NCBI GenBank assembly: GCA_964533805.1
Contig: CAZHMJ010000004.1
Coordinates: forward strand, 1 to 53,238
DNA length: 53,238 nucleotides
Reading direction: 5' to 3'
Origin: an uncultured Anaerolineae bacterium
GTDB lineage: Bacteria > Chloroflexota > Anaerolineae > Aggregatilineales > Ch27
This document shows, piece by piece, positions 1 to 53,238 of the stretch. A program made the position numbers and the translations under genes. The notes below the pieces were generated by a model. It had not been told where the DNA came from and did no database searches. It saw only the letters and a list, made by a program, of their open reading frames with translations. Position 1 is the stretch's first letter. The number at the start of each line of letters is the position of its first letter.

Positions 1-217
1 GGACTCGATCCGCGCCCTGGTCGCCCAGCAGACCTTCGTCGCCGAGTGTTTCGTCCTTGCCCCGCAACGCGCCGAAAATACCGGAGAGGAGATCCCGGAC
101 AAGCTCCAGCCGTGTCAACACATACACGATCCCGATCACGACGATCAGAAGTCCGCAAAGCACCCCGCAGACCAGGGTCAGTGTAGCCAGTCCGGTTCCC
201 AGAGGCGAGACGTCCAT
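1..217 (-). CDS. hypothetical small membrane protein, N-terminal part only (frame runs off the window start)
   Basis: ATG at 217..215 (minus) opens a frame that stays open to base 1. It reads MDVSPLGTGLATLTLVCGVLCGLLIVVIGIVYVLTRLE... and has one hydrophobic helix. It is absent from the ORF track because there is no stop in the window. Confidence 0.3.
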   Translation of the reverse strand, partial: MDVSPLGTGLATLTLVCGVLCGLLIVVIGIVYVLTRLELVRDLLSGIFGALRGKDETLGDEGLLGDQGADRV

Positions 218-241
218 ATCGGCGAGTGTGCGCCCCCCGTA

Positions 242-1207
242 TCAACTGGCAGGGATGGCTTCAGGATTAACCACATTGGCGTATTTGTGAGCCAGCAGCG
301 CGTCGCGCACCAGTTCGGCCGCCTGGCGAGCCACGGTGAGCTGCGCTTCGACCGTGCTGGCGCCCAGGTGCGGCGTGTGGATCACACCCTTCAGCCCCAC
401 CAGCGGGAAGCCCTCCGCGGGCGGCTCGGTCGGATAGACGTCCAACGCGGCTCCAGCCACCTTGCCGTTCCTGATCGCCTCAGCCAGTGCCTCCGAGTCG
501 ATCAGGGTGCCGCGCGCCGCGTTGATGATCCGCACACCGGTCTTCATCTTTGCCAGGGATGTGGCGTTGATCATACCCTTGGTAGCTTCATTGGCAGGCG
601 CGTGCAAGGAGATGATGTCGCTCCGCGAGTACAGCTCTTCCAGGGACACCGGCTCGACCCCGGCCTCGCGAAGGGATTCCGCGGTGGCCACCGGATCGAA
701 GCCGATCGTGGTCATCTCGAACGCCTGGGCGCGCTGGGCCACCGCCTTGCCGATGCGACCCACGCCGATCAGACCCAACGTCTTGCCATACAATTCGTTG
801 CCCATGAAGCTCTTGCGATCCCAGCGACCTTCGATCATCGACTGGTGCCCGGCGGGAATATGGCGGACCAATGCCAGCATCAGGCCGAAGGCATGTTCGG
901 CGGCCGCGATCGTGTTGCCGCCGGGGGTATTCATCACCACGATGCCACGCGCCGTCGCGGCCGGGACGTCGATGGTATCAACCCCGGCGCCAGCCCGTGC
1001 CACCACCTTGAGGCGCGGAGCCGCCGCGATGAAATCCGCATCGACTTTGGTGGCGCTGCGGACAATCAGCGCATCGGCATCGGCAGCTTCGGCCAGCGCG
1101 ACATCGCGGGCAAAAGAACCGGCCACCACGGTGAACTGCGCTTCGCGCTGGAGAATCTCCAGGCCCACGGAATCGAGATTATCGGAAATCAGGATTTTGA
1201 AGCCCAT
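242..1207 (-). CDS. D-isomer-specific 2-hydroxyacid dehydrogenase, short 3-phosphoglycerate-dehydrogenase-like (no ACT domain)
   Basis: Track ORF 242..1267. I prefer the internal Met21 start (MGFKILISDN...). NAD-binding motif GLIGVGRIGKAVA and C-terminal catalytic HLGAST are typical of the family. Confidence 0.8.
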   Translation of the reverse strand: MGFKILISDNLDSVGLEILQREAQFTVVAGSFARDVALAEAADADALIVRSATKVDADFIAAAPRLKVVARAGAGVDTIDVPAATARGIVVMNTPGGNTIAAAEHAFGLMLALVRHIPAGHQSMIEGRWDRKSFMGNELYGKTLGLIGVGRIGKAVAQRAQAFEMTTIGFDPVATAESLREAGVEPVSLEELYSRSDIISLHAPANEATKGMINATSLAKMKTGVRIINAARGTLIDSEALAEAIRNGKVAGAALDVYPTEPPAEGFPLVGLKGVIHTPHLGASTVEAQLTVARQAAELVRDALLAHKYANVVNPEAIPAS

Positions 1208-1286
1208 GACGGCATCGCCCCCCGCAACAGGAAGAATAAACGGCCCGCCGGCAAGTGTACCGGGCAATTTCAGTCCGTGGAGATGG

Positions 1287-1772
1287 TCAACTTATCTGAA
1301 CCCTGATCTCCAAAGCGCCCAAACGCAGCACGTCGCCGCTAACCAGCAGGTGCTGGAAATGGGGTTGCAGCCGCCGGCCATTGAGGAAAGTTCCGTTGGT
1401 GCTTTCGAGATCGGAGACAAACACCGCGCCTCGATCGACCCGAATGAGGGCATGCTGCCGGGAAACACCTTTTTCGCCGGCGCCCACTGGGGCAAAATCG
1501 ATCGATTCCGGGGCTGCGTCAGGGGGGACACAACGCCCAAGCAGGATGGACGCGCCACCCTTGACTGCGCACTCATAGGCCTGCTGTTCCGCGTTGAGGG
1601 TAATGGTATGGAGGGGACCACTGCCCACGCCGGATTTGACCCGAGGCTGGATACTGGACTCACCACCAATCTTGAGGCGACGGGTCAGCATGTCATCGGC
1701 TTGAAGCGCGCCGCAAACCTGGCAAAGCAGCTCGCCTTCCCGAATAGGTGAACCACATTGTGAGCAGTTCAT
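1287..1772 (-). CDS. FHA-domain protein with N-terminal zinc ribbon
   Basis: N-terminus has CSQCGSPI...CQVCG (two CxxC pairs). C-terminus has FHA hallmarks GR...VSRQHALI...DLESTNGTFLNGRRL. Confidence 0.85.
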   Translation of the reverse strand: MNCSQCGSPIREGELLCQVCGALQADDMLTRRLKIGGESSIQPRVKSGVGSGPLHTITLNAEQQAYECAVKGGASILLGRCVPPDAAPESIDFAPVGAGEKGVSRQHALIRVDRGAVFVSDLESTNGTFLNGRRLQPHFQHLLVSGDVLRLGALEIRVQIS

Positions 1773-1823
1773 GTTACCACTTGCCTAAGAGTTGTTCCAA
1801 GCATTTACCTCAGTCTAATCCAG

Positions 1824-1854
1824 TTCACGAATTATTTCCGAAAAAATTCGTGAA
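1824..1854. promoter_or_regulatory. perfect 10-bp inverted repeat TTCACGAATT-N11-AATTCGTGAA in an AT-rich spacer (candidate operator)
   Basis: Read directly from the sequence. It lies 52 nt upstream of the FHA start codon and downstream of the dynamin pair. No U-tract follows on either strand, so it is not a typical terminator. Confidence 0.3.
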
Positions 1855-1969
1855 TCTTACCGATTGTATTGTGATTCCATTGTCGCCCAAACCATCAAAC
1901 ACCACCACCACCCATCAGTACCAATTAATGAGAGTGGCCCCCTCCAGCCATGCGGCACAGTGAAGCAGC

Positions 1970-3742
1970 TCATTTCTGTTCCGCCAGGGTGGGTTCCGGC
2001 ACCGTCTCGATCTCGTGCCGAAGCGTCTCAACCTGGGCCGACAGATCATGCAGAGTCTGCACGTCGCGCTCCGCGGCCTGCACAATGACCTCGAACCGGC
2101 TGAATACCGGGTCGAGGATCTGGTGCCCGTATTGCAGCAGACGGCTGCGCTCGCGTTCCGTCAGCTCGGCCATCGCCTGGGTATAGCTCCGCTCGAAGAT
2201 GTCCATCTGGCCGTCGAAGTCCCGCTTCACATCCTGGCGCAATCGCCGCCAGTAGCGCCAAGCGAAGTAACCTCCTCCGACGGCCAGCGGCGCACCGAGA
2301 ACAGCCCCAAGAGCAGCCAGCGGATAGGCCGCAATAGCCCCCGGAGTGGCAATTCCGAGAACGGCAGCGATCAGCCCACCCAGGCCCACGCCCAGGCTGG
2401 TCCCCAACCCGGTGACGTTGGTCTTGAAGCGCTCCTGCATGACGGTCAACATCTGGGTGTTGGAGTAGGCCCCCATCTCGACATCCGCGATGGCGATCGC
2501 TTCCTGCAAGGCCTGGCGCTGTTCTGAGTAGACTCCACCGTCCACCCCGCGCACATCCTGCTGCAAGATATCGTCCAACTGGCTGAGCCGCCGGACGATG
2601 TTCTGCCAGTAGCGGCGATTGCTGTCCACCAAAGCGTTAACATAATCGTTCGAGATATCGTTGATTTGGTCGAGCGTCCGGCCGATGACCCGTTCCTCGA
2701 ACTCACCACGCAGCGCCTCGTCGTTCGAAGCCTGGCCGGGCATCCGCACCTTGAAATTCGCGTCGATGAAGCGCATCCCGCGCTGGCGCACCTCCGCCAG
2801 CAGGCGGCTGACCTGGCCGATGCCGGCTGCCAGTTGGGCATCCATCGCCGCGGCGTGCGTTTTCAACTCTTGCTCGATCTGGGCGGTCTGATCCCGATTG
2901 CGGCCAATCAGATCCAGCCGGGTCTCCAAACGGTCGCGCTGTTTGAGCATCTGGCGCTGCGCCAGATCGAGCTGAGCAGCCAGCTTCTGGCGCGCGGGCG
3001 GCACCTGCTCGAACGTGGCCCGCAGATGGGCGCGCACCGCTTCCAGACCGCTATCCCCCTCGCCCGCCAGGGCGCGTTTGGCCGAGACCATGAAGATCAA
3101 TGGTTTGAGGCCCAGCCGCGTCTCAAGCTGGGACTGGACGAAGCGGCGCACGTCGGCCTGCTCGCGCGGCTCCAGCAGGTCGGTCTGGTTGATGACGACC
3201 ACGATCTTCTTGCCGAAGTCGCGGATCAGCTCCAGATACAGCCGGTCGGTCTCCCCCAGGGCACGCTTGGCCGACATGACGAAGATCACCAGATCGCTGC
3301 GATGCAGGAAATTGCGAGCGATCTCCTCGTGCTGGCGGAAGACCGAACCGGTGCCGGGCGTATCGACCAGGACGACGCCCGCCCCACCCAGGCCGGGATG
3401 GGTCCATTCCCGCACACCATCGTCGCGCAGCACCGAGCGCCGCGAGACGGCCTCGGCGTAGCGAATCAGCTCGATCACCTCGGTCGTAGGGGTAATGCCC
3501 GTTGGGAGCAGGTCGTCCCCCAGCAAGGCGTTGATGAAGGACGATTTGCCCGCGTTGAACTCGCCGACCACGACCACCATGAAGAACATGTAACGCAGAT
3601 CGTCGGCGACCTCGCGCAGCCGCTGGCGATCGGCCTCGCCCTCCGGCGAAAGGCCAGCCAGCACATCCCCGATATCGTGCAGGAGGCGAATCTCCCGCTC
3701 GCGCAGATCGGCCAGGGCGCCTGCCAGAACGTGGTCGTTCAT
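1970..3742 (-). CDS. bacterial dynamin-like GTPase (BDLP), downstream member of a pair
   Basis: P-loop GEFNAGKSSFINALLG, G3 VDTPGTGS, G4 INQTDLL. Long coiled-coil stalk and a Gly/Ala-rich hydrophobic hairpin near the C-terminus (GLGGLIAAVLGIATPGAIAAYPLAALGAVLGAPLAVGGGYFAW). Confidence 0.85.
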   Translation of the reverse strand: MNDHVLAGALADLREREIRLLHDIGDVLAGLSPEGEADRQRLREVADDLRYMFFMVVVVGEFNAGKSSFINALLGDDLLPTGITPTTEVIELIRYAEAVSRRSVLRDDGVREWTHPGLGGAGVVLVDTPGTGSVFRQHEEIARNFLHRSDLVIFVMSAKRALGETDRLYLELIRDFGKKIVVVINQTDLLEPREQADVRRFVQSQLETRLGLKPLIFMVSAKRALAGEGDSGLEAVRAHLRATFEQVPPARQKLAAQLDLAQRQMLKQRDRLETRLDLIGRNRDQTAQIEQELKTHAAAMDAQLAAGIGQVSRLLAEVRQRGMRFIDANFKVRMPGQASNDEALRGEFEERVIGRTLDQINDISNDYVNALVDSNRRYWQNIVRRLSQLDDILQQDVRGVDGGVYSEQRQALQEAIAIADVEMGAYSNTQMLTVMQERFKTNVTGLGTSLGVGLGGLIAAVLGIATPGAIAAYPLAALGAVLGAPLAVGGGYFAWRYWRRLRQDVKRDFDGQMDIFERSYTQAMAELTERERSRLLQYGHQILDPVFSRFEVIVQAAERDVQTLHDLSAQVETLRHEIETVPEPTLAEQK

Positions 3743-5583
3743 GCCTCACTCCGTTCCCAGAACCCGCCAATCTCCCCCGCGAAGGCCGCGAACTCCTCCT
3801 CCATCCGGCGCAGGTCGCCCGCCAGTTCAGACTGCCGGGCGGTCTGGGCCGCGATCAGGCGTGTGAACGGCGCGGCGACATCCTGCCGCATCCGGACGCC
3901 AGAGTTGATCTGCTCCGCGGCTGCTTCTTTGACCACCGTCTGATAACGTTGGGCAAGCTCGAACATACGCTGGGAAAAGGTCTTGGCAATCCGGTTGCCC
4001 CGGAAAGCCATCACCGCCACCCCAATCAGCATCAGGCCCAGCGCGCCCAAAACTAGCAAAATCGGGACGCCTACGTTCGACCAATCGACCGCCAGGACGC
4101 CCAGCAACACGATGGCGACCACAACCGCAAGTTCCCAGCCGGCCAGCAGCACCAGACTGTTGCGCACCGCCTGGTCGAGCCGGCCCGGCTCCACCTTACG
4201 CGCCTCCCGTTCGATCTCGTCCAACTCGGCACGAATCCGGCGCAGTGGCTCGCGATTGTAGCTGACCGGAGGGCGCACCTCGCCGATCACCCTGTTCTGC
4301 AACGGCTCCGGCAGCGCCTTGATCGCCTGGGTGGTGTGGGTTGCCAGGTCGTCGAGGTCCTGCATGTCTCGCCCCTCGAGGCGCGGGCCGAGATCGCCCA
4401 CGATCTTCGCCAGTTCGTCCAAGGGCTGCATGACCTCGTGAGTGTCGAAAGCAGTCTGCGCGCGCGAAGGCCGGCCCAGCCCACGGGCGATACGGGCTAG
4501 ACCCAACAGTTCACCCAGGCCCGCCGTGAACTGCCCCAGCGCCCGCGTGGGCTGGAAAAGCTCCCGGATCGCATCCTCGCCGCGCATGGATGCTTCGGCG
4601 AAAACGCCCGCCACCTGGCTCAGGGAAGCCTCGACCAGGGATTCCTGCTGCTGGCGAGCCACGCCGATCTGGGCGTCAATGTTCTCCTGCACGCTGCGGT
4701 GACGATCCAGCGCCTGTTGCTGGCGCTTGACCGCGGTCTGGGCTTTGGTCAGGACATTCCGGGCGATCTGCAAGGGGGTCTGGAGCTTCTGGCGCAGCCG
4801 TTCGCGATCGTCCAACGCCCCGGTCAGGTAATCTTCGAACGCGGCCATGCCGCTCGCCTGCCAGGCGACCGCGTCGGGCGGGTTGGCCCGGCGGGCGGCC
4901 AACCCCTGCCGCGCAGAGACCAGGAACACATCCGGTTCCGTCCCCAGATGGAGACTGGACTGTTCCACGACGAAATCACGGACAGTCGCCTGTTGCTCGT
5001 CGTCCAGCAGATCGACCTGGTTGACCACGACCAGCACGTGTTTCCCGTAGGATTTGAGCGTCTCCAGGTATTTCAGATTGCTGGCCGAAAGAGCCTGGGT
5101 CGCCAGCATGACCAACACCACCCAGTCCGAGCGATGCAGGAAAGCATCCGTGCGCTCGCTGTGCTGGGCGAAGACCGACTCGAGGCCGGGCGTATCCACC
5201 AGGCTGATCTGGCGCAGCAGGGGCGCGGGATGGAAGATGGTCTCGACTCCATCCTGAGCGCCTGCTTTTTCGAATGCCTCGCCATACCGCAAGATCGCCA
5301 CCTGGCTGGTAGTGGGCACGGGCCCGGTGACAAGGATTTCGTCGCCCAGCAAGGCATTGATCAGACTGGATTTTCCGACGCCGAAGGGGCCAATCAGAGT
5401 CAGCAGAAAGGGATGGTCGGAGTGAAAAACGGCATCCCGGGCCTGGGCCATCAGCTCCGGCTCCAGCCCATCGACACGCGGCAGGGTATCCACCAGACGC
5501 AGCAAGGCGGTATTCTCGCGCCGGCGAAGATCATCATAAGCCACCAGAATATCGGGCGTGGGCGCAAACAGTTTACCGATCAA
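3739..5583 (-). CDS. bacterial dynamin-like GTPase (BDLP), upstream member of a pair
   Basis: P-loop GPFGVGKSSLINALLG, G3 VDTPGLES, G4 VNQVDLL. C-terminal double-helix hydrophobic hairpin. Its stop overlaps the next start as ATGA (3739..3742), indicating translational coupling. Confidence 0.85.
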   Translation of the reverse strand: MIGKLFAPTPDILVAYDDLRRRENTALLRLVDTLPRVDGLEPELMAQARDAVFHSDHPFLLTLIGPFGVGKSSLINALLGDEILVTGPVPTTSQVAILRYGEAFEKAGAQDGVETIFHPAPLLRQISLVDTPGLESVFAQHSERTDAFLHRSDWVVLVMLATQALSASNLKYLETLKSYGKHVLVVVNQVDLLDDEQQATVRDFVVEQSSLHLGTEPDVFLVSARQGLAARRANPPDAVAWQASGMAAFEDYLTGALDDRERLRQKLQTPLQIARNVLTKAQTAVKRQQQALDRHRSVQENIDAQIGVARQQQESLVEASLSQVAGVFAEASMRGEDAIRELFQPTRALGQFTAGLGELLGLARIARGLGRPSRAQTAFDTHEVMQPLDELAKIVGDLGPRLEGRDMQDLDDLATHTTQAIKALPEPLQNRVIGEVRPPVSYNREPLRRIRAELDEIEREARKVEPGRLDQAVRNSLVLLAGWELAVVVAIVLLGVLAVDWSNVGVPILLVLGALGLMLIGVAVMAFRGNRIAKTFSQRMFELAQRYQTVVKEAAAEQINSGVRMRQDVAAPFTRLIAAQTARQSELAGDLRRMEEEFAAFAGEIGGFWERSEA

Positions 5584-5677
5584 CGTTCACCACCATGAAT
5601 CCTCTAGGCCAGGTTCCTGGATTATACCACCCGGCCGGACGGCACAGTGATCACCCTGGGCTGCGAAGAAGGGAGCG

Positions 5678-5929
5678 TTATGTTTTGTGGCCGTAATACG
5701 CATAGTTAGCCTGGATGTCGGCCCGCAAAAAGTCGGGAACCTCGGCCTCCGGCCAGATGGCGTTGTATGGACAGGCAGGGACACACAACCCGCAGTCGAT
5801 GCACGCCAGCGGATCAATATAGTAGTACGGCCATTCCTCCGGTGGGTTGCCCGGCTGGATGCAGTCGACCGGGCAGACTTCGGCGCACCCACCGTGCCGG
5901 TTGCATAGTCCGGTGATGACGTGGGTCAT
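5678..5929 (-). CDS. ferredoxin, FdxA-like (7Fe type pattern)
   Basis: C..GGCAEVCPVDCI and CIDCGLCVPACPYNAI cluster motifs. The start overlaps the aldolase stop by 4 nt. Confidence 0.85.
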   Translation of the reverse strand: MTHVITGLCNRHGGCAEVCPVDCIQPGNPPEEWPYYYIDPLACIDCGLCVPACPYNAIWPEAEVPDFLRADIQANYAYYGHKT

Positions 5930-7326
5930 GACGCATCACTGGCGAGGAAATCACCCGGCGGTCGGGGCTGGGGGCCATTCGGCACATAACGATCGACAAG
6001 ATCGCGCGTCCCCGCCACGTTCAGTTGGGCAAACAGGAATTCCAACCGCTGCTGCCACGCCTCCCGGATGTAGCCTCGTACATCCTCTCCCAGCGCCCAC
6101 AGCCGTTCCTTGAACGGGCCAATGACCCGCTTTCGTTCCCGGTAATAGAACTGCTCCACCGACTCGGCCGGCCGGCGATGATGGGCATGGTAGGCATCCA
6201 GGTAAGCATACATCTCGCGCCGCAGGTCATGCGGAAAAGCCTGATGTTCGAACAGGATATTCTGGAAATCCGTGGCGAGGTGAATCTCAGCCGTCTGGCT
6301 CTGGATGAACTTAAAAAACACACTGGACGGCAGGGTGCTCGCGCCGTGCTGGACCGCGCCAGCCAGGCCGTACTCACGCGCCACCTGGGACAGGCGCAGC
6401 AGCGCGCCGAAATCGAGCGCGACGCTCGCCACCCGACCATCCGGCAGGAGCAACCCGCCCTTAAGGGTGCCGGTCTGGACCGTGATCTTGCTCAGCCCGG
6501 CCAGGCCCTCGCCCAGGCTCCGCCGCAATCCCTCCAGGAACGCGCGCAATTCCGGCTCGGTCGAATTGGCATTGGCCTGATCCCCGATCTCGCCGCCAAT
6601 GGTGATGGTCACTCCCGCCGGCTGGTGAGCGCGAATGAACGCGATCAACTCGGCGGTGAGCGCGTAATTGTCATGCTGCTGCCGGTTCGCATTCTTGAGA
6701 TCCGGCTTTGCGAGCGTCGATGCATCCAGATCGAAGTGGTAGAAGCCCGCCTGAATGGATTCAATAATCAAGATTTGCAGGGCGTTCAGTTCGGAGGCTG
6801 AATCGCGGTGGTAGGCATCCGGATGAATCTTGAAATGATCCCCCTGGACGAATACAGGGCCACGATACCCGGCCTGGATCGCGCCGGCCAGGATACAGGC
6901 CACATATTCCGCCGGCTCCTGGTTGGTATAGGCCATCTCGGAGCGGGCCAGTTCCAGCAGGAACGCCCCGGCGCGCTGTTTGACTGCTGCGCCAAACACC
7001 ACCTGAGCCATGTCGTAAGGCAATGCGCGCAAATTGAAGGCAGGCACGGTGAAGGCAGGCTCCACCTCTCCTCGCCCGCGCGCCGCATACAGATCATAGG
7101 CCGAGGCGGGGAAGATCCCCAACCCGGCAGCAACATGCCAGATCAACCAGCGCGCGGTGGCTCGCTCCGGGTCGTGACCAAAGACCGCCACCCGTATCAG
7201 ATCGTTCAGGACCGGGCCGCGCAGTTGCCCAATCTGGCTCACCAGCAGCCGGGGATAGTCCTCCAACGGGGCATCCCCGACCAGTGGAGCCAGGAACTCG
7301 TCTAGCGCCCTGACCAGCATACGCAC
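5926..7326 (-). CDS. class II (metal-dependent) ketose-bisphosphate aldolase family protein, long form
   Basis: [18 protein letters not shown] (the Asp-His of class II aldolases), GGEIGD and VQHGAST segments match the F_bP_aldolase fold. At 466 aa it is longer than classical FbaA. Confidence 0.65.
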
Positions 7327-7441
7327 TCCTTCAGGCGCGGCCGCGCAAATACAACCGGGACAATCGCAATCCTATTCTACTCGATCGTGGTACCCGTGTG
7401 TATTTTGTACCAAAACCATTGTTTTTCGAGTGGCATCTTTG

Positions 7442-7450
7442 TGGTAGTAT
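7442..7450 (+). promoter_or_regulatory. candidate extended -10 element TGGTAGTAT for the phosphofructokinase gene
   Basis: TGnTAnnAT-like element about 80 nt upstream of ATG 7530 in the divergent spacer. No convincing -35. Confidence 0.3.
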
Positions 7451-7529
7451 GTATCTGGCCTCACAGACGATCGTGGTCAGGATCACACTGAAATTGCGCA
7501 GTTATATATGTGTTCAAGGAGAACCTCCT

Positions 7530-8681
7530 ATGCGTATTGCAGTGTTGACAGGGGGGGGGGACGTTCCGGGCCTCAACCCTGCAATCAAAGCTATTGTCAA
7601 CCGCGCGATTGACAACGGCTACGAAGTCCTCGGCATTCGCCGTGGATGGGCAGGTCTGCTGGAATACAACCTGGAAGACGATCGCGACAACTGGCGCTGC
7701 GTGATTCCGCTGGACAAGCAGGCGGTTCGCCGGGTTGACCGTTCGGGTGGCACCTTCCTTCACACGTCGCGGACCAATCCGGGCCGCGTCAAGCCCAAGG
7801 ATATCCCTGAATTGCTGCGGGAAGAAGGCAAGGAATACACCGACATCCAGGACTTCACGCCGCATGTGCTGAAAGTCGTCGAGAAGCTTGGCATCGACTG
7901 CCTGATCCCGATCGGCGGCGACGATACCCTGAGTTACGGCGAGCGCATGCACAACGAGGGCTGCCGGGTGATCGCCATCCCCAAGACGATGGACAACGAC
8001 GTCTATGGGACGGACTACTGCATCGGCTTCTCAACCGCCGTCACCCGCAGTGTCGAGTTCATCCACAATCTGCGCACCTCCGCCGGCTCGCACGAGCGAA
8101 TTGCCGTGGTGGAACTGTTCGGCCGCAACTCCGGCGAGACCTCACTGATCTCGGCTTATCTAGCGGGCGTCGACCGTGCCCTGATTTCCGAAGTCCCCTT
8201 CGACGTCGAGCGGCTGGCCGACCTCATTCTACATGACAAACTGGATAACCCCAGCAACTATGCGATGGTGACGGTCTCGGAAGGCGCGTTCCCGATCGGC
8301 GGCATGGTCATGGAGCGCGGCGAGGCCGACGCGTACGGCCATCGCAAGCTGGGCGGCATCGGCGAATGGCTGGGCGAGAAGATCGAAGAACTGACCGGCA
8401 AGCGCGTCCTCTACCAGCAGATCGGCTACCTGATGCGCAGTGGTGTGCCGGACTCGCTTGACCTGATGGTAGCCGCCAACTACGCCCAGATGGCGATGGG
8501 CCTGGTCGAGCGCGGCGAGTCAGGCCGGCTGGTCTGTCTGCAACGCGGCGTGTACAGCGACATCCCGATCTCGACCCTGTCCCAGGGCAAGAAGCGCGTC
8601 AACGTGCCCGAACTGTACGACGCCGATCAGTACGTCCCCAGGATGCGTCATGTCTTCGGCATGCCGATGTTCCTGACCTAA
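7530..8681 (+). CDS. pfk: 6-phosphofructokinase, with residues diagnostic of the PPi-dependent type
   Basis: Start moved to [16 protein letters not shown] (RBS AAGGAGA at 7516..7522). PFK family motifs are present. IGGDDT (Asp where ATP-PFKs have Gly) and PKTMDND (Lys where ATP-PFKs have Gly). Confidence 0.85.
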
Positions 8682-8697
8682 AGCTCGCTTTCAAGTC

Positions 8698-8738
8698 GAA
8701 ACAAAACAGGGACGGCTTCGGTCGTCCCTGTTGTTTTT
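8698..8738. terminator. bidirectional intrinsic terminator between convergent pfk and GT2 genes
   Basis: gaaacaaaa-CAGGGACG-gcttcggt-CGTCCCTG-ttgttttt. 8-bp GC stem (extendable, UUCG-type loop) flanked by an A-run and a T-run. Confidence 0.75.
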
Positions 8739-8754
8739 CCAGCGAACACCCCAT

Positions 8755-10317
8755 TCAGACCTTTTTGGTAACTCGGAACTGGATCGGCATGCCCAGCATC
8801 AACTGCGTCTGCGCCTGGATGGTCGGAATCGCCAGGATGACGAGCAGCAGGAAAGGCAGCAAGGGGAAACTCAGCACGGTAGTCAGTACCTCGCGAAAGG
8901 TCCACGGCCTGGGCCGGGGCGGCCGGATACGCATGTCCAGCACCCAAAACACAAACCCCAGGATCGACACAATCGCGAGCGAGATTTGCAGGAGCAGGAA
9001 CGGGGCCGTGTTCCATTCCGAGAAAAACAGGGTGGGATACAACACCTGGACCACCATCGGTCCCAGGGTCATGATCACCCACCCGGCTCCGGCCAGGATG
9101 ATGTCATGCGCCACCCGGAAGAAGAGCCGCAGTCCACGTTGAATTTCCATCTCCGGGTGCTCGATAATGCGGGCCAGGGCGTAACCGACCTCTTTGGACC
9201 CCCAGGCGTGGCGCAGCGACTGCTGGTAGCGGTTCTTGATGCTGTCCCAGAAGCCATTGCCGGTGGTAGCTTCGCCATAGAAGGGCAGATAGACCCGCTC
9301 CAGGCGAATCTTCCCATCCCGCTGGAAGAACGCCTTGATGAACATATGCCATTCGTCGGCGATCACATCCGAGTCCCAGTAGCCCACGCTGTCCAGCAGG
9401 CGCAGACTCAGCGCGTAAGAAGACATTGGCAAGGGGAACCAGCCCGGCGTGGAAAGATAGGCCAGCTCCCAGGCCGAAGAATAGGCATGCACCAGAGCGA
9501 TGGTCGGCGCGACATCCCAGATATTGCCATGATAACGAATCGGCGCCTGCCAGAAGCGACGGTAGCGATCCGTATGGAGCGCGAACAGGGTCGTCAGGCA
9601 GGCGAAATGGGAGGGATGCCAGGCGGTGTCGGCGTCCATCGTCGTGACCAGGATGTGATCGAGGTTGTAGCCTTTCTCATCGATCAGCTTGCGCTTGATC
9701 CAGCGCGCCGCCCAGGCCTCGTTGGCGGACTTGCACTGCATTTCGCCGGGCAATCCCTTGGGATGGATCGTGAAGTAGATGTGCAGGAACTTCGACTGGT
9801 ACTGGTCACGCAGCATCTCGGCCACCGGCTGCGCATTCGGATCGGCAGCTTCCATCGCCAGCACGATCACCATCTGGGTAGCCGCGTTCTCCTGGCGTGC
9901 CAGCGAATCCAGCGTCCGGCACAAGACCTGGGCCGGCTCCTTATAGGCCGCGATGATCACGACATGGAGGACGTCTTCCCGGCGTAGGCTGTCCGGTCCA
10001 ACCCGGCGATCATACTCTTCCTGCCAGTCGATCCGCTCCCAATGCCGGATGCGGCGCAGTCCAACCAGATTGGCGGCTGCCCCAACGGCAAAGCGCAGCG
10101 CGGAATAGAAGCCCACGATCGCCGCGATCGTCACCACGAGCCGCGGCCGCAGCACCGCGCCGGCCACGGTCAACAGGAGGGCGATCCAGGCCAGAAAGCC
10201 GGGAATCCCATCCAGGATTTGTTCGGGAATAGCAGGGGGCGGCGCGCCACCCCAGATGGATCGCCCCACCCCGAACTGGACGCTATTCCGCCGATTACCA
10301 CTGGATCGATAAGGCAT
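8755..10317 (-). CDS. membrane-embedded family 2 glycosyltransferase (processive-synthase-like topology)
   Basis: TM helices at both ends. GT-A core with VIIAAYKE..., TTMDADT (DxD) and a QQSLRHAWG segment resembling QxxRW. Confidence 0.7.
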   Translation of the reverse strand: MPYRSSGNRRNSVQFGVGRSIWGGAPPPAIPEQILDGIPGFLAWIALLLTVAGAVLRPRLVVTIAAIVGFYSALRFAVGAAANLVGLRRIRHWERIDWQEEYDRRVGPDSLRREDVLHVVIIAAYKEPAQVLCRTLDSLARQENAATQMVIVLAMEAADPNAQPVAEMLRDQYQSKFLHIYFTIHPKGLPGEMQCKSANEAWAARWIKRKLIDEKGYNLDHILVTTMDADTAWHPSHFACLTTLFALHTDRYRRFWQAPIRYHGNIWDVAPTIALVHAYSSAWELAYLSTPGWFPLPMSSYALSLRLLDSVGYWDSDVIADEWHMFIKAFFQRDGKIRLERVYLPFYGEATTGNGFWDSIKNRYQQSLRHAWGSKEVGYALARIIEHPEMEIQRGLRLFFRVAHDIILAGAGWVIMTLGPMVVQVLYPTLFFSEWNTAPFLLLQISLAIVSILGFVFWVLDMRIRPPRPRPWTFREVLTTVLSFPLLPFLLLVILAIPTIQAQTQLMLGMPIQFRVTKKV

Positions 10318-10418
10318 GCAAAGTTGTCTTCCGAAAACCGCGTCGCTGCATCACCGCAGAGCGACCCAACGCGGCGCAAGCGTACAAAATCACCGCGCCG
10401 TTGCTCAAGGAGATGGGG

Positions 10419-13076
10419 CTATTCCTGGATGCGCAGGACCAGCCGTGGCGCGCCAAAGGTGACGTCGTCGATCAGGCCGTTATTATCCTCACCGGAAAAC
10501 GCCAGCCGGAACTGGACCGACCGTGCACCAGAGGCCACCAATTCCCCAACCAGCGCCGTCACGTCCACCGACCCGGCGGGGCAGGTCTGGACGACACCGA
10601 CCACCCGCGCGGGATCCAGCGGCCCGAAGTCGCTGCGATCGAACCGGTCATACGTCAGGTGTTCGATCTGCAAATCGCCGAGAGTGATAAACGGGTTTCC
10701 GTTGGTCGTGCACTCTCCCGGCAGCAGCATCGCCCGGCTCAGATTGCCGGACGTTATACCTTCCGGCAGGTCAAAGGTCAAGAAGGCCTGGTAAGCCGCG
10801 TTACGCACGTCATCCCCTGGAAAAAGCTCGGGGTACTGGCGGCCAATCTCATTCAACGAGCCGCTGTTTTCCCGGACGAGCGCCGCATCCACCTCGGTCC
10901 CGGCCGCCGTGTCGCCCGCCAGTTCCAGATGGAGCGCGAACGCCCCACTGGAACTTCCCTGGGCCTCCTGAAAGCGTGTCGCCACGATGGTATACATACC
11001 GGATTCGGGCAATCTGAAGCCCAGGATGGCCGAGTCGGTCGCCAGGACGCCGCCCACCGCGTCATCATTCGAGGCAAGCTGGTTACCACTCGCATCGAAC
11101 AGGTACAGATAGGTATCCAGCGTCTCTGCAGGATTCTGGCGCTGGAGGACGATGTTGATCGCCTGTCCGGCCTGCCCCTCGAACTCGTACTCCACGCGAG
11201 GGGTCGTATCATCGATCACGCCCTGAACGGTGGAACCATAGGCAATCGGGGTGCGGCCGCCGGCCGGCGTAGAAAGCACCGCCGGTTCAATACGGGCGAT
11301 GATCAGTTCAAATTCCCCCTGAGTCGTGCCCAGCGCCGCCTGGAAGCGCGAGGCACGCACGACGTACACGCCGCTCGCCTCCAGCTCGAACTGGTCGATG
11401 TGGGAATCAGTCGCCGTGTTGCCGCCGGCCGCGTCATCGTTCTGAGCCAGGACGGCGCCATTCAGGTCCAGCAGTTCGAGGTAGGTATCCAGGTCGCCGC
11501 GGAGCCGGTTCAGACGGAAACTGACCCGATCGCCCTGCCCTCCGAAGAAACCAAAGTCCCTGACGGGATGCGCGTCGTCCAGTATGCCGGTGATCCGGTC
11601 GCCATAGATCAGGACGCGATCCTGCTCCAAGGCCAGGTCCGGATCATTGCCCTCCAGCGTGAGAGTAATCTCGTAGACACCCGCCGAGAGGCCCGCCTCC
11701 CCGCCCGACCGTCCCGCCAGGAGCGTATACGATCCAGTGTCCGGCAACAGGAACTGGCGAATCGCGGCATCTTCGGGCAGCTCGCCCTCCGCGTTGTCAT
11801 TGAACGCCAGCCCGCGATTATTCACCCCCAGCAGCACCAGGCGCGAATCGAGATCGCCGCTCGTCCGCCGCATCGTGATCGTGACCACGTCGTTGCGCGC
11901 CCCAAAGAACGTGTAGCGCGTCTCCAGCCGCGAGTCGTCCACCAGGCCGCGCACGGTTGATCCGTAAGCGATCGGCGCCCCACCCGGCCCGGCCAGATCG
12001 CTGCCGGCAAGCACGAGGGTCAGGGCCAGTTCGTACGTTCCGCTGGACGAACCAAACTCACCCTGGAAGCGCGTCGCCACGATCGTATAAGACCCGTCCT
12101 CCGGCAGCACCAGGGACTCAATCCGGGCATCGGAGGAGTCGCCGCCGATGTCGTCATTCAGGGCCACCTCGCGTCCGTCAGCATCCAACAGGCGCAGCGA
12201 CGTATCCAGGTCGCCCTCGATCCGGCGCAGGTCGATCGTCACCACGTCTCCGGCCGCGCCTTCGAATGTGTACAGCCCTTCGTAGCGGGCATCATCCAGT
12301 GTTCCGGTCACCGTATCGCCATACACCACTGGCAGAATCTCCGGCGGCGCGGGAGTCGGAGTCACGCCGGCCAGGGTGACGCTCGTGCCATCGAAATCGA
12401 AGGCGACCTCGTATTGCTGGCCGAGTTCCAGGCTAAACGGCTGTTCCAGAAGAACGGTCTCGCCAAGCTGGACGACCAAAGTCCCCGCGAGGGGTCCCGT
12501 ATTTCCACAGGCCGCCTGGTAACGCGCAAAGACAGTATACGTCCCGGTCGGGGCAGACTCCCCGGGCCAGGTAGCCGACTCGGACGCCTCCGGCACGGCT
12601 CCGGCGCAGGTGGCATTGGCGTCGCCCAGGAAAGTGCCACCACTCTCTGAGACAGGCAGGAAGCTGGTCAGCCGGATACCCGCTGGCTCCTGCACGCCAA
12701 GATCGATGTTACCGGTGGTGGCCCAGCGCACCGAAATCGCCAACGTGGGCGGGACGGCGGTCGCTTCTGGCGTCTGCGTGGGAGTCGCCGTCGGGGTATC
12801 CGTCCCGGTCGGCGACGCAGTCTGCGTGGCCGTCAGGGTGGCAGAGGGGGGGACAGTCTCGGTCGGCGTGGGTGTATCCGACGGAGTCGCCGTCTCGGTT
12901 GGCAGCGGGGTGGGCGACGATCCTTCGGTTGGTGGAATGCGCGTGGGCAACACCGCCGCGACACGCGGCGTCGGCGTAGCCGGCTGGGAGACCGGCCCAC
13001 AGGCGGCCAGCAGTCCCATACCGATCAGGATCATCAGCAGCCCAATCCGTGAGCGCGCCTGTCCCATCATGCCCAA
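10419..13076 (-). CDS. secreted lipoprotein with Thr/Pro-rich linker and four tandem pre-peptidase C-terminal (PPC)-like domains
   Basis: Signal peptide plus lipobox LLAAC. The roughly 80-aa linker is TPTPS-rich. Four ~108-aa repeats share YG.T..G..DD....Y.F.G..GD.V.I...R..GDLD..L.L.D..G..LA.NDD... Confidence 0.75.
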   Translation of the reverse strand: MGMMGQARSRIGLLMILIGMGLLAACGPVSQPATPTPRVAAVLPTRIPPTEGSSPTPLPTETATPSDTPTPTETVPPSATLTATQTASPTGTDTPTATPTQTPEATAVPPTLAISVRWATTGNIDLGVQEPAGIRLTSFLPVSESGGTFLGDANATCAGAVPEASESATWPGESAPTGTYTVFARYQAACGNTGPLAGTLVVQLGETVLLEQPFSLELGQQYEVAFDFDGTSVTLAGVTPTPAPPEILPVVYGDTVTGTLDDARYEGLYTFEGAAGDVVTIDLRRIEGDLDTSLRLLDADGREVALNDDIGGDSSDARIESLVLPEDGSYTIVATRFQGEFGSSSGTYELALTLVLAGSDLAGPGGAPIAYGSTVRGLVDDSRLETRYTFFGARNDVVTITMRRTSGDLDSRLVLLGVNNRGLAFNDNAEGELPEDAAIRQFLLPDTGSYTLLAGRSGGEAGLSAGVYEITLTLEGNDPDLALEQDRVLIYGDRITGILDDAHPVRDFGFFGGQGDRVSFRLNRLRGDLDTYLELLDLNGAVLAQNDDAAGGNTATDSHIDQFELEASGVYVVRASRFQAALGTTQGEFELIIARIEPAVLSTPAGGRTPIAYGSTVQGVIDDTTPRVEYEFEGQAGQAINIVLQRQNPAETLDTYLYLFDASGNQLASNDDAVGGVLATDSAILGFRLPESGMYTIVATRFQEAQGSSSGAFALHLELAGDTAAGTEVDAALVRENSGSLNEIGRQYPELFPGDDVRNAAYQAFLTFDLPEGITSGNLSRAMLLPGECTTNGNPFITLGDLQIEHLTYDRFDRSDFGPLDPARVVGVVQTCPAGSVDVTALVGELVASGARSVQFRLAFSGEDNNGLIDDVTFGAPRLVLRIQE
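10920..12332 (-). repeat. four tandem ~325-nt coding repeats (PPC-like domains, aa 249-719 of the lipoprotein)
   Basis: Repeat units at aa 249-355, 368-475, 488-596 and 610-719, aligned by eye on the YGxT...GDLD...NDD...Y.... pattern. Confidence 0.7.
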
Positions 13077-13130
13077 TCACTCCCTCCGCCGATCCGGGTA
13101 CTTCCGTTCATTGTAGTCTCACCGCCTACT

Positions 13131-13892
13131 CTATGCCGAGTCCGGCCGGAAGGCAATCAGCCGGTGCGCGTAAGCCTTGCGGAATCGATCGGCGGGAATG
13201 ACCGCCCCGGCCTGCAATTCCGGAATCCGGCCTGATGGATTGTGCAGGCACAGACTCCGGCAGCGCCCCTGCCCCCATGCGAAGCCGTAGGCCAGCACCA
13301 TGTGTCCGCCGTAACGCCGCAGTGGGCCATATTTGCCCAATTCGGGTGTGACCGCCGGGGCGACCAGCCAACCCGCCCGGATCAGGCGGCAGATTTCTTC
13401 AAGCGGAACATAGCCGCGCCCGACCGCCTGCAAGCCGTGGTCCCGCGCCAGCCGGGCAATCGCCGGGTAGAACCAGCCTTCATCGACCAATCGCCCGCCG
13501 CCATCGTAGGCACGGTAGCCGTCGTAAGCCAACCCCTGCTGAACCAGCGTCCACAACGTCAGTTCGCGGGCCGGGTTAAAGGCCTGGACAGCCATCTTCA
13601 GGCAAGCCAGGGCACACACCCGCCGCGCCCAGAAATCATAACCGTCCGGATCGGGCGCGCCAAACTCGGTCCAGGCGGGATCGTCACGGCCGTGCAAACC
13701 GCCATGGATGAAGGCCTCGATCAGATCAGGGCTGGCGAATTGGGGGACGTAGGGAACGTCGACCGGGACGCGATACTCACCGTCAGGCAGGCCGGCCAGC
13801 GCGCGGCGCGCAATCACCTGGGCCGGCAGCGCCGCCAGCGGATCGAGCGCACGATGAAAGAGATTCTTAACCCGCTGGCGGCGTGAAGGCAT
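13131..13892 (-). CDS. stand-alone peptidase C39-like (papain-fold Cys peptidase) domain protein
   Basis: VPYVPQF...RVCALACLKM (candidate nucleophile Cys) and GGHMVLAYGF (candidate His), arranged as in the C39_2/BtrH-like domain. No ABC transporter fusion. Confidence 0.5.
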   Translation of the reverse strand: MPSRRQRVKNLFHRALDPLAALPAQVIARRALAGLPDGEYRVPVDVPYVPQFASPDLIEAFIHGGLHGRDDPAWTEFGAPDPDGYDFWARRVCALACLKMAVQAFNPARELTLWTLVQQGLAYDGYRAYDGGGRLVDEGWFYPAIARLARDHGLQAVGRGYVPLEEICRLIRAGWLVAPAVTPELGKYGPLRRYGGHMVLAYGFAWGQGRCRSLCLHNPSGRIPELQAGAVIPADRFRKAYAHRLIAFRPDSA

Positions 13893-13913
13893 ACAGGCAG
13901 TCCGAAACCGGGG

Positions 13914-15104
13914 TTACTTCTTGAAACCCTTGAGGCCCTTTAGACCAAGCGCGGCCGCGTGGGCCACCAGTCCGGTCTTATAGTTGTAGCGCGTCTGGCG
14001 CTTCTGGGCGTGCATCTCCAGGGCGATCCGGATCAGTTCGTCCATCAGCGCGCGCGGCGACAGCCCTTCCGGCTCCCACAGGTAGATCGCCAGCGAGCCG
14101 GGCATGGTGTTGATCTCATTGACGTAGAACTCGCCAGTCGCTTCCTTCAGCAGGAAGTCCACCCGCGCGATCCCGCGCCCGTCGATCGCCCGGAAGGCGT
14201 CGATTGCCGTCTGTTTGATCCGGGCGGTCAAGTCATCGCTCAGCGGGGCCGGAATCTGACGTTCCGCGCCTTTCATGCCGCCGCCCTGGCGCATGTATTT
14301 CTCTTCGTAGGTCAGGAATTCCTCGAACGAGATCGGCTTTTCCAGCACCGAGGCCCGCACCTGGGCATCCGCCCCCAGCACCGAGCAGTTGATCTCGCTG
14401 CCACCTTCCACCGCCGGCTCGATCAGCACCCGGCGGTCGAAATTGAAGGCCACGTCCAGGTGGTTGCCCAGCATATCGCGATCGGACACGCGGGCAATCC
14501 CGATGCTGGAACCAAGCGTCGCCGGCTTGACGAAGATCGGGTATGCGAATTTCGCCTCGATCTGGCTGAGCAGCCCGTCCCGGTCTTGCAGCCAGGCTCC
14601 ACGGGTCAGGGTCAGCCCGTCCAGCACGGGGATGCCATGCTGGGCCAGCACGGTCTTGGTCATCGGCTTGTCGATGGCGATGGCCGAGGCCGTCACCCCG
14701 CAGCCCACGTACGGCAGGTCGACCAACTCGCACAGGCCTTGCAGGGTACCATCTTCCCCATGCGAGCCGTGAACCACCGGGAAGATCACATCCAGCTTGC
14801 GCAGGCTGTTGCGGCCCACCAGCCCGGAAATCGGTGGCACGATTAGCCCTTTGAAGGCCGTCGAAGAACTCAGCACAGCTTCCTTGATGCCCAGCATCTC
14901 GCCGACTTTGTCGTTCTTGAAACTGTGGATGTCGCGCAGTGGATCGCCGACCAGCCAGACGCCCTCCCGGTCGATGTACACCGGGACGACCTCGTATTTC
15001 TCTGGGTCGAGCGCGCGCATGACCTGATGGGCGGTCACGATCGACACGTCGTGCTCGACCGACCGGCTGCCAAACACCACGCCAACTGCCAGTTTTTTGC
15101 TCAT
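13914..15104 (-). CDS. ddl: D-alanine--D-alanine ligase
   Basis: VVFGSRSVEHDVSIVTA at the N-terminus, ATP-grasp core, C-terminal EINTMPGS. Start moved to MSKKLAVG (track start 15143). Confidence 0.9.
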   Translation of the reverse strand: MSKKLAVGVVFGSRSVEHDVSIVTAHQVMRALDPEKYEVVPVYIDREGVWLVGDPLRDIHSFKNDKVGEMLGIKEAVLSSSTAFKGLIVPPISGLVGRNSLRKLDVIFPVVHGSHGEDGTLQGLCELVDLPYVGCGVTASAIAIDKPMTKTVLAQHGIPVLDGLTLTRGAWLQDRDGLLSQIEAKFAYPIFVKPATLGSSIGIARVSDRDMLGNHLDVAFNFDRRVLIEPAVEGGSEINCSVLGADAQVRASVLEKPISFEEFLTYEEKYMRQGGGMKGAERQIPAPLSDDLTARIKQTAIDAFRAIDGRGIARVDFLLKEATGEFYVNEINTMPGSLAIYLWEPEGLSPRALMDELIRIALEMHAQKRQTRYNYKTGLVAHAAALGLKGLKGFKK

Positions 15105-15227
15105 GGTCGCTGATTGACTCCCTTGCGAACGTTTCCCCCTCAAACCGACTTCCCAGCCTGATTGTCCGCCGGTTGCGTCCGGCGGACTGGTTGGAAGCCG
15201 TCCGGCTCCCCGCCGGGCGGTATGCGC

Positions 15228-16850
15228 CTAGAGATAAGTATCCGGCAGATCGTTCAAAAACAGAACCGTGTCGCCGCGCTTGCCGTTTTCCTGCAACCAG
15301 GCCACCGACTCGGCATGGGTATCGAAGATGTGCAGGCGCTCTTTCTTGAATCCCTTGGCGGCGATGCCTTCCAGAATGGGTTTGGTCTGTTCGATGCCCA
15401 CCAGCACGATATCGGTCGCCACCTGGGCCGCCTGCTCGCCCAGCTTGCGATTCTCCTCAGCCTGGACCGGCCCCAGCTCGACCATGCCGGGGGTGATCAA
15501 AATCCGCCGCCCGTTCTTGTGCAGGCCCAGCACGTGCAGGGCGCTGCGCGCCCCGACCGGGTTGGCGCTGTAGGCGTCATCCAGGATCACAATCCCACTC
15601 GGCTGGACCTTGCGCTGCAAGCGGTGCTCGAACGGTTCCAGACTCGCCACGCGCATGGCGATCTCGGCCAGCGAGAGGCCCACCTGCCGGGCCACGGCCG
15701 CCGCCAGCAGGATATTGGACACGTTGTGAATGCCATACACCGGGGCATGGAAGTGGCGCTCTTCCCCGCTGGCCGTATCCACCACGTCGAAGCTCAGCCC
15801 GTCCAACGCCTCCTGGACGTTGCGGGCCAGCAGCCGCGCCCCGGCCAGTTCTTCCCGACTGACCAGGATCACACCCGCCGTCCCGGCCCTGGACGCCATG
15901 CCGCGCACCCGCTCATCGTCGCCGTTGAGGATGGCCGTGCCATCCGGCGGCAGCGCCTGGAGAATTTCCGACTTGGCCTCGACCGTGGCTTCCAGCGTGC
16001 CGAAGCGCTCCAGATGCTGCGGCCCCACCGCCGTCACGAGCGCGATCTGCGGCCGGGTCAGGGCGCAGATACGGGCGATCTCGCCCGGCACGTAGGCTCC
16101 CATCTCGACCACGAAGTAATCGAGTTGGCGCTCATCCTTGAGCAGGGTATTGACCGCCAGCGAGACACCCATCAGGGTGTTGTAGCTCTTGGGCGTGGCG
16201 ATGGCATGGTAGCGCCCGTTGAGCATATGCGTCAGGAAGTGCTTGGTGCTGGTTTTGCCGAAGCTGCCGGTGATCCCGATCACGGTCGGATCGAGGTCGC
16301 GCAGGGTACGGCGCGCCTTCTCCAGGTAGAAGCGACGCACGCCCGCCTCGACCGGCACCGCCGTGACATTCCCGGCGATCAGGAACAGCGGCGCCACCAA
16401 GTACAAGCCCAACCCGGCCAGCGCCGCGAAGAGATCGGCCGCGACCGGCACGTCCGGGATCGCCAGTTGCGACACCAACAGCGCGGCCAGACCGCTGACC
16501 GCCACGAACAGCAGGCCGGTCACAGCCAGCAACCGCATGGCGCGCGGCGTCCGCACGAACGTCTTCTTGACTTCGCGTTCCCTGGCGGGCCAGATCGCGA
16601 CCAGGGCCGTGCCTACGAACAGGGCCAGCCACAGCCATTCGCTCTGAATCACCCGCAGCAGCAAGAAGCTGCCCAGCAGCGCCACCGTCCAGGCGAAAAT
16701 CGGCCGCCGCCACCCCCAGCGATCGGGGTGGTGAAGCAGCCAGCGCCAATAGCGCCCGTTCATGTATTCTTCGATCTGGAAGAAGCGCGCCTGCTGGTAG
16801 ATGCGGACAAGACCGCCCACCAGCCAGACCAATGACACAATCAGGTGCAT
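15228..16850 (-). CDS. murF: MurF-type Mur ligase (UDP-MurNAc-tripeptide--D-Ala-D-Ala ligase core) with a polytopic membrane N-terminus
   Basis: P-loop GITGSFGKTSTKH at aa 192-204, KSYNTLMGVSL, EMGAY..GEI. The 340 aa after the P-loop equals the E. coli MurF spacing. Residues 1-165 are about 5 hydrophobic helices. Adjacent to ddl. Confidence 0.8.
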   Translation of the reverse strand: MHLIVSLVWLVGGLVRIYQQARFFQIEEYMNGRYWRWLLHHPDRWGWRRPIFAWTVALLGSFLLLRVIQSEWLWLALFVGTALVAIWPAREREVKKTFVRTPRAMRLLAVTGLLFVAVSGLAALLVSQLAIPDVPVAADLFAALAGLGLYLVAPLFLIAGNVTAVPVEAGVRRFYLEKARRTLRDLDPTVIGITGSFGKTSTKHFLTHMLNGRYHAIATPKSYNTLMGVSLAVNTLLKDERQLDYFVVEMGAYVPGEIARICALTRPQIALVTAVGPQHLERFGTLEATVEAKSEILQALPPDGTAILNGDDERVRGMASRAGTAGVILVSREELAGARLLARNVQEALDGLSFDVVDTASGEERHFHAPVYGIHNVSNILLAAAVARQVGLSLAEIAMRVASLEPFEHRLQRKVQPSGIVILDDAYSANPVGARSALHVLGLHKNGRRILITPGMVELGPVQAEENRKLGEQAAQVATDIVLVGIEQTKPILEGIAAKGFKKERLHIFDTHAESVAWLQENGKRGDTVLFLNDLPDTYL

Positions 16851-16859
16851 GGGGTCTTG

Positions 16860-17642
16860 TTATGCTCCCTCGTGGGTCAAAAAATGGGTCACAATCCGCA
16901 GATAATCCGCCAGCCGGTCGAGATAACTGAAGTGCCCCGCCCCGGCGAAAATCACCAGACCGGCGTCGGGAATCGTCTTTTCGAGCAGCCTGCCCTGTTC
17001 CAGGGGCGTGTCCTGATCCTGGTCGCCCCAGATCAGCAGCGTCGGGCGGCTGACCCGCGCCGCGTAGGGCAACAAATCCTGCTCGATGACCTTGACGAAC
17101 GTCTCTTGCAAGGGGCCGGCGTCCAGATAGTCGGTCGAGCCAAGCGCCTCGTAGGTCTTGCGGCGCAGTGGCTCGTACAGCCGGTTCAACCCCGGCAGCT
17201 TCAGGATCGACTTGCCCGCCTTGACGATGGCATCCCGCGCCGCGTTGTCCGGCGGCTTCACTCCGGCGCTGTCCGCCAGGACCATCTTGTCGATCCGGTC
17301 GGGGTGATCCGCACCCAGGATCAGGCTGATCCGCCCGCCGAACGAATGGCCCAGCAGGTGGACCCGCTGGAGGCCCAGCCCATCCAGAAAATCGAGCACG
17401 AAACGGGCATACTCCGGCACGCCCCATACGCCGGGCGGCAGCGCCGTCTCGCCAAAGCCGGGCAGGTCGAGCGCATAGACGCGAAAACCGCGCCCGGCCA
17501 GGCCTTCCGCCACCGGCCAGAAGCTGGCGATGCTGCCGCCCCAGCCATGCAAGGCCAGCACGGCCGGGCCTTCGCCGGTCACTGCGTAGGCGGCGGGCAG
17601 GTTTTGAATGGTTGTGTGTTGCCTGGGTGCATCACTCATCAC
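16860..17642 (-). CDS. alpha/beta-fold hydrolase
   Basis: HGWGGS oxyanion region, nucleophile elbow GHSFGG, and a C-terminal GAGH containing the His. Confidence 0.85.
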   Translation of the reverse strand: MMSDAPRQHTTIQNLPAAYAVTGEGPAVLALHGWGGSIASFWPVAEGLAGRGFRVYALDLPGFGETALPPGVWGVPEYARFVLDFLDGLGLQRVHLLGHSFGGRISLILGADHPDRIDKMVLADSAGVKPPDNAARDAIVKAGKSILKLPGLNRLYEPLRRKTYEALGSTDYLDAGPLQETFVKVIEQDLLPYAARVSRPTLLIWGDQDQDTPLEQGRLLEKTIPDAGLVIFAGAGHFSYLDRLADYLRIVTHFLTHEGA

Positions 17643-17689
17643 AGGTTTCCTGAAGGGCGCTGATCCCTTCTGGCGGTCAACGCCGGGCC

Positions 17690-17698
17690 ATTATAGCA
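17690..17698 (-). promoter_or_regulatory. candidate extended -10 promoter TGCTATAAT for the hydrolase/murF/ddl string
   Basis: The minus strand reads gcgTGCTATAATggcc about 48 nt upstream of ATG 17642. The hairpin GAAGGG-N7-CCCTTC (17652..17670) lies in the short leader. Confidence 0.4.
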
Positions 17699-17912
17699 CG
17701 CAGCCAGCCAGCTTCGGGAGACAAACGCCCATCCTATCACGCGGAAAGACATCTCACCGCAGAGAACACAGCGATAGAAAAATACTTCTCAGGCTCTTCC
17801 GCCGCGCTCTCTCCCGGCACAGGTTTCCCCATCCTTTGCCTTTCTTCGCTTTTTTCCTTGGCGTTCTTTGCGTCTTTGCGGTTCAGCCTGCTCTTAATGC
17901 GACTGCCTTGGC

Positions 17913-19187
17913 CTAACGCTCGATCACCCGAATACGCGCGCCCAGGGCTTCCAGACGAGGCAACAGCCCGTCGAAGTTCCAGTCGAGCATCTCCGCGCCA
18001 TCCATGATCGTCTCGCCCTCGGCGCACAGGGCCGCGCCGAGCAACCCCAGCCCGGTGCGGATGTCCGGCGAATCCAGGTAATCGGCGTGCAGGAGCGTTG
18101 GCCCGACCACCAGCGCGCGGTGCGGATCGGCCAGCACGATCTGCGCCCCGAAGCCCTTGAGCTTGTCCACAAACAGCAGCCGATCCTTGAACAGCTTCTC
18201 GTGGATCAGGATCGTGCCCTGGGCCTGGGTGGCGATCAACGTCGCGATCCCCACCAGGTCGGAGGGGAAGCCCGGCCAGGGCGCGGTCTCGATGCTGACG
18301 TCGACTTCTTCGTCGCGGGCAGAGATGCTGAACGTCTCATGGCGCGGGACGTGGATATGTCCCTCGTCCAGGTCGAGGCGCAGTCCCAGGCGCTCGTACG
18401 TCCGGGCGATCAGACGCAGGTCGGCCGTCTGGACGCCTTCGATGTCGACCCGGCCGCCGGTCAGCGCGGCCAGCGCGGCCACGCTCGCCACCTCGATATG
18501 ATCCGGCGCAATCGCCTGGGTTGTCCCGTCCAGGCCCTGCCGTCCCTGGATGCGCAGCAGATTGGAGCCGATCCCCTCGACCGCCGCGCCCATCGCCTTG
18601 AGCATGAGGAGCAAATCGCGCACGTGCGGCTCCGAGGCGGCGTTGTGGATCACCGTCTCGCCGGGGTTGGCGGCGGCCAGCATGGCGACCATCGCCGTCG
18701 CCGTGACGCTGGTCTGGACGAGGATGAGGTCGCGTTTTTCCCAGGGAACGAGATGGACTTCGATTTCTCCGCTGCTGACCGTCACCCGGCAGCCCAGGTC
18801 GCGCAGGGCGGTCAGGTGAGGATACAGGCGGCTAATCGGATAGTCGATTTCCAGGTGGATGTGCTCGCGCCGGGCCAGCAGTCCGGCCAGGAACAGCACC
18901 ACGCCCACCTTGGCCCCGGTCATCTCCCTGGAAAGCGCGCGCGTCCTGACCGCCGGCGTAACCAGATGGACCGTGCGCGGCTCGCCCTCAGGGTGGGTGA
19001 CCTGCGCGCCGAGCAGTTCGGCTACCTCCAGCATCACCTGGACGCTGGCCGAGGCCGGGACGTTGGTCAGGGTCACAGGCTGATCGGTCAGAAGAGACGC
19101 GGCGATCAACGCCAGGGCGGCGTTGCTGTTGCCGCCGGGCTGGTAGGTTCCCCGCAAGGGCTGCTTGCCTTGAATCCCGATGCGCAT
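17913..19187 (-). CDS. murA: MurA-family enolpyruvyl transferase with a divergent active site
   Basis: Collinear by eye with E. coli MurA over the full length (Arg120, Asp305 and Arg397 equivalents present). Lys22 aligns to Ser (GGNSNAAL) and the Cys115 loop reads EIDYPISR (Asp at the Cys position). Confidence 0.75.
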   Translation of the reverse strand: MRIGIQGKQPLRGTYQPGGNSNAALALIAASLLTDQPVTLTNVPASASVQVMLEVAELLGAQVTHPEGEPRTVHLVTPAVRTRALSREMTGAKVGVVLFLAGLLARREHIHLEIDYPISRLYPHLTALRDLGCRVTVSSGEIEVHLVPWEKRDLILVQTSVTATAMVAMLAAANPGETVIHNAASEPHVRDLLLMLKAMGAAVEGIGSNLLRIQGRQGLDGTTQAIAPDHIEVASVAALAALTGGRVDIEGVQTADLRLIARTYERLGLRLDLDEGHIHVPRHETFSISARDEEVDVSIETAPWPGFPSDLVGIATLIATQAQGTILIHEKLFKDRLLFVDKLKGFGAQIVLADPHRALVVGPTLLHADYLDSPDIRTGLGLLGAALCAEGETIMDGAEMLDWNFDGLLPRLEALGARIRVIER

Positions 19188-19269
19188 GGACGGCTCCTTC
19201 GCGGCAGAGAATCCGGCAGCGCCCGATTATACCAGCCTTCGGCCCGCCCCCCATGCCACAAAAAGGGAG

Positions 19270-19299
19270 ACCCGATCGGGGCCGCCCTCGCTCGCCGTC
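19270..19299 (-). terminator. probable intrinsic terminator after the radical SAM gene
   Basis: Minus strand: GAGGGCGGCCCCGAUCGGGUCUCCC followed by UUUUU. About 8 bp stem with one mismatch. It overlaps the stop codon. Confidence 0.45.
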
Positions 19300-21220
19300 A
19301 ACGCGCCGTCAGGGGGATGATCTCCGGCGCCGGCTTGCCGCGCAGGTGTTTGGGCTTGACCGGGGGACATTCCCAGGCCTCGGCCGGGGTCTGGGAGCGC
19401 GCCTCGGAGAACCTGGGCAGGATACCACAGGCGAAACAGCCATCGCGGCAGTCGTGGCGCGTCTCGCCCTGCAGGGACATCAGGTAGTCCTCCTGCAGGA
19501 ACTTCTTCTTGACCGCCACGCTGATGTGATCCCAGGGGAAGACTTCATCCAGCCCACGCGGGCGGTGGGTGTAGAAAGCGCTGTCCAGCCCGCAGTCGGC
19601 GAAAGCCTGCTGCCAGGCCTCCGGATTGTGGTGATCCTGCCAGGCATCGAAGCGGCTGCCCAATTCCCAGGCGCGCCGGATCACCGCCCCCAGCCGCCGG
19701 TCGCCCCGGCTCAGGAACGCTTCGAGCAGGGTTTCCTCCGGACGATTCCAGCGCACTTGAAGCCCGCGCCCGCCCAACTCGCGCCTGAGCAGGAGTTGCT
19801 TGGCTTTCACGCTATCCATCGAATCCAGTGATACCCACTGGAAGGGCGTGTGCGGTTTGGGCACGAAGGTACTCACCCCCACGTTGACGCTGGCCTTGCC
19901 GCCGTGCAGCTTGCGCCCCTCGGCCAGCACCGCCTTGCTCAGGTCGGCGATGGCCTGCACGTCGTCGAGCGTCTCCTCCGGGTGGCCGATCATGAAATAG
20001 AGCTTGATCGTGCGCCAGCCGCGAGAGTAAATCTCGCGCGCGGTGTCGATCACCTGCTGGTCCGGCACGGCCTTGTTGATGATGTTGCGCATCTTCTCGG
20101 TGGCTGCTTCCGGAGCCAGGGTGAAGCCGCCCCGCTTGCTGTCCTCCAAGGCATCCAGTAGCTCGACACTGGTCGACTCGATACGCAGGCTGGGCAGGCT
20201 GACACTCAGCCCACTGCCGCCGTAACGGCGCTTGATTTCGGTCACCATCTCCTTGACCGGCCCATAGTCCGACGACGACAGGCTGAGCAGGCCGATTTCC
20301 TCGAAGCCGGTATGGCGGATGATCTCGCTCACTGCCTCTAGCACCTCGGCGACCGGACGCTCCCGCACCGGGCGGGTGACCATCCCGGCGTGGCAGAAGC
20401 GGCAGCCGCGCGTGCAGCCGCGCATGATCTCGATCGGCGCGCGGTTATGGACGGTCGCCACGTTCGGCACCAGGAATTTCGTGAATGGCTTCTCCAGAAC
20501 CGGCATGATCCGCTTGAGCACGCTGACCGGCGCTTCCGGCACGTTGGGCCGGATGGACTCGATCATGCCGTCGGCGCGGTAGGTCACATCATAGAAACGG
20601 GGGATGTATACCCCATCGAGGCCCGCCAGCGCGCGCAACTGCGCCTCGCGCGGCTGGCCTTTGACCGCCTGTAAGGTGCGCGCCACCTCGAGGATGGCCT
20701 GCTCGCCCTCGCCGATCACGAACAGGTCGACGAAATCGGCCATCGGCTCCGGGTTATAGGCAGCGTGCCCGCCCGCGATCACCAGCGGGTAGGACTCGTC
20801 ACGCTCGGCGGCGCACAGGGGCAATCCGGCCAGGTCGAGCAGGGTCAGCACGTTGGTATACAACTGCTCGTAGGGCAGCGTGACTGCAAGCATGTCAAAA
20901 TCACGCACGGCATGCCGCGATTCGAGGCCGTACAGGGGAATTCCCTCCCTGCGCATCACGGCTTCCATATCCACCCAGGGGTTGTAGACGCGCTCGGCCA
21001 GCATGTCGGGCTGGCGATTGACGATATCGTACAGCATCATCAGTCCCAGGTTGGACATGCCCAGGTCGTAAATATCCGGGAAGGCCATGGCGACTCGGAA
21101 CGGCACGGTCGACCAGTCCTTGACCACACTGTTGTATTCGCCGCCCGCATAGCGGCCGGGCTTCTCGACGCTCAGCAGCACGCGATCCAGGGTGCGTTCG
21201 ATCTGTTCTGGAGTCATCAT
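19298..21220 (-). CDS. B12-binding-domain radical SAM protein (TIGR03960-like family)
   Basis: MTPEQIERTLDRVLLSVEKPGRYAGGEYN N-terminus typical of the family, and radical SAM triad CTRGCRFC. Start placed at MM (21220/21217) because a near-consensus promoter sits at 21264..21292, inside the longer track ORF. Confidence 0.8.
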   Translation of the reverse strand: MMTPEQIERTLDRVLLSVEKPGRYAGGEYNSVVKDWSTVPFRVAMAFPDIYDLGMSNLGLMMLYDIVNRQPDMLAERVYNPWVDMEAVMRREGIPLYGLESRHAVRDFDMLAVTLPYEQLYTNVLTLLDLAGLPLCAAERDESYPLVIAGGHAAYNPEPMADFVDLFVIGEGEQAILEVARTLQAVKGQPREAQLRALAGLDGVYIPRFYDVTYRADGMIESIRPNVPEAPVSVLKRIMPVLEKPFTKFLVPNVATVHNRAPIEIMRGCTRGCRFCHAGMVTRPVRERPVAEVLEAVSEIIRHTGFEEIGLLSLSSSDYGPVKEMVTEIKRRYGGSGLSVSLPSLRIESTSVELLDALEDSKRGGFTLAPEAATEKMRNIINKAVPDQQVIDTAREIYSRGWRTIKLYFMIGHPEETLDDVQAIADLSKAVLAEGRKLHGGKASVNVGVSTFVPKPHTPFQWVSLDSMDSVKAKQLLLRRELGGRGLQVRWNRPEETLLEAFLSRGDRRLGAVIRRAWELGSRFDAWQDHHNPEAWQQAFADCGLDSAFYTHRPRGLDEVFPWDHISVAVKKKFLQEDYLMSLQGETRHDCRDGCFACGILPRFSEARSQTPAEAWECPPVKPKHLRGKPAPEIIPLTAR

Positions 21221-21263
21221 GGGACGCCACCCGATTTCTCTAACGGCCATCACAATAATTCGG

Positions 21264-21292
21264 ATTATAACGGCACACCCCCCCGTTGTAAA
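21264..21292 (-). promoter_or_regulatory. near-consensus sigma70-type promoter (TTTACA-17-TATAAT) for the radical SAM gene
   Basis: The minus strand reads TTTACAacgggggggtgtgccgtTATAAT. The predicted TSS is about 37 nt upstream of ATG 21220. Confidence 0.55.
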
Positions 21293-21416
21293 CGCGGCCG
21301 GCCGGCTGCAGCCTGAGCAAAATCCCAACTCCCATGATTTGGGGGGGCGGATTCGCGCATTTACCCGGATAATGAGAATGGGGATGATTCGAAGGTCACT
21401 CGGATAGGAACCGGCC

Positions 21417-22019
21417 ATGACTTTGCCTTTGGATTGGAACGCGCTGACGTGTATCTATGCCGCTGCCTTGCTGATCGGGTTTCTGTATGCCCTGTTCCTG
21501 ATCTTCTTCCAGGGGGTGGGTCACGCCTTCCATCTTGACCTGGACGGCCACCACGTCGACCTCGGCCATGCCAGCGGTCACGACCTGCACACGGACGGGC
21601 ACGACAATTCCGAAGCAACCGGGCTGAGCATGCTGGCCATCAGTGGCTTCATCACAGCCTTCGGGGCGTTCGGACTGGCGGCCACGGGCCTCCTGCAGGC
21701 CGGGACGCTCGTCAGTCTGGGGCTGGCCGTCCTGGGCGGAATCGCCATCGGCGCGGCGGCCCAACTGCTCTTCATCCGCGTGCTGTCCACCACGACCAGC
21801 AGCAACCTGGACCTGAGCGCCCTCAAGGGCAGTCAGGCTGAGATCATCACCCCCATCCCGTCCGGCGGCCTGGGCCAGATCGCCTTCGTGCTGCGCGGCC
21901 AGAGGGTCACCCTGAGCGCACGGTCGTCGGACGAAATGAGTATTCCCCGCAACTCGCAGGTCATCATCGACGGCATCCGGGATGGCGTGGCTTACGTCTC
22001 CCCTGACGAAGAGGGGTAA
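21417..22019 (+). CDS. NfeD-like membrane protein (flotillin partner)
   Basis: Hydrophobic N-terminal part, His/Asp-rich loop, and a C-terminal OB-like segment GSQAEIITPIP.GGLGQIAFVLRGQRVTLSARS. It lies immediately upstream of the flotillin gene. Confidence 0.7.
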   Translation: MTLPLDWNALTCIYAAALLIGFLYALFLIFFQGVGHAFHLDLDGHHVDLGHASGHDLHTDGHDNSEATGLSMLAISGFITAFGAFGLAATGLLQAGTLVSLGLAVLGGIAIGAAAQLLFIRVLSTTTSSNLDLSALKGSQAEIITPIPSGGLGQIAFVLRGQRVTLSARSSDEMSIPRNSQVIIDGIRDGVAYVSPDEEG

Positions 22020-22084
22020 CGCCGCCCTTGAACGAGTTCAAAATCTTTGAATCGGCTGCCATTAACCTAAAAGGAGCAAATCAC

Positions 22085-23542
22085 ATGGAAGCCCTGGGTG
22101 GAATTGCGCTGCTTGTCTTGTTCTTTGTGCTGATCACGGTGCTGGTCGTCTATCTCAGCCGAATCCGCACCATCGGCCCGAACGAGGTGCTGATCATCTC
22201 CGGCCGCAAACGTATCACCACCAATCCCCTCACCGGGGAAAAGGAAGAGCAGAGCTACCGCGTGGTTAAGGCCGGGCGCGCCTTCATCTGGCCGGTGATC
22301 GAGCGCGTCGACGTGCTCTCCCTGGAGCTGCTGACCATCGAGATCAGCATCGATGATGTGTACACCGCCCAGGGCGTCGCCGTCAGTCTGGACGGCGTGG
22401 CTCAGATCAAGATCGCCAGCGACGACGTTAGCATCCGCACCGCCGCCGAGCGCTTCCTGTCCAAGAGCCGGGCCGAACTTCAGGAAGTCGCTCATGAAAC
22501 CCTGGCCGGTCACCTGCGCGCCATCGTCGGCACGCTGACAGTCGAGGAGATCTACCGTGAGCGCGACAAGTTTGCCCAGAGCGTGCAATTGGTCTCCGCC
22601 GATGACCTCAAGAATATGGGTCTGGCGATCGACAACTTCGTCATCAAGGACATCCGCGACCGTGAAGGTTACCTGGATGCCCTGGGCCGCCCGCGCATCG
22701 CCGATGTGAAACGGCTGGCCGTGATCGCCGAACAGACCGCATCGACTGAAGAGGAAGCCGCCCGCCGTGACTTCGGTGTCAAGAAAGCGGAGTACGACCG
22801 CGAGGTCGCCCGCCAGCGTGCCGAATCCGACCTGGCCTACAAGCTCCAGGAAAGCATCACCAACCAGCAGGTGCGCGAGCAGGAAGTTCAGGTCGATGTC
22901 GTCTCCAAGCGCAAGCAGATCGAGCTTCAGGAGCAGGAAGCCCTGCGCATGGAGCGCGAGCTGGAAGCGACCGTCCGCAAGCCGGCCGAAGCCGAGCAGT
23001 TCCGCATCCAGACCATCGCCAACGCCCAGCGCTTCCAGACCGAGACGCAGGCCGCCGGTGAAGCCGAAGCCATCCGGGCGCGCGGTCTGGCCGAAGCCGA
23101 GATCGTCAAGCAGCGCGGTATGGCCGAGGCGGAAGTTGTCCGGACGCGCGGTCTGGCCCAGGCCGAAGTCGTGTTGAAGCAAGGATTGGCCGAGGCGGAA
23201 GCCATGGAAAAGAAGGCCCTGGCCTGGCAGATGTACAACCAGGCGGCCATCATCCAGCAGTTGATCGAGGCCATGCCGCGCATCGCCGCGGCTATCGCCG
23301 AGCCGCTGTCCAAGACCGAGAAAATCGTGGTCATCAGCAACGGGGCGGACGGCACGGGCGCTGGCGCGTCCAAGGTCTCGGCGGATATCGCCAGCATCAT
23401 CGCCCAGGTGCCAGCGACGATCGAAGCGCTGACTGGCGTCGACCTGATCGAGACCCTCAAGAACCTGCCCGGCGTGCAGACAACGGACAGCAACCCACCG
23501 GCGCCACGGGCTGAAAGCGGCCAGGTCATCGAAAACCGCTAA
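22085..23542 (+). CDS. flotillin-like SPFH/band-7 protein
   Basis: Start at MEALGGIALLV (RBS AAAGGAG at about 22070). One N-terminal TM, an SPFH domain, then a long Ala/Glu-repeat coiled coil (AEAE..RG(L/M)AEAE repeats). Confidence 0.9.
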   Translation: MEALGGIALLVLFFVLITVLVVYLSRIRTIGPNEVLIISGRKRITTNPLTGEKEEQSYRVVKAGRAFIWPVIERVDVLSLELLTIEISIDDVYTAQGVAVSLDGVAQIKIASDDVSIRTAAERFLSKSRAELQEVAHETLAGHLRAIVGTLTVEEIYRERDKFAQSVQLVSADDLKNMGLAIDNFVIKDIRDREGYLDALGRPRIADVKRLAVIAEQTASTEEEAARRDFGVKKAEYDREVARQRAESDLAYKLQESITNQQVREQEVQVDVVSKRKQIELQEQEALRMERELEATVRKPAEAEQFRIQTIANAQRFQTETQAAGEAEAIRARGLAEAEIVKQRGMAEAEVVRTRGLAQAEVVLKQGLAEAEAMEKKALAWQMYNQAAIIQQLIEAMPRIAAAIAEPLSKTEKIVVISNGADGTGAGASKVSADIASIIAQVPATIEALTGVDLIETLKNLPGVQTTDSNPPAPRAESGQVIENR

Positions 23543-23566
23543 CCACGCACCTTCCGATTTCCTGTG

Positions 23567-23598
23567 GCGGGGATACCGACAACGGTTCCCCGCTTTTT
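23567..23598 (+). terminator. intrinsic terminator after the flotillin gene
   Basis: GCGGGGA-N13-TCCCCGC followed by TTTTT. Confidence 0.7.
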
Positions 23599-23701
23599 GG
23601 TGCAGGCGACCGGACCGCGCTCCTACCGACAAAGGGGCGTCCTATGGTAGACTGGAAGAGCCTGGATGTGTGTAGCACAGGCAGCCTGTTGAGGAGACAC
23701 C

Positions 23702-24580
23702 ATGCGCCTGAGCACATTTTCGATCGCCGCCTATGCGCCGGAGGAGCAGGCCTGGGGCGTGGCCGTTGCCAGCAAGTTCCTGGCCGCCGGGGCCATCGTG
23801 AGCTGGGCACGCGCCGGATGCGGTACGATCGCCACCCAGGCCCTCGCCCGGGTCGGTTTTGGCCCGGATGGGCTGACTCTGCTGGCCCAAGGCCAGCGCG
23901 CCGCAGATGTGCTCCACCACCTGCTCGCCTGCGATCCGCATGCTGCCGATCGCCAGGTTGGGATCGTGGATGCCCATGGCGGCTCGGCCGCCCATACTGG
24001 CCTGAACTGCCACGCCTGGGCCGGTCACCGCACTGGTGAAGGCTTCACCTGCCAGGGCAACATCCTCACCGGGCCGGAGACTCTCGACGCCATGGCCGAC
24101 ACCTTCATGCATACCCCCGGCGAGCTGGCCGACCGGCTGGTCGCCGCCTTACTGGCCGGGGATACCATCGGCGGCGACCGGCGCGGCAAGCAGTCGGCAG
24201 CCGTGCTCGTCGTCCGGCCCAATGGCGGCTACGGCGGCGACAACGACCGCTATCTCGATTTGCGCGTCGACGACGATCCCGACCCTGTGCAGCGCCTACA
24301 CGCCCTGGTCGGACTGCACCACCTCTTCTTCGGCACGGTCAACCCAGAAGACCTGATGCCCATCAAACCGGACATCGCCCGCGAACTTCAGACTCTGCTC
24401 CGGCGTGAAGGGTATCTGGATGGGGAAGTCTCCGGCGACTGGGACGAGCCATCCCAGAAAGCCTTCTGGAATCTGGTGAACAATGAGAATCTGGAGGAGC
24501 GCTGGGCTATCGACAAACGGCCTGACCAGATCGACCGCGTGACGCTGAACTATCTGCGCCAGCGTTTCAACCTGAAGTGA
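23702..24580 (+). CDS. DUF1028 (Ntn-hydrolase-like) protein with C-terminal peptidoglycan-binding-like domain
   Basis: MRLSTFSIAAY...WGVAVASKF...GTIATQA...VGIVDAHGGSAAHTG matches the DUF1028 pattern. The tail IARELQTLLRREGYLDGEVSGDWDEPSQKAF resembles PG_binding_1. Confidence 0.7.
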   Translation: MRLSTFSIAAYAPEEQAWGVAVASKFLAAGAIVSWARAGCGTIATQALARVGFGPDGLTLLAQGQRAADVLHHLLACDPHAADRQVGIVDAHGGSAAHTGLNCHAWAGHRTGEGFTCQGNILTGPETLDAMADTFMHTPGELADRLVAALLAGDTIGGDRRGKQSAAVLVVRPNGGYGGDNDRYLDLRVDDDPDPVQRLHALVGLHHLFFGTVNPEDLMPIKPDIARELQTLLRREGYLDGEVSGDWDEPSQKAFWNLVNNENLEERWAIDKRPDQIDRVTLNYLRQRFNLK

Positions 24581-24616
24581 TTGCCCGTCCATGCGAGCGA
24601 AAGTACAATTACTGCC

Positions 24617-25267
24617 ATGTCCGGTCTATTTCAAAAGATTAACACCCTGCTCAAGGCCCGCATCGACAACTTCCTGGAAGAGGATTTGCGTCTCTCCCGG
24701 CAGCCGGACGAGAACGCACTCCTCACCGCCGGCCGGCTGGGCAAGGACGTCGACCAGGAGGTCGCTGCCCTGCGCCAGCGGATCGAGGAAGCACTGAACT
24801 ACGAGGACGCACTCCAGGAGAAGATGGACGCCCTGCGCCAGGAGGCCTCGGACCTCGACCGCGAAGCGGATGACGCCCTGCGGCGCGGCCAGGAAGATAT
24901 GGCCCGTCGCGCCCTGGATCAGATGCGGCGCCTCCAGCAACAAGCCCATATGATCGAGGCCGATCTGGTCCAACATCGCCGCACAACCGCGGAATTCATC
25001 GAACGGGTGAACGTGCTGGAAGGGCTGATTGCCGAGGCCAGGCATAAAGAAGATGCCGGCGTTGTGGCCGAACCACCTGCCGAAACCCTTGACCGCGTCC
25101 TGCAAACCGCACGTCAGGATGCCGAAGCGCCAGGGCGGGCTGAACCTGTGCGCGTGATCGTGAACCAGCCGTCGCCAGACGCAGAAACACCCGCGCCTTC
25201 TGCGAATGATGACCTGGCCGCTCGCCGTGCTCGACTGGCACGGCGCAGCCCCGAACAGGAGGAATGA
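24617..25267 (+). CDS. PspA/IM30-like coiled-coil protein (divergent)
   Basis: The N-terminus MSGLFQKINTLLKARIDNFLEE resembles the PspA N-terminal amphipathic helix, followed by a long heptad-rich helix. Assignment by eye only. Confidence 0.5.
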   Translation: MSGLFQKINTLLKARIDNFLEEDLRLSRQPDENALLTAGRLGKDVDQEVAALRQRIEEALNYEDALQEKMDALRQEASDLDREADDALRRGQEDMARRALDQMRRLQQQAHMIEADLVQHRRTTAEFIERVNVLEGLIAEARHKEDAGVVAEPPAETLDRVLQTARQDAEAPGRAEPVRVIVNQPSPDAETPAPSANDDLAARRARLARRSPEQEE

Positions 25268-25273
25268 GTCCAA

Positions 25274-25981
25274 ATGCGCCCTTGTGTCCTCACCGTCGAT
25301 GACGATCTCCATATGCGCACCATGTTGACCGATGCGCTCACCAGCGAAGGGTATGAGGTGGAACAGGCCAGCTCCGCCAAAATTGCTCTGGCGCTGGTCG
25401 AACGGCGAAAGCATGATTTGATCATCCTCGATGTTGGCATGCCCGAAATGGACGGCGTGACCCTGTGCCGCCGTCTGCGCCAGGATCCGCGCTTCACCTC
25501 GACACCGATCCTGTTCCTGACGGCCTATTCTCAGCCAGACGATATCATTCGCGGTCTGGACGCCGGAGGGGACGATTACACCCTCAAGCCGATCGAACTG
25601 CCCGTGTTCCTGGCCCGGGTCCGCGCCCTGCTGCGCCGCCACGCCTATGGGAACGGCCCGGCGGGCGAGGCGAGCGCGGTGCTCCAGGTCCGCCGGCTCA
25701 CCCTGAACTCGGATACCTATCAAGTCATGGTCGAGGGCCGTGCTCCGATCCAGTTGACCGCCACCGAGCACCGCCTGCTGCGCTACATGATGGAGAACGC
25801 GCACCAACCGCTTTCGCCCCAACGTCTGCTGGAAGCGGTCTGGGAATATCCCCCCTACACGGGCGACCCGGATCTGGTTCGCGTGCACGTCCGCAATCTG
25901 CGCTCCAAGCTGGAAAGTGATACCCGCCAGCCGGAATACATCCAGACTGTGCATGGAGTGGGCTACACCCTGACCGGCTGA
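25274..25981 (+). CDS. OmpR-family response regulator (receiver plus winged helix), no cognate kinase nearby
   Basis: VLTVDDD, LIILDVGMPEMDG and TAYS..DD receiver motifs. C-terminal trans_reg_C (LTATEHRLLRYMMEN...YIQTVHGVGY). RBS AGGAGGAA. Confidence 0.9.
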   Translation: MRPCVLTVDDDLHMRTMLTDALTSEGYEVEQASSAKIALALVERRKHDLIILDVGMPEMDGVTLCRRLRQDPRFTSTPILFLTAYSQPDDIIRGLDAGGDDYTLKPIELPVFLARVRALLRRHAYGNGPAGEASAVLQVRRLTLNSDTYQVMVEGRAPIQLTATEHRLLRYMMENAHQPLSPQRLLEAVWEYPPYTGDPDLVRVHVRNLRSKLESDTRQPEYIQTVHGVGYTLTG

Positions 25982-25997
25982 ACACCCTGGAATCCCC

Positions 25998-26025
25998 GGG
26001 GGGCGAGGCCTCTCGCCCCCTTTTC
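25998..26025 (+). terminator. intrinsic terminator after the response regulator
   Basis: GGGGGCGAG-gcct-CTCGCCCCC followed by TTTT. Confidence 0.75.
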
Positions 26026-26175
26026 ATCACACAACCCGGCTACAAATCTCTATCATTTCCTCACAAATCAAATCAAAGCCCCGACAGAGGGATATGGTAT
26101 CATCAACTTAGAGTGACCCTGTCTTTGAGTCACCTGTCGTGCCGGTGTCCAGACAGTTACCCGGGGAACCAAACC

Positions 26176-27156
26176 ATGCGCCGTGTTCTGAAAAACCTGC
26201 TCAAAACCCTGGATGGCGCGCCTTTGCCCGACCCTGCTTCCGGCCGGAGCCGGCGCGGCCAGAGTCTGGTCGAACTGACCCTGGTCATGCCCATCCTGAT
26301 CATCATGCTGCTCGGACTGATCGAAATTGCCTGGCTGGCCAATCACTTCCTGATCCTGATGGACGTGACCCGCTCGGCGGCGCGCGCCGGCGCCCTCCTC
26401 GACCCTACCGAATGGCAAGAAGGCGACGAGCGCTTCCTGGAACGCATGGACTGCGACCGGGTGACAGGTGGCGCGTTCATCGACGCGGACAATCAGGTCT
26501 ATTTGCCCGTCCAGGATTACTCCCATTTGCCCGCCGCATGGTTCATGCCAACGGGAGGCGAATCCTCGCAAATGGGTTTTTATGACAGCGTCGCCTGCCG
26601 GGCCGTCCAGGACATGTCGCCGCTCGTATTCGATACCAAAAAGGATGACCTCGTCATTTCGGTCTTTTCGTTCCTCTCGCAAGACCTTTATAACACCGGC
26701 GATGTCAACATCTACGTCACGGGCCGTCTGCCTGCCCACCAGAACGAATGCAGCAACGAGACGTACGATCCCTTCGACGTCAACAACAACGGGCTCGCGG
26801 ACGCTACGCTCGAAAACATGGACCTGATATGGGATACAGGCGGCCCCTTCGACAATACCGAGAACATCCGGGGCTATGTCCTGACCGGCCACCATCAGGT
26901 CTCGGACGCGCCGGGCTGCATCGGCTCCGAATTCAGCACCGAAGAAATCGAAGCGATGCTCAACGGGGCGAGTTCCCTGGAAAATTCCAACACCCCCAAC
27001 AACGGACTGGTCGTCGTGGAGATGTTCTGGCATCACCGCCAGTTGCTCGGTCTGCGGTTCTTCACCATCATCGGGGACGACTTCGAGCTGCACGTCTGGT
27101 CCATGTATCCGGTTACGGCGGCTGAACCCACTGCAACATTTGACACTTTGCCCTAG
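26176..27156 (+). CDS. TadE-like (pseudopilin-like N-terminus) exported protein
   Basis: Start at MRRVLKN. The segment RRGQSLVELTLVMPILIIMLLGLIEIAWL.....SAARAGA is the TadE-family N-terminal helix. Confidence 0.7.
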   Translation: MRRVLKNLLKTLDGAPLPDPASGRSRRGQSLVELTLVMPILIIMLLGLIEIAWLANHFLILMDVTRSAARAGALLDPTEWQEGDERFLERMDCDRVTGGAFIDADNQVYLPVQDYSHLPAAWFMPTGGESSQMGFYDSVACRAVQDMSPLVFDTKKDDLVISVFSFLSQDLYNTGDVNIYVTGRLPAHQNECSNETYDPFDVNNNGLADATLENMDLIWDTGGPFDNTENIRGYVLTGHHQVSDAPGCIGSEFSTEEIEAMLNGASSLENSNTPNNGLVVVEMFWHHRQLLGLRFFTIIGDDFELHVWSMYPVTAAEPTATFDTLP

Positions 27157-27164
27157 ATGAGGGA

Positions 27165-28931
27165 ATGGTCAAGACTATGCGCACATTCGCCAATCATCTC
27201 AAATACGGCGTTCTCCACCGGACCCAGGCGGGCCAGGCGATCATCCTGCTGGCTTTCGCGATGGTCGGACTGCTGGCCTTCGTCGGTCTCGTGACCGATA
27301 TTTCGCTTCTGTTCGTGCGATTCAGCCAGCTCCGCCGCGCGGTCGACGCGGCCTCTATCGCGGCGGCCGGCCAGGTCCGCGAGAATCGGGATTATGCCGA
27401 CCTCGCCCTGACCGCGCGCCAGTTCATCCGCCTGCACGGCCTGGACCCCGAACGCGTGCTGGTCCAGACCTGCGTCACCAACCCCGGCGACACTGAGTTG
27501 TGCACCAACCCGCCCCGCAAGTTAGTGCGGGTCGTGGCCCAGATCGACTCCCCGACCACCTTCCTGCGCCTGATCGGCTGGCAGATGGTCACCCTGGAAA
27601 CGTCCTCGCTCGCCGAGACGGCCTCGCTGGACGTGGCCCTGGTGCTGGACACCTCGGAATCAATGGCCAGGGATACCGTACCAGCCAGCTATCTGATGGC
27701 GGATCCCGCTTTTGCCAATCTCGATACGTTTAGGGATGAATGCGACGACGGCAACCAGGGATACTACGGGTGCTGTAACGATCCAGGCACGGGAGAGGTC
27801 AACCTGGAAGGTGATATCACACTATCGAGCTTCACGCCGGACAATCTCTACCAGGACCTGGTCTGCATGCCGTTCAAACACGTCAAGGACGCCGCCCGGC
27901 AGTTCCTGGGCCGCATGGACTTCACGCGCGGCGACCGCGTGGTCTTCGTCACGTTCGACAACCAGACGGCGCCTGTATTGCCCGTTAACCCCAGCGGCCC
28001 GGGCACCCTGGACCCGCTGATCACGGACGAGGGTCTGGCTGTCTGGACCTTGGACCGGCAGATCGGCGTGGGGATGAACCATCGGGTGCATACCGGTATC
28101 AATGGGTTCTGCTTCGCGATGTCCGACCCGGTCAAATACCCAACACTTTCGTACGCCTTTACCGCCAACTGCATGGACACCAACATGGGGGGTGGTCTTC
28201 AGGCCGCCCAGGCGATCCTGACCCATCCCAACTACATCCGCCGTTCCGCCGTGTGGGTCATCATCCTGCTGAGCGATGGCGCGGCCAACGCCACGCCGCC
28301 CGCGACACGGGCCAATGCGGAAGGCCTGCAAGAGGACGTCACTGGTGAGTATGGAGAATTTGGCTACTGCCCGTGGTACACATTCTGCGATCCGGTCAAT
28401 AACCCATTCCCAGAATGTCCTGGAGCCGGGCATTTGAGCAGCGAAGTTGGCAACCCGTTCTGCTTTGACGAGGATGCTACAACACGTCACTTCTGCATGA
28501 ACGCGGAAGGGATTATCACCCTCGACGCGCCGAATTGCAGTCCTGATTATGACGCCATGGACTACGCCATGGACCAGGCGGACCTCGCCGGCCTGGACGA
28601 AGTCCTGCCCAACGTCTCAGGCAACTTCATCGCCATGTATTCGATTGGGTTCGGAGACCAGGTTTCCGCGGCGGCCGAAGCCACACTTCGCTACGTGGCC
28701 GATGCCGGCGACAACGGCCAGATCGACAACAACTGGCAGCAGGACTGCCGGGACGACGCGGTGTGCGGGAATAACTCGGTCTCTTTCACCGATCTGGGTG
28801 AACCGGACGTCTGCGAAGGCGTAGCCGACCGTACCGACTGCGGCCAGTACTGGTACGCCAGTGACCTGGACAAGCTGGAACGTGTGTTCGCGGAAATCGC
28901 CAGCCGCCTGTTCACGAGGCTGTCGCGGTAA
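27165..28931 (+). CDS. TadG-like protein with von Willebrand factor A domain
   Basis: TadE/G-like N-terminal helix GQAIILLAFAMVGLLAFVGLVTDISLL...AASIAAAG. vWA MIDAS motif LVLDTSESM. The start could also be ATG 27177. Confidence 0.75.
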   Translation: MVKTMRTFANHLKYGVLHRTQAGQAIILLAFAMVGLLAFVGLVTDISLLFVRFSQLRRAVDAASIAAAGQVRENRDYADLALTARQFIRLHGLDPERVLVQTCVTNPGDTELCTNPPRKLVRVVAQIDSPTTFLRLIGWQMVTLETSSLAETASLDVALVLDTSESMARDTVPASYLMADPAFANLDTFRDECDDGNQGYYGCCNDPGTGEVNLEGDITLSSFTPDNLYQDLVCMPFKHVKDAARQFLGRMDFTRGDRVVFVTFDNQTAPVLPVNPSGPGTLDPLITDEGLAVWTLDRQIGVGMNHRVHTGINGFCFAMSDPVKYPTLSYAFTANCMDTNMGGGLQAAQAILTHPNYIRRSAVWVIILLSDGAANATPPATRANAEGLQEDVTGEYGEFGYCPWYTFCDPVNNPFPECPGAGHLSSEVGNPFCFDEDATTRHFCMNAEGIITLDAPNCSPDYDAMDYAMDQADLAGLDEVLPNVSGNFIAMYSIGFGDQVSAAAEATLRYVADAGDNGQIDNNWQQDCRDDAVCGNNSVSFTDLGEPDVCEGVADRTDCGQYWYASDLDKLERVFAEIASRLFTRLSR

Positions 28932-28979
28932 GTGTTCGTCAACGCAGGTTGACTATCGACTCTTGGAGAGGGCAAACCT

Positions 28980-31763
28980 ATGGACGCAACGCTGGAACTT
29001 CCTCCCAGCCCCTCATCAACCAGGCGCCACCGGGGACAGGCGCTGGCAGAATTCGCGCTCACGCTGCCAATTCTGCTGTTACTGCTGTTCGGGATCATCG
29101 AGTTCGCCCGGATTTTCCAGGCCTGGGTGACCCTGCAGAACGCGGCCCGCACCGCCGCCCGGTATGCCACGACCGGACAGGTGGAAAGCGCCGAGTTGGA
29201 AGCTATCGCCGACACCTTCGCCATCAGCGTCGGTGACGCTGCTGCTGCGGCGGCGGACGGCACTCGCAACCAGCTCTGCCTGAACGGCGACTACCGCGGG
29301 ACGCATGCGGCTTACGGACCTTATACGCCGGGCAGCTATCAGGACTACGAGTCCGTCTTCGCCAATCACTGGGATGGCCTCGACTGCGAGCCGGGTAGTG
29401 AAGACCACAAAGGCCTGATCAACGACCTGGGGCGTATCGGATCGATCCGCAACCAGGCGCGCATCGGCGCGGCCGGTCTGGACATCCGGATGTGGGATGA
29501 ACAGGCCTACGCCATCGAAGCCGATCCCACCACCGGTGACTTCGTGCGCTGGGCCAACAGCGAAGTACCCGGCTGGTTCCATGTCTTCATCTGTTCGGGC
29601 CGCCCCACCCTGCGCGAGGGTGACGATCCGCCTAACTCGATTGCGCTGCGCTACGCCATGAATCGCGAGGCCCTGACCTGTGCGGTCCAGGAATCCCGCG
29701 GCAGTGACACGAGCGACGACCCGCAGACCGTCAATAACTACGGGAATCTCCAGTGGGACGCCGGTGGTCCGGGTGACCCGGTTGAGATCATCATCACCTT
29801 CAACCACCCGCTGATCACCCCCCTGGCGCTGCCGACCTACGTCCAGCTCCAGGCCCGGCGCGTGATGGTCAACGAGGCTTTCCGTTCCTCGCGCGTGGTC
29901 AATCTGCCGCCGGTCAACTCCGGCCCAACCGACACACCGACGCACACGTTTACACCATCTGAGGTGCCTCCGGCGACGGAAACCCACACGCCGACCTTCA
30001 CGCCCACCCACACCGAGACCCCGACGGCGACCGGAACGGCGACCGCCACCCCAACACCGGATTGCACGATGCTCTCGATCGTTAGCACCGGCTTCAGCGG
30101 GGCGTACTACCAGGTCAGCATCCGCAACGAGAACCTCGGCTCACTCAACCTGGAAGGCGTGCGGCTTGAATGGACCAAGCACGCGCTCTTCCCGAACATG
30201 TACGCCGACTGGATGCAGTGGAACGGCCAGACTCACTGGGATGGCTCCGACACCACACCGCCCACCATCACCGGCGCGGCGCCTGGCCCCGGCACCGACC
30301 TGACCTGGAACAACAATGCCAACGTGCTCCTGGCAGGCAACAGCACCGCCACCTGGCAGGTGCGCTTCGCCAACGGCCCGTATGACCTGTCGGCCTACTA
30401 CAACCGGCCGGACTTCAACGGCTCCACCTGGTACTTCAGCAATGGGTGCGTGCTCCAAATCGATGAGGCGCCTCCGACAGCACCCGTTGGGCCGCCCACC
30501 AGCACGCCCACCCCGGTCTGCGGCACCTACAACCTGCGCTTCGAGGCCTTCTGGCCGCACGGCGTGGTCCAGTTCAGCATCACTAACCCGGGTGGCACGC
30601 CAATCCAGATCACGGGCATCGACATGCACTGGGTGTACTACTACAGCGGGATGAACCTCGACTTCATCTCCATCGGAGGCAACAACGCCTTCGACCCGGC
30701 CACGGTCACCGTCTGGAATGGCAATGACCTGGGGACGACCGTCGGTGGGGCGACCACCACGGCCACCGGCACGCTGGGTAGCGAGCCTACCTGGCTGATC
30801 AACGCCACAGTCAATGTCGGCGACACCGTGTACATGTGGCTGGACTACGACGGGACGTCCGAGTCGCTGGACACGGGCTATGGCGCTCACGACTACGACT
30901 TCAATGGCACACGGATAGCCTTCGACAACGGCTGCATCATCACGCCGCCCACCATCAATACGCCCATTCCGCCCCAGTGCGGTGACACCATCGTTCAGGC
31001 CGATCGCGGCGAGCAGTGCGACGACGGCAATACCGTCCAGAACGATAGCTGCGACAACAACTGCAAGTACACCTGCGGCAACAATGTAATCCTGGCGCCG
31101 GAGACCTGCGACGACGGTAACCGGACCAGCGGCGACGGCTGCAACAGTTCCTGCCGGACCGAGTACTGCGGCGATGGCACCCGACAGTCGGCCCTCGGCG
31201 AGCAGTGCGACGACGGCAATACCAACAATACCGACAGTTGCAGCAACAGTTGTACGCTCACCTGCGGCAATGGCACCGTCGCCGGGTCCGAGCAGTGCGA
31301 CGACGGCAACCGCAACAATGGCGACGGCTGCAACAGCTCTTGCCAGTGGGAATACTGCGGTGACTGGACCATCAACAAGGACCACAACACCGGCGTTGTG
31401 GACCAGTGCGACGACGGCAACACCAACAATGGCGATGGCTGCTCAAGCACCTGCCGTACCGAAGCGCCGGTCTGCGGAAATGGCCGGGTGGAATCGGGCG
31501 AGCAATGCGATCCGCCCAACAGCGCGAACCACTGCTCCAGCACCTGCCGATGGCTGCCGTACTGTGGTGATGGTACGGTCAACCAGGCCAGCGAGCAGTG
31601 CGAGCCGCCCAACACCTCGACCTGCAATGCGTCCTGCCAGACCATCGCGGCCGCGCCGGTCTGCGGCAACGGGGTGGTGGAAACCGGCGAACAGTGCGAG
31701 CCGCCCAACACCTCCGTCTGCGGCGCCGACTGCAAGTACAGCGTCTGCATGGACTGCGGTTAG
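28980..31763 (+). CDS. 927-aa TadE-like N-terminus fused to a large extracellular region ending in 8 Cys-rich repeats
   Basis: RGQALAEFALTLPILLLLLFGIIEFARIF.....AARYATTG is the TadE helix. There is a Thr/Pro linker at about aa 310-350. The C-terminus has 8 units of CG(D/N)G.....EQCD(D/P)(G/P)N......C...C (myxococcal Cys-rich repeat/DUF4215 type). Confidence 0.75.
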   Translation: MDATLELPPSPSSTRRHRGQALAEFALTLPILLLLLFGIIEFARIFQAWVTLQNAARTAARYATTGQVESAELEAIADTFAISVGDAAAAAADGTRNQLCLNGDYRGTHAAYGPYTPGSYQDYESVFANHWDGLDCEPGSEDHKGLINDLGRIGSIRNQARIGAAGLDIRMWDEQAYAIEADPTTGDFVRWANSEVPGWFHVFICSGRPTLREGDDPPNSIALRYAMNREALTCAVQESRGSDTSDDPQTVNNYGNLQWDAGGPGDPVEIIITFNHPLITPLALPTYVQLQARRVMVNEAFRSSRVVNLPPVNSGPTDTPTHTFTPSEVPPATETHTPTFTPTHTETPTATGTATATPTPDCTMLSIVSTGFSGAYYQVSIRNENLGSLNLEGVRLEWTKHALFPNMYADWMQWNGQTHWDGSDTTPPTITGAAPGPGTDLTWNNNANVLLAGNSTATWQVRFANGPYDLSAYYNRPDFNGSTWYFSNGCVLQIDEAPPTAPVGPPTSTPTPVCGTYNLRFEAFWPHGVVQFSITNPGGTPIQITGIDMHWVYYYSGMNLDFISIGGNNAFDPATVTVWNGNDLGTTVGGATTTATGTLGSEPTWLINATVNVGDTVYMWLDYDGTSESLDTGYGAHDYDFNGTRIAFDNGCIITPPTINTPIPPQCGDTIVQADRGEQCDDGNTVQNDSCDNNCKYTCGNNVILAPETCDDGNRTSGDGCNSSCRTEYCGDGTRQSALGEQCDDGNTNNTDSCSNSCTLTCGNGTVAGSEQCDDGNRNNGDGCNSSCQWEYCGDWTINKDHNTGVVDQCDDGNTNNGDGCSSTCRTEAPVCGNGRVESGEQCDPPNSANHCSSTCRWLPYCGDGTVNQASEQCEPPNTSTCNASCQTIAAAPVCGNGVVETGEQCEPPNTSVCGADCKYSVCMDCG
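30977..31760 (+). repeat. eight tandem ~93-100-nt Cys-rich coding repeats with exact shared 20-mers
   Basis: gagcagtgcgacgacggcaa occurs identically at 31011, 31200 and 31290. The protein units were listed by eye. Confidence 0.8.
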
Positions 31764-31790
31764 TCCAGCATAGCTGACCCAAAGAACAAG

Positions 31791-31830
31791 AGCGCCCCCG
31801 GAGCCTGAGGTTCCGGGGGCGCTTCGTTTC
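31791..31830. terminator. bidirectional intrinsic terminator between convergent genes
   Basis: AGCGCCCCCGGA-N9-TCCGGGGGCGCT (12 bp). An A-rich run lies upstream and TCGTTTCC downstream. Confidence 0.7.
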
Positions 31831-31852
31831 CTGTCGAGAGATAGGGCTACCG

Positions 31853-32596
31853 TTACAACTCGCCGATTTGGCGGAGTTTGGTCCGGACCTCTACCCGCGA
31901 TTCACGCATGGCCTCTTCCAGATAGGGCAGCGCCAACCAGCCGTTCATCAACCCGAAGAATGCGCCGGTGACCGTCCGGAACAACGGGGTCGATTCACGC
32001 ACCGGCCACAGGCTGATCGGCGGCGCGCTGAGGAGCTGGCTCACCCCATCCAGCGCGATCGGCCCCAGGCCTAGGAAGGCATACAACAGCAAGGGAACTG
32101 GCCGCAGCCTGCGCCGCGCAAACGCGAAAAATATGGAGAAGCCCAGCAGTGCGCCGTAGGTCGCAACATCACGCTCGCACAGGGCGACCTTGTAGCCCAT
32201 CATCTCATTGCCGACGAAAGTACGGGAAAGTTCGATCAGTTCGACCGACCACTGAGACAGGTCAGGCACACCGGCAAAATAGGGGTCCAGGCTGGCATAC
32301 GACTCGTAGGATGCCAATCCACTCACCCCGGCGACGGCCCGGGGATACGCCGCCTGCTCCCCAAACAGGAACCAGGATCGGAACGCGAACTGGTGGCACA
32401 GCGGTGTATACATGGCGTAGATCACGCGCGCCGGGCCTTCCATGCCGAGGTGCATCAACGTGGGCGCAAGGAAGGGCAGCCCCACAAACAGCGTGAAGAA
32501 TCCGATCACCAGCCACAACCAGGTCTTGCTCAACCACAACACGGACCGCTGGGCGCGGATCGCGCGGCGGCGGGTTGTCTCATCTTTTACAGACAC
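31853..32596 (-). CDS. DUF2085 family membrane protein
   Basis: PLCHQFAFRSWFLFG ... ALCERDVATYGALL motifs and multiple TM helices. Confidence 0.7.
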   Translation of the reverse strand: MSVKDETTRRRAIRAQRSVLWLSKTWLWLVIGFFTLFVGLPFLAPTLMHLGMEGPARVIYAMYTPLCHQFAFRSWFLFGEQAAYPRAVAGVSGLASYESYASLDPYFAGVPDLSQWSVELIELSRTFVGNEMMGYKVALCERDVATYGALLGFSIFFAFARRRLRPVPLLLYAFLGLGPIALDGVSQLLSAPPISLWPVRESTPLFRTVTGAFFGLMNGWLALPYLEEAMRESRVEVRTKLRQIGEL

Positions 32597-32718
32597 GTTC
32601 CCTTCCTTTTCCGGTCTACCAGTTCATCTCATGCCTTTGGAAAACCTACGCTCAACCCGATCAGATCGAACGCGCTTCGGTCACGCTGCCAAGGGCGGCG
32701 GCCTCCAGTAATGCACGG

Positions 32719-33855
32719 CTACCCCACAAAGCCCAATGCCGCAGCCTCGCTTTCAGGTGTCAAAGGCGCGGATGCCTCGCCCTGCCCCACTGGAGCATAG
32801 TTCAGTCCTTCGTCCATGCAGGCCCCGAACTCACCCAACCCGATCCGGCCGCTGGCCAGCTCCGTCGTGCAATGTTCGAGGTTGAAAGAGAAGTCACCGG
32901 CCGAGCCAAGCTGGCTAAACTGCTGAAGCTGGCCGGTCAGCACCAGCAAGCCAATCACGATCAGGAACAGGCCGCTCACCAATTCGATCGTCTTCATGTG
33001 GCGCTGTAAGCGGCGCAGCAGTCCCTGCATCCGGTCAAGCGCGACCGCAGTCAGCAGGAAGGGCACGCCCAATCCCAGCGAATAGGCGGTCAGCAGCAGC
33101 CCGGCCTGGCTCAACGAACCGCCATTGGCAGCCAGAGTCAGCACCGCGCCATACACCGGGCCGATGCAAGGGGTCCACCCGGCGGAAAAGACGATGCCCA
33201 TCAGGGCCGACCCGGCATAGCCAGCCTCGCTGCGCGCCTGCATCTGGCGGCGTGTATCGGCATACAGCAGCGTTTGCAGGCGAGCCAGCGTCTTCATCCA
33301 GAAATCGCCCGGCCGGGTCAGCGCCCCACCCCAAAGGAGCCAGACCGCGTACAGCCCCACCCCGATCACGATCGGGATCAGCGTCACCAGCGACCAGGCC
33401 AGTACCGCGCCAATAAGCACCTCGACAGCCAGCGTGATCACATAGCCTGAGCCGCCGTTCATCTGGCCAGTCTTGCCCATCACCCAGGCGATGAAGCGCG
33501 GCAGAATCCCCATCACGTGTAGCCCAAAGAGGATGATCACAAGACCACCCAGGCGGGCCAGAATTTCCTGCACATCCACAATCGAGCCGCGCAGGGCCAG
33601 TGACCCGGCCGTGGTCAGCAGGCCAAAGGTCACGAAAACAAATGTGAAACCCAGTACGAAAAAAAGACCATGAATCAGCGTGTTGAAACGGTTCTGGCGC
33701 ACAGCGGCAGCCCCGCCGCCGGCCATCGCCGCGACCTGGGTTGTCACCTGGCCGCCCAGATAGCCCACGTAAGCCGGCACCAACGGCAGCACGCAGGGCG
33801 AGACGAACGACACCAGCCCGGCGATAAAGGCGATTCCGATCGTGATATCAGCCAT
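32719..33855 (-). CDS. ccdA: CcdA/DsbD-family transmembrane thiol-disulfide electron transporter (extended form)
   Basis: FVSPCVLPLVPAYVGYLGG and GWTPCIGPVYGAVL, the two conserved Cys-containing helices. About 140 aa longer than typical CcdA. Confidence 0.85.
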   Translation of the reverse strand: MADITIGIAFIAGLVSFVSPCVLPLVPAYVGYLGGQVTTQVAAMAGGGAAAVRQNRFNTLIHGLFFVLGFTFVFVTFGLLTTAGSLALRGSIVDVQEILARLGGLVIILFGLHVMGILPRFIAWVMGKTGQMNGGSGYVITLAVEVLIGAVLAWSLVTLIPIVIGVGLYAVWLLWGGALTRPGDFWMKTLARLQTLLYADTRRQMQARSEAGYAGSALMGIVFSAGWTPCIGPVYGAVLTLAANGGSLSQAGLLLTAYSLGLGVPFLLTAVALDRMQGLLRRLQRHMKTIELVSGLFLIVIGLLVLTGQLQQFSQLGSAGDFSFNLEHCTTELASGRIGLGEFGACMDEGLNYAPVGQGEASAPLTPESEAAALGFVG

Positions 33856-33961
33856 GTTCGCACTCCCCTAACCGCCGGAGGAATTCCGGCTGCGCGCTCA
33901 ATTCTTAGACGCGCCGCCTGCTCACAGCGTTACTTGAGTATTTGACGAGATTCCAGGCGAT

Positions 33962-34810
33962 CTACACCACTTCCAGCCACCCGCCCGCCGGCAGCCAGCC
34001 ATACAGCCAGCGCGCCAGCGCGGAGGGGACCTCCCAGCCCGCGCCCGCACCCATCCGGCCAAACCGGTTGTGCCAGTGTACACCATAGACCAGCGCCGGA
34101 CCGGCGCGTAGCACCCATGCCGCACCAGGAAGCAGCGCCGCACTGGAAAGCGCGCGGCATTCCAGGCGGAAGCGGCCTGGTTCCGCTCCGGCAGGCACCG
34201 AAACAGGCAGGCGCAGCATCTCATCCCCATCCTCAAGCACGAGAATGGTTCCGGTCGTCCGGTCGAGCCGCAGGCCGCGCCGGACCGGGTGAATGTCGGG
34301 CGCAGCAGGTGGAATCACCGCCAGCCAGCGATCGGCAGGAGTCCAACCCAGCAACTCACTCTGCAAATCGGGCGCGACCGCCAGCCAGTCCCCCTCGCCT
34401 GCCAGACAATCGCGCACGAGCATCACCCCGCCGTATCCCACACGTTCCACCAGCGGCGCGTCGGCCGCGGCCCATGCCCGCAAGGGAGCTATTGGCGCAC
34501 AAACGCACGCCCAACCGGGGCCAGTCAGCGACGCGACTCCGACCAGCGGCAGCATCGGCTGGGCGTCCTCGCGGTGCAGATACCCCTCACGGGTTGCGTA
34601 CCAATCCTCGGCGACATCCTGTAACGCCACCACGCTGTCCGGCCACAACCGGCCCACAACCTCGGCGTTGGCAGCAGGCCGTTGGTAGATTTCGGCGGCG
34701 GTCAGCGCGCGCGCCCAAACCGGCGCATCGGGGAATTCCGGTTCAATTGGGAAAGCCGAAGCCAGCGTAGCCGCGCCACACCAGCCCAGAAAAGTTCGCC
34801 GTGAAATCAC
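33962..34810 (-). CDS. Tat-signal secreted protein, SH3b-like N-terminal part and a degenerate L,D-transpeptidase-like C-terminus
   Basis: MISRRTFLGWCGAATLASA is a twin-arginine signal. The tail YGVHWHN.FGRMGAGAGWEVP..LARWLY only loosely recalls YkuD and has no Cys at the catalytic position. Confidence 0.45.
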   Translation of the reverse strand: MISRRTFLGWCGAATLASAFPIEPEFPDAPVWARALTAAEIYQRPAANAEVVGRLWPDSVVALQDVAEDWYATREGYLHREDAQPMLPLVGVASLTGPGWACVCAPIAPLRAWAAADAPLVERVGYGGVMLVRDCLAGEGDWLAVAPDLQSELLGWTPADRWLAVIPPAAPDIHPVRRGLRLDRTTGTILVLEDGDEMLRLPVSVPAGAEPGRFRLECRALSSAALLPGAAWVLRAGPALVYGVHWHNRFGRMGAGAGWEVPSALARWLYGWLPAGGWLEVV

Positions 34811-34848
34811 GTCTGAAACTGACCCTCATTCAGCCGGACCTGCCCGGC

Positions 34849-34875
34849 ACAAAAACCGGGGGATTGCCCCCGGTT
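34849..34875 (-). terminator. intrinsic terminator ending the rhodanese-to-thioredoxin operon
   Basis: Minus strand: AACCGGGGG-caau-CCCCCGGUU followed by UUUGU. Confidence 0.7.
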
Positions 34876-34903
34876 CGATCTCCTGGTTAATTGTACTGGC
34901 CGC

Positions 34904-35497
34904 TCAACCTCCGGCAAGCAGCCGGTCGAGCGCCGCCTGGAGCTGTTCCTCAGTCTGGAAACCGACCAGGCGCTCCACCAGGGTGCCGTCTGAATCCAGC
35001 AGCACGATCAAAGGAATGGCCGACACCTGATAGCGATAAGCCAGATCGCGCGTCGAAAGGAGATCGGCATTGAGAATGTGAAACGTGACCCGGTCTGCAT
35101 ACGCTTCTTCCAGCCGTCGCACGGACGGACGCATTGCGTTGCAGGTACTTCACCACCGAGCCTGGAACTCCACGAAATGCGGCCGGCCGTTGAGCTCGAT
35201 GGCGTACGGTGTGGCCGAAAGATCCTGGGTCGGGATGAGACCGGCGATGGCGGTCAACGTAGCCAGCGGCCCGGTCATCGTCGGGGCCTCGGTCGGCAGG
35301 ATAAACAGGCTGGGTGGCGGCGTGGCCGTCGCGCTTCCGGGCACCGGTGTGGGCAGCGCGGCGATCTGCCCCCCCAACGGCGCGTCCTGCGCCGGAAGGG
35401 AGCCGACCACCGTCCTGAGGCTATCCACCAGCAGGGTACAGGCTCCCGTCGCCAGGGCAAGTAACGTCAGAGCCAGCAGCAACAGCGCACGTTTCAT
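34904..35497 (-). CDS. exported thioredoxin-fold thiol-disulfide oxidoreductase with an in-frame TGA at the first Cys of the CXXC motif (selenocysteine candidate, or pseudogene)
   Basis: Track ORFs 35150..35497 and 34904..35134 share one frame. The joined read is ...RPHFVEFQARW-TGA(35152..35150)-STCNAMRPSVRRLEE.... Signal peptide MKRALLLLALTLLALATGAC. The cis-Pro region YQVSAIPLIVLL lies downstream. Confidence 0.6.
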
Positions 35498-35575
35498 CCA
35501 CAGCCCCTTTCTCGATCGGGTGTCACGGGATCATTGTACCGGGAAGAGTCGAACACGACGAATGGCACATCTCAG

Positions 35576-36619
35576 CTATTCACGCGCCCGCACCACAATA
35601 GCATGGATCGCGTCGGTTCCATCCGGATAGGCCCCGCTGTCTGGGCCAGGCATCCGGCTCTGGACAAAGCCGCTCTCGTCCGTAGCTCGTACGCAGATCG
35701 AGACGTCGCCGGGCTGCTCTGGAGTCCAGTGGGTATACCACTGCGTCCAGGCATGGCGGCTCACCGCCGGGCGAATCGTGACCGGCATCCAGGTCCCACC
35801 GTCGACGCTCACCTCGACCGCGCGGATGGCCCGCTCGCCGGCATACGCCACTCCTTGTAGCGCGACCGGTTCCCCAACCTGCACCTCACTCTGCGAGACA
35901 GGCGTATCGATCCGCGACCAGGTTTTGACCAGACCGGAAGCCGACCAGCCGTGCGGGGCGCGCTCCCAGGTCCCGACAGGTTCGTAATCGACCAGGGTGA
36001 TAGCCTTGAGCCACTTGGGCGATTTCAGCCCATACCGGCCGGGGAACACCACGCGCAGCGGGTAGCCGTGCTCACGCGGCAGCCGCCCGCCGTTCATCTC
36101 ATAAGCCAGCAGCACCCCGGCATCCGCCACTTCGGTCAGCGGCAGGCCAGTCGTGTACCCGTCCGCCGACTCGAAGCAGAGGTGAGTCGCCTCCGCTCGG
36201 ACGCCTGTCCGCGCCAGCAGGTCGGCCAGCCGGACGCCCCGCCAGGTGGCGTTGCCGATCTGGTCGCCGCCCGGCACGTTGCCGATGCACATCAGCGTGC
36301 AGGTGTCCAGAGCGCTGGGCAGCGTCCACAACTGGGTCAGCGACAGAAACAGCGGAGTCTCCACCAGCCCGCCCACCGCCAGCCGCCACGTACCCAGGTC
36401 GATCTCCGGCGCTTCCGTCCCAGGCCGGTAGGTCTGACGGAAGAACTGGCCGTTGAGCGTAATCAGGGGCCGGTCGTGCGTCAGCGTCATCGGCCGCGAG
36501 GCCGGCTTCCTCCCCGGCTGCGGCGGCAGTACCTCCTTTGGGGGAGAGTCTAACGTCCCGGTCAGGGCGCGGAAGAATCCCCGGCGGGAGAGCCGGGCAG
36601 GACCATTCGAGTCGGGCAT
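35576..36619 (-). CDS. Tat-exported sulfite-oxidase-family molybdopterin oxidoreductase (SorA/SUOX-like with dimerisation domain)
   Basis: Start moved to MPDSNGPARLSRRGFFRAL (Tat motif). Mo-ligand region LMCIGNVPGGDQIGNATWRGVRLADLL. C-terminal Ig-like Mo-co dimerisation segment VQGVAYAGERAIRAVEVSVDGGTW. Confidence 0.8.
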   Translation of the reverse strand: MPDSNGPARLSRRGFFRALTGTLDSPPKEVLPPQPGRKPASRPMTLTHDRPLITLNGQFFRQTYRPGTEAPEIDLGTWRLAVGGLVETPLFLSLTQLWTLPSALDTCTLMCIGNVPGGDQIGNATWRGVRLADLLARTGVRAEATHLCFESADGYTTGLPLTEVADAGVLLAYEMNGGRLPREHGYPLRVVFPGRYGLKSPKWLKAITLVDYEPVGTWERAPHGWSASGLVKTWSRIDTPVSQSEVQVGEPVALQGVAYAGERAIRAVEVSVDGGTWMPVTIRPAVSRHAWTQWYTHWTPEQPGDVSICVRATDESGFVQSRMPGPDSGAYPDGTDAIHAIVVRARE

Positions 36620-36654
36620 ATCTATCCTTCCTGCAGCGATCGAATAAGCTGAGT

Positions 36655-37131
36655 TCAGGCCCGGCGTTCGCGCTGGCGCCATCGCGCAGCCTCGCGCACC
36701 ATCGCCACGATTCCCATCAAACCCTGGCCTTTGCCCATCGAGATGTTCCGGCCAAAAATGGCAAGTACAATCTCGTCGGAGACCTGGGCCACCTGTTCCA
36801 ACGGTTGGCCGGACAGCGTTTGATCGAGAATAGCCGCCATCGCCTTCGCCGACAAACCTTGAGGGTTTTCGACGGCGAAATGGAATTTGAGCGTCCCATC
36901 TGGCCGGTCTTCCGCCCAGACATAAGCCTCCGACTCGCAGAACGGCACCCGGTGATCTTCGGGATAAGGCGGCATCGCGATGCGGGCCGGCACGGGCTGG
37001 AACTGGTCGGCCAACTCGATCAGGTAGGCCGATCGTTCCTCGCGGTCAGTGATCAGGCTGAAATCCTGCAAAACCCGGTTGAGTGTTTCGGGAATGCTGG
37101 GCGAAGTCACGCTTCCATCCTTCCAGTCCAT
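36655..37131 (-). CDS. SufE/CsdE-like sulfur acceptor protein
   Basis: YLIELADQF..., conserved Cys in FCESEAYVWAE, and GKGQGLMGIVAMVR matching the SufE C-terminal motif. Confidence 0.75.
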   Translation of the reverse strand: MDWKDGSVTSPSIPETLNRVLQDFSLITDREERSAYLIELADQFQPVPARIAMPPYPEDHRVPFCESEAYVWAEDRPDGTLKFHFAVENPQGLSAKAMAAILDQTLSGQPLEQVAQVSDEIVLAIFGRNISMGKGQGLMGIVAMVREAARWRQRERRA

Positions 37132-37188
37132 CTTGCCTTGAAGACGGCATGGCGCTTGCCGCCACGATCGACTATAGACGACCCATCG

Positions 37189-38052
37189 CTACTTTTCAAT
37201 CGGGACGCCGACCAGGTTGCCCCACTCCGTCCAGCTTCCATCGTAGTTACGCACATTCTGGAAACCCAGCAGATAAGTCAGCACAAACCAGGTATGGCTA
37301 CTGCGCTCGCCGATCCGGCAATAAGCCACCGTCGGCTCGAATGGGTCAAGCCCCTGCTCCTGCTGGTAGATCGCGCGCAGTTCATCGGCTGTCTTGAAGA
37401 CACCATCGTCCGGGTTGGCCGCCCGCGCCCAGGGGATGTTGCGCGCGCCGGGAATGTGTCCACCGCGCAGCGCGCCTTCGTTCGGGTAGCCCTCCATATG
37501 CGTCCGTTCTCCGGTGTATTCGGCCGGGCTGCGCACGTCCACAAGCTGGCCCTGGGCCTGGACATGGGCCAGCACCTGGTCGCGGAAGGCCCGGATCTGG
37601 CTGTCATCCCGCGGACGGGCGCGGTACGCCGTCGCAGGGTAAGCGGGCTTCTCGCGGGTCAGTTCGCGGCCTTCCTTCTCCCACTTCAGACGGCCGCCAT
37701 CCATAATCCGGGCGCTGGTATGGCCGAACAACTGAAAAACCCAGAAGGCATAGCAGGCCCACCAGTTGTTCTTGTCGCCGTAGAAAACGACCGTGGTCTG
37801 GGGCGTGATCCCGATCCGCGAGGCCAGGGCCTCGAACCCGGTCTGGTCAAGGTAATCGCGGCGGACCGGGTCGTTCAGGTCGGCCGCCCAATCGACTTCG
37901 ACCGCGCCGGGAATGTGACCCGCCGGATATAGCAGCGGGTCTTCGTTGGATTCCACAATGCGCACGTCCGGGTCGTCGCGATGCGCCGCCACCCAGTCCG
38001 TCGAAACCAGCGCCTCAGGCCGCGCATACCCGCGCTGCGATATTTCGGTCAT
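37189..38052 (-). CDS. two-domain rhodanese, thiosulfate sulfurtransferase type
   Basis: Tandem rhodanese domains. Active-site loop CRIGERSSH (CRxGxR type). RBS AAGGAG. Confidence 0.9.
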
Positions 38053-38088
38053 GACAAGAAACTCCTTGGTCTATTTAACACGCCGATC

Positions 38089-38123
38089 AAAACAAAAAGC
38101 CGCCGGGAGACTGTCCGGGCGGC
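38089..38123 (-). terminator. intrinsic terminator inside the 5' leader of the rhodanese operon (attenuator)
   Basis: Minus strand: GCCGCC-C-GG-acagucu-CC-C-GGCGGC followed by UUUUUGUUUU. It ends 36 nt before the rhodanese ATG and upstream of its RBS. Confidence 0.65.
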
Positions 38124-38147
38124 CGCATTCATAAAACCAGATCGCCA

Positions 38148-38255
38148 TCACTGCGGTTGAACAACCATCAACCCCACCCAGGCAGGACAGGCTCTGTCTG
38201 GACACGGACAGTCACAAACGCCAACAACGGGAGGGAGGCTCTGCTGCATGTTCAT
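38148..38255 (-). CDS. candidate leaderless 35-aa Cys-rich leader peptide (MNMQQSLPPVVGVCDCPCPDRACPAWVGLMVVQPQ)
   Basis: The ATG begins 6 nt after the -10 hexamer, at the expected TSS. Four UGU Cys codons fall within 10 codons. The stop lies 24 nt before the terminator stem. Too short for the ORF track. Confidence 0.35.
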   Translation of the reverse strand: MNMQQSLPPVVGVCDCPCPDRACPAWVGLMVVQPQ

Positions 38256-38261
38256 GGTCAC

Positions 38262-38289
38262 AGCATAACATGCTCACGACAAAAGTCAA
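38262..38289 (-). promoter_or_regulatory. sigma70-type promoter TTGACT-16-(TGT)TATGCT for the rhodanese operon leader
   Basis: Read on the minus strand in the only AT-rich island of the spacer. An extended -10 TG is present. Confidence 0.5.
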
Positions 38290-38327
38290 GTATTTATGTC
38301 ATTTTAATCATGTTTACCCCGATAACC

Positions 38328-38335
38328 TGTATAAT
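38328..38335 (+). promoter_or_regulatory. extended -10 promoter TGTATAAT for the M28 peptidase gene (divergent from the rhodanese promoter)
   Basis: A perfect TGnTATAAT about 92 nt upstream of ATG 38427. The -35 is weak. Confidence 0.45.
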
Positions 38336-38426
38336 GGGTCTCGGCCGGCCGGCGATTGGCCTGCGACTGCCCGTCCGTTCACCCTGAGTCACGGCATTTC
38401 CGTCCACAGATGTTACAATTATCCCT

Positions 38427-39839
38427 ATGACTACCGCACACCGTCCTCGTCTCCGCCGACGTCCCTGGCTGCTGCTGATTGTCTTTGCCCTGCTGCTGTT
38501 TTTGAGCATGATGGCCTGTAATCTATCCAGCCCGCCGCCGCCGACCGTCCCGCCGCGCCTGCCCACCAGCACCCCTCAGGCTCCTTTGGGAATCAGCACC
38601 CAGGTGCCCATCGCCCTGCCCACCGGCATCCCGGCCGAGGCTCCGACCGATCCGGGGATCGAGGGGCTGCTGAACCAGATCGACCCAGCCCGCCTGATGC
38701 AGCACACCCAGGCGCTGTTCAACTTCGGCACGCGCTACATCAATTCAGCCCAGACCGACCCCGCGCGCGGGATCGGCGCCGCCCGCCAGTATATCCGCGA
38801 CACATTCTCCTCCTACAGCGCCCAGGCCCAGGGCCGTCTGACCGTGTGGGAGCATCCCTTCACCCTGACCTGGGAGGAGAAAGAAACCCTCCAGTACAAC
38901 ATCGTCTGCTCATTGCAGGGCACGGAGAGCGGCGCGGGCGTGGTCATCCTGGGCGGACACTACGACAGCGTGGCCTACGACGTCGATGCCACAATCAACG
39001 CCCCTGGTGCGGATGACAACGGCACCGGCATCGCCGCCATGTTGGAGATCGCGCGGGTTTTGAGCCAGACTCCGCAGCGGGCCACGATTATCTTCATTGC
39101 CTTTTCGGCGGAAGAAGTCGGACGAATTGGCAGCATCCGCTTCATCGACGAATACATCAAGGAGTACGCCATCGATGTGCGCGCGGTGCTGACCCTGGAT
39201 ACCATCGGCAACATTAGCGGGCCAAACAATTCCACCAACGACCACCAGATCCGAATCTTCTCGGATGAAGACAACCGCTCGCCCTCGCGCCAGCTCAGCC
39301 GGGCGATCCAGCTCGTCGCCAGCACATACATCCCGGATATGCAGGTCGTCGTCCAGCCCGCCGGTGACCGGGAAGGCCGCTGGGGCGACCACATGAGCTT
39401 CACGTCGCAGGGGTATGCCTCCGTGCGCTTCATCGAGGCGATCCAGGACCCGGCCCGTCAGAATAACAGTTACGACACGATCGAATACGTCAATGCCAAC
39501 TACCTAACTCGATCCACTCGAGTCGCCCTGGCGACCCTGGCCGTGCTGGCCAACGGTCTGCAACCGCCGGATAACTTCAGCCTGCGCGCCAACCCGCAGG
39601 ATCCGAACAATCACACCCTGGTCTGGTCGCCGGTAGAAGGGGCCAGCGGCTACATCATCGCCCTGCGCCCGGTCGAAGCCATCACCTATACCCAGATTCT
39701 GAACGTCGGCCCAGCCAATTCACTGACCTGGAGCGGCTTCACCCCCGACCGCTTCGAAGGGGTGAGCATCGCCGCGGTCGATGCATCCGGCCGCTGGGGG
39801 CCGTTCAGCGCGGAGTTTCTGCTCGCCACAGCTCAGTAG
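38427..39839 (+). CDS. M28-family zinc aminopeptidase with signal/lipoprotein N-terminus and C-terminal FN3-like domain
   Basis: GGHYDSV, APGADDNGTGIAAMLEIARVL, FIAFSAEE, and a His in WGDHMSF. The tail has LVWSPVEGASGYII (FN3-like). Confidence 0.85.
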   Translation: MTTAHRPRLRRRPWLLLIVFALLLFLSMMACNLSSPPPPTVPPRLPTSTPQAPLGISTQVPIALPTGIPAEAPTDPGIEGLLNQIDPARLMQHTQALFNFGTRYINSAQTDPARGIGAARQYIRDTFSSYSAQAQGRLTVWEHPFTLTWEEKETLQYNIVCSLQGTESGAGVVILGGHYDSVAYDVDATINAPGADDNGTGIAAMLEIARVLSQTPQRATIIFIAFSAEEVGRIGSIRFIDEYIKEYAIDVRAVLTLDTIGNISGPNNSTNDHQIRIFSDEDNRSPSRQLSRAIQLVASTYIPDMQVVVQPAGDREGRWGDHMSFTSQGYASVRFIEAIQDPARQNNSYDTIEYVNANYLTRSTRVALATLAVLANGLQPPDNFSLRANPQDPNNHTLVWSPVEGASGYIIALRPVEAITYTQILNVGPANSLTWSGFTPDRFEGVSIAAVDASGRWGPFSAEFLLATAQ

Positions 39840-39847
39840 GAGACACC

Positions 39848-40744
39848 ATGCCTGACAAAAGAACCGAACCGCAACAACTCATGCATTTCGGCACGGTGGG
39901 CAGCCCGCAGACCACGCCCACCAGCGGCACGCCCGCCGCCATCGCCCATACCCGCATCCTGGGCCTCGATCACCTGGAAATCGCCTGGGTGCGCAGCGTC
40001 AGCGCCACTGAAAAAACCTGCGCCGAGATCAAAGCGGCCGCCGCCCAGAACAATGTGACGCTCAGCATCCACGCTCCGTATTTCATCAACCTCAACAGCC
40101 AGACGGCAGAGCTGATGCACAACTCGGATGAGCGTCTGCTCAAGGCGGCCCGCACCGGGTACCTGGCCGGCGCGCGGGATATCGTCTTCCACCCCGGTAG
40201 CTACCACGAGCAGCCGCCGGAACAGGTCTACGAGCGCATTAAGGAAAAGGTGATCGAGATTCGCGACATTCTGCGGAGCGAAGGAGTGGATGTCATCCTG
40301 CGGCCGGAGACAATGGGCAAGACGGCCGTCTTCGGGACTCTCGACGAGCTGGTGCAACTCAGCAAGGAGGTCGACGGCGTGCTGCCCTGCATCGACTGGG
40401 CCCACCTCCACGCCCGGAGCGGAGACGGCTCTTTCAATGGATATGACGACTTCGCCGCCACGCTCAAAAAGGTGCAGGATAACCTGGGCGAGCGCGGGCT
40501 GAAGCATCTCCACTGCCATCTGAGCGGGATCGAATACACCGCCAAGGGCGAGAAACGCCACATCCCCCTCAACCAGGCGGATATCCTGTACCGGGAATTG
40601 ATGCAGGCCTTGGTCGATTTCGAAGCAGCTGGGGTGATCGCGGTCGAGGCCCCGGAGCCGTTTCACGTCTCCGACTGCCTGACCATCCAGGCGACATACC
40701 GGCATGTCCTGCGCGGCGGAGAACTGAGCGGCGGGGAATACTGA
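39848..40744 (+). CDS. endonuclease IV-like TIM-barrel protein (xylose-isomerase-like fold)
   Basis: SIHAPYFINL, FHPGSY, RPETMGK, IDWAHLHA and HCHLSG follow the metal-ligand order of Nfo-family AP endonucleases. Confidence 0.65.
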   Translation: MPDKRTEPQQLMHFGTVGSPQTTPTSGTPAAIAHTRILGLDHLEIAWVRSVSATEKTCAEIKAAAAQNNVTLSIHAPYFINLNSQTAELMHNSDERLLKAARTGYLAGARDIVFHPGSYHEQPPEQVYERIKEKVIEIRDILRSEGVDVILRPETMGKTAVFGTLDELVQLSKEVDGVLPCIDWAHLHARSGDGSFNGYDDFAATLKKVQDNLGERGLKHLHCHLSGIEYTAKGEKRHIPLNQADILYRELMQALVDFEAAGVIAVEAPEPFHVSDCLTIQATYRHVLRGGELSGGEY

Positions 40745-40774
40745 AACAAAACCGGGGGGAGCACATCCCCCCGG
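40744..40774 (-). terminator. intrinsic terminator after galK (the hairpin is shared with the convergent gene)
   Basis: Minus strand: CCGGGGGGA-ugugc-UCCCCCCGG followed by UUUUGUUUC. Confidence 0.65.
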
Positions 40775-40792
40775 TCGATTCCTCACACAAGT

Positions 40793-41944
40793 CTAGTCCA
40801 GCCGCCGCGCGCCGCTGCCCGCGGCAGGAAACACCGGGTACAGGTCGGGCGTCAGCCCGGTCCGGGATTTGTAGACCGGAGCAACCGCCCGGATGAACGC
40901 CGGAACGGCCTCGCGCTCGACCAGGGCCACGGCGCATCCGCCGAACCCGCCACCACTCATCCGCGCTCCGAAGCAGCCGGGTTGAGTCTGAGCCAGATCG
41001 ACGATCACGTCCAATTCCTGGCAGCTTACTTCATAGTCATCCCGCAGGCTGGCATGGCTGGCGTTGAACAGCCGGCCGGTTTCGACCAGATCGCCGGCGC
41101 GCAGGGTTTCCACCGCGCGCAGCGTGCGCGCATTTTCGGTCACCACATGCCGCACCCGTTTCTGGATCACGGGCGGTAGCTTGGACAGGGCGGCGGGCAG
41201 ATCGGTCTCGCTCAAATCGCGCAACGCCTTCACGCCAAGCAGTGCCGCGCCTTCCTCGCACTGCCGCCGGCGCAACCCATACTCCGAATCGACCAGCCCG
41301 CGCTTCTTGGCCGTGTCCATGACGACCACGGCCGCCTCAGCCGGGACGGAGACCAGGGTCGTCTCCAGGCTGCGGCAGTCAATCAACAGGGCGTGCCCGG
41401 CATCCCCGGACGCCGAGGCCATCTGATCCATGACTCCGCAGGGGATACCGACGAATTTATGCTCGACTTCGACCCCCATCAAGGCCTTCTCAGCCTGGGA
41501 GTAGGTCTGCACGCCCAGAGCGGCCAGCAGTGCCTCCAGGACAGCCATCTCCACCGAGGCCGACGAGCTGACTCCGGCGCCGATCGGCAGTTCCGAGCCG
41601 AGGACCATGTCCAGGCCGGAGAGCGCGTAGCCCTTTTCCGCCAGCAGCCACATGATGCCGCGCGGATAGCGCGTCCAGTGAGGATGGTGATCGCCGCGCC
41701 AGTCCCCTAACTCGAAAGTGTGCTCGCCGTCGAAATCGAGCGAGACCACCCGCACCTGCCGGTCGTCCCGTGGCGCGAGGGCGACGAATGTCGCGCGGTT
41801 GATCGACATCGGCAGGACGAACCCATCGTTGTAATCGGTGTGCTCGCCGATCAGGTTGATCCGCCCCGGCGCGCGCGCCGCGATCGAGGGCGGACGCCCG
41901 ACCTTCGCCGCAAACGCCGCAAGCACAGCTTGTTCGTTTGGCAT
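40793..41944 (-). CDS. galK: galactokinase
   Basis: Galactokinase signature GRINLIGEHTDYNDGFVLP and GHMP kinase motif PIGAGVSSSAS. Confidence 0.9.
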   Translation of the reverse strand: MPNEQAVLAAFAAKVGRPPSIAARAPGRINLIGEHTDYNDGFVLPMSINRATFVALAPRDDRQVRVVSLDFDGEHTFELGDWRGDHHPHWTRYPRGIMWLLAEKGYALSGLDMVLGSELPIGAGVSSSASVEMAVLEALLAALGVQTYSQAEKALMGVEVEHKFVGIPCGVMDQMASASGDAGHALLIDCRSLETTLVSVPAEAAVVVMDTAKKRGLVDSEYGLRRRQCEEGAALLGVKALRDLSETDLPAALSKLPPVIQKRVRHVVTENARTLRAVETLRAGDLVETGRLFNASHASLRDDYEVSCQELDVIVDLAQTQPGCFGARMSGGGFGGCAVALVEREAVPAFIRAVAPVYKSRTGLTPDLYPVFPAAGSGARRLD

Positions 41945-42019
41945 ACAATGAACTCCTCTGAATAGATCGCTGGCCAGAGCAAAAATGCCCGGTTCAATTC
42001 GCCAGAATCGAGGTCAATC

Positions 42020-42748
42020 ATGACTCTAGATAGGGTGATTGTAACCTGTATCGACCGCATGAGCATGCGGCCCGGACGCCGTTGTGGGTTACGAGGCGGC
42101 CTGGCGCTGTCCGCCCTCCTGCTGGCGGGTTGCACCCTCTGGACGCCCTCGCCGCAGCCCGATCAGCCCACCGCCACCATCTCAATTGTCACCGAGCCGG
42201 CCACGAATACGCCCAGCACCGTACCAGTCGCTACCGAGCCGGCCACGAGTACGCCAACCGCCACCGCCACCGTCCTCACCGACTGCACCCACATGGTAAC
42301 CCGCACGCCGCCACCGGAAGCGCCAACCTACGGCCCCAATGCCAGTGGTGAATTCCACGACGCCGTCGATCCCCACGTTGAAACCTGCGCGACCCGCACC
42401 AGCCTGGCCGTCGGAGACAGCCTGACTCTCACCGGCATTGCCGTCGATTTCGGGCTGCCCGTCTACCGTCTGATCGGCGCCTCGGAGGGAGCATCCGAGC
42501 CGATCACGCTGGCAGTCGTCCAGTATGACAATCAGCCCGGACCGCAGGAAGCCGGGACAGTCCCCGGGTTGGAAGTTACCAACATGTCCGGAGATATGCA
42601 GCGGGTGCAGTTCGAGTTGAGAGCCACCGCGCCGGGCACGATCGATCTCGTCATCGGGGTCAGCGGCGAAGTGCATTATGGCTATCCAGGGCCGGCCTCC
42701 TGGAGCGCGGGACAGTCGGAACCGGTGCGCATCGAAATCACGAATTGA
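42020..42748 (+). CDS. hypothetical lipoprotein with Thr/Pro-rich linker
   Basis: Signal plus lipobox LLLAGC, then repeated EPATNTPST/EPATSTPTAT. No recognisable domain. Confidence 0.5.
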   Translation: MTLDRVIVTCIDRMSMRPGRRCGLRGGLALSALLLAGCTLWTPSPQPDQPTATISIVTEPATNTPSTVPVATEPATSTPTATATVLTDCTHMVTRTPPPEAPTYGPNASGEFHDAVDPHVETCATRTSLAVGDSLTLTGIAVDFGLPVYRLIGASEGASEPITLAVVQYDNQPGPQEAGTVPGLEVTNMSGDMQRVQFELRATAPGTIDLVIGVSGEVHYGYPGPASWSAGQSEPVRIEITN

Positions 42749-42846
42749 GCGCGGCCACATCAAGCTAACAAGCGGCGGATTTCGCTGTTTTGCGTTAAGG
42801 TCATGGGGATTGCATCCTCCTCATTCACCCAACGATAAGGCAACGC

Positions 42847-43299
42847 ATGGACGACAATCGGCTGCGGTCCCAGCTCATCAGCATCGCCGTGATGCTGGTC
42901 GGTGTGCTGCTGTCTGGTCTGTTTTTTTTCCTGGCCTGGGCGATAGGCCCACAAAATCCCTGGTACAACCTGCTGATGCCCCTCTCCTTCGCCGCGTTCC
43001 TAGGCAGCGCGGCGATCACGTTTATCATCCAGTTTGGCCTGCGCGTCCAACTGGAGCGCAGCCGTGTGCTCGGCTTCATGCTGGTCATCGTCTGGATTGG
43101 CGCGTCGCTGCTCTCCACCACGCTGGAAACCCTGCGCATCATGTCCGCCCACCTCGCGCGAGGCATCTCGTACATCATCGTCGCCGGCGGACTAATCGTT
43201 CTGGTGATTCCCGGTTTCCTGCTGATGCTGTTCCCCTGGCCGCCGCGCCTCCGGAAATCACCGGATGATCGATCTCAAAAGGATCGGGGCGGGTCGTAG
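42847..43299 (+). CDS. hypothetical 4-TM membrane protein
   Basis: Four hydrophobic helices and a basic C-terminal tail. No motif recognised. Confidence 0.45.
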   Translation: MDDNRLRSQLISIAVMLVGVLLSGLFFFLAWAIGPQNPWYNLLMPLSFAAFLGSAAITFIIQFGLRVQLERSRVLGFMLVIVWIGASLLSTTLETLRIMSAHLARGISYIIVAGGLIVLVIPGFLLMLFPWPPRLRKSPDDRSQKDRGGS

Positions 43300-43375
43300 G
43301 CGGCTTGTCCTGACCCTCCCCTCCGCTGTACCATAATCGGTGTCGCCACTTGCCAGCCCACGAGGAAACGAACCT

Positions 43376-45928
43376 ATGTCCCCGCGTCTGCAACGCCTGC
43401 TGCTCATTCTGCTGATGGTGTACTTCTGCCTGATCGGCGGCACGTTTTACACCGAGCGCTCGGCGGTGCTGCGCATCGTCCACCAGGTCCTCACCGCGCT
43501 GCTGCTGGTGGGCTGGCTGGTCACCCTCTGGCGGGAGCGGCGCGGCTTTCCCATGACTCCGCTGGATCGCCCACTGCTGGCGACCGGAATCGTCTGGCTG
43601 CTCTCGGCGTTCTTCGCCCTGGACCGGCGCGTCAGCCTGGAATACACCTGGCCGATCCTGGTCAATATCCTGGCCTTCTACCTGCTTACCGACCTGATGC
43701 GACGTGGCCGGCAGCGTTGGATCATGGAAGCCCTGTTCACGGTCGGCGCGGTGGTGATCCTGCTCAGCGGGATCGAGTTCATCTCCTGGTATTTCGGGCT
43801 GCCCCTTTCGCCGAATTTCGTGGTGAGCTGGCCGGAGGTTGGCGCGGGGTTGTTCCCCCCGATCTGGCACCGCCTGTCCCTGGCCTTGAATGTCTCCACC
43901 CTCCTCGGTTGCTTCACGGCGACTCTGGTGCCCATCAGCGTAGCCTGGGCGCTGACCGCCCGCCAGCGCGATCTGCGCGTCGGGCTGTGGCTGCTGGCCG
44001 CCGGTTTGACCGTCACCCTGCTCCTGACCCAATCGCGTGGCGCTCAGATGGCGCTGGCGACCTCCAGCGGCATCCTGCTCCTGACCTGGCTCCTGCGGCC
44101 CGCCGTGCGCCAACGATTTCCGTCTTTCCTGCGCATCCTGCTAGACCCGCGTCTGCTGGTCAGTGGCACCGTGTTGGTTGGAACCGCCCTGGTCGTCTTC
44201 GTGTTCGCGTCCACCCTAAGCGCCCCGCTGCGTTCCGGGGATGAGAACCGCTTCGACCTGTGGCAGAGCGCGCTGGAAATGGCCGCCGATCACCCACTGC
44301 TGGGGGTTGGCCCCTACCAGTATGGCCTGCGCCTGCGCACCTACGGCAATCCCGATCTCTCGTCCGCCCAGGACCGGCTGGTGGCCGCCCACAACCTCCC
44401 ATTGCATACGTTGGCCGAAGGCGGGCTGGCCGGGCTGATGGTCGCCGTGTGGTTGGGAGTGACCTTCGGACGCACTTGGTTCCAGACCTGGCGCATCGCC
44501 TCACCGGGACGCCGGCGGCGTCTGGAAGGCGGGCTGGCCGCGCTGCTGGGCTTTGGTGTCCAGAGTCTGGTGGATACCTTCACCCTGACCGCGCTGCTTC
44601 TGCCCCTGATCATCATCGCCGCCTACACCGTGGCCGGGCAGGTCACGCGCACCCAGGCGATCGCCGAGCCACAGACGCCCGGCTCCCCTCGCCGCTGGCC
44701 GGTCTATGTGGTCCTGATCCTGATCGCCGTGGCACAGGTCGCTTACCTGCCGGTCCACGCCGGCAATCTGGCCCATGACCGCGCCTTGCACGCCCTGGCG
44801 CTGAACGATTTTCCGACAGCCCTGGCCGAAACGCGCGCCGCCCATGCGGTCGATCCTGGCCTCAATCTCTATCCATTGCACGAGGCCTACCTCCTGGGGC
44901 GGATGGCCCAAACCGATCCGGATGCCTACCTGGAACCGGCCATCGCGGCCCACGAAGCGGCCCAGCAACTCGACCCAACCTGGGATACCGGCTGGTTCAA
45001 CCTGGCGGGTCTCTACGCCCAGGCCGGGCGCTACGAGGAAGCCGCAGCAGCCGCACAGACCGCCGCCACCTGGAACCCGGTCGAGCCGGGCTATCACCTC
45101 AAGCTGGGCGAATACCTGGAGAACCTGGGCCGCCTGGACGAAGCCCGCGTGGCCTACTTCGAAGCTATCCGGCGCGAGCCGGACATCGGCTCGTCAGGAT
45201 TCTGGACCGACCCGGCCCACCCCTGGCGCCAAGAGGTCCTCCAGGAAGCCGTGGGTTACTACGCCGACCAGCCCAGCGTGGGCATCCGCCTGGCGATCGG
45301 CGCGGGCGACCTGGACGCCGCGACCCAGCTCGCCCGGACCGTCGACGTGAACTCGGCCTCGTTTCGCCTGCTGCGTGACCTGGGCGATTGGGCGATGGCC
45401 GTCGACGATGAAGCGATCGCCCCCTGCCCAGAGTGTTATTTCATAGAAGCGCTAGAAAAAACCACGGAATACTACAGCGTGGATTTCAACCGGCTGGCCG
45501 AGGTCGCGCTGCAAAGCGACGGTGTGATCGAGCAGCTTGGCATGAATGCGGAACAGCTTGCCAAGACCGCGCTCTTTACGTCCGCCGAGATCTCCACCCG
45601 GAGCTGGTACATCCTGGCCCAGATCGAAGCACAGCGCGGCGGCGATCCGACGCTCATCAACGAGATGTTGGTCCGGGCCGTCCCGCCGCTGATCACACGC
45701 CAGGACTACGCTATGGCGGTCTATGGGCGGCCCGCCGCATTCGATATGCTGCCCCAGACGCGGACGCCCAAACTGTACCGCTACGAATACGAGCCGTGGT
45801 TGTGGCTGGCCGAACGTCTGAAAGAAGCTGGAGATGGGGACAGTGCGAGGCGAGTCTACCAGGCGCTGCTGGACGGCGATCCCTACCTGTGGGATGTGCG
45901 CCAGCTTCTCTCGGAACTGGAGTCCTGA
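43376..45928 (+). CDS. O-antigen ligase (Wzy_C)-family polytopic membrane protein fused to C-terminal TPR repeats
   Basis: Start at MSPRLQRLL (RBS GAGGAA). LTQSRGAQMAL and AHNLPLHTLAEGGLAGL are Wzy_C motifs. The C-terminal 400 aa have a TPR-like A..A..DP periodicity. Confidence 0.8.
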   Translation: MSPRLQRLLLILLMVYFCLIGGTFYTERSAVLRIVHQVLTALLLVGWLVTLWRERRGFPMTPLDRPLLATGIVWLLSAFFALDRRVSLEYTWPILVNILAFYLLTDLMRRGRQRWIMEALFTVGAVVILLSGIEFISWYFGLPLSPNFVVSWPEVGAGLFPPIWHRLSLALNVSTLLGCFTATLVPISVAWALTARQRDLRVGLWLLAAGLTVTLLLTQSRGAQMALATSSGILLLTWLLRPAVRQRFPSFLRILLDPRLLVSGTVLVGTALVVFVFASTLSAPLRSGDENRFDLWQSALEMAADHPLLGVGPYQYGLRLRTYGNPDLSSAQDRLVAAHNLPLHTLAEGGLAGLMVAVWLGVTFGRTWFQTWRIASPGRRRRLEGGLAALLGFGVQSLVDTFTLTALLLPLIIIAAYTVAGQVTRTQAIAEPQTPGSPRRWPVYVVLILIAVAQVAYLPVHAGNLAHDRALHALALNDFPTALAETRAAHAVDPGLNLYPLHEAYLLGRMAQTDPDAYLEPAIAAHEAAQQLDPTWDTGWFNLAGLYAQAGRYEEAAAAAQTAATWNPVEPGYHLKLGEYLENLGRLDEARVAYFEAIRREPDIGSSGFWTDPAHPWRQEVLQEAVGYYADQPSVGIRLAIGAGDLDAATQLARTVDVNSASFRLLRDLGDWAMAVDDEAIAPCPECYFIEALEKTTEYYSVDFNRLAEVALQSDGVIEQLGMNAEQLAKTALFTSAEISTRSWYILAQIEAQRGGDPTLINEMLVRAVPPLITRQDYAMAVYGRPAAFDMLPQTRTPKLYRYEYEPWLWLAERLKEAGDGDSARRVYQALLDGDPYLWDVRQLLSELES

Positions 45929-46072
45929 TCGGAAAAGCGGCAAGTGAAAACGAGCGCGGATCAGGCCACGGGCGCGGCACCGCCAACAGGAGAAGATACT
46001 GGGTGCCCGCGACGCCCTTCTGTTTCTGCTTTTGGCCGAACGCTGAGTGCTGAAAGCTGCTTATAGCGCTGG

Positions 46073-47638
46073 CTACTTCCAGACCCGCGCCACCAGACCG
46101 CCGCCGGGCATCGACACGAAAACCTGCCGGATAAAGGCCCGATCGTCGGGAGCGATTGCCCCCGTGCCCAGCACCAGACCGAGATAGACCAGCCCGCCGC
46201 CCAGCAGGGCAAGCGCCAGACGCAGCGCGGCCTGGGCATCAACCGTCGCCAGACTCGAAGGGCGCAGGATCAGAATGACTACTGCCATCCCGACTCCGGC
46301 CAGCAGCAGACGGCCCAGCCGGGGAAGCAGGCCGTGCAGCCAGCGACCCTCCGTATCCCACTGTCGCATCAGCACCAGCACCATGATCGACTCCGCCGTG
46401 ACGCTGCTGACGGCCGCGCCGGGCGTGCCCAGGCGCGGCAGCAGGATCAGCAGCAGCACGATGTTGAGCATCAACCCGCCCGCTCGCAGAAAGAGCAGGC
46501 GCGTCTGCTGGTTGCGGATCATCATCACCTGCGCGAACACATTGCCCACCATCGTGATCACGCCGTACCAGATCAATACGGCCAGCACATCGGTCGTCGC
46601 GGTGTAGCCGCTGCCGAAAATGAGCACGACCTGCGAGGCGAGCAGCGAGATCACCAGACCAATCGGCAGAGCGACCACCAGAGTCAGATAGGCCAGCTTG
46701 CCGACCAGAAAATCGAACGCCTCCAAGTCGTGTTCGCCATACTGGCGGCTCATCATCGGAAACACGGCAACCATCACGGTGGTATTCAGCAGCTCGATCA
46801 TGCCGGCCACGATCACGAAAGCCGCCGTCAGCAGCCCGGTATTCGCCTCCCCGATGGTCGCCGTGGTGAGAATCTTGTCGATATGCTGGTAGGCGCTGCC
46901 CATCAGCGACGTGGCGGCCAGGGGGGCGCCGTTGGCCAGCAGCCCCCACACGATCGCCCGATCCAGCGGCCAGGTCGTCCCTATCCCGCAACGAACCAGG
47001 GCCACCCAGTAGACGAGCGCCCGCGCCCCACCGGCGGCAATCGTCGCCCAGTACAGGCCGGGCAGCCCTAGCCCGCCGGCCAGGGCCATCGCTACCAGCG
47101 CGACCAGCAGCACGATATGCCCCACGCTGATGATCGACGGGATGATCATCTGCTCGCGGGCCAAAAGCTGGTTATGGACCATGTTGCCAAGCAGGTCCAC
47201 GAACAGGCTCAGCCCCGCCAGCGGCAGCAGCGCGCGGATCTCCGGGCTGTATCCGAGCAAATGGCCGGAAAAGATCAGCCCACCATACGCGACCAGCCCG
47301 AAAAGCGGCTGGACGACCAGCGTCGCGGCCAGGGTCTTGCCCGCCAATTCGCGCCGCTGTGCCACGTCACGCAGCACGATCAGCCCCATCCCGAACTCAG
47401 GCAGCGTGGCGGCAACGATCATCATCCCGCCGAGGGTGCCATAGATGCCGTATTCGCCGCGGGTCAGGAATTGGATCAGCACGAGCTGCCACAGGAACAG
47501 CACGCCCTTGGAAGCGACCGACGCGACGACCAGCGCGGCCGCGTTGCGCGCCACGCTACGAGCCGCATTGCGGACGGGGGGAACAGACAGCGCCGGTTCC
47601 GCAGGCGACGGGATGAGTGGGACAGGATTGCGCGACAT
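46073..47638 (-). CDS. MOP-superfamily polysaccharide flippase (Wzx-like)
   Basis: About 14 TM helices and the family-typical N-terminal [26 protein letters not shown]. Confidence 0.8.
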
Positions 47639-47788
47639 GACGGCTCACTCTCAAATAACCAGAAACGCGGCGATTGTACACATCCGGCCGGTTCCGGTAA
47701 AGCGGCAGGCTGGCAGGCCGCGCCGGGCTTCGCTACAATACCGCCATCCAAGACACTTACTCGTCTTCCGCACAAAGGACAGCGCCTC

Positions 47789-49126
47789 ATGGCCACGCCC
47801 ATGCTAATTCAGAATATCGCCCAGTATGATGGGCAGGAAGTCGTCGTTCGCGGTTGGTTGTACAACAAGACCCACAAGGGCAAGCTCGTGTTCATGCAGG
47901 TGCGTGATGGCTCCGGCATTGCCCAGTGCGTGGTCTTTCAAAAAGAGGTCAGCGAGGCCGAATTCGAGGCCGCCAAAGCCCTGCCTCAGGAATCCTCGCT
48001 GATCCTGACCGGCACCGTCCGCAAGGACGAGCGCGCCCCCGGTTATCCCGGTGGCTACGAGATCGGCGTCAAGTCGCTGGAGGTCATCCAGAACGCGGAC
48101 GAGTACCCGATCACGCCCAAGGATCACGGCGTCGAGTTCCTGATGGACAACCGCCACTTATGGCTGCGTTCCAGCCGCCAGTGGGCCATCCTGCGCATCC
48201 GCGCCACGATCATCAAGGCCATTCGCGACTGGTTGGACGATCACGGCTACCTGCTGGTCGATACGCCGATCCTCACCCCGGCGGCCGGCGAGAACACGAC
48301 CACGCTGTTTGAAATCGACTACTTCGGAGAGCCGGCCTACCTGGCCCAGACCGGCCAGCTCTACAACGAAGTCAATATGGCCGCCCATGGCAAGGTCTAC
48401 TGCTTCGGGCCGACCTTCCGGGCCGAAAAATCCAAGACGCGCCGCCACCTGATGGAATTCTGGATGGTCGAGCCGGAGATGGCCTTCTTCGACCTGGACG
48501 CCCTGATCGAGATGGAGCAGGAATTCGTCTCATACATCGTCCAGACCGTGCTGGCCAAACGCGCGCAAGAACTGGCGATCCTGGAACGCGACACCACCAA
48601 ACTCCAGAACGTGACTGCGCCCTTCCCGCGCATCACCTACACCGAAGCCGTGGAACGCCTGCAGAGACTGGCCGCCGAAACCGACGATCCTGAACTGAAG
48701 GAAAACATCCAGATCGCGTGGGGCGATGACCTGGGTGCGCCGCACGAAACTGCCCTGGCCGAGATGTTCGATAAGCCAGTCTTCATCACCCACTACCCGG
48801 TAGAAGCCAAAGCCTTCTACATGGAGCCGAACAAGGACAACCCCAAGGTCGTCAACTGCACCGACCTGTTGGCTCCGGAAGGCTACGGCGAGATCACGGG
48901 CGGCAGCGAGCGCATCTTCGACCGCGACCTGATGGCCCAGCGCGTCAAGACGATGAACATCTCGGAAGAAGCCTATCGCTGGTACATCGACCTGCGCCGC
49001 TTCGGCAGCGTGCCGCACGCGGGCTTCGGCCTGGGCGTGGAGCGTGTCGTGGCCTGGGTGTGCGGCCTGCCCCACATCCGGGAGACGATCCCCTACCCTC
49101 GGATGCTGAATCGCAAGTATCCCTAG
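47789..49126 (+). CDS. asnS: asparagine--tRNA ligase
   Basis: Start at [10 protein letters not shown] (aa 225 of the track ORF). OB-fold N-terminus [26 protein letters not shown]. Class II motif 2 [21 protein letters not shown] and motif 3 [10 protein letters not shown]. Confidence 0.9.
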
Positions 49127-49160
49127 ACCGCCATCTTCGATCGTTTCGAGATTACACGGA

Positions 49161-49196
49161 CGCCGCCGCGACCGGAAAACCTGCGGTCCGGCGGCG
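49161..49196 (+). terminator. strong GC hairpin after asnS, without a U-tract
   Basis: CGCCGCCG-c-GACCG-N9-CGGTC-CGGCGGCG. 13 bp with one bulge. Confidence 0.35.
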
Positions 49197-49244
49197 CCTG
49201 AATACCCAGTCAGGCAATTGAGCGTTCTCCAACAAATCTCAGCC

Positions 49245-49445
49245 ATGAACCCGACTCCTCCAGCATCCGAATCCATCGTGTGTGAGCAATGCGGCAGCCC
49301 GATGGAATTTCACCGTTACCATGATCAGGCGGGCTGCGGCAGCGCCGTCCTGGCCCTGTGGCGCTGCCCGAACGGGCACGTCGAGTATGGAGATGTGATC
49401 GACTACGTCACGTGTGATCTCGACCCGGATCAGCCGGACCACTGA
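49245..49445 (+). CDS. small zinc-ribbon protein (hypothetical)
   Basis: CEQCGSP...CPNGH. ATG at 49245 inside track ORF 49218..49445, which begins with TTG. Confidence 0.3.
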   Translation: MNPTPPASESIVCEQCGSPMEFHRYHDQAGCGSAVLALWRCPNGHVEYGDVIDYVTCDLDPDQPDH

Positions 49446-49667
49446 GTCCTTCGCCGCCAGTAGAACCCGTTTACGTTCGCACCCGATCGGATCGTGCCCA
49501 TGCCAGACCAACCCATCAGCCTCGTATGCAGCGCGGGCGGTCAGATCGCCGCGCCGACGGATTGGCGCTGCACCGCATGCGCCGGTCCGCTGGAGCTTGA
49601 GGCCCTGCCGGTCCGAATTGCTATGCAGTTACCGAAGCCTGTCTACTGTTGACTGAGGACTCGTCGA

Positions 49668-50600
49668 ATGTCCGTCACCTTCCGCGATATCGTGGCCGCG
49701 CGCCAGCGAATCAAGCCTTTCCTGATCCAGACCCCGCTTGAGCCAGCCCCTGGCCTGGGCGAGGCTGTCTTCCTCAAGCTGGAGCAGGTCAACCCAACCC
49801 ACAGCTTCAAGGTGCGCGGGGCGTTCAACGCGGTGCTCAGCCTGTCGCCGGAGGAGCGCGCGCGCGGAATCGTGGCCGCATCCAGCGGCAACCATGCCCA
49901 GGCAATTGCCATGGCCGCGTCGTGTTTTGGCCTGAGCGCCAAGGTGGTCATGCCGGCCCATACCCCGCGCCGCAAGATCGACGGCACACGCCGCCACGGC
50001 GCGGAGGTCGTCCTGCACGGTGACCTGTATGACTATGCCGAACAGCACGCCCGCCAGATCGAAGCCAGCGAAGGCCGGACGTACGTCTCCCCGTACAACG
50101 ATCCGCGCATCATCGCCGGGGCTGGCACCTGCGGCCTGGAGGTTCTGGAGCAGAATCCGGCCATCGAGCGCGTGATCGTGCCGGTTGGCGGCGGCGGGCT
50201 GATCAGCGGAATTGCCACCGCAGTCAAAGCCATCAATCCCCAAACCGAGGTGATCGGTGTCAACGTCGCCGCTTCTCCGGCCATGTACAACGCCTTTTAT
50301 GGCACGGCCTACCTCCAGATCGCCGATACGCTGGCCGAAGCCCTCAGCGGCGAGATCGAAGGCGACCTGACCATCCGCCTCTGCAAGCAATCAGTCGACC
50401 AGATCGTGCGAGTCGACGAAGACGCGACGGCCGCCGCCATGCGCTGGCTGCTTGACGAGCAGGGCTGGCTGGTCGAAGGCGGCGGCGCGGTCGGGGTAGC
50501 GGCAATGTTGACCGGGGTAATCCCGACCAGCGACAAGCCAACCGCCATCATCCTGACCGGCAGCAACCTGGATTCGACCACGCTGCGGCGGATCCTCTAG
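49668..50600 (+). CDS. PLP-dependent threonine/serine dehydratase family enzyme (fold type II)
   Basis: PLP-Lys motif NPTHSFKVRGAFNAV, Gly loop VPVGGGGLISG, ASSGNHAQA. Confidence 0.85.
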   Translation: MSVTFRDIVAARQRIKPFLIQTPLEPAPGLGEAVFLKLEQVNPTHSFKVRGAFNAVLSLSPEERARGIVAASSGNHAQAIAMAASCFGLSAKVVMPAHTPRRKIDGTRRHGAEVVLHGDLYDYAEQHARQIEASEGRTYVSPYNDPRIIAGAGTCGLEVLEQNPAIERVIVPVGGGGLISGIATAVKAINPQTEVIGVNVAASPAMYNAFYGTAYLQIADTLAEALSGEIEGDLTIRLCKQSVDQIVRVDEDATAAAMRWLLDEQGWLVEGGGAVGVAAMLTGVIPTSDKPTAIILTGSNLDSTTLRRIL

Positions 50601-50639
50601 CATCCGGGACAATTCATCCCCTTTTTAATGCATGGAGTA

Positions 50640-50669
50640 TTGTCTAGAACTTATGTTCTATGGTATGAT
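50640..50669 (+). promoter_or_regulatory. sigma70-type promoter TTGTCT-18-(TGG)TATGAT
   Basis: Located in an AT-rich island. The -10 is part of the palindrome TATGAT-gt-ATCATA. It drives the small ORF at 50715. Confidence 0.5.
50646..50659. promoter_or_regulatory. candidate LexA (Cheo-type) SOS box AGAACTTATGTTCT
   Basis: Perfect GAAC-N4-GTTC palindrome filling the -35/-10 spacer. Confidence 0.45.
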
Positions 50670-50682
50670 GTATCATATCACC

Positions 50683-50696
50683 AGAACATATTTTCT
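50683..50696. promoter_or_regulatory. second, imperfect SOS-like box AGAACATATTTTCT
   Basis: GAAC-N4-TTTC, one mismatch. It lies between the predicted TSS and RBS GGAGG (50704..50708). Confidence 0.3.
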
Positions 50697-50714
50697 ATTC
50701 AACGGAGGTGTGCC

Positions 50715-50939
50715 ATGCTCAATACCACCACCCAATCGCCGACCTTCGCCCAGACCCTGGTCGCCTGGTGGTTCCGGCTATTCCTGGCCGTCGCCGGACA
50801 GTTCACCAATCTCCAATCAACTGTCCGACAGCCTGCGGTCGCGCGGCGGCCAGCATCACCCTGTGGCCAACGCCTGTACCCAATTCCGCCGGAGCGCGCT
50901 CACCTCTATGCCCGCGCCGCCGATGAAGGCTGGTATTGA
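50715..50939 (+). CDS. 74-aa hypothetical single-pass membrane protein downstream of the SOS-like boxes
   Basis: RBS GGAGG 6 nt before the ATG. Hydrophobic helix FAQTLVAWWFRLFLAVAGQF and a basic/Pro-rich tail. Confidence 0.4.
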   Translation: MLNTTTQSPTFAQTLVAWWFRLFLAVAGQFTNLQSTVRQPAVARRPASPCGQRLYPIPPERAHLYARAADEGWY

Positions 50940-51041
50940 GAGTGGCAGGCAGTTTGTCCAGGCCGACATTCCCGCTTGCCTTCGAAGGCGGAACCCGGCA
51001 CACTTGCAACAGGAAAGCGCAGTCCGATCGGGGATGCCGGT

Positions 51042-51524
51042 ATGCCACTGAGTTTCGTTCGGGGAGATATCTTTCTGAGCCGGGCGCAGGTGCTGGCCTT
51101 TGGAATCAACGCACACGGTGGCGCGGAAAGCGATCCCTATTTCACTGCCCTGCTCGACCGCTACCCAGCCGCGCTGGCTACCTTCCGCAAGCAGACTCGC
51201 GCCGGGCGCATCCAGCCTGGGATGGTCTGGATCTGGCGTGAGAACGTTCCGTGGGTGGCCCTACTCGCCGTTCGTGAACGGGCTTCCAGCGCCACCCGCC
51301 CGCGCTACGTAGAAAGTGCCGCGCAGCGAATTGCCCACGATTGGCCCCAGGAAGGCATCCGCACACTGGCGTTGGCCCGTCCCGGCGATTGGGGAGATTG
51401 GCCCAACTTGCGACTGGCGCTCCTCAACTGGCTGGAGAACAGCTCGTTGCGCGTGGTCGTCTACGAGGATCACCTGCCTGCCATTCGGGTTGCCGAACCC
51501 TGGGACAGTCCTGACTCCCCTTAA
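51042..51524 (+). CDS. macro-domain-like protein (divergent)
   Basis: MPLSFVRGDIFLSRAQVLAFGINAHGG and IRTLALARPGDWGDWPNL follow macro-domain strand order, but the Gly-rich ADP-ribose loops are degenerate. Confidence 0.4.
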   Translation: MPLSFVRGDIFLSRAQVLAFGINAHGGAESDPYFTALLDRYPAALATFRKQTRAGRIQPGMVWIWRENVPWVALLAVRERASSATRPRYVESAAQRIAHDWPQEGIRTLALARPGDWGDWPNLRLALLNWLENSSLRVVVYEDHLPAIRVAEPWDSPDSP

Positions 51525-52270
51525 TCTTCCCTCATCTGGAGATTGAGCCGGGCGGACTGACACAGCGAGGAGCCGCCAGCGGCCACCCACTGCTGGAGCG
51601 TCTCGCTGGCGGATGCGTCCGTCTGCGTATCCGCGTAAATCCCCGTCCCCCAGGTGTAGTAGTAGCGCGACTCCTCAGGCCAGTTGGCCCAGGCATAGAC
51701 GAACACGCTCGGCCCGCCGTTGTAACAGGCAAAGGCCAGGCCCACATTCTTCTGTGGGTTGTAGGGGCTGTTCAGGCATTCGCTCAGGATACTCAATCCG
51801 CGCCGGGCATTGGTATCGGGATCGAGCATATCCTCGCCAACCGCGAAATGGAGCGGCATAACCTGCATCAGGCCCTGCGCTCCGGCGGGTGACTGGGCCT
51901 GCGGATCACCGCAGCTCTCGATCTGGATGATCGTCGCCACCAGGTCGGGATCGAGCTGGGCTTCAGCGGCCCAGCGCAGGATATCCGCCTGCCAGTAATC
52001 CACCTCCGCCGTGAACAACGGCGCCAGTTGCCCGCTGGGCAGCGCTTCCAGCCGCCGTTCGTCACTACTGTAGCGACTGAGCGACTCGTAATGGGCGACC
52101 ATGTTGGGCAGGAAGGAGCCAACCAGCGCCACCACCCCGCACAACACAATCCAGAACGGCAGCAGGCGCACCAGTCCGCCGCGCGATTGCGAGTCCGATT
52201 CGGTTTGTTCTGCCGGTTTTTCGCGTGTCATCGTTGCCGTCGACTTCGATCCATCACCGTTATCGATCAT
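51521..52270 (-). CDS. membrane-anchored lytic transglycosylase (SLT domain)
   Basis: Catalytic IQIESCGDP and GAQGLMQVMP, plus AFACYNGG. The start is uncertain (52270 or 52231). Track start 52459 would overlap the OsmC gene. Confidence 0.75.
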   Translation of the reverse strand: MIDNGDGSKSTATMTREKPAEQTESDSQSRGGLVRLLPFWIVLCGVVALVGSFLPNMVAHYESLSRYSSDERRLEALPSGQLAPLFTAEVDYWQADILRWAAEAQLDPDLVATIIQIESCGDPQAQSPAGAQGLMQVMPLHFAVGEDMLDPDTNARRGLSILSECLNSPYNPQKNVGLAFACYNGGPSVFVYAWANWPEESRYYYTWGTGIYADTQTDASASETLQQWVAAGGSSLCQSARLNLQMRED

Positions 52271-52386
52271 ACCCTTTCTACCGGTCTTTACGCACCCACG
52301 CTCCAGAAGTTCCACCGCGCGATTCCAACAAAAAGCGGCGTCCCTTTCAGGAACGCCACTGGGATTGTCTTCGGCCTGGGACAGGT

Positions 52387-52773
52387 TCAAGCCATCTGAA
52401 CCACGGATGTATGGACGTTGAACTGAGGCGGATTCTCCAGATGTTTCTTGACTGCGCACTGATCCGCGGCGCGGATCACGGCCTCTTTGTACTTCTCCGG
52501 GAAATCCGGCGGCACCTGAATGTCCAGTTCGATCTGGTCGATCAGGCGCGTGAAGGGATTGGAAGACATGCGCTGCACGATGCGAATGTTCTCGGTCGGG
52601 ATTCCACGTTGCGTGCAGAAGCTCAAGACATAAATCCCGGCGCAGGTGCCGATCGAAGCCAGAAACAGGCCAAAGGGCGCTGGCGCGGAGCCGTCCTGGT
52701 TGGTCGTGATCACCATATCCCCGCTGATTGCATCCACACGCGCGCCACCGGGAAAAACGATTTGCATCTCCAT
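52387..52773 (-). CDS. OsmC-family protein
   Basis: Start at MEMQIVF (RBS GAGGTG). FLASIGTCAGIYVLSFC and AADQCAV carry the paired Cys typical of the OsmC/Ohr fold. Confidence 0.8.
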   Translation of the reverse strand: MEMQIVFPGGARVDAISGDMVITTNQDGSAPAPFGLFLASIGTCAGIYVLSFCTQRGIPTENIRIVQRMSSNPFTRLIDQIELDIQVPPDFPEKYKEAVIRAADQCAVKKHLENPPQFNVHTSVVQMA

Positions 52774-52856
52774 GGATTCCACCTCGGATTTCAGGAACAA
52801 TACAACGCTCAATACCCGATTAGATGCATCCACCAGACGGAGGTTACGCGCCGGAG

Positions 52857-52889
52857 TAAAAAAATCCGCGTGAGAATACTCACGCGGAT
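52857..52889 (-). terminator. intrinsic terminator after the DedA gene
   Basis: Minus strand: AUCCGCGUGAG-uauu-CUCACGCGGAU (11 bp perfect) followed by UUUUUUAC. Confidence 0.75.
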
Positions 52890-52918
52890 GGGTAAATCAG
52901 ACGATTGCAGAAATCAGT

Positions 52919-53238
52919 TCAGGAGAGGGTATCGGCTTCCTCAGCCGCTGCCGCAGCTTTTTTGGCGTCCCGCTCCGCGAGCCGGTCACGCAAGACGTGA
53001 ATCGCCGGCGGCGCCACAGAAATCAGGACGATCAGGACAATGATCGGCAGCAGGTAACGGTCGACATCGGGGATCAGGCTGCCCAGGAAGTAGCCCAGCA
53101 GCGGGATGCCGATCGCCCACAGCGCGCCACCAATCACGTTGAAGGACAGGAAGCGCCGGTAATGCATCGTCCCAATCCCGGCCACAATGGGGGCAAACGT
53201 GCGCACGAACGGCATGAAGCGCGCCAGGATGATGATCT
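52919..53238 (-). CDS. DedA-family membrane protein, C-terminal part (the gene continues beyond the window end)
   Basis: FVRTFAPIVAGIGTMHYRRFLSFNVIGGALWA is the conserved DedA core. The frame is open to the last base of the window. Confidence 0.8.
   Translation of the reverse strand, partial: IIILARFMPFVRTFAPIVAGIGTMHYRRFLSFNVIGGALWAIGIPLLGYFLGSLIPDVDRYLLPIIVLIVLISVAPPAIHVLRDRLAERDAKKAAAAAEEADTLS

Follow-up and report, generated by a model that had tools for sequence, protein, structure and literature searches.

We suggest that an in-frame UGA codon within a thioredoxin-like gene of an uncultured Anaerolineae bacterium is recoded, most probably as selenocysteine (Sec), a reading to which we assign a probability of about 0.86. 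The gene, here called trxU-like, lies on the minus strand of the window, by which we mean the whole 53,238-nucleotide stretch of DNA that was analysed, and its features are collected in Table 1. Judged from sequence, it is very probably a real, unannotated selenoprotein gene, and selenium incorporation into its product is predicted. Among the evidence for this reading, the UGA stands where a thioredoxin has its nucleophilic cysteine, the codon and the reading frame beyond it are conserved in orthologues from independent assemblies, and a hairpin just 3' of the UGA is conserved as RNA.

Table 1. Features of the trxU-like gene and its surroundings (positions in the window, strand in brackets).
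Feature	Position	Strand	Description
trxU-like gene	34904..35497	(-)	198 codons including the in-frame UGA, which is codon 116
Lipoprotein signal peptide (predicted)	35438..35497	(-)	MKR, hydrophobic core, lipobox A-T-G-A-C; read from sequence
Pro/Thr/Ala-rich tether, residues 21-96	35210..35437	(-)	invariant positions and the motif GPLATLTAIAGL (35272..35237)
Thioredoxin-fold domain, residues about 97-197	34907..35209	(-)	beta-alpha-beta-alpha-beta-beta-alpha
In-frame UGA, proposed Sec116	35150..35152	(-)	where CxxC has its first, nucleophilic Cys
Resolving Cys119 of the U-x-x-C motif	35141..35143	(-)	invariant Cys with synonymous variation
cis-Pro P162 in V-S-A-I-P-L-I-V-L-L	35012..35014	(-)	invariant in orthologues; over 'IP' of Alicyclobacillus thioredoxin
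Candidate bacterial SECIS hairpin	35112..35130	(-)	core CCGUC/GACGG at 35128..35114, up to two more outer pairs
Intrinsic-terminator-like hairpin	about 34851..34875	(-)	AACCGGGGG-CAAT-CCCCCGGTT and T-run, from sequence; scan match 34871..34859 plus T tail
CcdA/DsbD-type membrane electron transporter	32719..33855	(-)	PF02683 DsbD_TM; context only

Translation of 35497..34904 gives a single reading frame broken only by the TGA at 35152..35150, the gene's own stop being the TGA at 34906..34904. The joined product reads MKRALLLLALTLLALATGAC...HFVEFQARW-[TGA 35152..35150]-STCNAMRPSVRRLEEAY...VSAIPLIVLL...LLAGG-TGA. A preliminary description of this DNA had proposed that the two open reading frames on either side of the stop encode one thioredoxin-fold protein, and both the translation and a Pfam match bear this out. 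As stated there, the ATG that opens the second frame comes five sense codons after the TGA (S T C N A). Once U is replaced by C, the joined product scores 52.8 bits with the Pfam model Thioredoxin PF00085 (E-value 4.4e-14), for which the cut-off is 23.5. Alignment to solved thioredoxins (E 3e-13) needs no gaps; their W-C-G-P-C lies over W-U-S-T-C, and in the case of 1NW2 the U is placed on the first Cys and 'IP' coincides with the cis-Pro.

One gene call in the JGI data, P0001, runs through the stop with Trp at that position, and an AlphaFold2 model was built on this read-through homologue. The model consists of a signal helix (residues 2-20), a tether predicted with low confidence and a confident beta-alpha-beta-alpha-beta-beta-alpha domain, for which the mean pLDDT of 10-residue blocks was mostly 73-97, with dips to 59-67. 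The top Foldseek matches were classical thioredoxins, with a TM-score normalised to the target of about 0.6-0.7; ResA and the pneumococcal surface lipoprotein thioredoxin Etrx1 (4HQS) were also among the structural matches. The fold of the domain is that of a thioredoxin, and U takes the nucleophile's place in it.

The N-terminal part of the product appears to be that of a lipoprotein. The signal peptide, judged by eye against the lipobox rule, ends at a lipobox Cys20 (35440..35438) that is invariant across 24 homologues, among which the typical lipoboxes L-A-A-C, L-A-G-C and L-T-A-C occur; an N-terminal signal peptide and a lipobox with an invariant Cys are thus both present, and we predict lipidation at this residue. 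The tether that follows drew no match in a Pfam search, and in the AlphaFold2 model its pLDDT is mostly low, and a short helix covers the LATLTAIAG motif (P0001 residues 82-90). Ten of its residues are nevertheless invariant (G43, T50, T59, S63, P68, T69, L78, A79, T82 and T90). The simple selenoprotein reading gives no explanation for so many invariant residues in what is supposed to be a linker.

The UGA itself is strongly conserved. A protein search returned 22 truncated homologues, 52-87% identical, all of which end at an identical ...F-x-A-x-W. A genome scan that used one genome per species yielded 19 Chloroflexota loci, labelled Anaerolineae, Anaerolineaceae, Ardenticatenia or 'Chloroflexia', and codon 116 is TGA in 18 of the 19 and TGC in the other one. 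Orthologous metagenome loci gave the same picture, with TGA in 17/18 and the TGC form again in the remaining one. The preliminary description had asked whether relatives carry TGA or a cysteine codon here, and the answer is TGA, not TGY, in 29 further distinct sequences against a single distinct TGC sequence. Together with that of the window, 30 distinct 84-nt sequences around the TGA could be aligned without any gap, and the orthologue alignment stays gapless over about 80 codons of the downstream frame. The cysteine form (L019, which is identical to L039) is a single continuous open reading frame, and by their sequences it and the TGA forms are a classic Sec/Cys pair.

Selection also acts on the protein encoded beyond the UGA. 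Every orthologue has 80-86 in-frame codons after the TGA, in which the amino acids are kept and the codons vary: the Cys at +3 is encoded by TGC in 17 and by TGT in 2 of 19 sequences, the Asn at +4 by AAC or AAT, and Leu70 and Gly55 by four different codons each among the orthologues. Because the Cys at +3 is invariant while its codons are synonyms, the codons right after the UGA must be translated in that frame, and the same pattern of conserved amino acids and varying codons indicates translation of everything downstream of the TGA, the five codons that precede the internal ATG among them. Protein identity between sequences that have this TGA goes down to about 45-50% over the N-terminal part and to 54-69% over the thioredoxin part.

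These data leave practically no room for the gene being a pseudogene, for a nonsense mutation that has recently turned TGY into TGA, for an error of sequencing or assembly, or for a genetic code that reads UGA as sense. A one-base nonsense mutation or sequencing error, which the preliminary description had kept as its alternative, is excluded by the conservation of the TGA across independent assemblies, the identical codon being present in all 30 distinct sequences, that of the window counted; moreover, the downstream frame is intact in all orthologues. The one gene call that takes the codon as Trp, as in code 4, could be held in favour of an alternative code, but TGA terminates 22 of the 49 long open reading frames in the window as well as the trxU-like gene itself, in DNA that is 63% G+C. 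Conservation of the TGA, selection on the frame downstream of it and the use of TGA as a normal stop together lead us to reject this whole group of explanations.

It is also very unlikely that the UGA is a true stop, so that a 115-residue lipoprotein is made and the thioredoxin part is either started at the ATG six codons on or not expressed. The N-terminal region does have invariant residues of its own and possibly an independent role, the ATG at +6 is invariant, and only the N-terminal open reading frame is annotated by gene callers. Methionine at this position is, however, usual in thioredoxins anyway (WCGPCKM), and a fragment started at Met122 would be left without a signal peptide and without the entire redox motif. 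The five codons from the TGA to the ATG are under protein-level selection, as seen in the TGC/TGT and AAC/AAT synonyms, no indel breaks the frame or the spacing in 30 sequences, and the Cys orthologue is one continuous frame, all of which argue against termination.

Selenocysteine decoding in bacteria calls for a hairpin in the message, and a candidate was noted in the preliminary description, which placed CCGUC-CGUGC-GACGG at 35128..35114, starting 21 nt past the UGA. That position is borne out. The core consists of a 5 bp stem and the apical loop CGUGC, which begins 26 nt past the UGA and has G-U at loop positions 2-3. RNAalifold, applied to the alignment of 19 sequences, selects this very helix (columns 34-38 with 44-48), and when the helix and two outer pairs were scored over 30 sequences, 85.7% of cells were paired. 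None of 500 shuffles reached either this paired fraction or the covariation score, and all slid registers were far lower. Pair types vary at 33-49 (CG:6, GC:5), at 34-48 (CG:20, UG:5, GC:1, UA:1) and at 35-47 (CG:27, GC:2), and one orthologue (L026) has a compensatory swap of C-G to G-C at pair 34-48.

Synonymous sites within the hairpin are close to frozen. Counts over the 19 sequences were CCG 12/12, TCC 18/19, GTG 19/19 and CGG 16/17. In 30 sequences the mean synonymous identity of the hairpin codons, +8..+12, was 0.89, as against 0.44 +/- 0.14 for a comparison set of 31 other 4- or 6-fold degenerate codons (Mann-Whitney p = 2.5e-4). By this comparison of orthologues the hairpin is selected as RNA, and the check proposed in the preliminary description, whether the downstream hairpin is conserved and covaries, comes out in its favour: it is conserved, it covaries, its synonymous sites are frozen and it is missing from the Cys orthologue. 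In that orthologue the complementarity of the hairpin is lost, with AMLPAVLRLQQ instead of AMRPSVRRLEE, and the 60 nt fold is worse than that of shuffled sequences (z = +1.45), compared with z = -1.98 for the window.

The published bSECIS model requires a loop of 3-9 nt, a stem of at least 4 bp, a G in the first two loop positions, a spacing of 16-37 nt and a minimum free energy of at most -7.5 kcal/mol (PMC13188914). In our own implementation these criteria admit 16 of 19 Sec forms and reject the Cys form. The hairpin is short, with a stem of 5-7 bp. Taken alone, the 23 nt of the window hairpin fold at -7.3 kcal/mol, the energy criterion being reached only with flanking pairs, and they do no better than shuffled sequences (z = -0.11). 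The earlier judgement that the hairpin is not compelling by eye was therefore sound as far as the window sequence alone is concerned, and the significance of the hairpin emerges only through comparison of orthologues. In some orthologues (L002/L024 and L008) the hairpin differs or is shifted. Rfam gave no family match, either at the gathering cut-off on the window or in permissive mode on 34950..35250.

Other candidates were tried and set aside. Most positions of a longer alternative fold (columns 16-30 with 35-49) can pair, but the fold does not rise above shuffle controls, and a shifted register that uses the CCGUCCGU repeat gains no support from the covariation at 34-48. When the window and the 19 genome loci (L001-L019) were searched for a TGA between coding-like frames, no second selenoprotein gene stood out besides the trxU-like family. 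A CMD-family gene adjoining the orthologues in L001, L004 and L028 was considered as a selenoprotein and was found to be without a Cys or Sec motif.

If the UGA is translated, it might still be read without SelB and Sec, either by a near-cognate Trp or Cys tRNA, with stimulation by the hairpin, or by a Cys-charged suppressor or Sec-like tRNA. We regard this as quite unlikely, although two points speak for it. The position accepts Cys, as the TGC orthologue demonstrates, and the Sec machinery is absent from the window and from all of the loci fetched. The window is one complete contig of 53 kb. ARAGORN found no tRNA-Sec in it or in 27 loci, Rfam at the gathering cut-off found none in the window either, and when SelA, SelB and SelD of E. 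coli served as tblastn queries, neither the window nor any fetched locus gave a selA, selB or selD. A protein-database search with Aquifex SelA (sequence from PDB 3W1H) had only Aquificota or Nitrospirae among the best 120 matches listed, with no Chloroflexota among them.

Against such read-through stands the match of the hairpin's spacing and of its G-U loop signature to the SelB-dependent bSECIS model, as does the location of the UGA at the nucleophilic Cys of CxxC, which is the standard signature of Sec/Cys exchange (PMC1794560). If cysteine were made, TGY would be the simpler codon, and yet TGA is found in 30 distinct sequences, including that of the window. Sec decoding is, in addition, known in the Anaerolineales: SelB is encoded by Anaerolinea thermophila and, together with Sec formate dehydrogenases, by single-cell genomes of this order (PMC4959059). 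Some Dehalococcoidia are rich in selenoproteins (PMC13326102).

The genomic neighbourhood offers a possible functional context, albeit one confined to a single lineage. It had been claimed that the trxU-like gene closes an operon of sulfur-transfer genes and lies two genes from CcdA. Since a terminator-like hairpin with a T-run is found just 3' of the gene, the placement at the end of an operon is reasonable, and the DsbD_TM gene at 33855..32719 is indeed the second gene downstream. Around the gene, the clade of the window has a two-domain cytoplasmic rhodanese, a SufE-like protein, a Tat-signal molybdoenzyme of the sulfite-oxidase family, a Tat-signal 282-residue protein without a family match, CcdA and DUF2085. 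L001, L003 and L018 share this arrangement and L004 has part of it, and CcdA is co-located with the thioredoxin gene only in the close clade L001, L003 and L018. Most other orthologues are flanked by surE on one side and by rpsB-tsf-pyrH on the other. The sulfur-transfer and CcdA context thus holds for the window's close clade and breaks down elsewhere, and because the arrangement is limited in this way we consider the context lineage-specific and set aside a family-wide functional link to sulfur-transfer genes and CcdA.

Taking Sec insertion as our preferred reading, we propose the following working. The product would be one 197-residue pre-protein composed of a signal peptide, a Pro/Thr-rich tether of about 75 residues and a thioredoxin domain with the motif W-U-S-T-C. 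During translation the hairpin at 35128..35114 would recruit SelB with Sec-tRNA(Sec), SelB dependence being what the likeness to the bSECIS model suggests, and UGA codon 116 would be decoded as Sec rather than as a stop. The unfolded pre-protein would then presumably be exported via the Sec translocon, and lipidation at Cys20 together with cleavage of the signal peptide would anchor it on the outer face of the cytoplasmic membrane, where the tether could hold the thioredoxin domain outside the membrane. There it may act as an extracytoplasmic thiol-disulfide (selenenylsulfide) reductase that cycles between the selenol/thiol and selenenylsulfide states, with re-reduction perhaps by a CcdA-type transporter such as the one encoded two genes downstream.

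A variant of this working, which we hold to be unlikely, is that the UGA serves as a selenium-dependent switch between two functional products. Whenever termination won, a short lipoprotein with the GPLATLTAIAGL region would result, 95 residues long after loss of the 20-residue signal peptide; whenever Sec was inserted, the full surface-tethered seleno-thioredoxin would be made. Were the switch real, the redox capacity of the cell envelope would be tuned to the supply of selenium.

NCBI and JGI both name the truncated products, of about 115 residues, 'hypothetical protein'. What these entries most probably contain is the N-terminal half of a selenoprotein, so that the Anaerolineae annotation of the family could be corrected. 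The family would also add a lipid-anchored UxxC protein of the classical thioredoxin type, anchoring being predicted, to the extracytoplasmic selenoproteins. Its 30 SECIS sequences form a compact data set that comes with a natural Cys control and should be useful for Chloroflexota SECIS models. Knowledge of how Sec is used is unchanged, and no new principle is involved.

UxxC thioredoxin-fold selenoproteins have, after all, been catalogued since the mid-2000s (PMC1794560 of 2006, PMC2398784 of 2008), and more than 100 bacterial selenoprotein families are now listed. [quoted passage not shown] The remark in the preliminary description that an exported bacterial selenoprotein would be unusual was overstated, for DsbA-like, DsbG-like, thiol:disulfide interchange, TlpA-type and substrate-binding selenoproteins are already on record (PMC1794560, PMC13188914). 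As several of the catalogued thioredoxin-fold families work extracytoplasmically, an exported selenoprotein has precedent.

Among these, the predicted extracytoplasmic thioredoxin-fold selenoproteins (PF13098, PF13905, TlpA, DsbA-like and DsbG-like) resemble the proposed trxU product in being Sec-containing thiol-disulfide oxidoreductases with a UxxC-type motif. In sequence and predicted structure, however, the trxU product is nearer to classical thioredoxin than to the TlpA/ResA/DsbE or DsbA subfamilies, and it scores below the cut-offs of the models for ResA (NF002854, 29.3 bits against 170), DsbE (TIGR00385, 17.7 bits against 123) and StoA (23 bits against 210). It also falls below the cut-off of the TrxA equivalog TIGR01068 (55.6 bits against 96.8) and so, by model score, is thioredoxin-like without being a TrxA orthologue.

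The Sec thioredoxins of the Treponema denticola Trx and 'Trx-like 1' kind are, as far as is known, small cytoplasmic proteins, and the trxU product differs from them in its lipoprotein signal and its conserved tether of about 75 residues. The trxU-like family differs further in being found, in the scans run, in Chloroflexota/Anaerolineae only. What, on the Sec reading, it shares with these proteins, known from T. denticola and from GOS metagenomes, is membership of PF00085, Sec in place of the CxxC nucleophile, a SECIS within the coding region just 3' of the UGA and the existence of Cys homologues (PMC13188914, PMC2398784, PMC1794560).

The design as a whole has close counterparts in ResA, CcmG, TlpA and Etrx1-2, in which a thioredoxin domain is tethered outside the membrane and receives electrons from CcdA/DsbD, a principle that by analogy, with a CcdA-type transporter encoded nearby, may apply to the trxU product. 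Those proteins use Cys, not Sec, and have TlpA-type insertions, and adjacency of CcdA to the trxU-like gene is limited to the window's close clade. A looser resemblance is to TsoB (NF045694), a rhodanese/DsbD fusion-like selenoprotein in which rhodanese, DsbD-type and Trx-like modules occur together with Sec; in the window these are three separate genes. The thioredoxin and CcdA proteins of the window give weak local matches to the TsoB model (22 and 45 bits, cut-off 805), the TsoB motif is UxxxxU as opposed to UxxC, and the trxU locus is unfused, so that the likeness is one of parts only.

No curated NCBIfam selenoprotein model (SaoT, TsoB, the HUIPC-motif Trx-like protein and others) matched above its cut-off, the only match being TsoB at 22.4 against 805, and no description of the trxU-like family was found in the literature on Anaerolineae or Chloroflexota selenoproteins or on lipoprotein thioredoxin selenoproteins. 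By model scores and published descriptions the family therefore appears new relative to those catalogued, although it may already be binned as generic Trx-like. What would set it apart from them is the combination of a predicted lipoprotein signal, a conserved tether and an apparent restriction to Anaerolineae-type Chloroflexota.

The stretch between the lipoprotein signal and the thioredoxin domain, supposed in the preliminary description to be a Pro/Thr linker, has 10 positions that are invariant among 24 homologues. Judged from this alignment, the linker is evolving under constraint rather than freely. Residues 21-96 have no Pfam match, and within them a short motif, GPLATLTAIAGL, is predicted to be helical. 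We suggest that this tether might be a docking element or else might confer a separate role on the truncated product of the thioredoxin gene.

How that product has been annotated depends on the source. P0001, the JGI homologue of the gene at window 34904..35497, lies on a contig of 1 kb and was called as a single gene of 202 amino acids with Trp at the TGA position (ARW-W-STC) and named thiol-disulfide isomerase/thioredoxin, a read-through that looks like a code-4-type gene call. In the other sources, the protein ends at about 115 residues and is labelled hypothetical.

Downstream of the TGA, the 5' arm of the candidate SECIS hairpin is a direct repeat, CCGU-CCGU, and two pairing registers with ACGG are therefore possible. 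RNAfold, given the window's 60 nt, favours the shifted register with loop GCG; unlike this preference, covariation at alignment pair 34-48 of the orthologues backs the register with loop CGUGC.

Both genes flanking the thioredoxin gene in the window encode proteins with twin-arginine motifs, and thus several extracytoplasmic proteins are encoded at this locus. The gene for the 282-residue protein also accompanies the thioredoxin gene in L001, L003, L004 and L018. On the other side, the molybdoenzyme gene is separated from the thioredoxin gene by only 78 bp in the window, and in close relatives a CMD/AhpD-family gene (L001, L004, L028), with no Cys or Sec motif in any of the three, lies directly upstream of the thioredoxin gene. 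A MobB-like P-loop gene is found upstream in L003, L004 and L022, and in L001 (CMD/AhpD) and L003 (MobB-like) the gene in question lies between the molybdoenzyme and thioredoxin genes. The molybdoenzyme ORF, as listed, overlaps the SufE-like gene by 28 nt, which suggests either translational coupling or a later true molybdoenzyme start. Elsewhere in the window, a 927-residue ORF probably encodes a large protein that is secreted or associated with pili: its N-terminus is hydrophobic and TadE-like, its linkers are rich in Thr and Pro, and its C-terminus carries many Cys-rich 'CDDGN...C' repeats.

Coordinates of the features discussed
Feature	Location	Strand	Remark
CMD/AhpD-family gene	L001:9514-9828; L004:~430-650; L028:~9600-9800		
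Sulfite-oxidase-family molybdoenzyme	window 35576..36682	-	twin-arginine motif SRRGFFRAL
282-residue protein	window 33962..34810	-	no family match; twin-arginine motif ISRRTFLGW
SufE-like/molybdoenzyme overlap	window 36655..36682	-	
Tether	window 35210..35437	-	residues 21-96
Tether motif	window 35272..35237	-	predicted short helix
Candidate SECIS hairpin	window 35114..35128 and flanks	-	
927-residue ORF	window 28980..31763	+	
In-frame TGA, PDI-like ORF	L043:139-141		

A PDI-like ORF with an in-frame TGA, unrelated to the thioredoxin gene, was seen on metagenome contig Ga0073950_11176472 (L043). It reads ...TVFIEFQAPW-TGA-GHCKALKPAWEKLEAEF, that is, W-U-G-H-C, and probably encodes a selenoprotein of the eukaryotic protein disulfide isomerase type; similar selenoproteins have been reported from GOS data (PMC2398784).

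Follow-up and report, generated by a model that had tools for sequence, protein, structure and literature searches.

A predicted leaderless cysteine-codon attenuator upstream of a rhodanese operon in an Anaerolineae bacterium

Gene content of the locus

The window analyzed in this study, the whole 53,238-nt stretch of DNA from an uncultured Anaerolineae bacterium, carries on its minus strand an operon (34904..38052) that was assigned by Pfam, PDB sequence search and the translations, and whose gene order is shared with relatives. The first gene encodes a CysA/SseA-type two-domain rhodanese (38052..37189). It is followed by a SufE-like gene (37131..36655), by a gene (36682..35576) whose product is an exported Mo-oxidoreductase belonging to the sulfite-oxidase family, and by a gene (35497..34904) that is thioredoxin-like, contains an in-frame UGA and probably encodes a selenocysteine thioredoxin. 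The operon possibly extends on to 32719.

The PDB sequence search placed the rhodanese nearest to entries named rhodanese, thiosulfate sulfurtransferase or SseA (E = 1e-94 to 1e-116), several of which we take to be mycobacterial CysA/SseA proteins, while bovine rhodanese matched with E = 1e-30. Of 8,000 candidate homologues that were scored, 7,997 matched it with E <= 1e-80; a look-up by exact sequence gave no record, and the best named relatives of this rhodanese were Anaerolineae MAGs. These assignments agree with an earlier note on this DNA, which had described the controlled genes (rhodanese, SufE-like, sulfite-oxidase-family and thioredoxin-like) as related to sulfur and cysteine. The tie of the operon to cysteine supply would rest on its likeness to mycobacterial cysA2 (10.1101/834739).

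The spacer ahead of the rhodanese gene is 374 nt long and unannotated. On its upstream side lies an M28 peptidase gene that is oriented divergently and starts at 38427, which leaves no upstream gene in need of a terminator here, as the earlier note had argued.

Promoter and leader ORF

We located a sigma-70-type promoter at 38289..38262 of the minus strand by a promoter scan and by the invariant columns of an alignment (A1) of 10 orthologous leaders, six of which form three near-duplicate pairs. The -35 element TTGACT (38289..38284) is separated by a 16-nt spacer, counted to TATGCT, from an extended -10 element, TGTTATGCT (38270..38262). The scan listed this promoter with 9/12 matches and with the TG present, and the invariant columns of A1 were TTGAC, TG.TA..CT and the ATG that follows. 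The good TTGACT-16 promoter predicted earlier was thus found at its coordinates, with both elements invariant in A1.

An ORF of 35 codons, MNMQQSLPPVVGVCDCPCPDRACPAWVGLMVVQPQ, runs from 38255 to 38148 (ORF list and translation), with its stop at 38150..38148, exactly as first described. The A of its ATG (38255..38253) is the 7th base past the -10 element, with 6 nt between, in keeping with the proposal that the ATG lies at the expected transcription start; the spacing of 6-7 nt is kept in relatives. The same spacing and the lack of a Shine-Dalgarno sequence were seen in 12 Chloroflexota leaders. Because the ATG lies 6-7 nt past a conserved -10 element and no Shine-Dalgarno sequence precedes it, translation of the leader would be leaderless, and the transcription start is predicted to fall on this ATG (38255) or directly beside it.

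The four Cys codons fall within codons 14-23 and are all UGU, as the earlier note had counted: 38216-14, 38210-08 and 38204-02 form a CxCxC cluster, and the fourth lies at 38189-87 (codon listing). The cysteines alternate with other residues (CDCPC...C), and none are consecutive. We compared the use of Cys codons in leaders and genes. UGU accounted for 4/4 Cys codons in the window leader but 25% of those in the long ORFs of the window. In the pooled leaders there were 44 UGU and 24 UGC codons, against 96 and 278 in neighboring genes, that is, a UGU share of 65% versus 26% (odds ratio 5.3). UGU is read through a G:U wobble by the single tRNA-Cys(GCA), and a bias toward this codon is therefore expected of a sensitized stall site. 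The in-frame position of the Cys codons and the UGU bias argue for the predicted translation of the leader ORF. No Pfam or NCBIfam family matched the leader peptides, and one peptide had a very weak ferredoxin-like match (E = 0.04-0.05). Within the 53-kb window, this leader was the sole Cys-cluster ORF followed by a terminator, and no further Cys-ORF leader was found.

Terminator between the leader ORF and the rhodanese gene

An intrinsic terminator (38124..38089, minus strand), recognized by its hairpin and U-tract and by folding, lies between the leader ORF and the operon. The hairpin, GGCCGCCCGGACAGUCUCCCGGCGGCU (38124..38098), has a dG of -17.1 kcal/mol and begins 23 nt past the ORF stop. 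The U-tract, UUUUGUUUU, ends at 38089, which is 36 nt ahead of the rhodanese ATG (38052). A GC-rich hairpin with a U-tract had been claimed for this position, shortly past the stop and with 36 nt remaining to the rhodanese gene, and it is present. The rhodanese Shine-Dalgarno sequence AAGGAG (38067..38062) and ATG together occupy 38067..38050. The promoter scan found no promoter in the 36-nt stretch that separates the U-tract from this ATG, indicating that expression of the operon needs read-through of the terminator. In several relatives the gap before the rhodanese gene was 25-53 nt.

The leader was also examined for known regulatory RNAs, as the earlier note had suggested. Searched with Rfam 15 at gathering thresholds, the window gave no match to a riboswitch, T-box or known leader, and none to a Cys-leader family. 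Under lenient settings the sole match was to the trpB motif; its score of 20.4 bits (E = 3.2) fell short of the threshold of 59, and the match covered mainly the terminator hairpin and U-tract. A tRNA scan of the window found none.

Conservation of the leader in relatives

The earlier note had proposed a search for a conserved Cys-rich mini-ORF and terminator upstream of orthologous operons, and such a search showed that both are conserved in eight independent syntenic relatives. In these relatives, which are Chloroflexota, probably of the class Anaerolineae, and whose rhodaneses are 81-86% identical to that of the window, the promoter (TTGAC/TGnTAnnCT), the spacing of the ATG (6-7 nt past the -10 element), the Cys-cluster ORF and the terminator all recur, a recurrence that marks these elements as functional and not fortuitous. 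The leader ORFs of this close clade have 28-40 codons, and their sole conserved peptide feature is the Cys cluster, which reads CxCxC in seven of the eight relatives and is looser in L171. Outside the cluster the peptides are unrelated, and the remaining leader drifts too. Since the Cys cluster is kept while the other peptide sequence is unrelated, a sensor ORF fits these data and a folded protein does not. The leader is missing entirely from two relatives, L170 and L173.

Including more distant sequences, we found the Cys-cluster ORF in the 8 close relatives and in 12 further leaders. Distant Chloroflexota with the same architecture were L001, L003 (with just two Cys codons), L007, L011 and L085. 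The architecture was shared by contigs whose rhodanese is nearest to Gemmatimonadales (L101, L102, L107, L120 and L139, as well as L049 and L030, which have CxC), and one Cellvibrionaceae genome (L039) carries an analogous leader, with Cys ORF and terminator, before the same rhodanese. The Cys patterns vary among relatives (CCPTCCC, CCC, CCMC, CYCCC), and the peptides range from 13 to 40 aa. Consecutive cysteines occur in L171 within the close clade and in the more distant L001, L007, L011 and L085. The leader variants span 2 to 6 Cys codons, and one strain has an extra Cys codon. Outside the promoter, ATG, Cys codons, terminator and one further block described below, the leaders could not be aligned.

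Across 151 orthologous rhodanese genes, tight Cys-cluster ORFs were found upstream of 11, compared with 4 on the opposite strand and 2.96 +/- 1.5 in dinucleotide shuffles. A terminator-like hairpin was present at 11/11 Cys-ORF loci versus 37/138 others (p = 1.6e-6). A hairpin with a U-tract lay 23-54 nt past the leader stop in all 20 of the Cys-ORF leaders examined, with differing stem sequences. Because the hairpin and U-tract stay constant while the stem sequences change, termination itself is likely under selection.

Candidate antiterminator and folding of the leader

The earlier note had proposed that the Cys-codon segment GACUGUCCG (38213..38205) pairs over 9 nt with CGGACAGUC (38117..38109) in the terminator. 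This complementarity exists, but it does not rise above chance, since shuffled versions of the Cys region equal or exceed it in 11% of cases. It is also unconserved in relatives, and we rejected it as the switch.

A conserved block further downstream, CUGCCUGGGUGG (transcript nt 71-82; 38185..38174, minus strand), was picked out as a candidate antiterminator strand by its conservation and its complementarity to the 5' arm of the terminator. It pairs with nt 134-145 of the 5' arm through 8 bp, CUGGGUGG:CCGCCCGG, plus CUG:CAG. In relatives the block has the consensus (U)GCCYGG(N)GNGG and lies 10-20 nt past the Cys cluster in three different reading frames, which indicates that it is kept as nucleic acid and not as peptide. 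On sequence grounds this block appears better supported as the antiterminator strand than the Cys-codon segment, and it may act as such in the transcript.

To assess the pairing statistically, we used a region-restricted test. It replaced a search of the entire upstream leader for its best duplex with the 5' arm, which gave shuffle z-scores of about 0 in GC-rich leaders. The region after the Cys cluster paired with the 5' arm better than the region before it in 8/8 leaders and beat shuffles at p < 0.1 in 6/8. For the block itself against the 5' arm, p was 0.12 in the window, which is not significant by itself, and about 0.002 when combined over 8 leaders, a figure that ignores their relatedness. 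The pairing failed in two relatives: p was 0.34 for L171 and 0.78 for L172, the one sequence added after the prediction. The stability of the whole leader was no better than that of shuffles (z = 0.2).

The leader was also folded with a stalled and with a free ribosome, as had been suggested. In equilibrium folding of the window leader with the ribosome footprints masked, the terminator formed with P = 0.86-0.92 in nearly every state and with 0.42 for a stall at Cys23, so that the terminator mostly persisted. The classical switch was clear only in L007, L102 and L107, in whose folds a stalled ribosome gave no terminator or a sequestered 5' arm and a ribosome at the stop gave the terminator. 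In stalled-ribosome folds the conserved block paired with the 5' arm. When no pairs were allowed to span the ribosome, the competitor of the 5' arm had a dG of -20 to -45 with the stall at the cluster, compared with 0 to -12 at the stop. The ribosome at the window stop does not cover the block, and the OFF state therefore leans on the assumption that the ribosome acts as a barrier.

Proposed attenuation and alternative explanations

We consider that the spacer probably holds a leaderless, ribosome-mediated transcription attenuator that senses Cys-tRNA and controls the rhodanese operon. This was the core of the earlier reading, which joined a promoter, a leaderless Cys-rich ORF and a terminator into a cysteine-sensing attenuator of a sulfur operon, and it is supported by the syntenic conservation, the UGU bias, the association with terminators and the lack of a riboswitch match. 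According to this model, transcription would begin at the leader ATG (38255) or right beside it and yield a leaderless mRNA, whose 35-codon ORF would be translated at once by a 70S ribosome. With plentiful Cys-tRNA(Cys), the ribosome would pass the UGU cluster and reach the stop codon, where it would lie on, or between, the antiterminator strand (nt 71-82) and the terminator. In this cysteine-replete state the hairpin at 38124..38098 would form, RNA polymerase would halt at the U-tract, and the product would be a short transcript of ~165 nt. Under a shortage of charged tRNA(Cys), a stall of the ribosome on the UGU codons (nt 40-54) would leave the downstream block free to pair with the emerging 5' arm. 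The terminator would then be blocked, and polymerase would enter the operon and transcribe the rhodanese, SufE-like, sulfite-oxidase-family and thioredoxin-like genes. Both the stall and the direction of the response, on when Cys-tRNA is scarce, are predictions of this model.

The same parts could also work with the opposite logic, in which cysteine sufficiency or excess induces the operon. Here a ribosome at the stop (nt 106-108) would mask nt 95-113 and free nt 73-88 for the 5' arm, giving read-through, and a stall at the Cys codons would let nt 73-88 and 95-113 form a local hairpin and thus the terminator. The minimum-free-energy folds of the window leader do contain this alternative hairpin (nt 73-88 with 95-113), with the stop codon inside it. 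When pairs across the ribosome were allowed, the 5' arm was pre-paired equally with the ribosome at the stop (0.74) and stalled (0.71-0.79), and a rhodanese with an exported sulfite-oxidase-family enzyme could equally serve to dispose of excess sulfur. However, the local hairpin is unconserved in alignment A1. To our knowledge, every amino-acid leader peptide that has been studied well and has a run of cognate codons responds to starvation, which counts against an inverted response, and the folds of L007, L102 and L107 gave the classical direction. The homologous mycobacterial operon is likewise turned on by cysteine limitation (10.1101/834739). We regard the opposite logic as unlikely.

It is quite unlikely that the Cys ORF regulates the operon without the terminator, by translational attenuation through masking of the Shine-Dalgarno sequence or by Rho or mRNA-decay polarity, with the hairpin merely stabilizing or punctuating the RNA. 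A translational mechanism has been demonstrated for Ms5788A of mycobacteria (10.1101/834739), and the read-through fold of the window pairs three to four bases of the rhodanese Shine-Dalgarno sequence. We searched for pairing of this mycobacterial type between the Cys region and positions -22..+3 of the rhodanese gene, and the complementarity was no better than that of shuffles in 13/13 leaders (fraction as good 0.25-0.99). The canonical hairpin and U-tract, present in 20/20 leaders despite changing stems, also argue against this explanation.

Alternatively, the ORF might be a small gene in its own right that encodes a functional Cys-rich micro-protein, such as a binder of metal or persulfide acting with the rhodanese, and the operon might be transcribed from elsewhere. 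Beyond cysteine, however, the peptides share no sequence, vary in length (13 to 40 aa) and in the arrangement of their cysteines, and match no protein family. The CxCxC spacing kept across the close clade, the possession of a promoter and of a terminator 23 nt past the stop, and the very weak ferredoxin-like match of one peptide (E = 0.04-0.05) would fit such a gene. The three reading frames of the block after the cluster indicate selection on nucleic acid, the 36 nt before the rhodanese gene offer neither room nor signal for a second promoter, and a bias to rare codons is unexpected in a gene selected for its product. We judge the micro-protein explanation very unlikely.

That the ORF is incidental, the leader being a metabolite-, protein- or tRNA-binding RNA or its ~165-nt transcript a trans-acting small RNA of the attenuator-derived kind known from rnTrpL (PMC6614838), is highly improbable, since no Rfam family reached threshold, no structured core is conserved, leader stability is ordinary, and in-frame, UGU-biased Cys codons at a conserved ATG would be left unexplained.

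Comparison with known systems

The earlier note had described Cys-codon attenuation as predicted but poorly documented. Predictions do exist, but so does direct experimental precedent for the same enzyme class: in mycobacteria, the cysA2 (thiosulfate sulfurtransferase) operon is released from attenuation by polycysteine leaderless ORFs when cysteine is limiting (10.1101/834739). This system, Ms5788A / Rv0815A of the 'Cys ribulon' (Canestrari et al. 2020, 10.1101/834739), resembles the window leader in that a short Cys-rich first cistron, leaderless there and predicted to be so here, precedes a thiosulfate sulfurtransferase operon. Ribosome pausing on Cys codons is the sensor in mycobacteria (10.1101/834739) and is suggested here by sequence. 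The output differs: the mycobacterial Cys tract pairs with the Shine-Dalgarno sequence of the next gene, a translational mechanism with no terminator (10.1101/834739), whereas a conserved intrinsic terminator is found here instead. The Cys codons form a consecutive run in the mycobacterial type, which calls for at least two in succession, whereas the window ORF has the alternating CxCxC. The phyla also differ (Actinomycetota versus Chloroflexota), as does the gene order, with a SufE-like gene following the rhodanese here and the mycobacterial operon starting with Ms5788.

Like the trp attenuator of E. coli and the his attenuator of Salmonella, the leader has a short ORF with clustered cognate codons, followed within tens of nt by a hairpin and U-tract, and a segment able to pair with the 5' arm of the terminator, which here has moderate statistical support. 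The geometry is also similar, with 72-117 nt from the first regulatory codon to the terminator and 23-54 nt from the stop to the terminator. In contrast to the trp and his leaders, which start through a Shine-Dalgarno sequence, this leader is predicted to be leaderless and to sense cysteine, and a 1:2 'pause / anti-antiterminator' hairpin is not evident in it.

Three further candidates share parts of this arrangement. The uORFC-8-2 motif of cysS in Rhodobacterales (PMC8632094) is likewise a predicted ribosome-mediated attenuator with a short Cys-codon uORF and a U-run terminator, but it has two tandem Cys codons, mostly UGC, inside a conserved stem, controls cysteinyl-tRNA synthetase and belongs to alphaproteobacteria (PMC8632094). 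In the cysS leader of Deinococcus deserti (PMC4007540) transcription begins right at the AUG of a short Cys ORF and transcription attenuation has been proposed, but the peptide has 10 residues with two Cys, and the target gene and phylum are different (PMC4007540). The cys/cbs leader candidates of Actinobacteria, found by comparative genomics (Seliverstov et al. 2005, PMC1262725), are short Cys-run ORFs upstream of sulfur and cysteine genes; they have no terminator hairpins and Rho-dependent termination was suggested for them (PMC1262725), whereas the terminator is the most constant element here.

Implications of the predicted attenuator

As an attenuator, the leader is a fresh example of a known switch type and brings no new principle. 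Leader-peptide attenuation is less well documented for cysteine than for any other amino acid, and the only case known to have been tested, in mycobacteria, is translational and works without a terminator. Together with its relatives, the leader described here would add a leaderless version that uses a terminator, in Chloroflexota and Gemmatimonadota, two phyla in which few members are cultured and hardly any gene regulation is known. It gives the 374-nt spacer a regulatory annotation and predicts that the rhodanese / SufE-like / sulfite-oxidase / thioredoxin operon takes part in the cysteine-starvation response.

A broader idea, which we hold to be doubtful, is that CysA/SseA-type rhodanese operons repeatedly and independently gained Cys-codon leader ORFs with differing outputs (a terminator here, Shine-Dalgarno masking in mycobacteria), the lineages being Chloroflexota, a Gemmatimonadota-like group, a gammaproteobacterium and Actinomycetota. 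If this were true, the CysA/SseA rhodanese would belong almost universally to a regulon for cysteine starvation that is sensed through the ribosome, and the same switch would here also govern the exported sulfite-oxidase-family enzyme and the probable selenocysteine thioredoxin. The conserved CxCxC peptide or the ~165-nt attenuated RNA might also hold a second, trans-acting role. The natural set of variants, with 2 to 6 Cys codons and two leader-less relatives, is suited to the study of coupling between leaderless translation and termination.

Finally, a conserved AT-rich element, GGTAAACATGATTAAAATGACATAAATAC (38318..38290, minus strand), adjoins the -35 element on its upstream side, and its consensus among relatives is GATAAAnnTGATAnAAAT. 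It is a candidate for either a UP element or a regulator binding site, and it is kept in L161-L172 and also in the leader-less L173.

Leader elements in the spacer

We examined the 374-nt spacer (38053..38426) between the rhodanese operon and the divergent M28-peptidase gene (start 38427, plus strand). On its minus strand lie a -35 element, TTGACT (38289..38284), read from the sequence, and a -10 element, TGTTATGCT (38270..38262), read likewise and found by a promoter scan. The A of the leader ATG (38255) is the seventh base past the -10 element and opens a 35-codon ORF, MNMQQSLPPVVGVCDCPCPDRACPAWVGLMVVQPQ (38255 to 38148), in which all four Cys codons (14, 16, 18 and 23) are UGU. A terminator hairpin (38124..38098, dG -17.1 kcal/mol) follows, with a U-tract, UUUUGUUUU, that runs to 38089 and ends 36 nt before the rhodanese ATG. 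The earlier note had described all of these elements, with coordinates right within one base.

An AT-rich repeat abuts the upstream side of the -35 element (38290..38318, minus strand) and is kept across L161-L173, the loci of close relatives, with the consensus GATAAAnnTGATAnAAAT. It still precedes the rhodanese gene in L173, where the leader ORF and terminator are absent. The repeat may be either an UP element or an operator for some DNA-binding regulator, which would add a second layer of control.

Conservation in close relatives and enrichment over chance

A protein search for contigs with rhodanese 81-86% identical gave ten independent loci. Nine were syntenic with the window (divergent M28 peptidase, then rhodanese, SufE and the Mo enzyme); in L173 the rhodanese gene has a DUF433/DUF5615 pair upstream and a radical-SAM/SPASM gene downstream. 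The promoter, leaderless ATG, a 28-40-codon ORF and the terminator were common to eight of the ten (L161, L162/167, L163-165, L166/168, L169, L171, L172 and the window); the earlier note had proposed to seek such a conserved Cys mini-ORF and terminator before orthologous operons. In the alignment of ten orthologous leaders, TTGAC, TG.TA..CT and ATG were invariant. The sole feature shared by the eight leader peptides was the Cys cluster (CDCPC, CICTC, CICLC, CMCLC, CMCMPC, CMCMAC, CLCSC; CPPC..CC..CC in L171); the remaining sequence was unrelated, and the peptides matched no Pfam or NCBIfam family. In L172, obtained after the prediction, the expected elements were present: promoter, ATG, Cys cluster (CLCSC) and terminator. 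Neither leader ORF nor terminator was found in L170 or L173 (rhodanese 84% and 81% identical).

Two minor observations concern these loci. In L170 (2322-2500) the conserved -35 region is retained and the rhodanese ATG follows it by about 35 nt, the -10 region being shortened and degenerate, and L173:1370-1500 is a rhodanese upstream region lacking the Cys ORF and terminator. Among near-identical contigs from three samples, L164 and L165 differ from L163 by CGC to TGC at leader codon 19 (Arg19 to Cys), which places a fifth Cys codon beside the CMCLC cluster; this is possibly a tuning polymorphism.

We searched the rhodanese protein against a metagenome collection and genomes sampled at one per species, and collected 160 loci, 151 of them usable for a criterion of an upstream ORF with at least 3 Cys per 7 residues. 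Such ORFs occurred on the sense strand at 11 loci and on the antisense strand at 4, against 2.96 +/- 1.5 (maximum 7) in dinucleotide shuffles. A hairpin with U-tract lay within 250 nt upstream at 11/11 Cys-ORF loci versus 37/138 others (Fisher p = 1.6e-6). In all 12 hand-checked leaders the hairpin begins 23-48 nt past the leader stop, and in nine a TTGACx-17-TAxxxT promoter sets the ATG 5-9 nt past the -10 element (L102, one of these nine, starts with GTG immediately followed by ATG). UGU made up 44/68 leader Cys codons versus 96/374 Cys codons of long ORFs at these loci (odds ratio 5.3, p = 1e-9, relatedness ignored), and in the window 4/4 versus 25%. tRNA-Cys(GCA) reads UGU by wobble, so the leader stall site would be sensitised.

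Gemmatimonadota-like contigs and a single Cellvibrionaceae genome carried analogous Cys leaders. A second family (L102:1842-2010, L107, L101, L049 and L030; rhodanese closest to Gemmatimonadales) has the peptides MMAYTMCCACPCSMPHLPGRRP, MIYTMCAACPCSMPHLPGRRP, MAPYAKACLCSM... and MTAGRAKACLCSG...; a very strong terminator (dG about -26) is opposed in L102 and L107 by an antiterminator strand made of the conserved last codons and stop (CCGGGAGGCGGCCGUAG), and folding gave clean stall/stop logic. The Cys leader ORFs MMIIMICYCCCKN and MTCAPSMHMPCCCDRC... of L039:1960-2330 (a Cellvibrionaceae MAG) and L139, both with a terminator downstream, lack a leaderless start: each begins 1-2 nt past the stop codon of the preceding gene (in L039 SufD-like) or overlaps that stop (TGATG), which suggests a sensor ORF fed by translational coupling. 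L017:3600-4000 (a Caldilineales MAG) carries a long imperfect-repeat array (GTATACCTGTGTACTTGTCTACTT...), preceded by an inverted copy, upstream of the rhodanese gene; this array is unrelated to the Cys leader.

Candidate antiterminator pairing and alternative explanations

Whole-leader folding stability was nothing unusual (z = 0.2). The earlier note had suggested comparing stalled and free ribosomes. With the ribosome footprint masked, equilibrium folds retained the terminator in most states, in the window as well, so they cannot decide the switch, and the textbook stall/stop pattern appeared only in three leaders (L007, L102 and L107). In L007 the antiterminator strand is directly 3' of the stop codon, and in the other two it comprises the last codons and stop of the leader ORF. 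The 9-nt pairing between Cys segment and terminator loop, previously put forward as the switch, does exist as a complementarity, but 11% of shuffles match it and relatives have no counterpart.

The alignment instead contains a conserved nucleotide block, (U)GCCYGG(N)GNGG, 10-20 nt downstream of the Cys cluster and complementary to the 5' arm of the terminator (CCGNCCGGG). The reading frame of its CCYGG core varies among relatives (0, 1 or 2), which indicates conservation as nucleic acid. In the window the block is nt 71-82 of the transcript (38185..38174), where CUGGGUGG pairs with CCGCCCGG of the 5' arm and a neighbouring CUG with CAG. Testing was limited to the region free under a Cys-stalled ribosome and covered or cut off by a terminating one; against dinucleotide shuffles, block/arm pairing in eight leaders gave p = 0.12, 0.035, 0.037, 0.062, 0.085, 0.041, 0.34 and 0.78 (combined p ~0.002, the sequences being related). 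The block was only weak in L172. In 8/8 leaders the 5' arm pairs more strongly with the post-cluster region than with a pre-cluster region of equal length. When pairs across the bound ribosome were disallowed, the 5'-arm competitor reached -20 to -45 kcal/mol for a cluster stall versus 0 to -12 at the stop, a difference that is partly trivial because the stalled state has more RNA available.

These results indicate that the sensor ORF and terminator are well supported and the antiterminator block moderately so. The cysteine-attenuator interpretation of the earlier note is supported in substance, with the block as the candidate strand in place of its switch pairing. The element is probably a ribosome-mediated, Cys-keyed transcription attenuator working like the trp/his type. 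A ribosome stalled on the Cys codons would leave the block free to pair with the 5' arm, and one reaching the stop would cover or cut off the block region and let the terminator form. From the classical model and the mycobacterial cysA2 operon, we infer that the operon would be on under cysteine limitation.

A reversed response in the window could arise if a local hairpin (nt 73-88/95-113, stop codon inside) competed for the block. An independent gene for a Cys-rich micro-protein is disfavoured by the lack of peptide conservation, the frame-independence of the block and the rarity of the Cys codons; in addition, the 36-nt gap to the rhodanese ATG has neither room nor signal for a second promoter. 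Mycobacterial-type masking of the Shine-Dalgarno by the Cys tract is not supported, their complementarity being no better than in shuffles in 13 leaders. A riboswitch or other known RNA, whose absence the earlier note had wished to see confirmed, is excluded within the scope of Rfam 15, no family matching the window at threshold.

Comparison with known systems

When cysteine is limiting in Mycobacterium smegmatis, leaderless polycysteine ORFs release several cysteine-related operons from attenuation, among them one with cysA2, a thiosulfate sulfurtransferase; the Shine-Dalgarno of the next gene is masked by the Cys tract, a terminator plays no part, and such uORF-mediated cysteine attenuation was stated to be previously undescribed (Canestrari et al., 10.1101/834739). 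The window element has a terminator and is not a member of this translational type; it would share the working of trp/his attenuators, a known leader-peptide class. Cys leader peptides without terminators have been predicted in Actinobacteria (Seliverstov et al., PMC1262725), a Cys-Cys uORF with terminator (uORFC-8-2) precedes cysS in Rhodobacterales (PMC8632094), and a leaderless Cys-containing leader peptide has been proposed for Deinococcus deserti cysS (PMC4007540). Judged from sequence, the window element joins a leaderless Cys ORF to a classical terminator before a rhodanese operon in Chloroflexota.

The rhodanese operon

All genes of the operon lie on the minus strand. The first (start 38052) encodes a two-domain rhodanese with the active-site loop CRIGERS. 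Its best solved relatives in a PDB sequence search are named rhodanese, thiosulfate sulfurtransferase or SseA (E = 1e-94 to 1e-116), and its closest relatives are Chloroflexota MAGs, mostly Anaerolineae; window G+C is 63%. A SufE-like gene follows, and then a sulfite-oxidase-family molybdoenzyme (35576..36682; twin-arginine motif SRRGFFRAL). As listed, the molybdoenzyme gene begins 28 nt inside the SufE-like gene, so translation probably starts at an internal ATG instead.

At 35152..35150 the thioredoxin-like gene (34904..35497) has an in-frame UGA. This TGA stands exactly where the thioredoxin motif has its first Cys and splits a single frame into the '115-aa' and '76-aa thioredoxin-like' ORFs; the sequence reads ...HFVEFQARW-UGA-STC-NAMRPSVRRLEE. 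W-UGA-S[TA]C is also kept in L162, L163, L167, L169 and L171, and CCGUC-CGUGC-GACGG forms a hairpin some 24 nt 3' of the UGA. No tRNA-Sec was found within the 53-kb window. The gene probably encodes a lipoprotein-type selenocysteine thioredoxin with a SECIS-like element. After it come a TAT-signal protein (33962..34810; TAT-like RRTFLGW at its start) and a CcdA/DsbD-type membrane protein (32719..33855), and the distal half of the operon looks extracytoplasmic.
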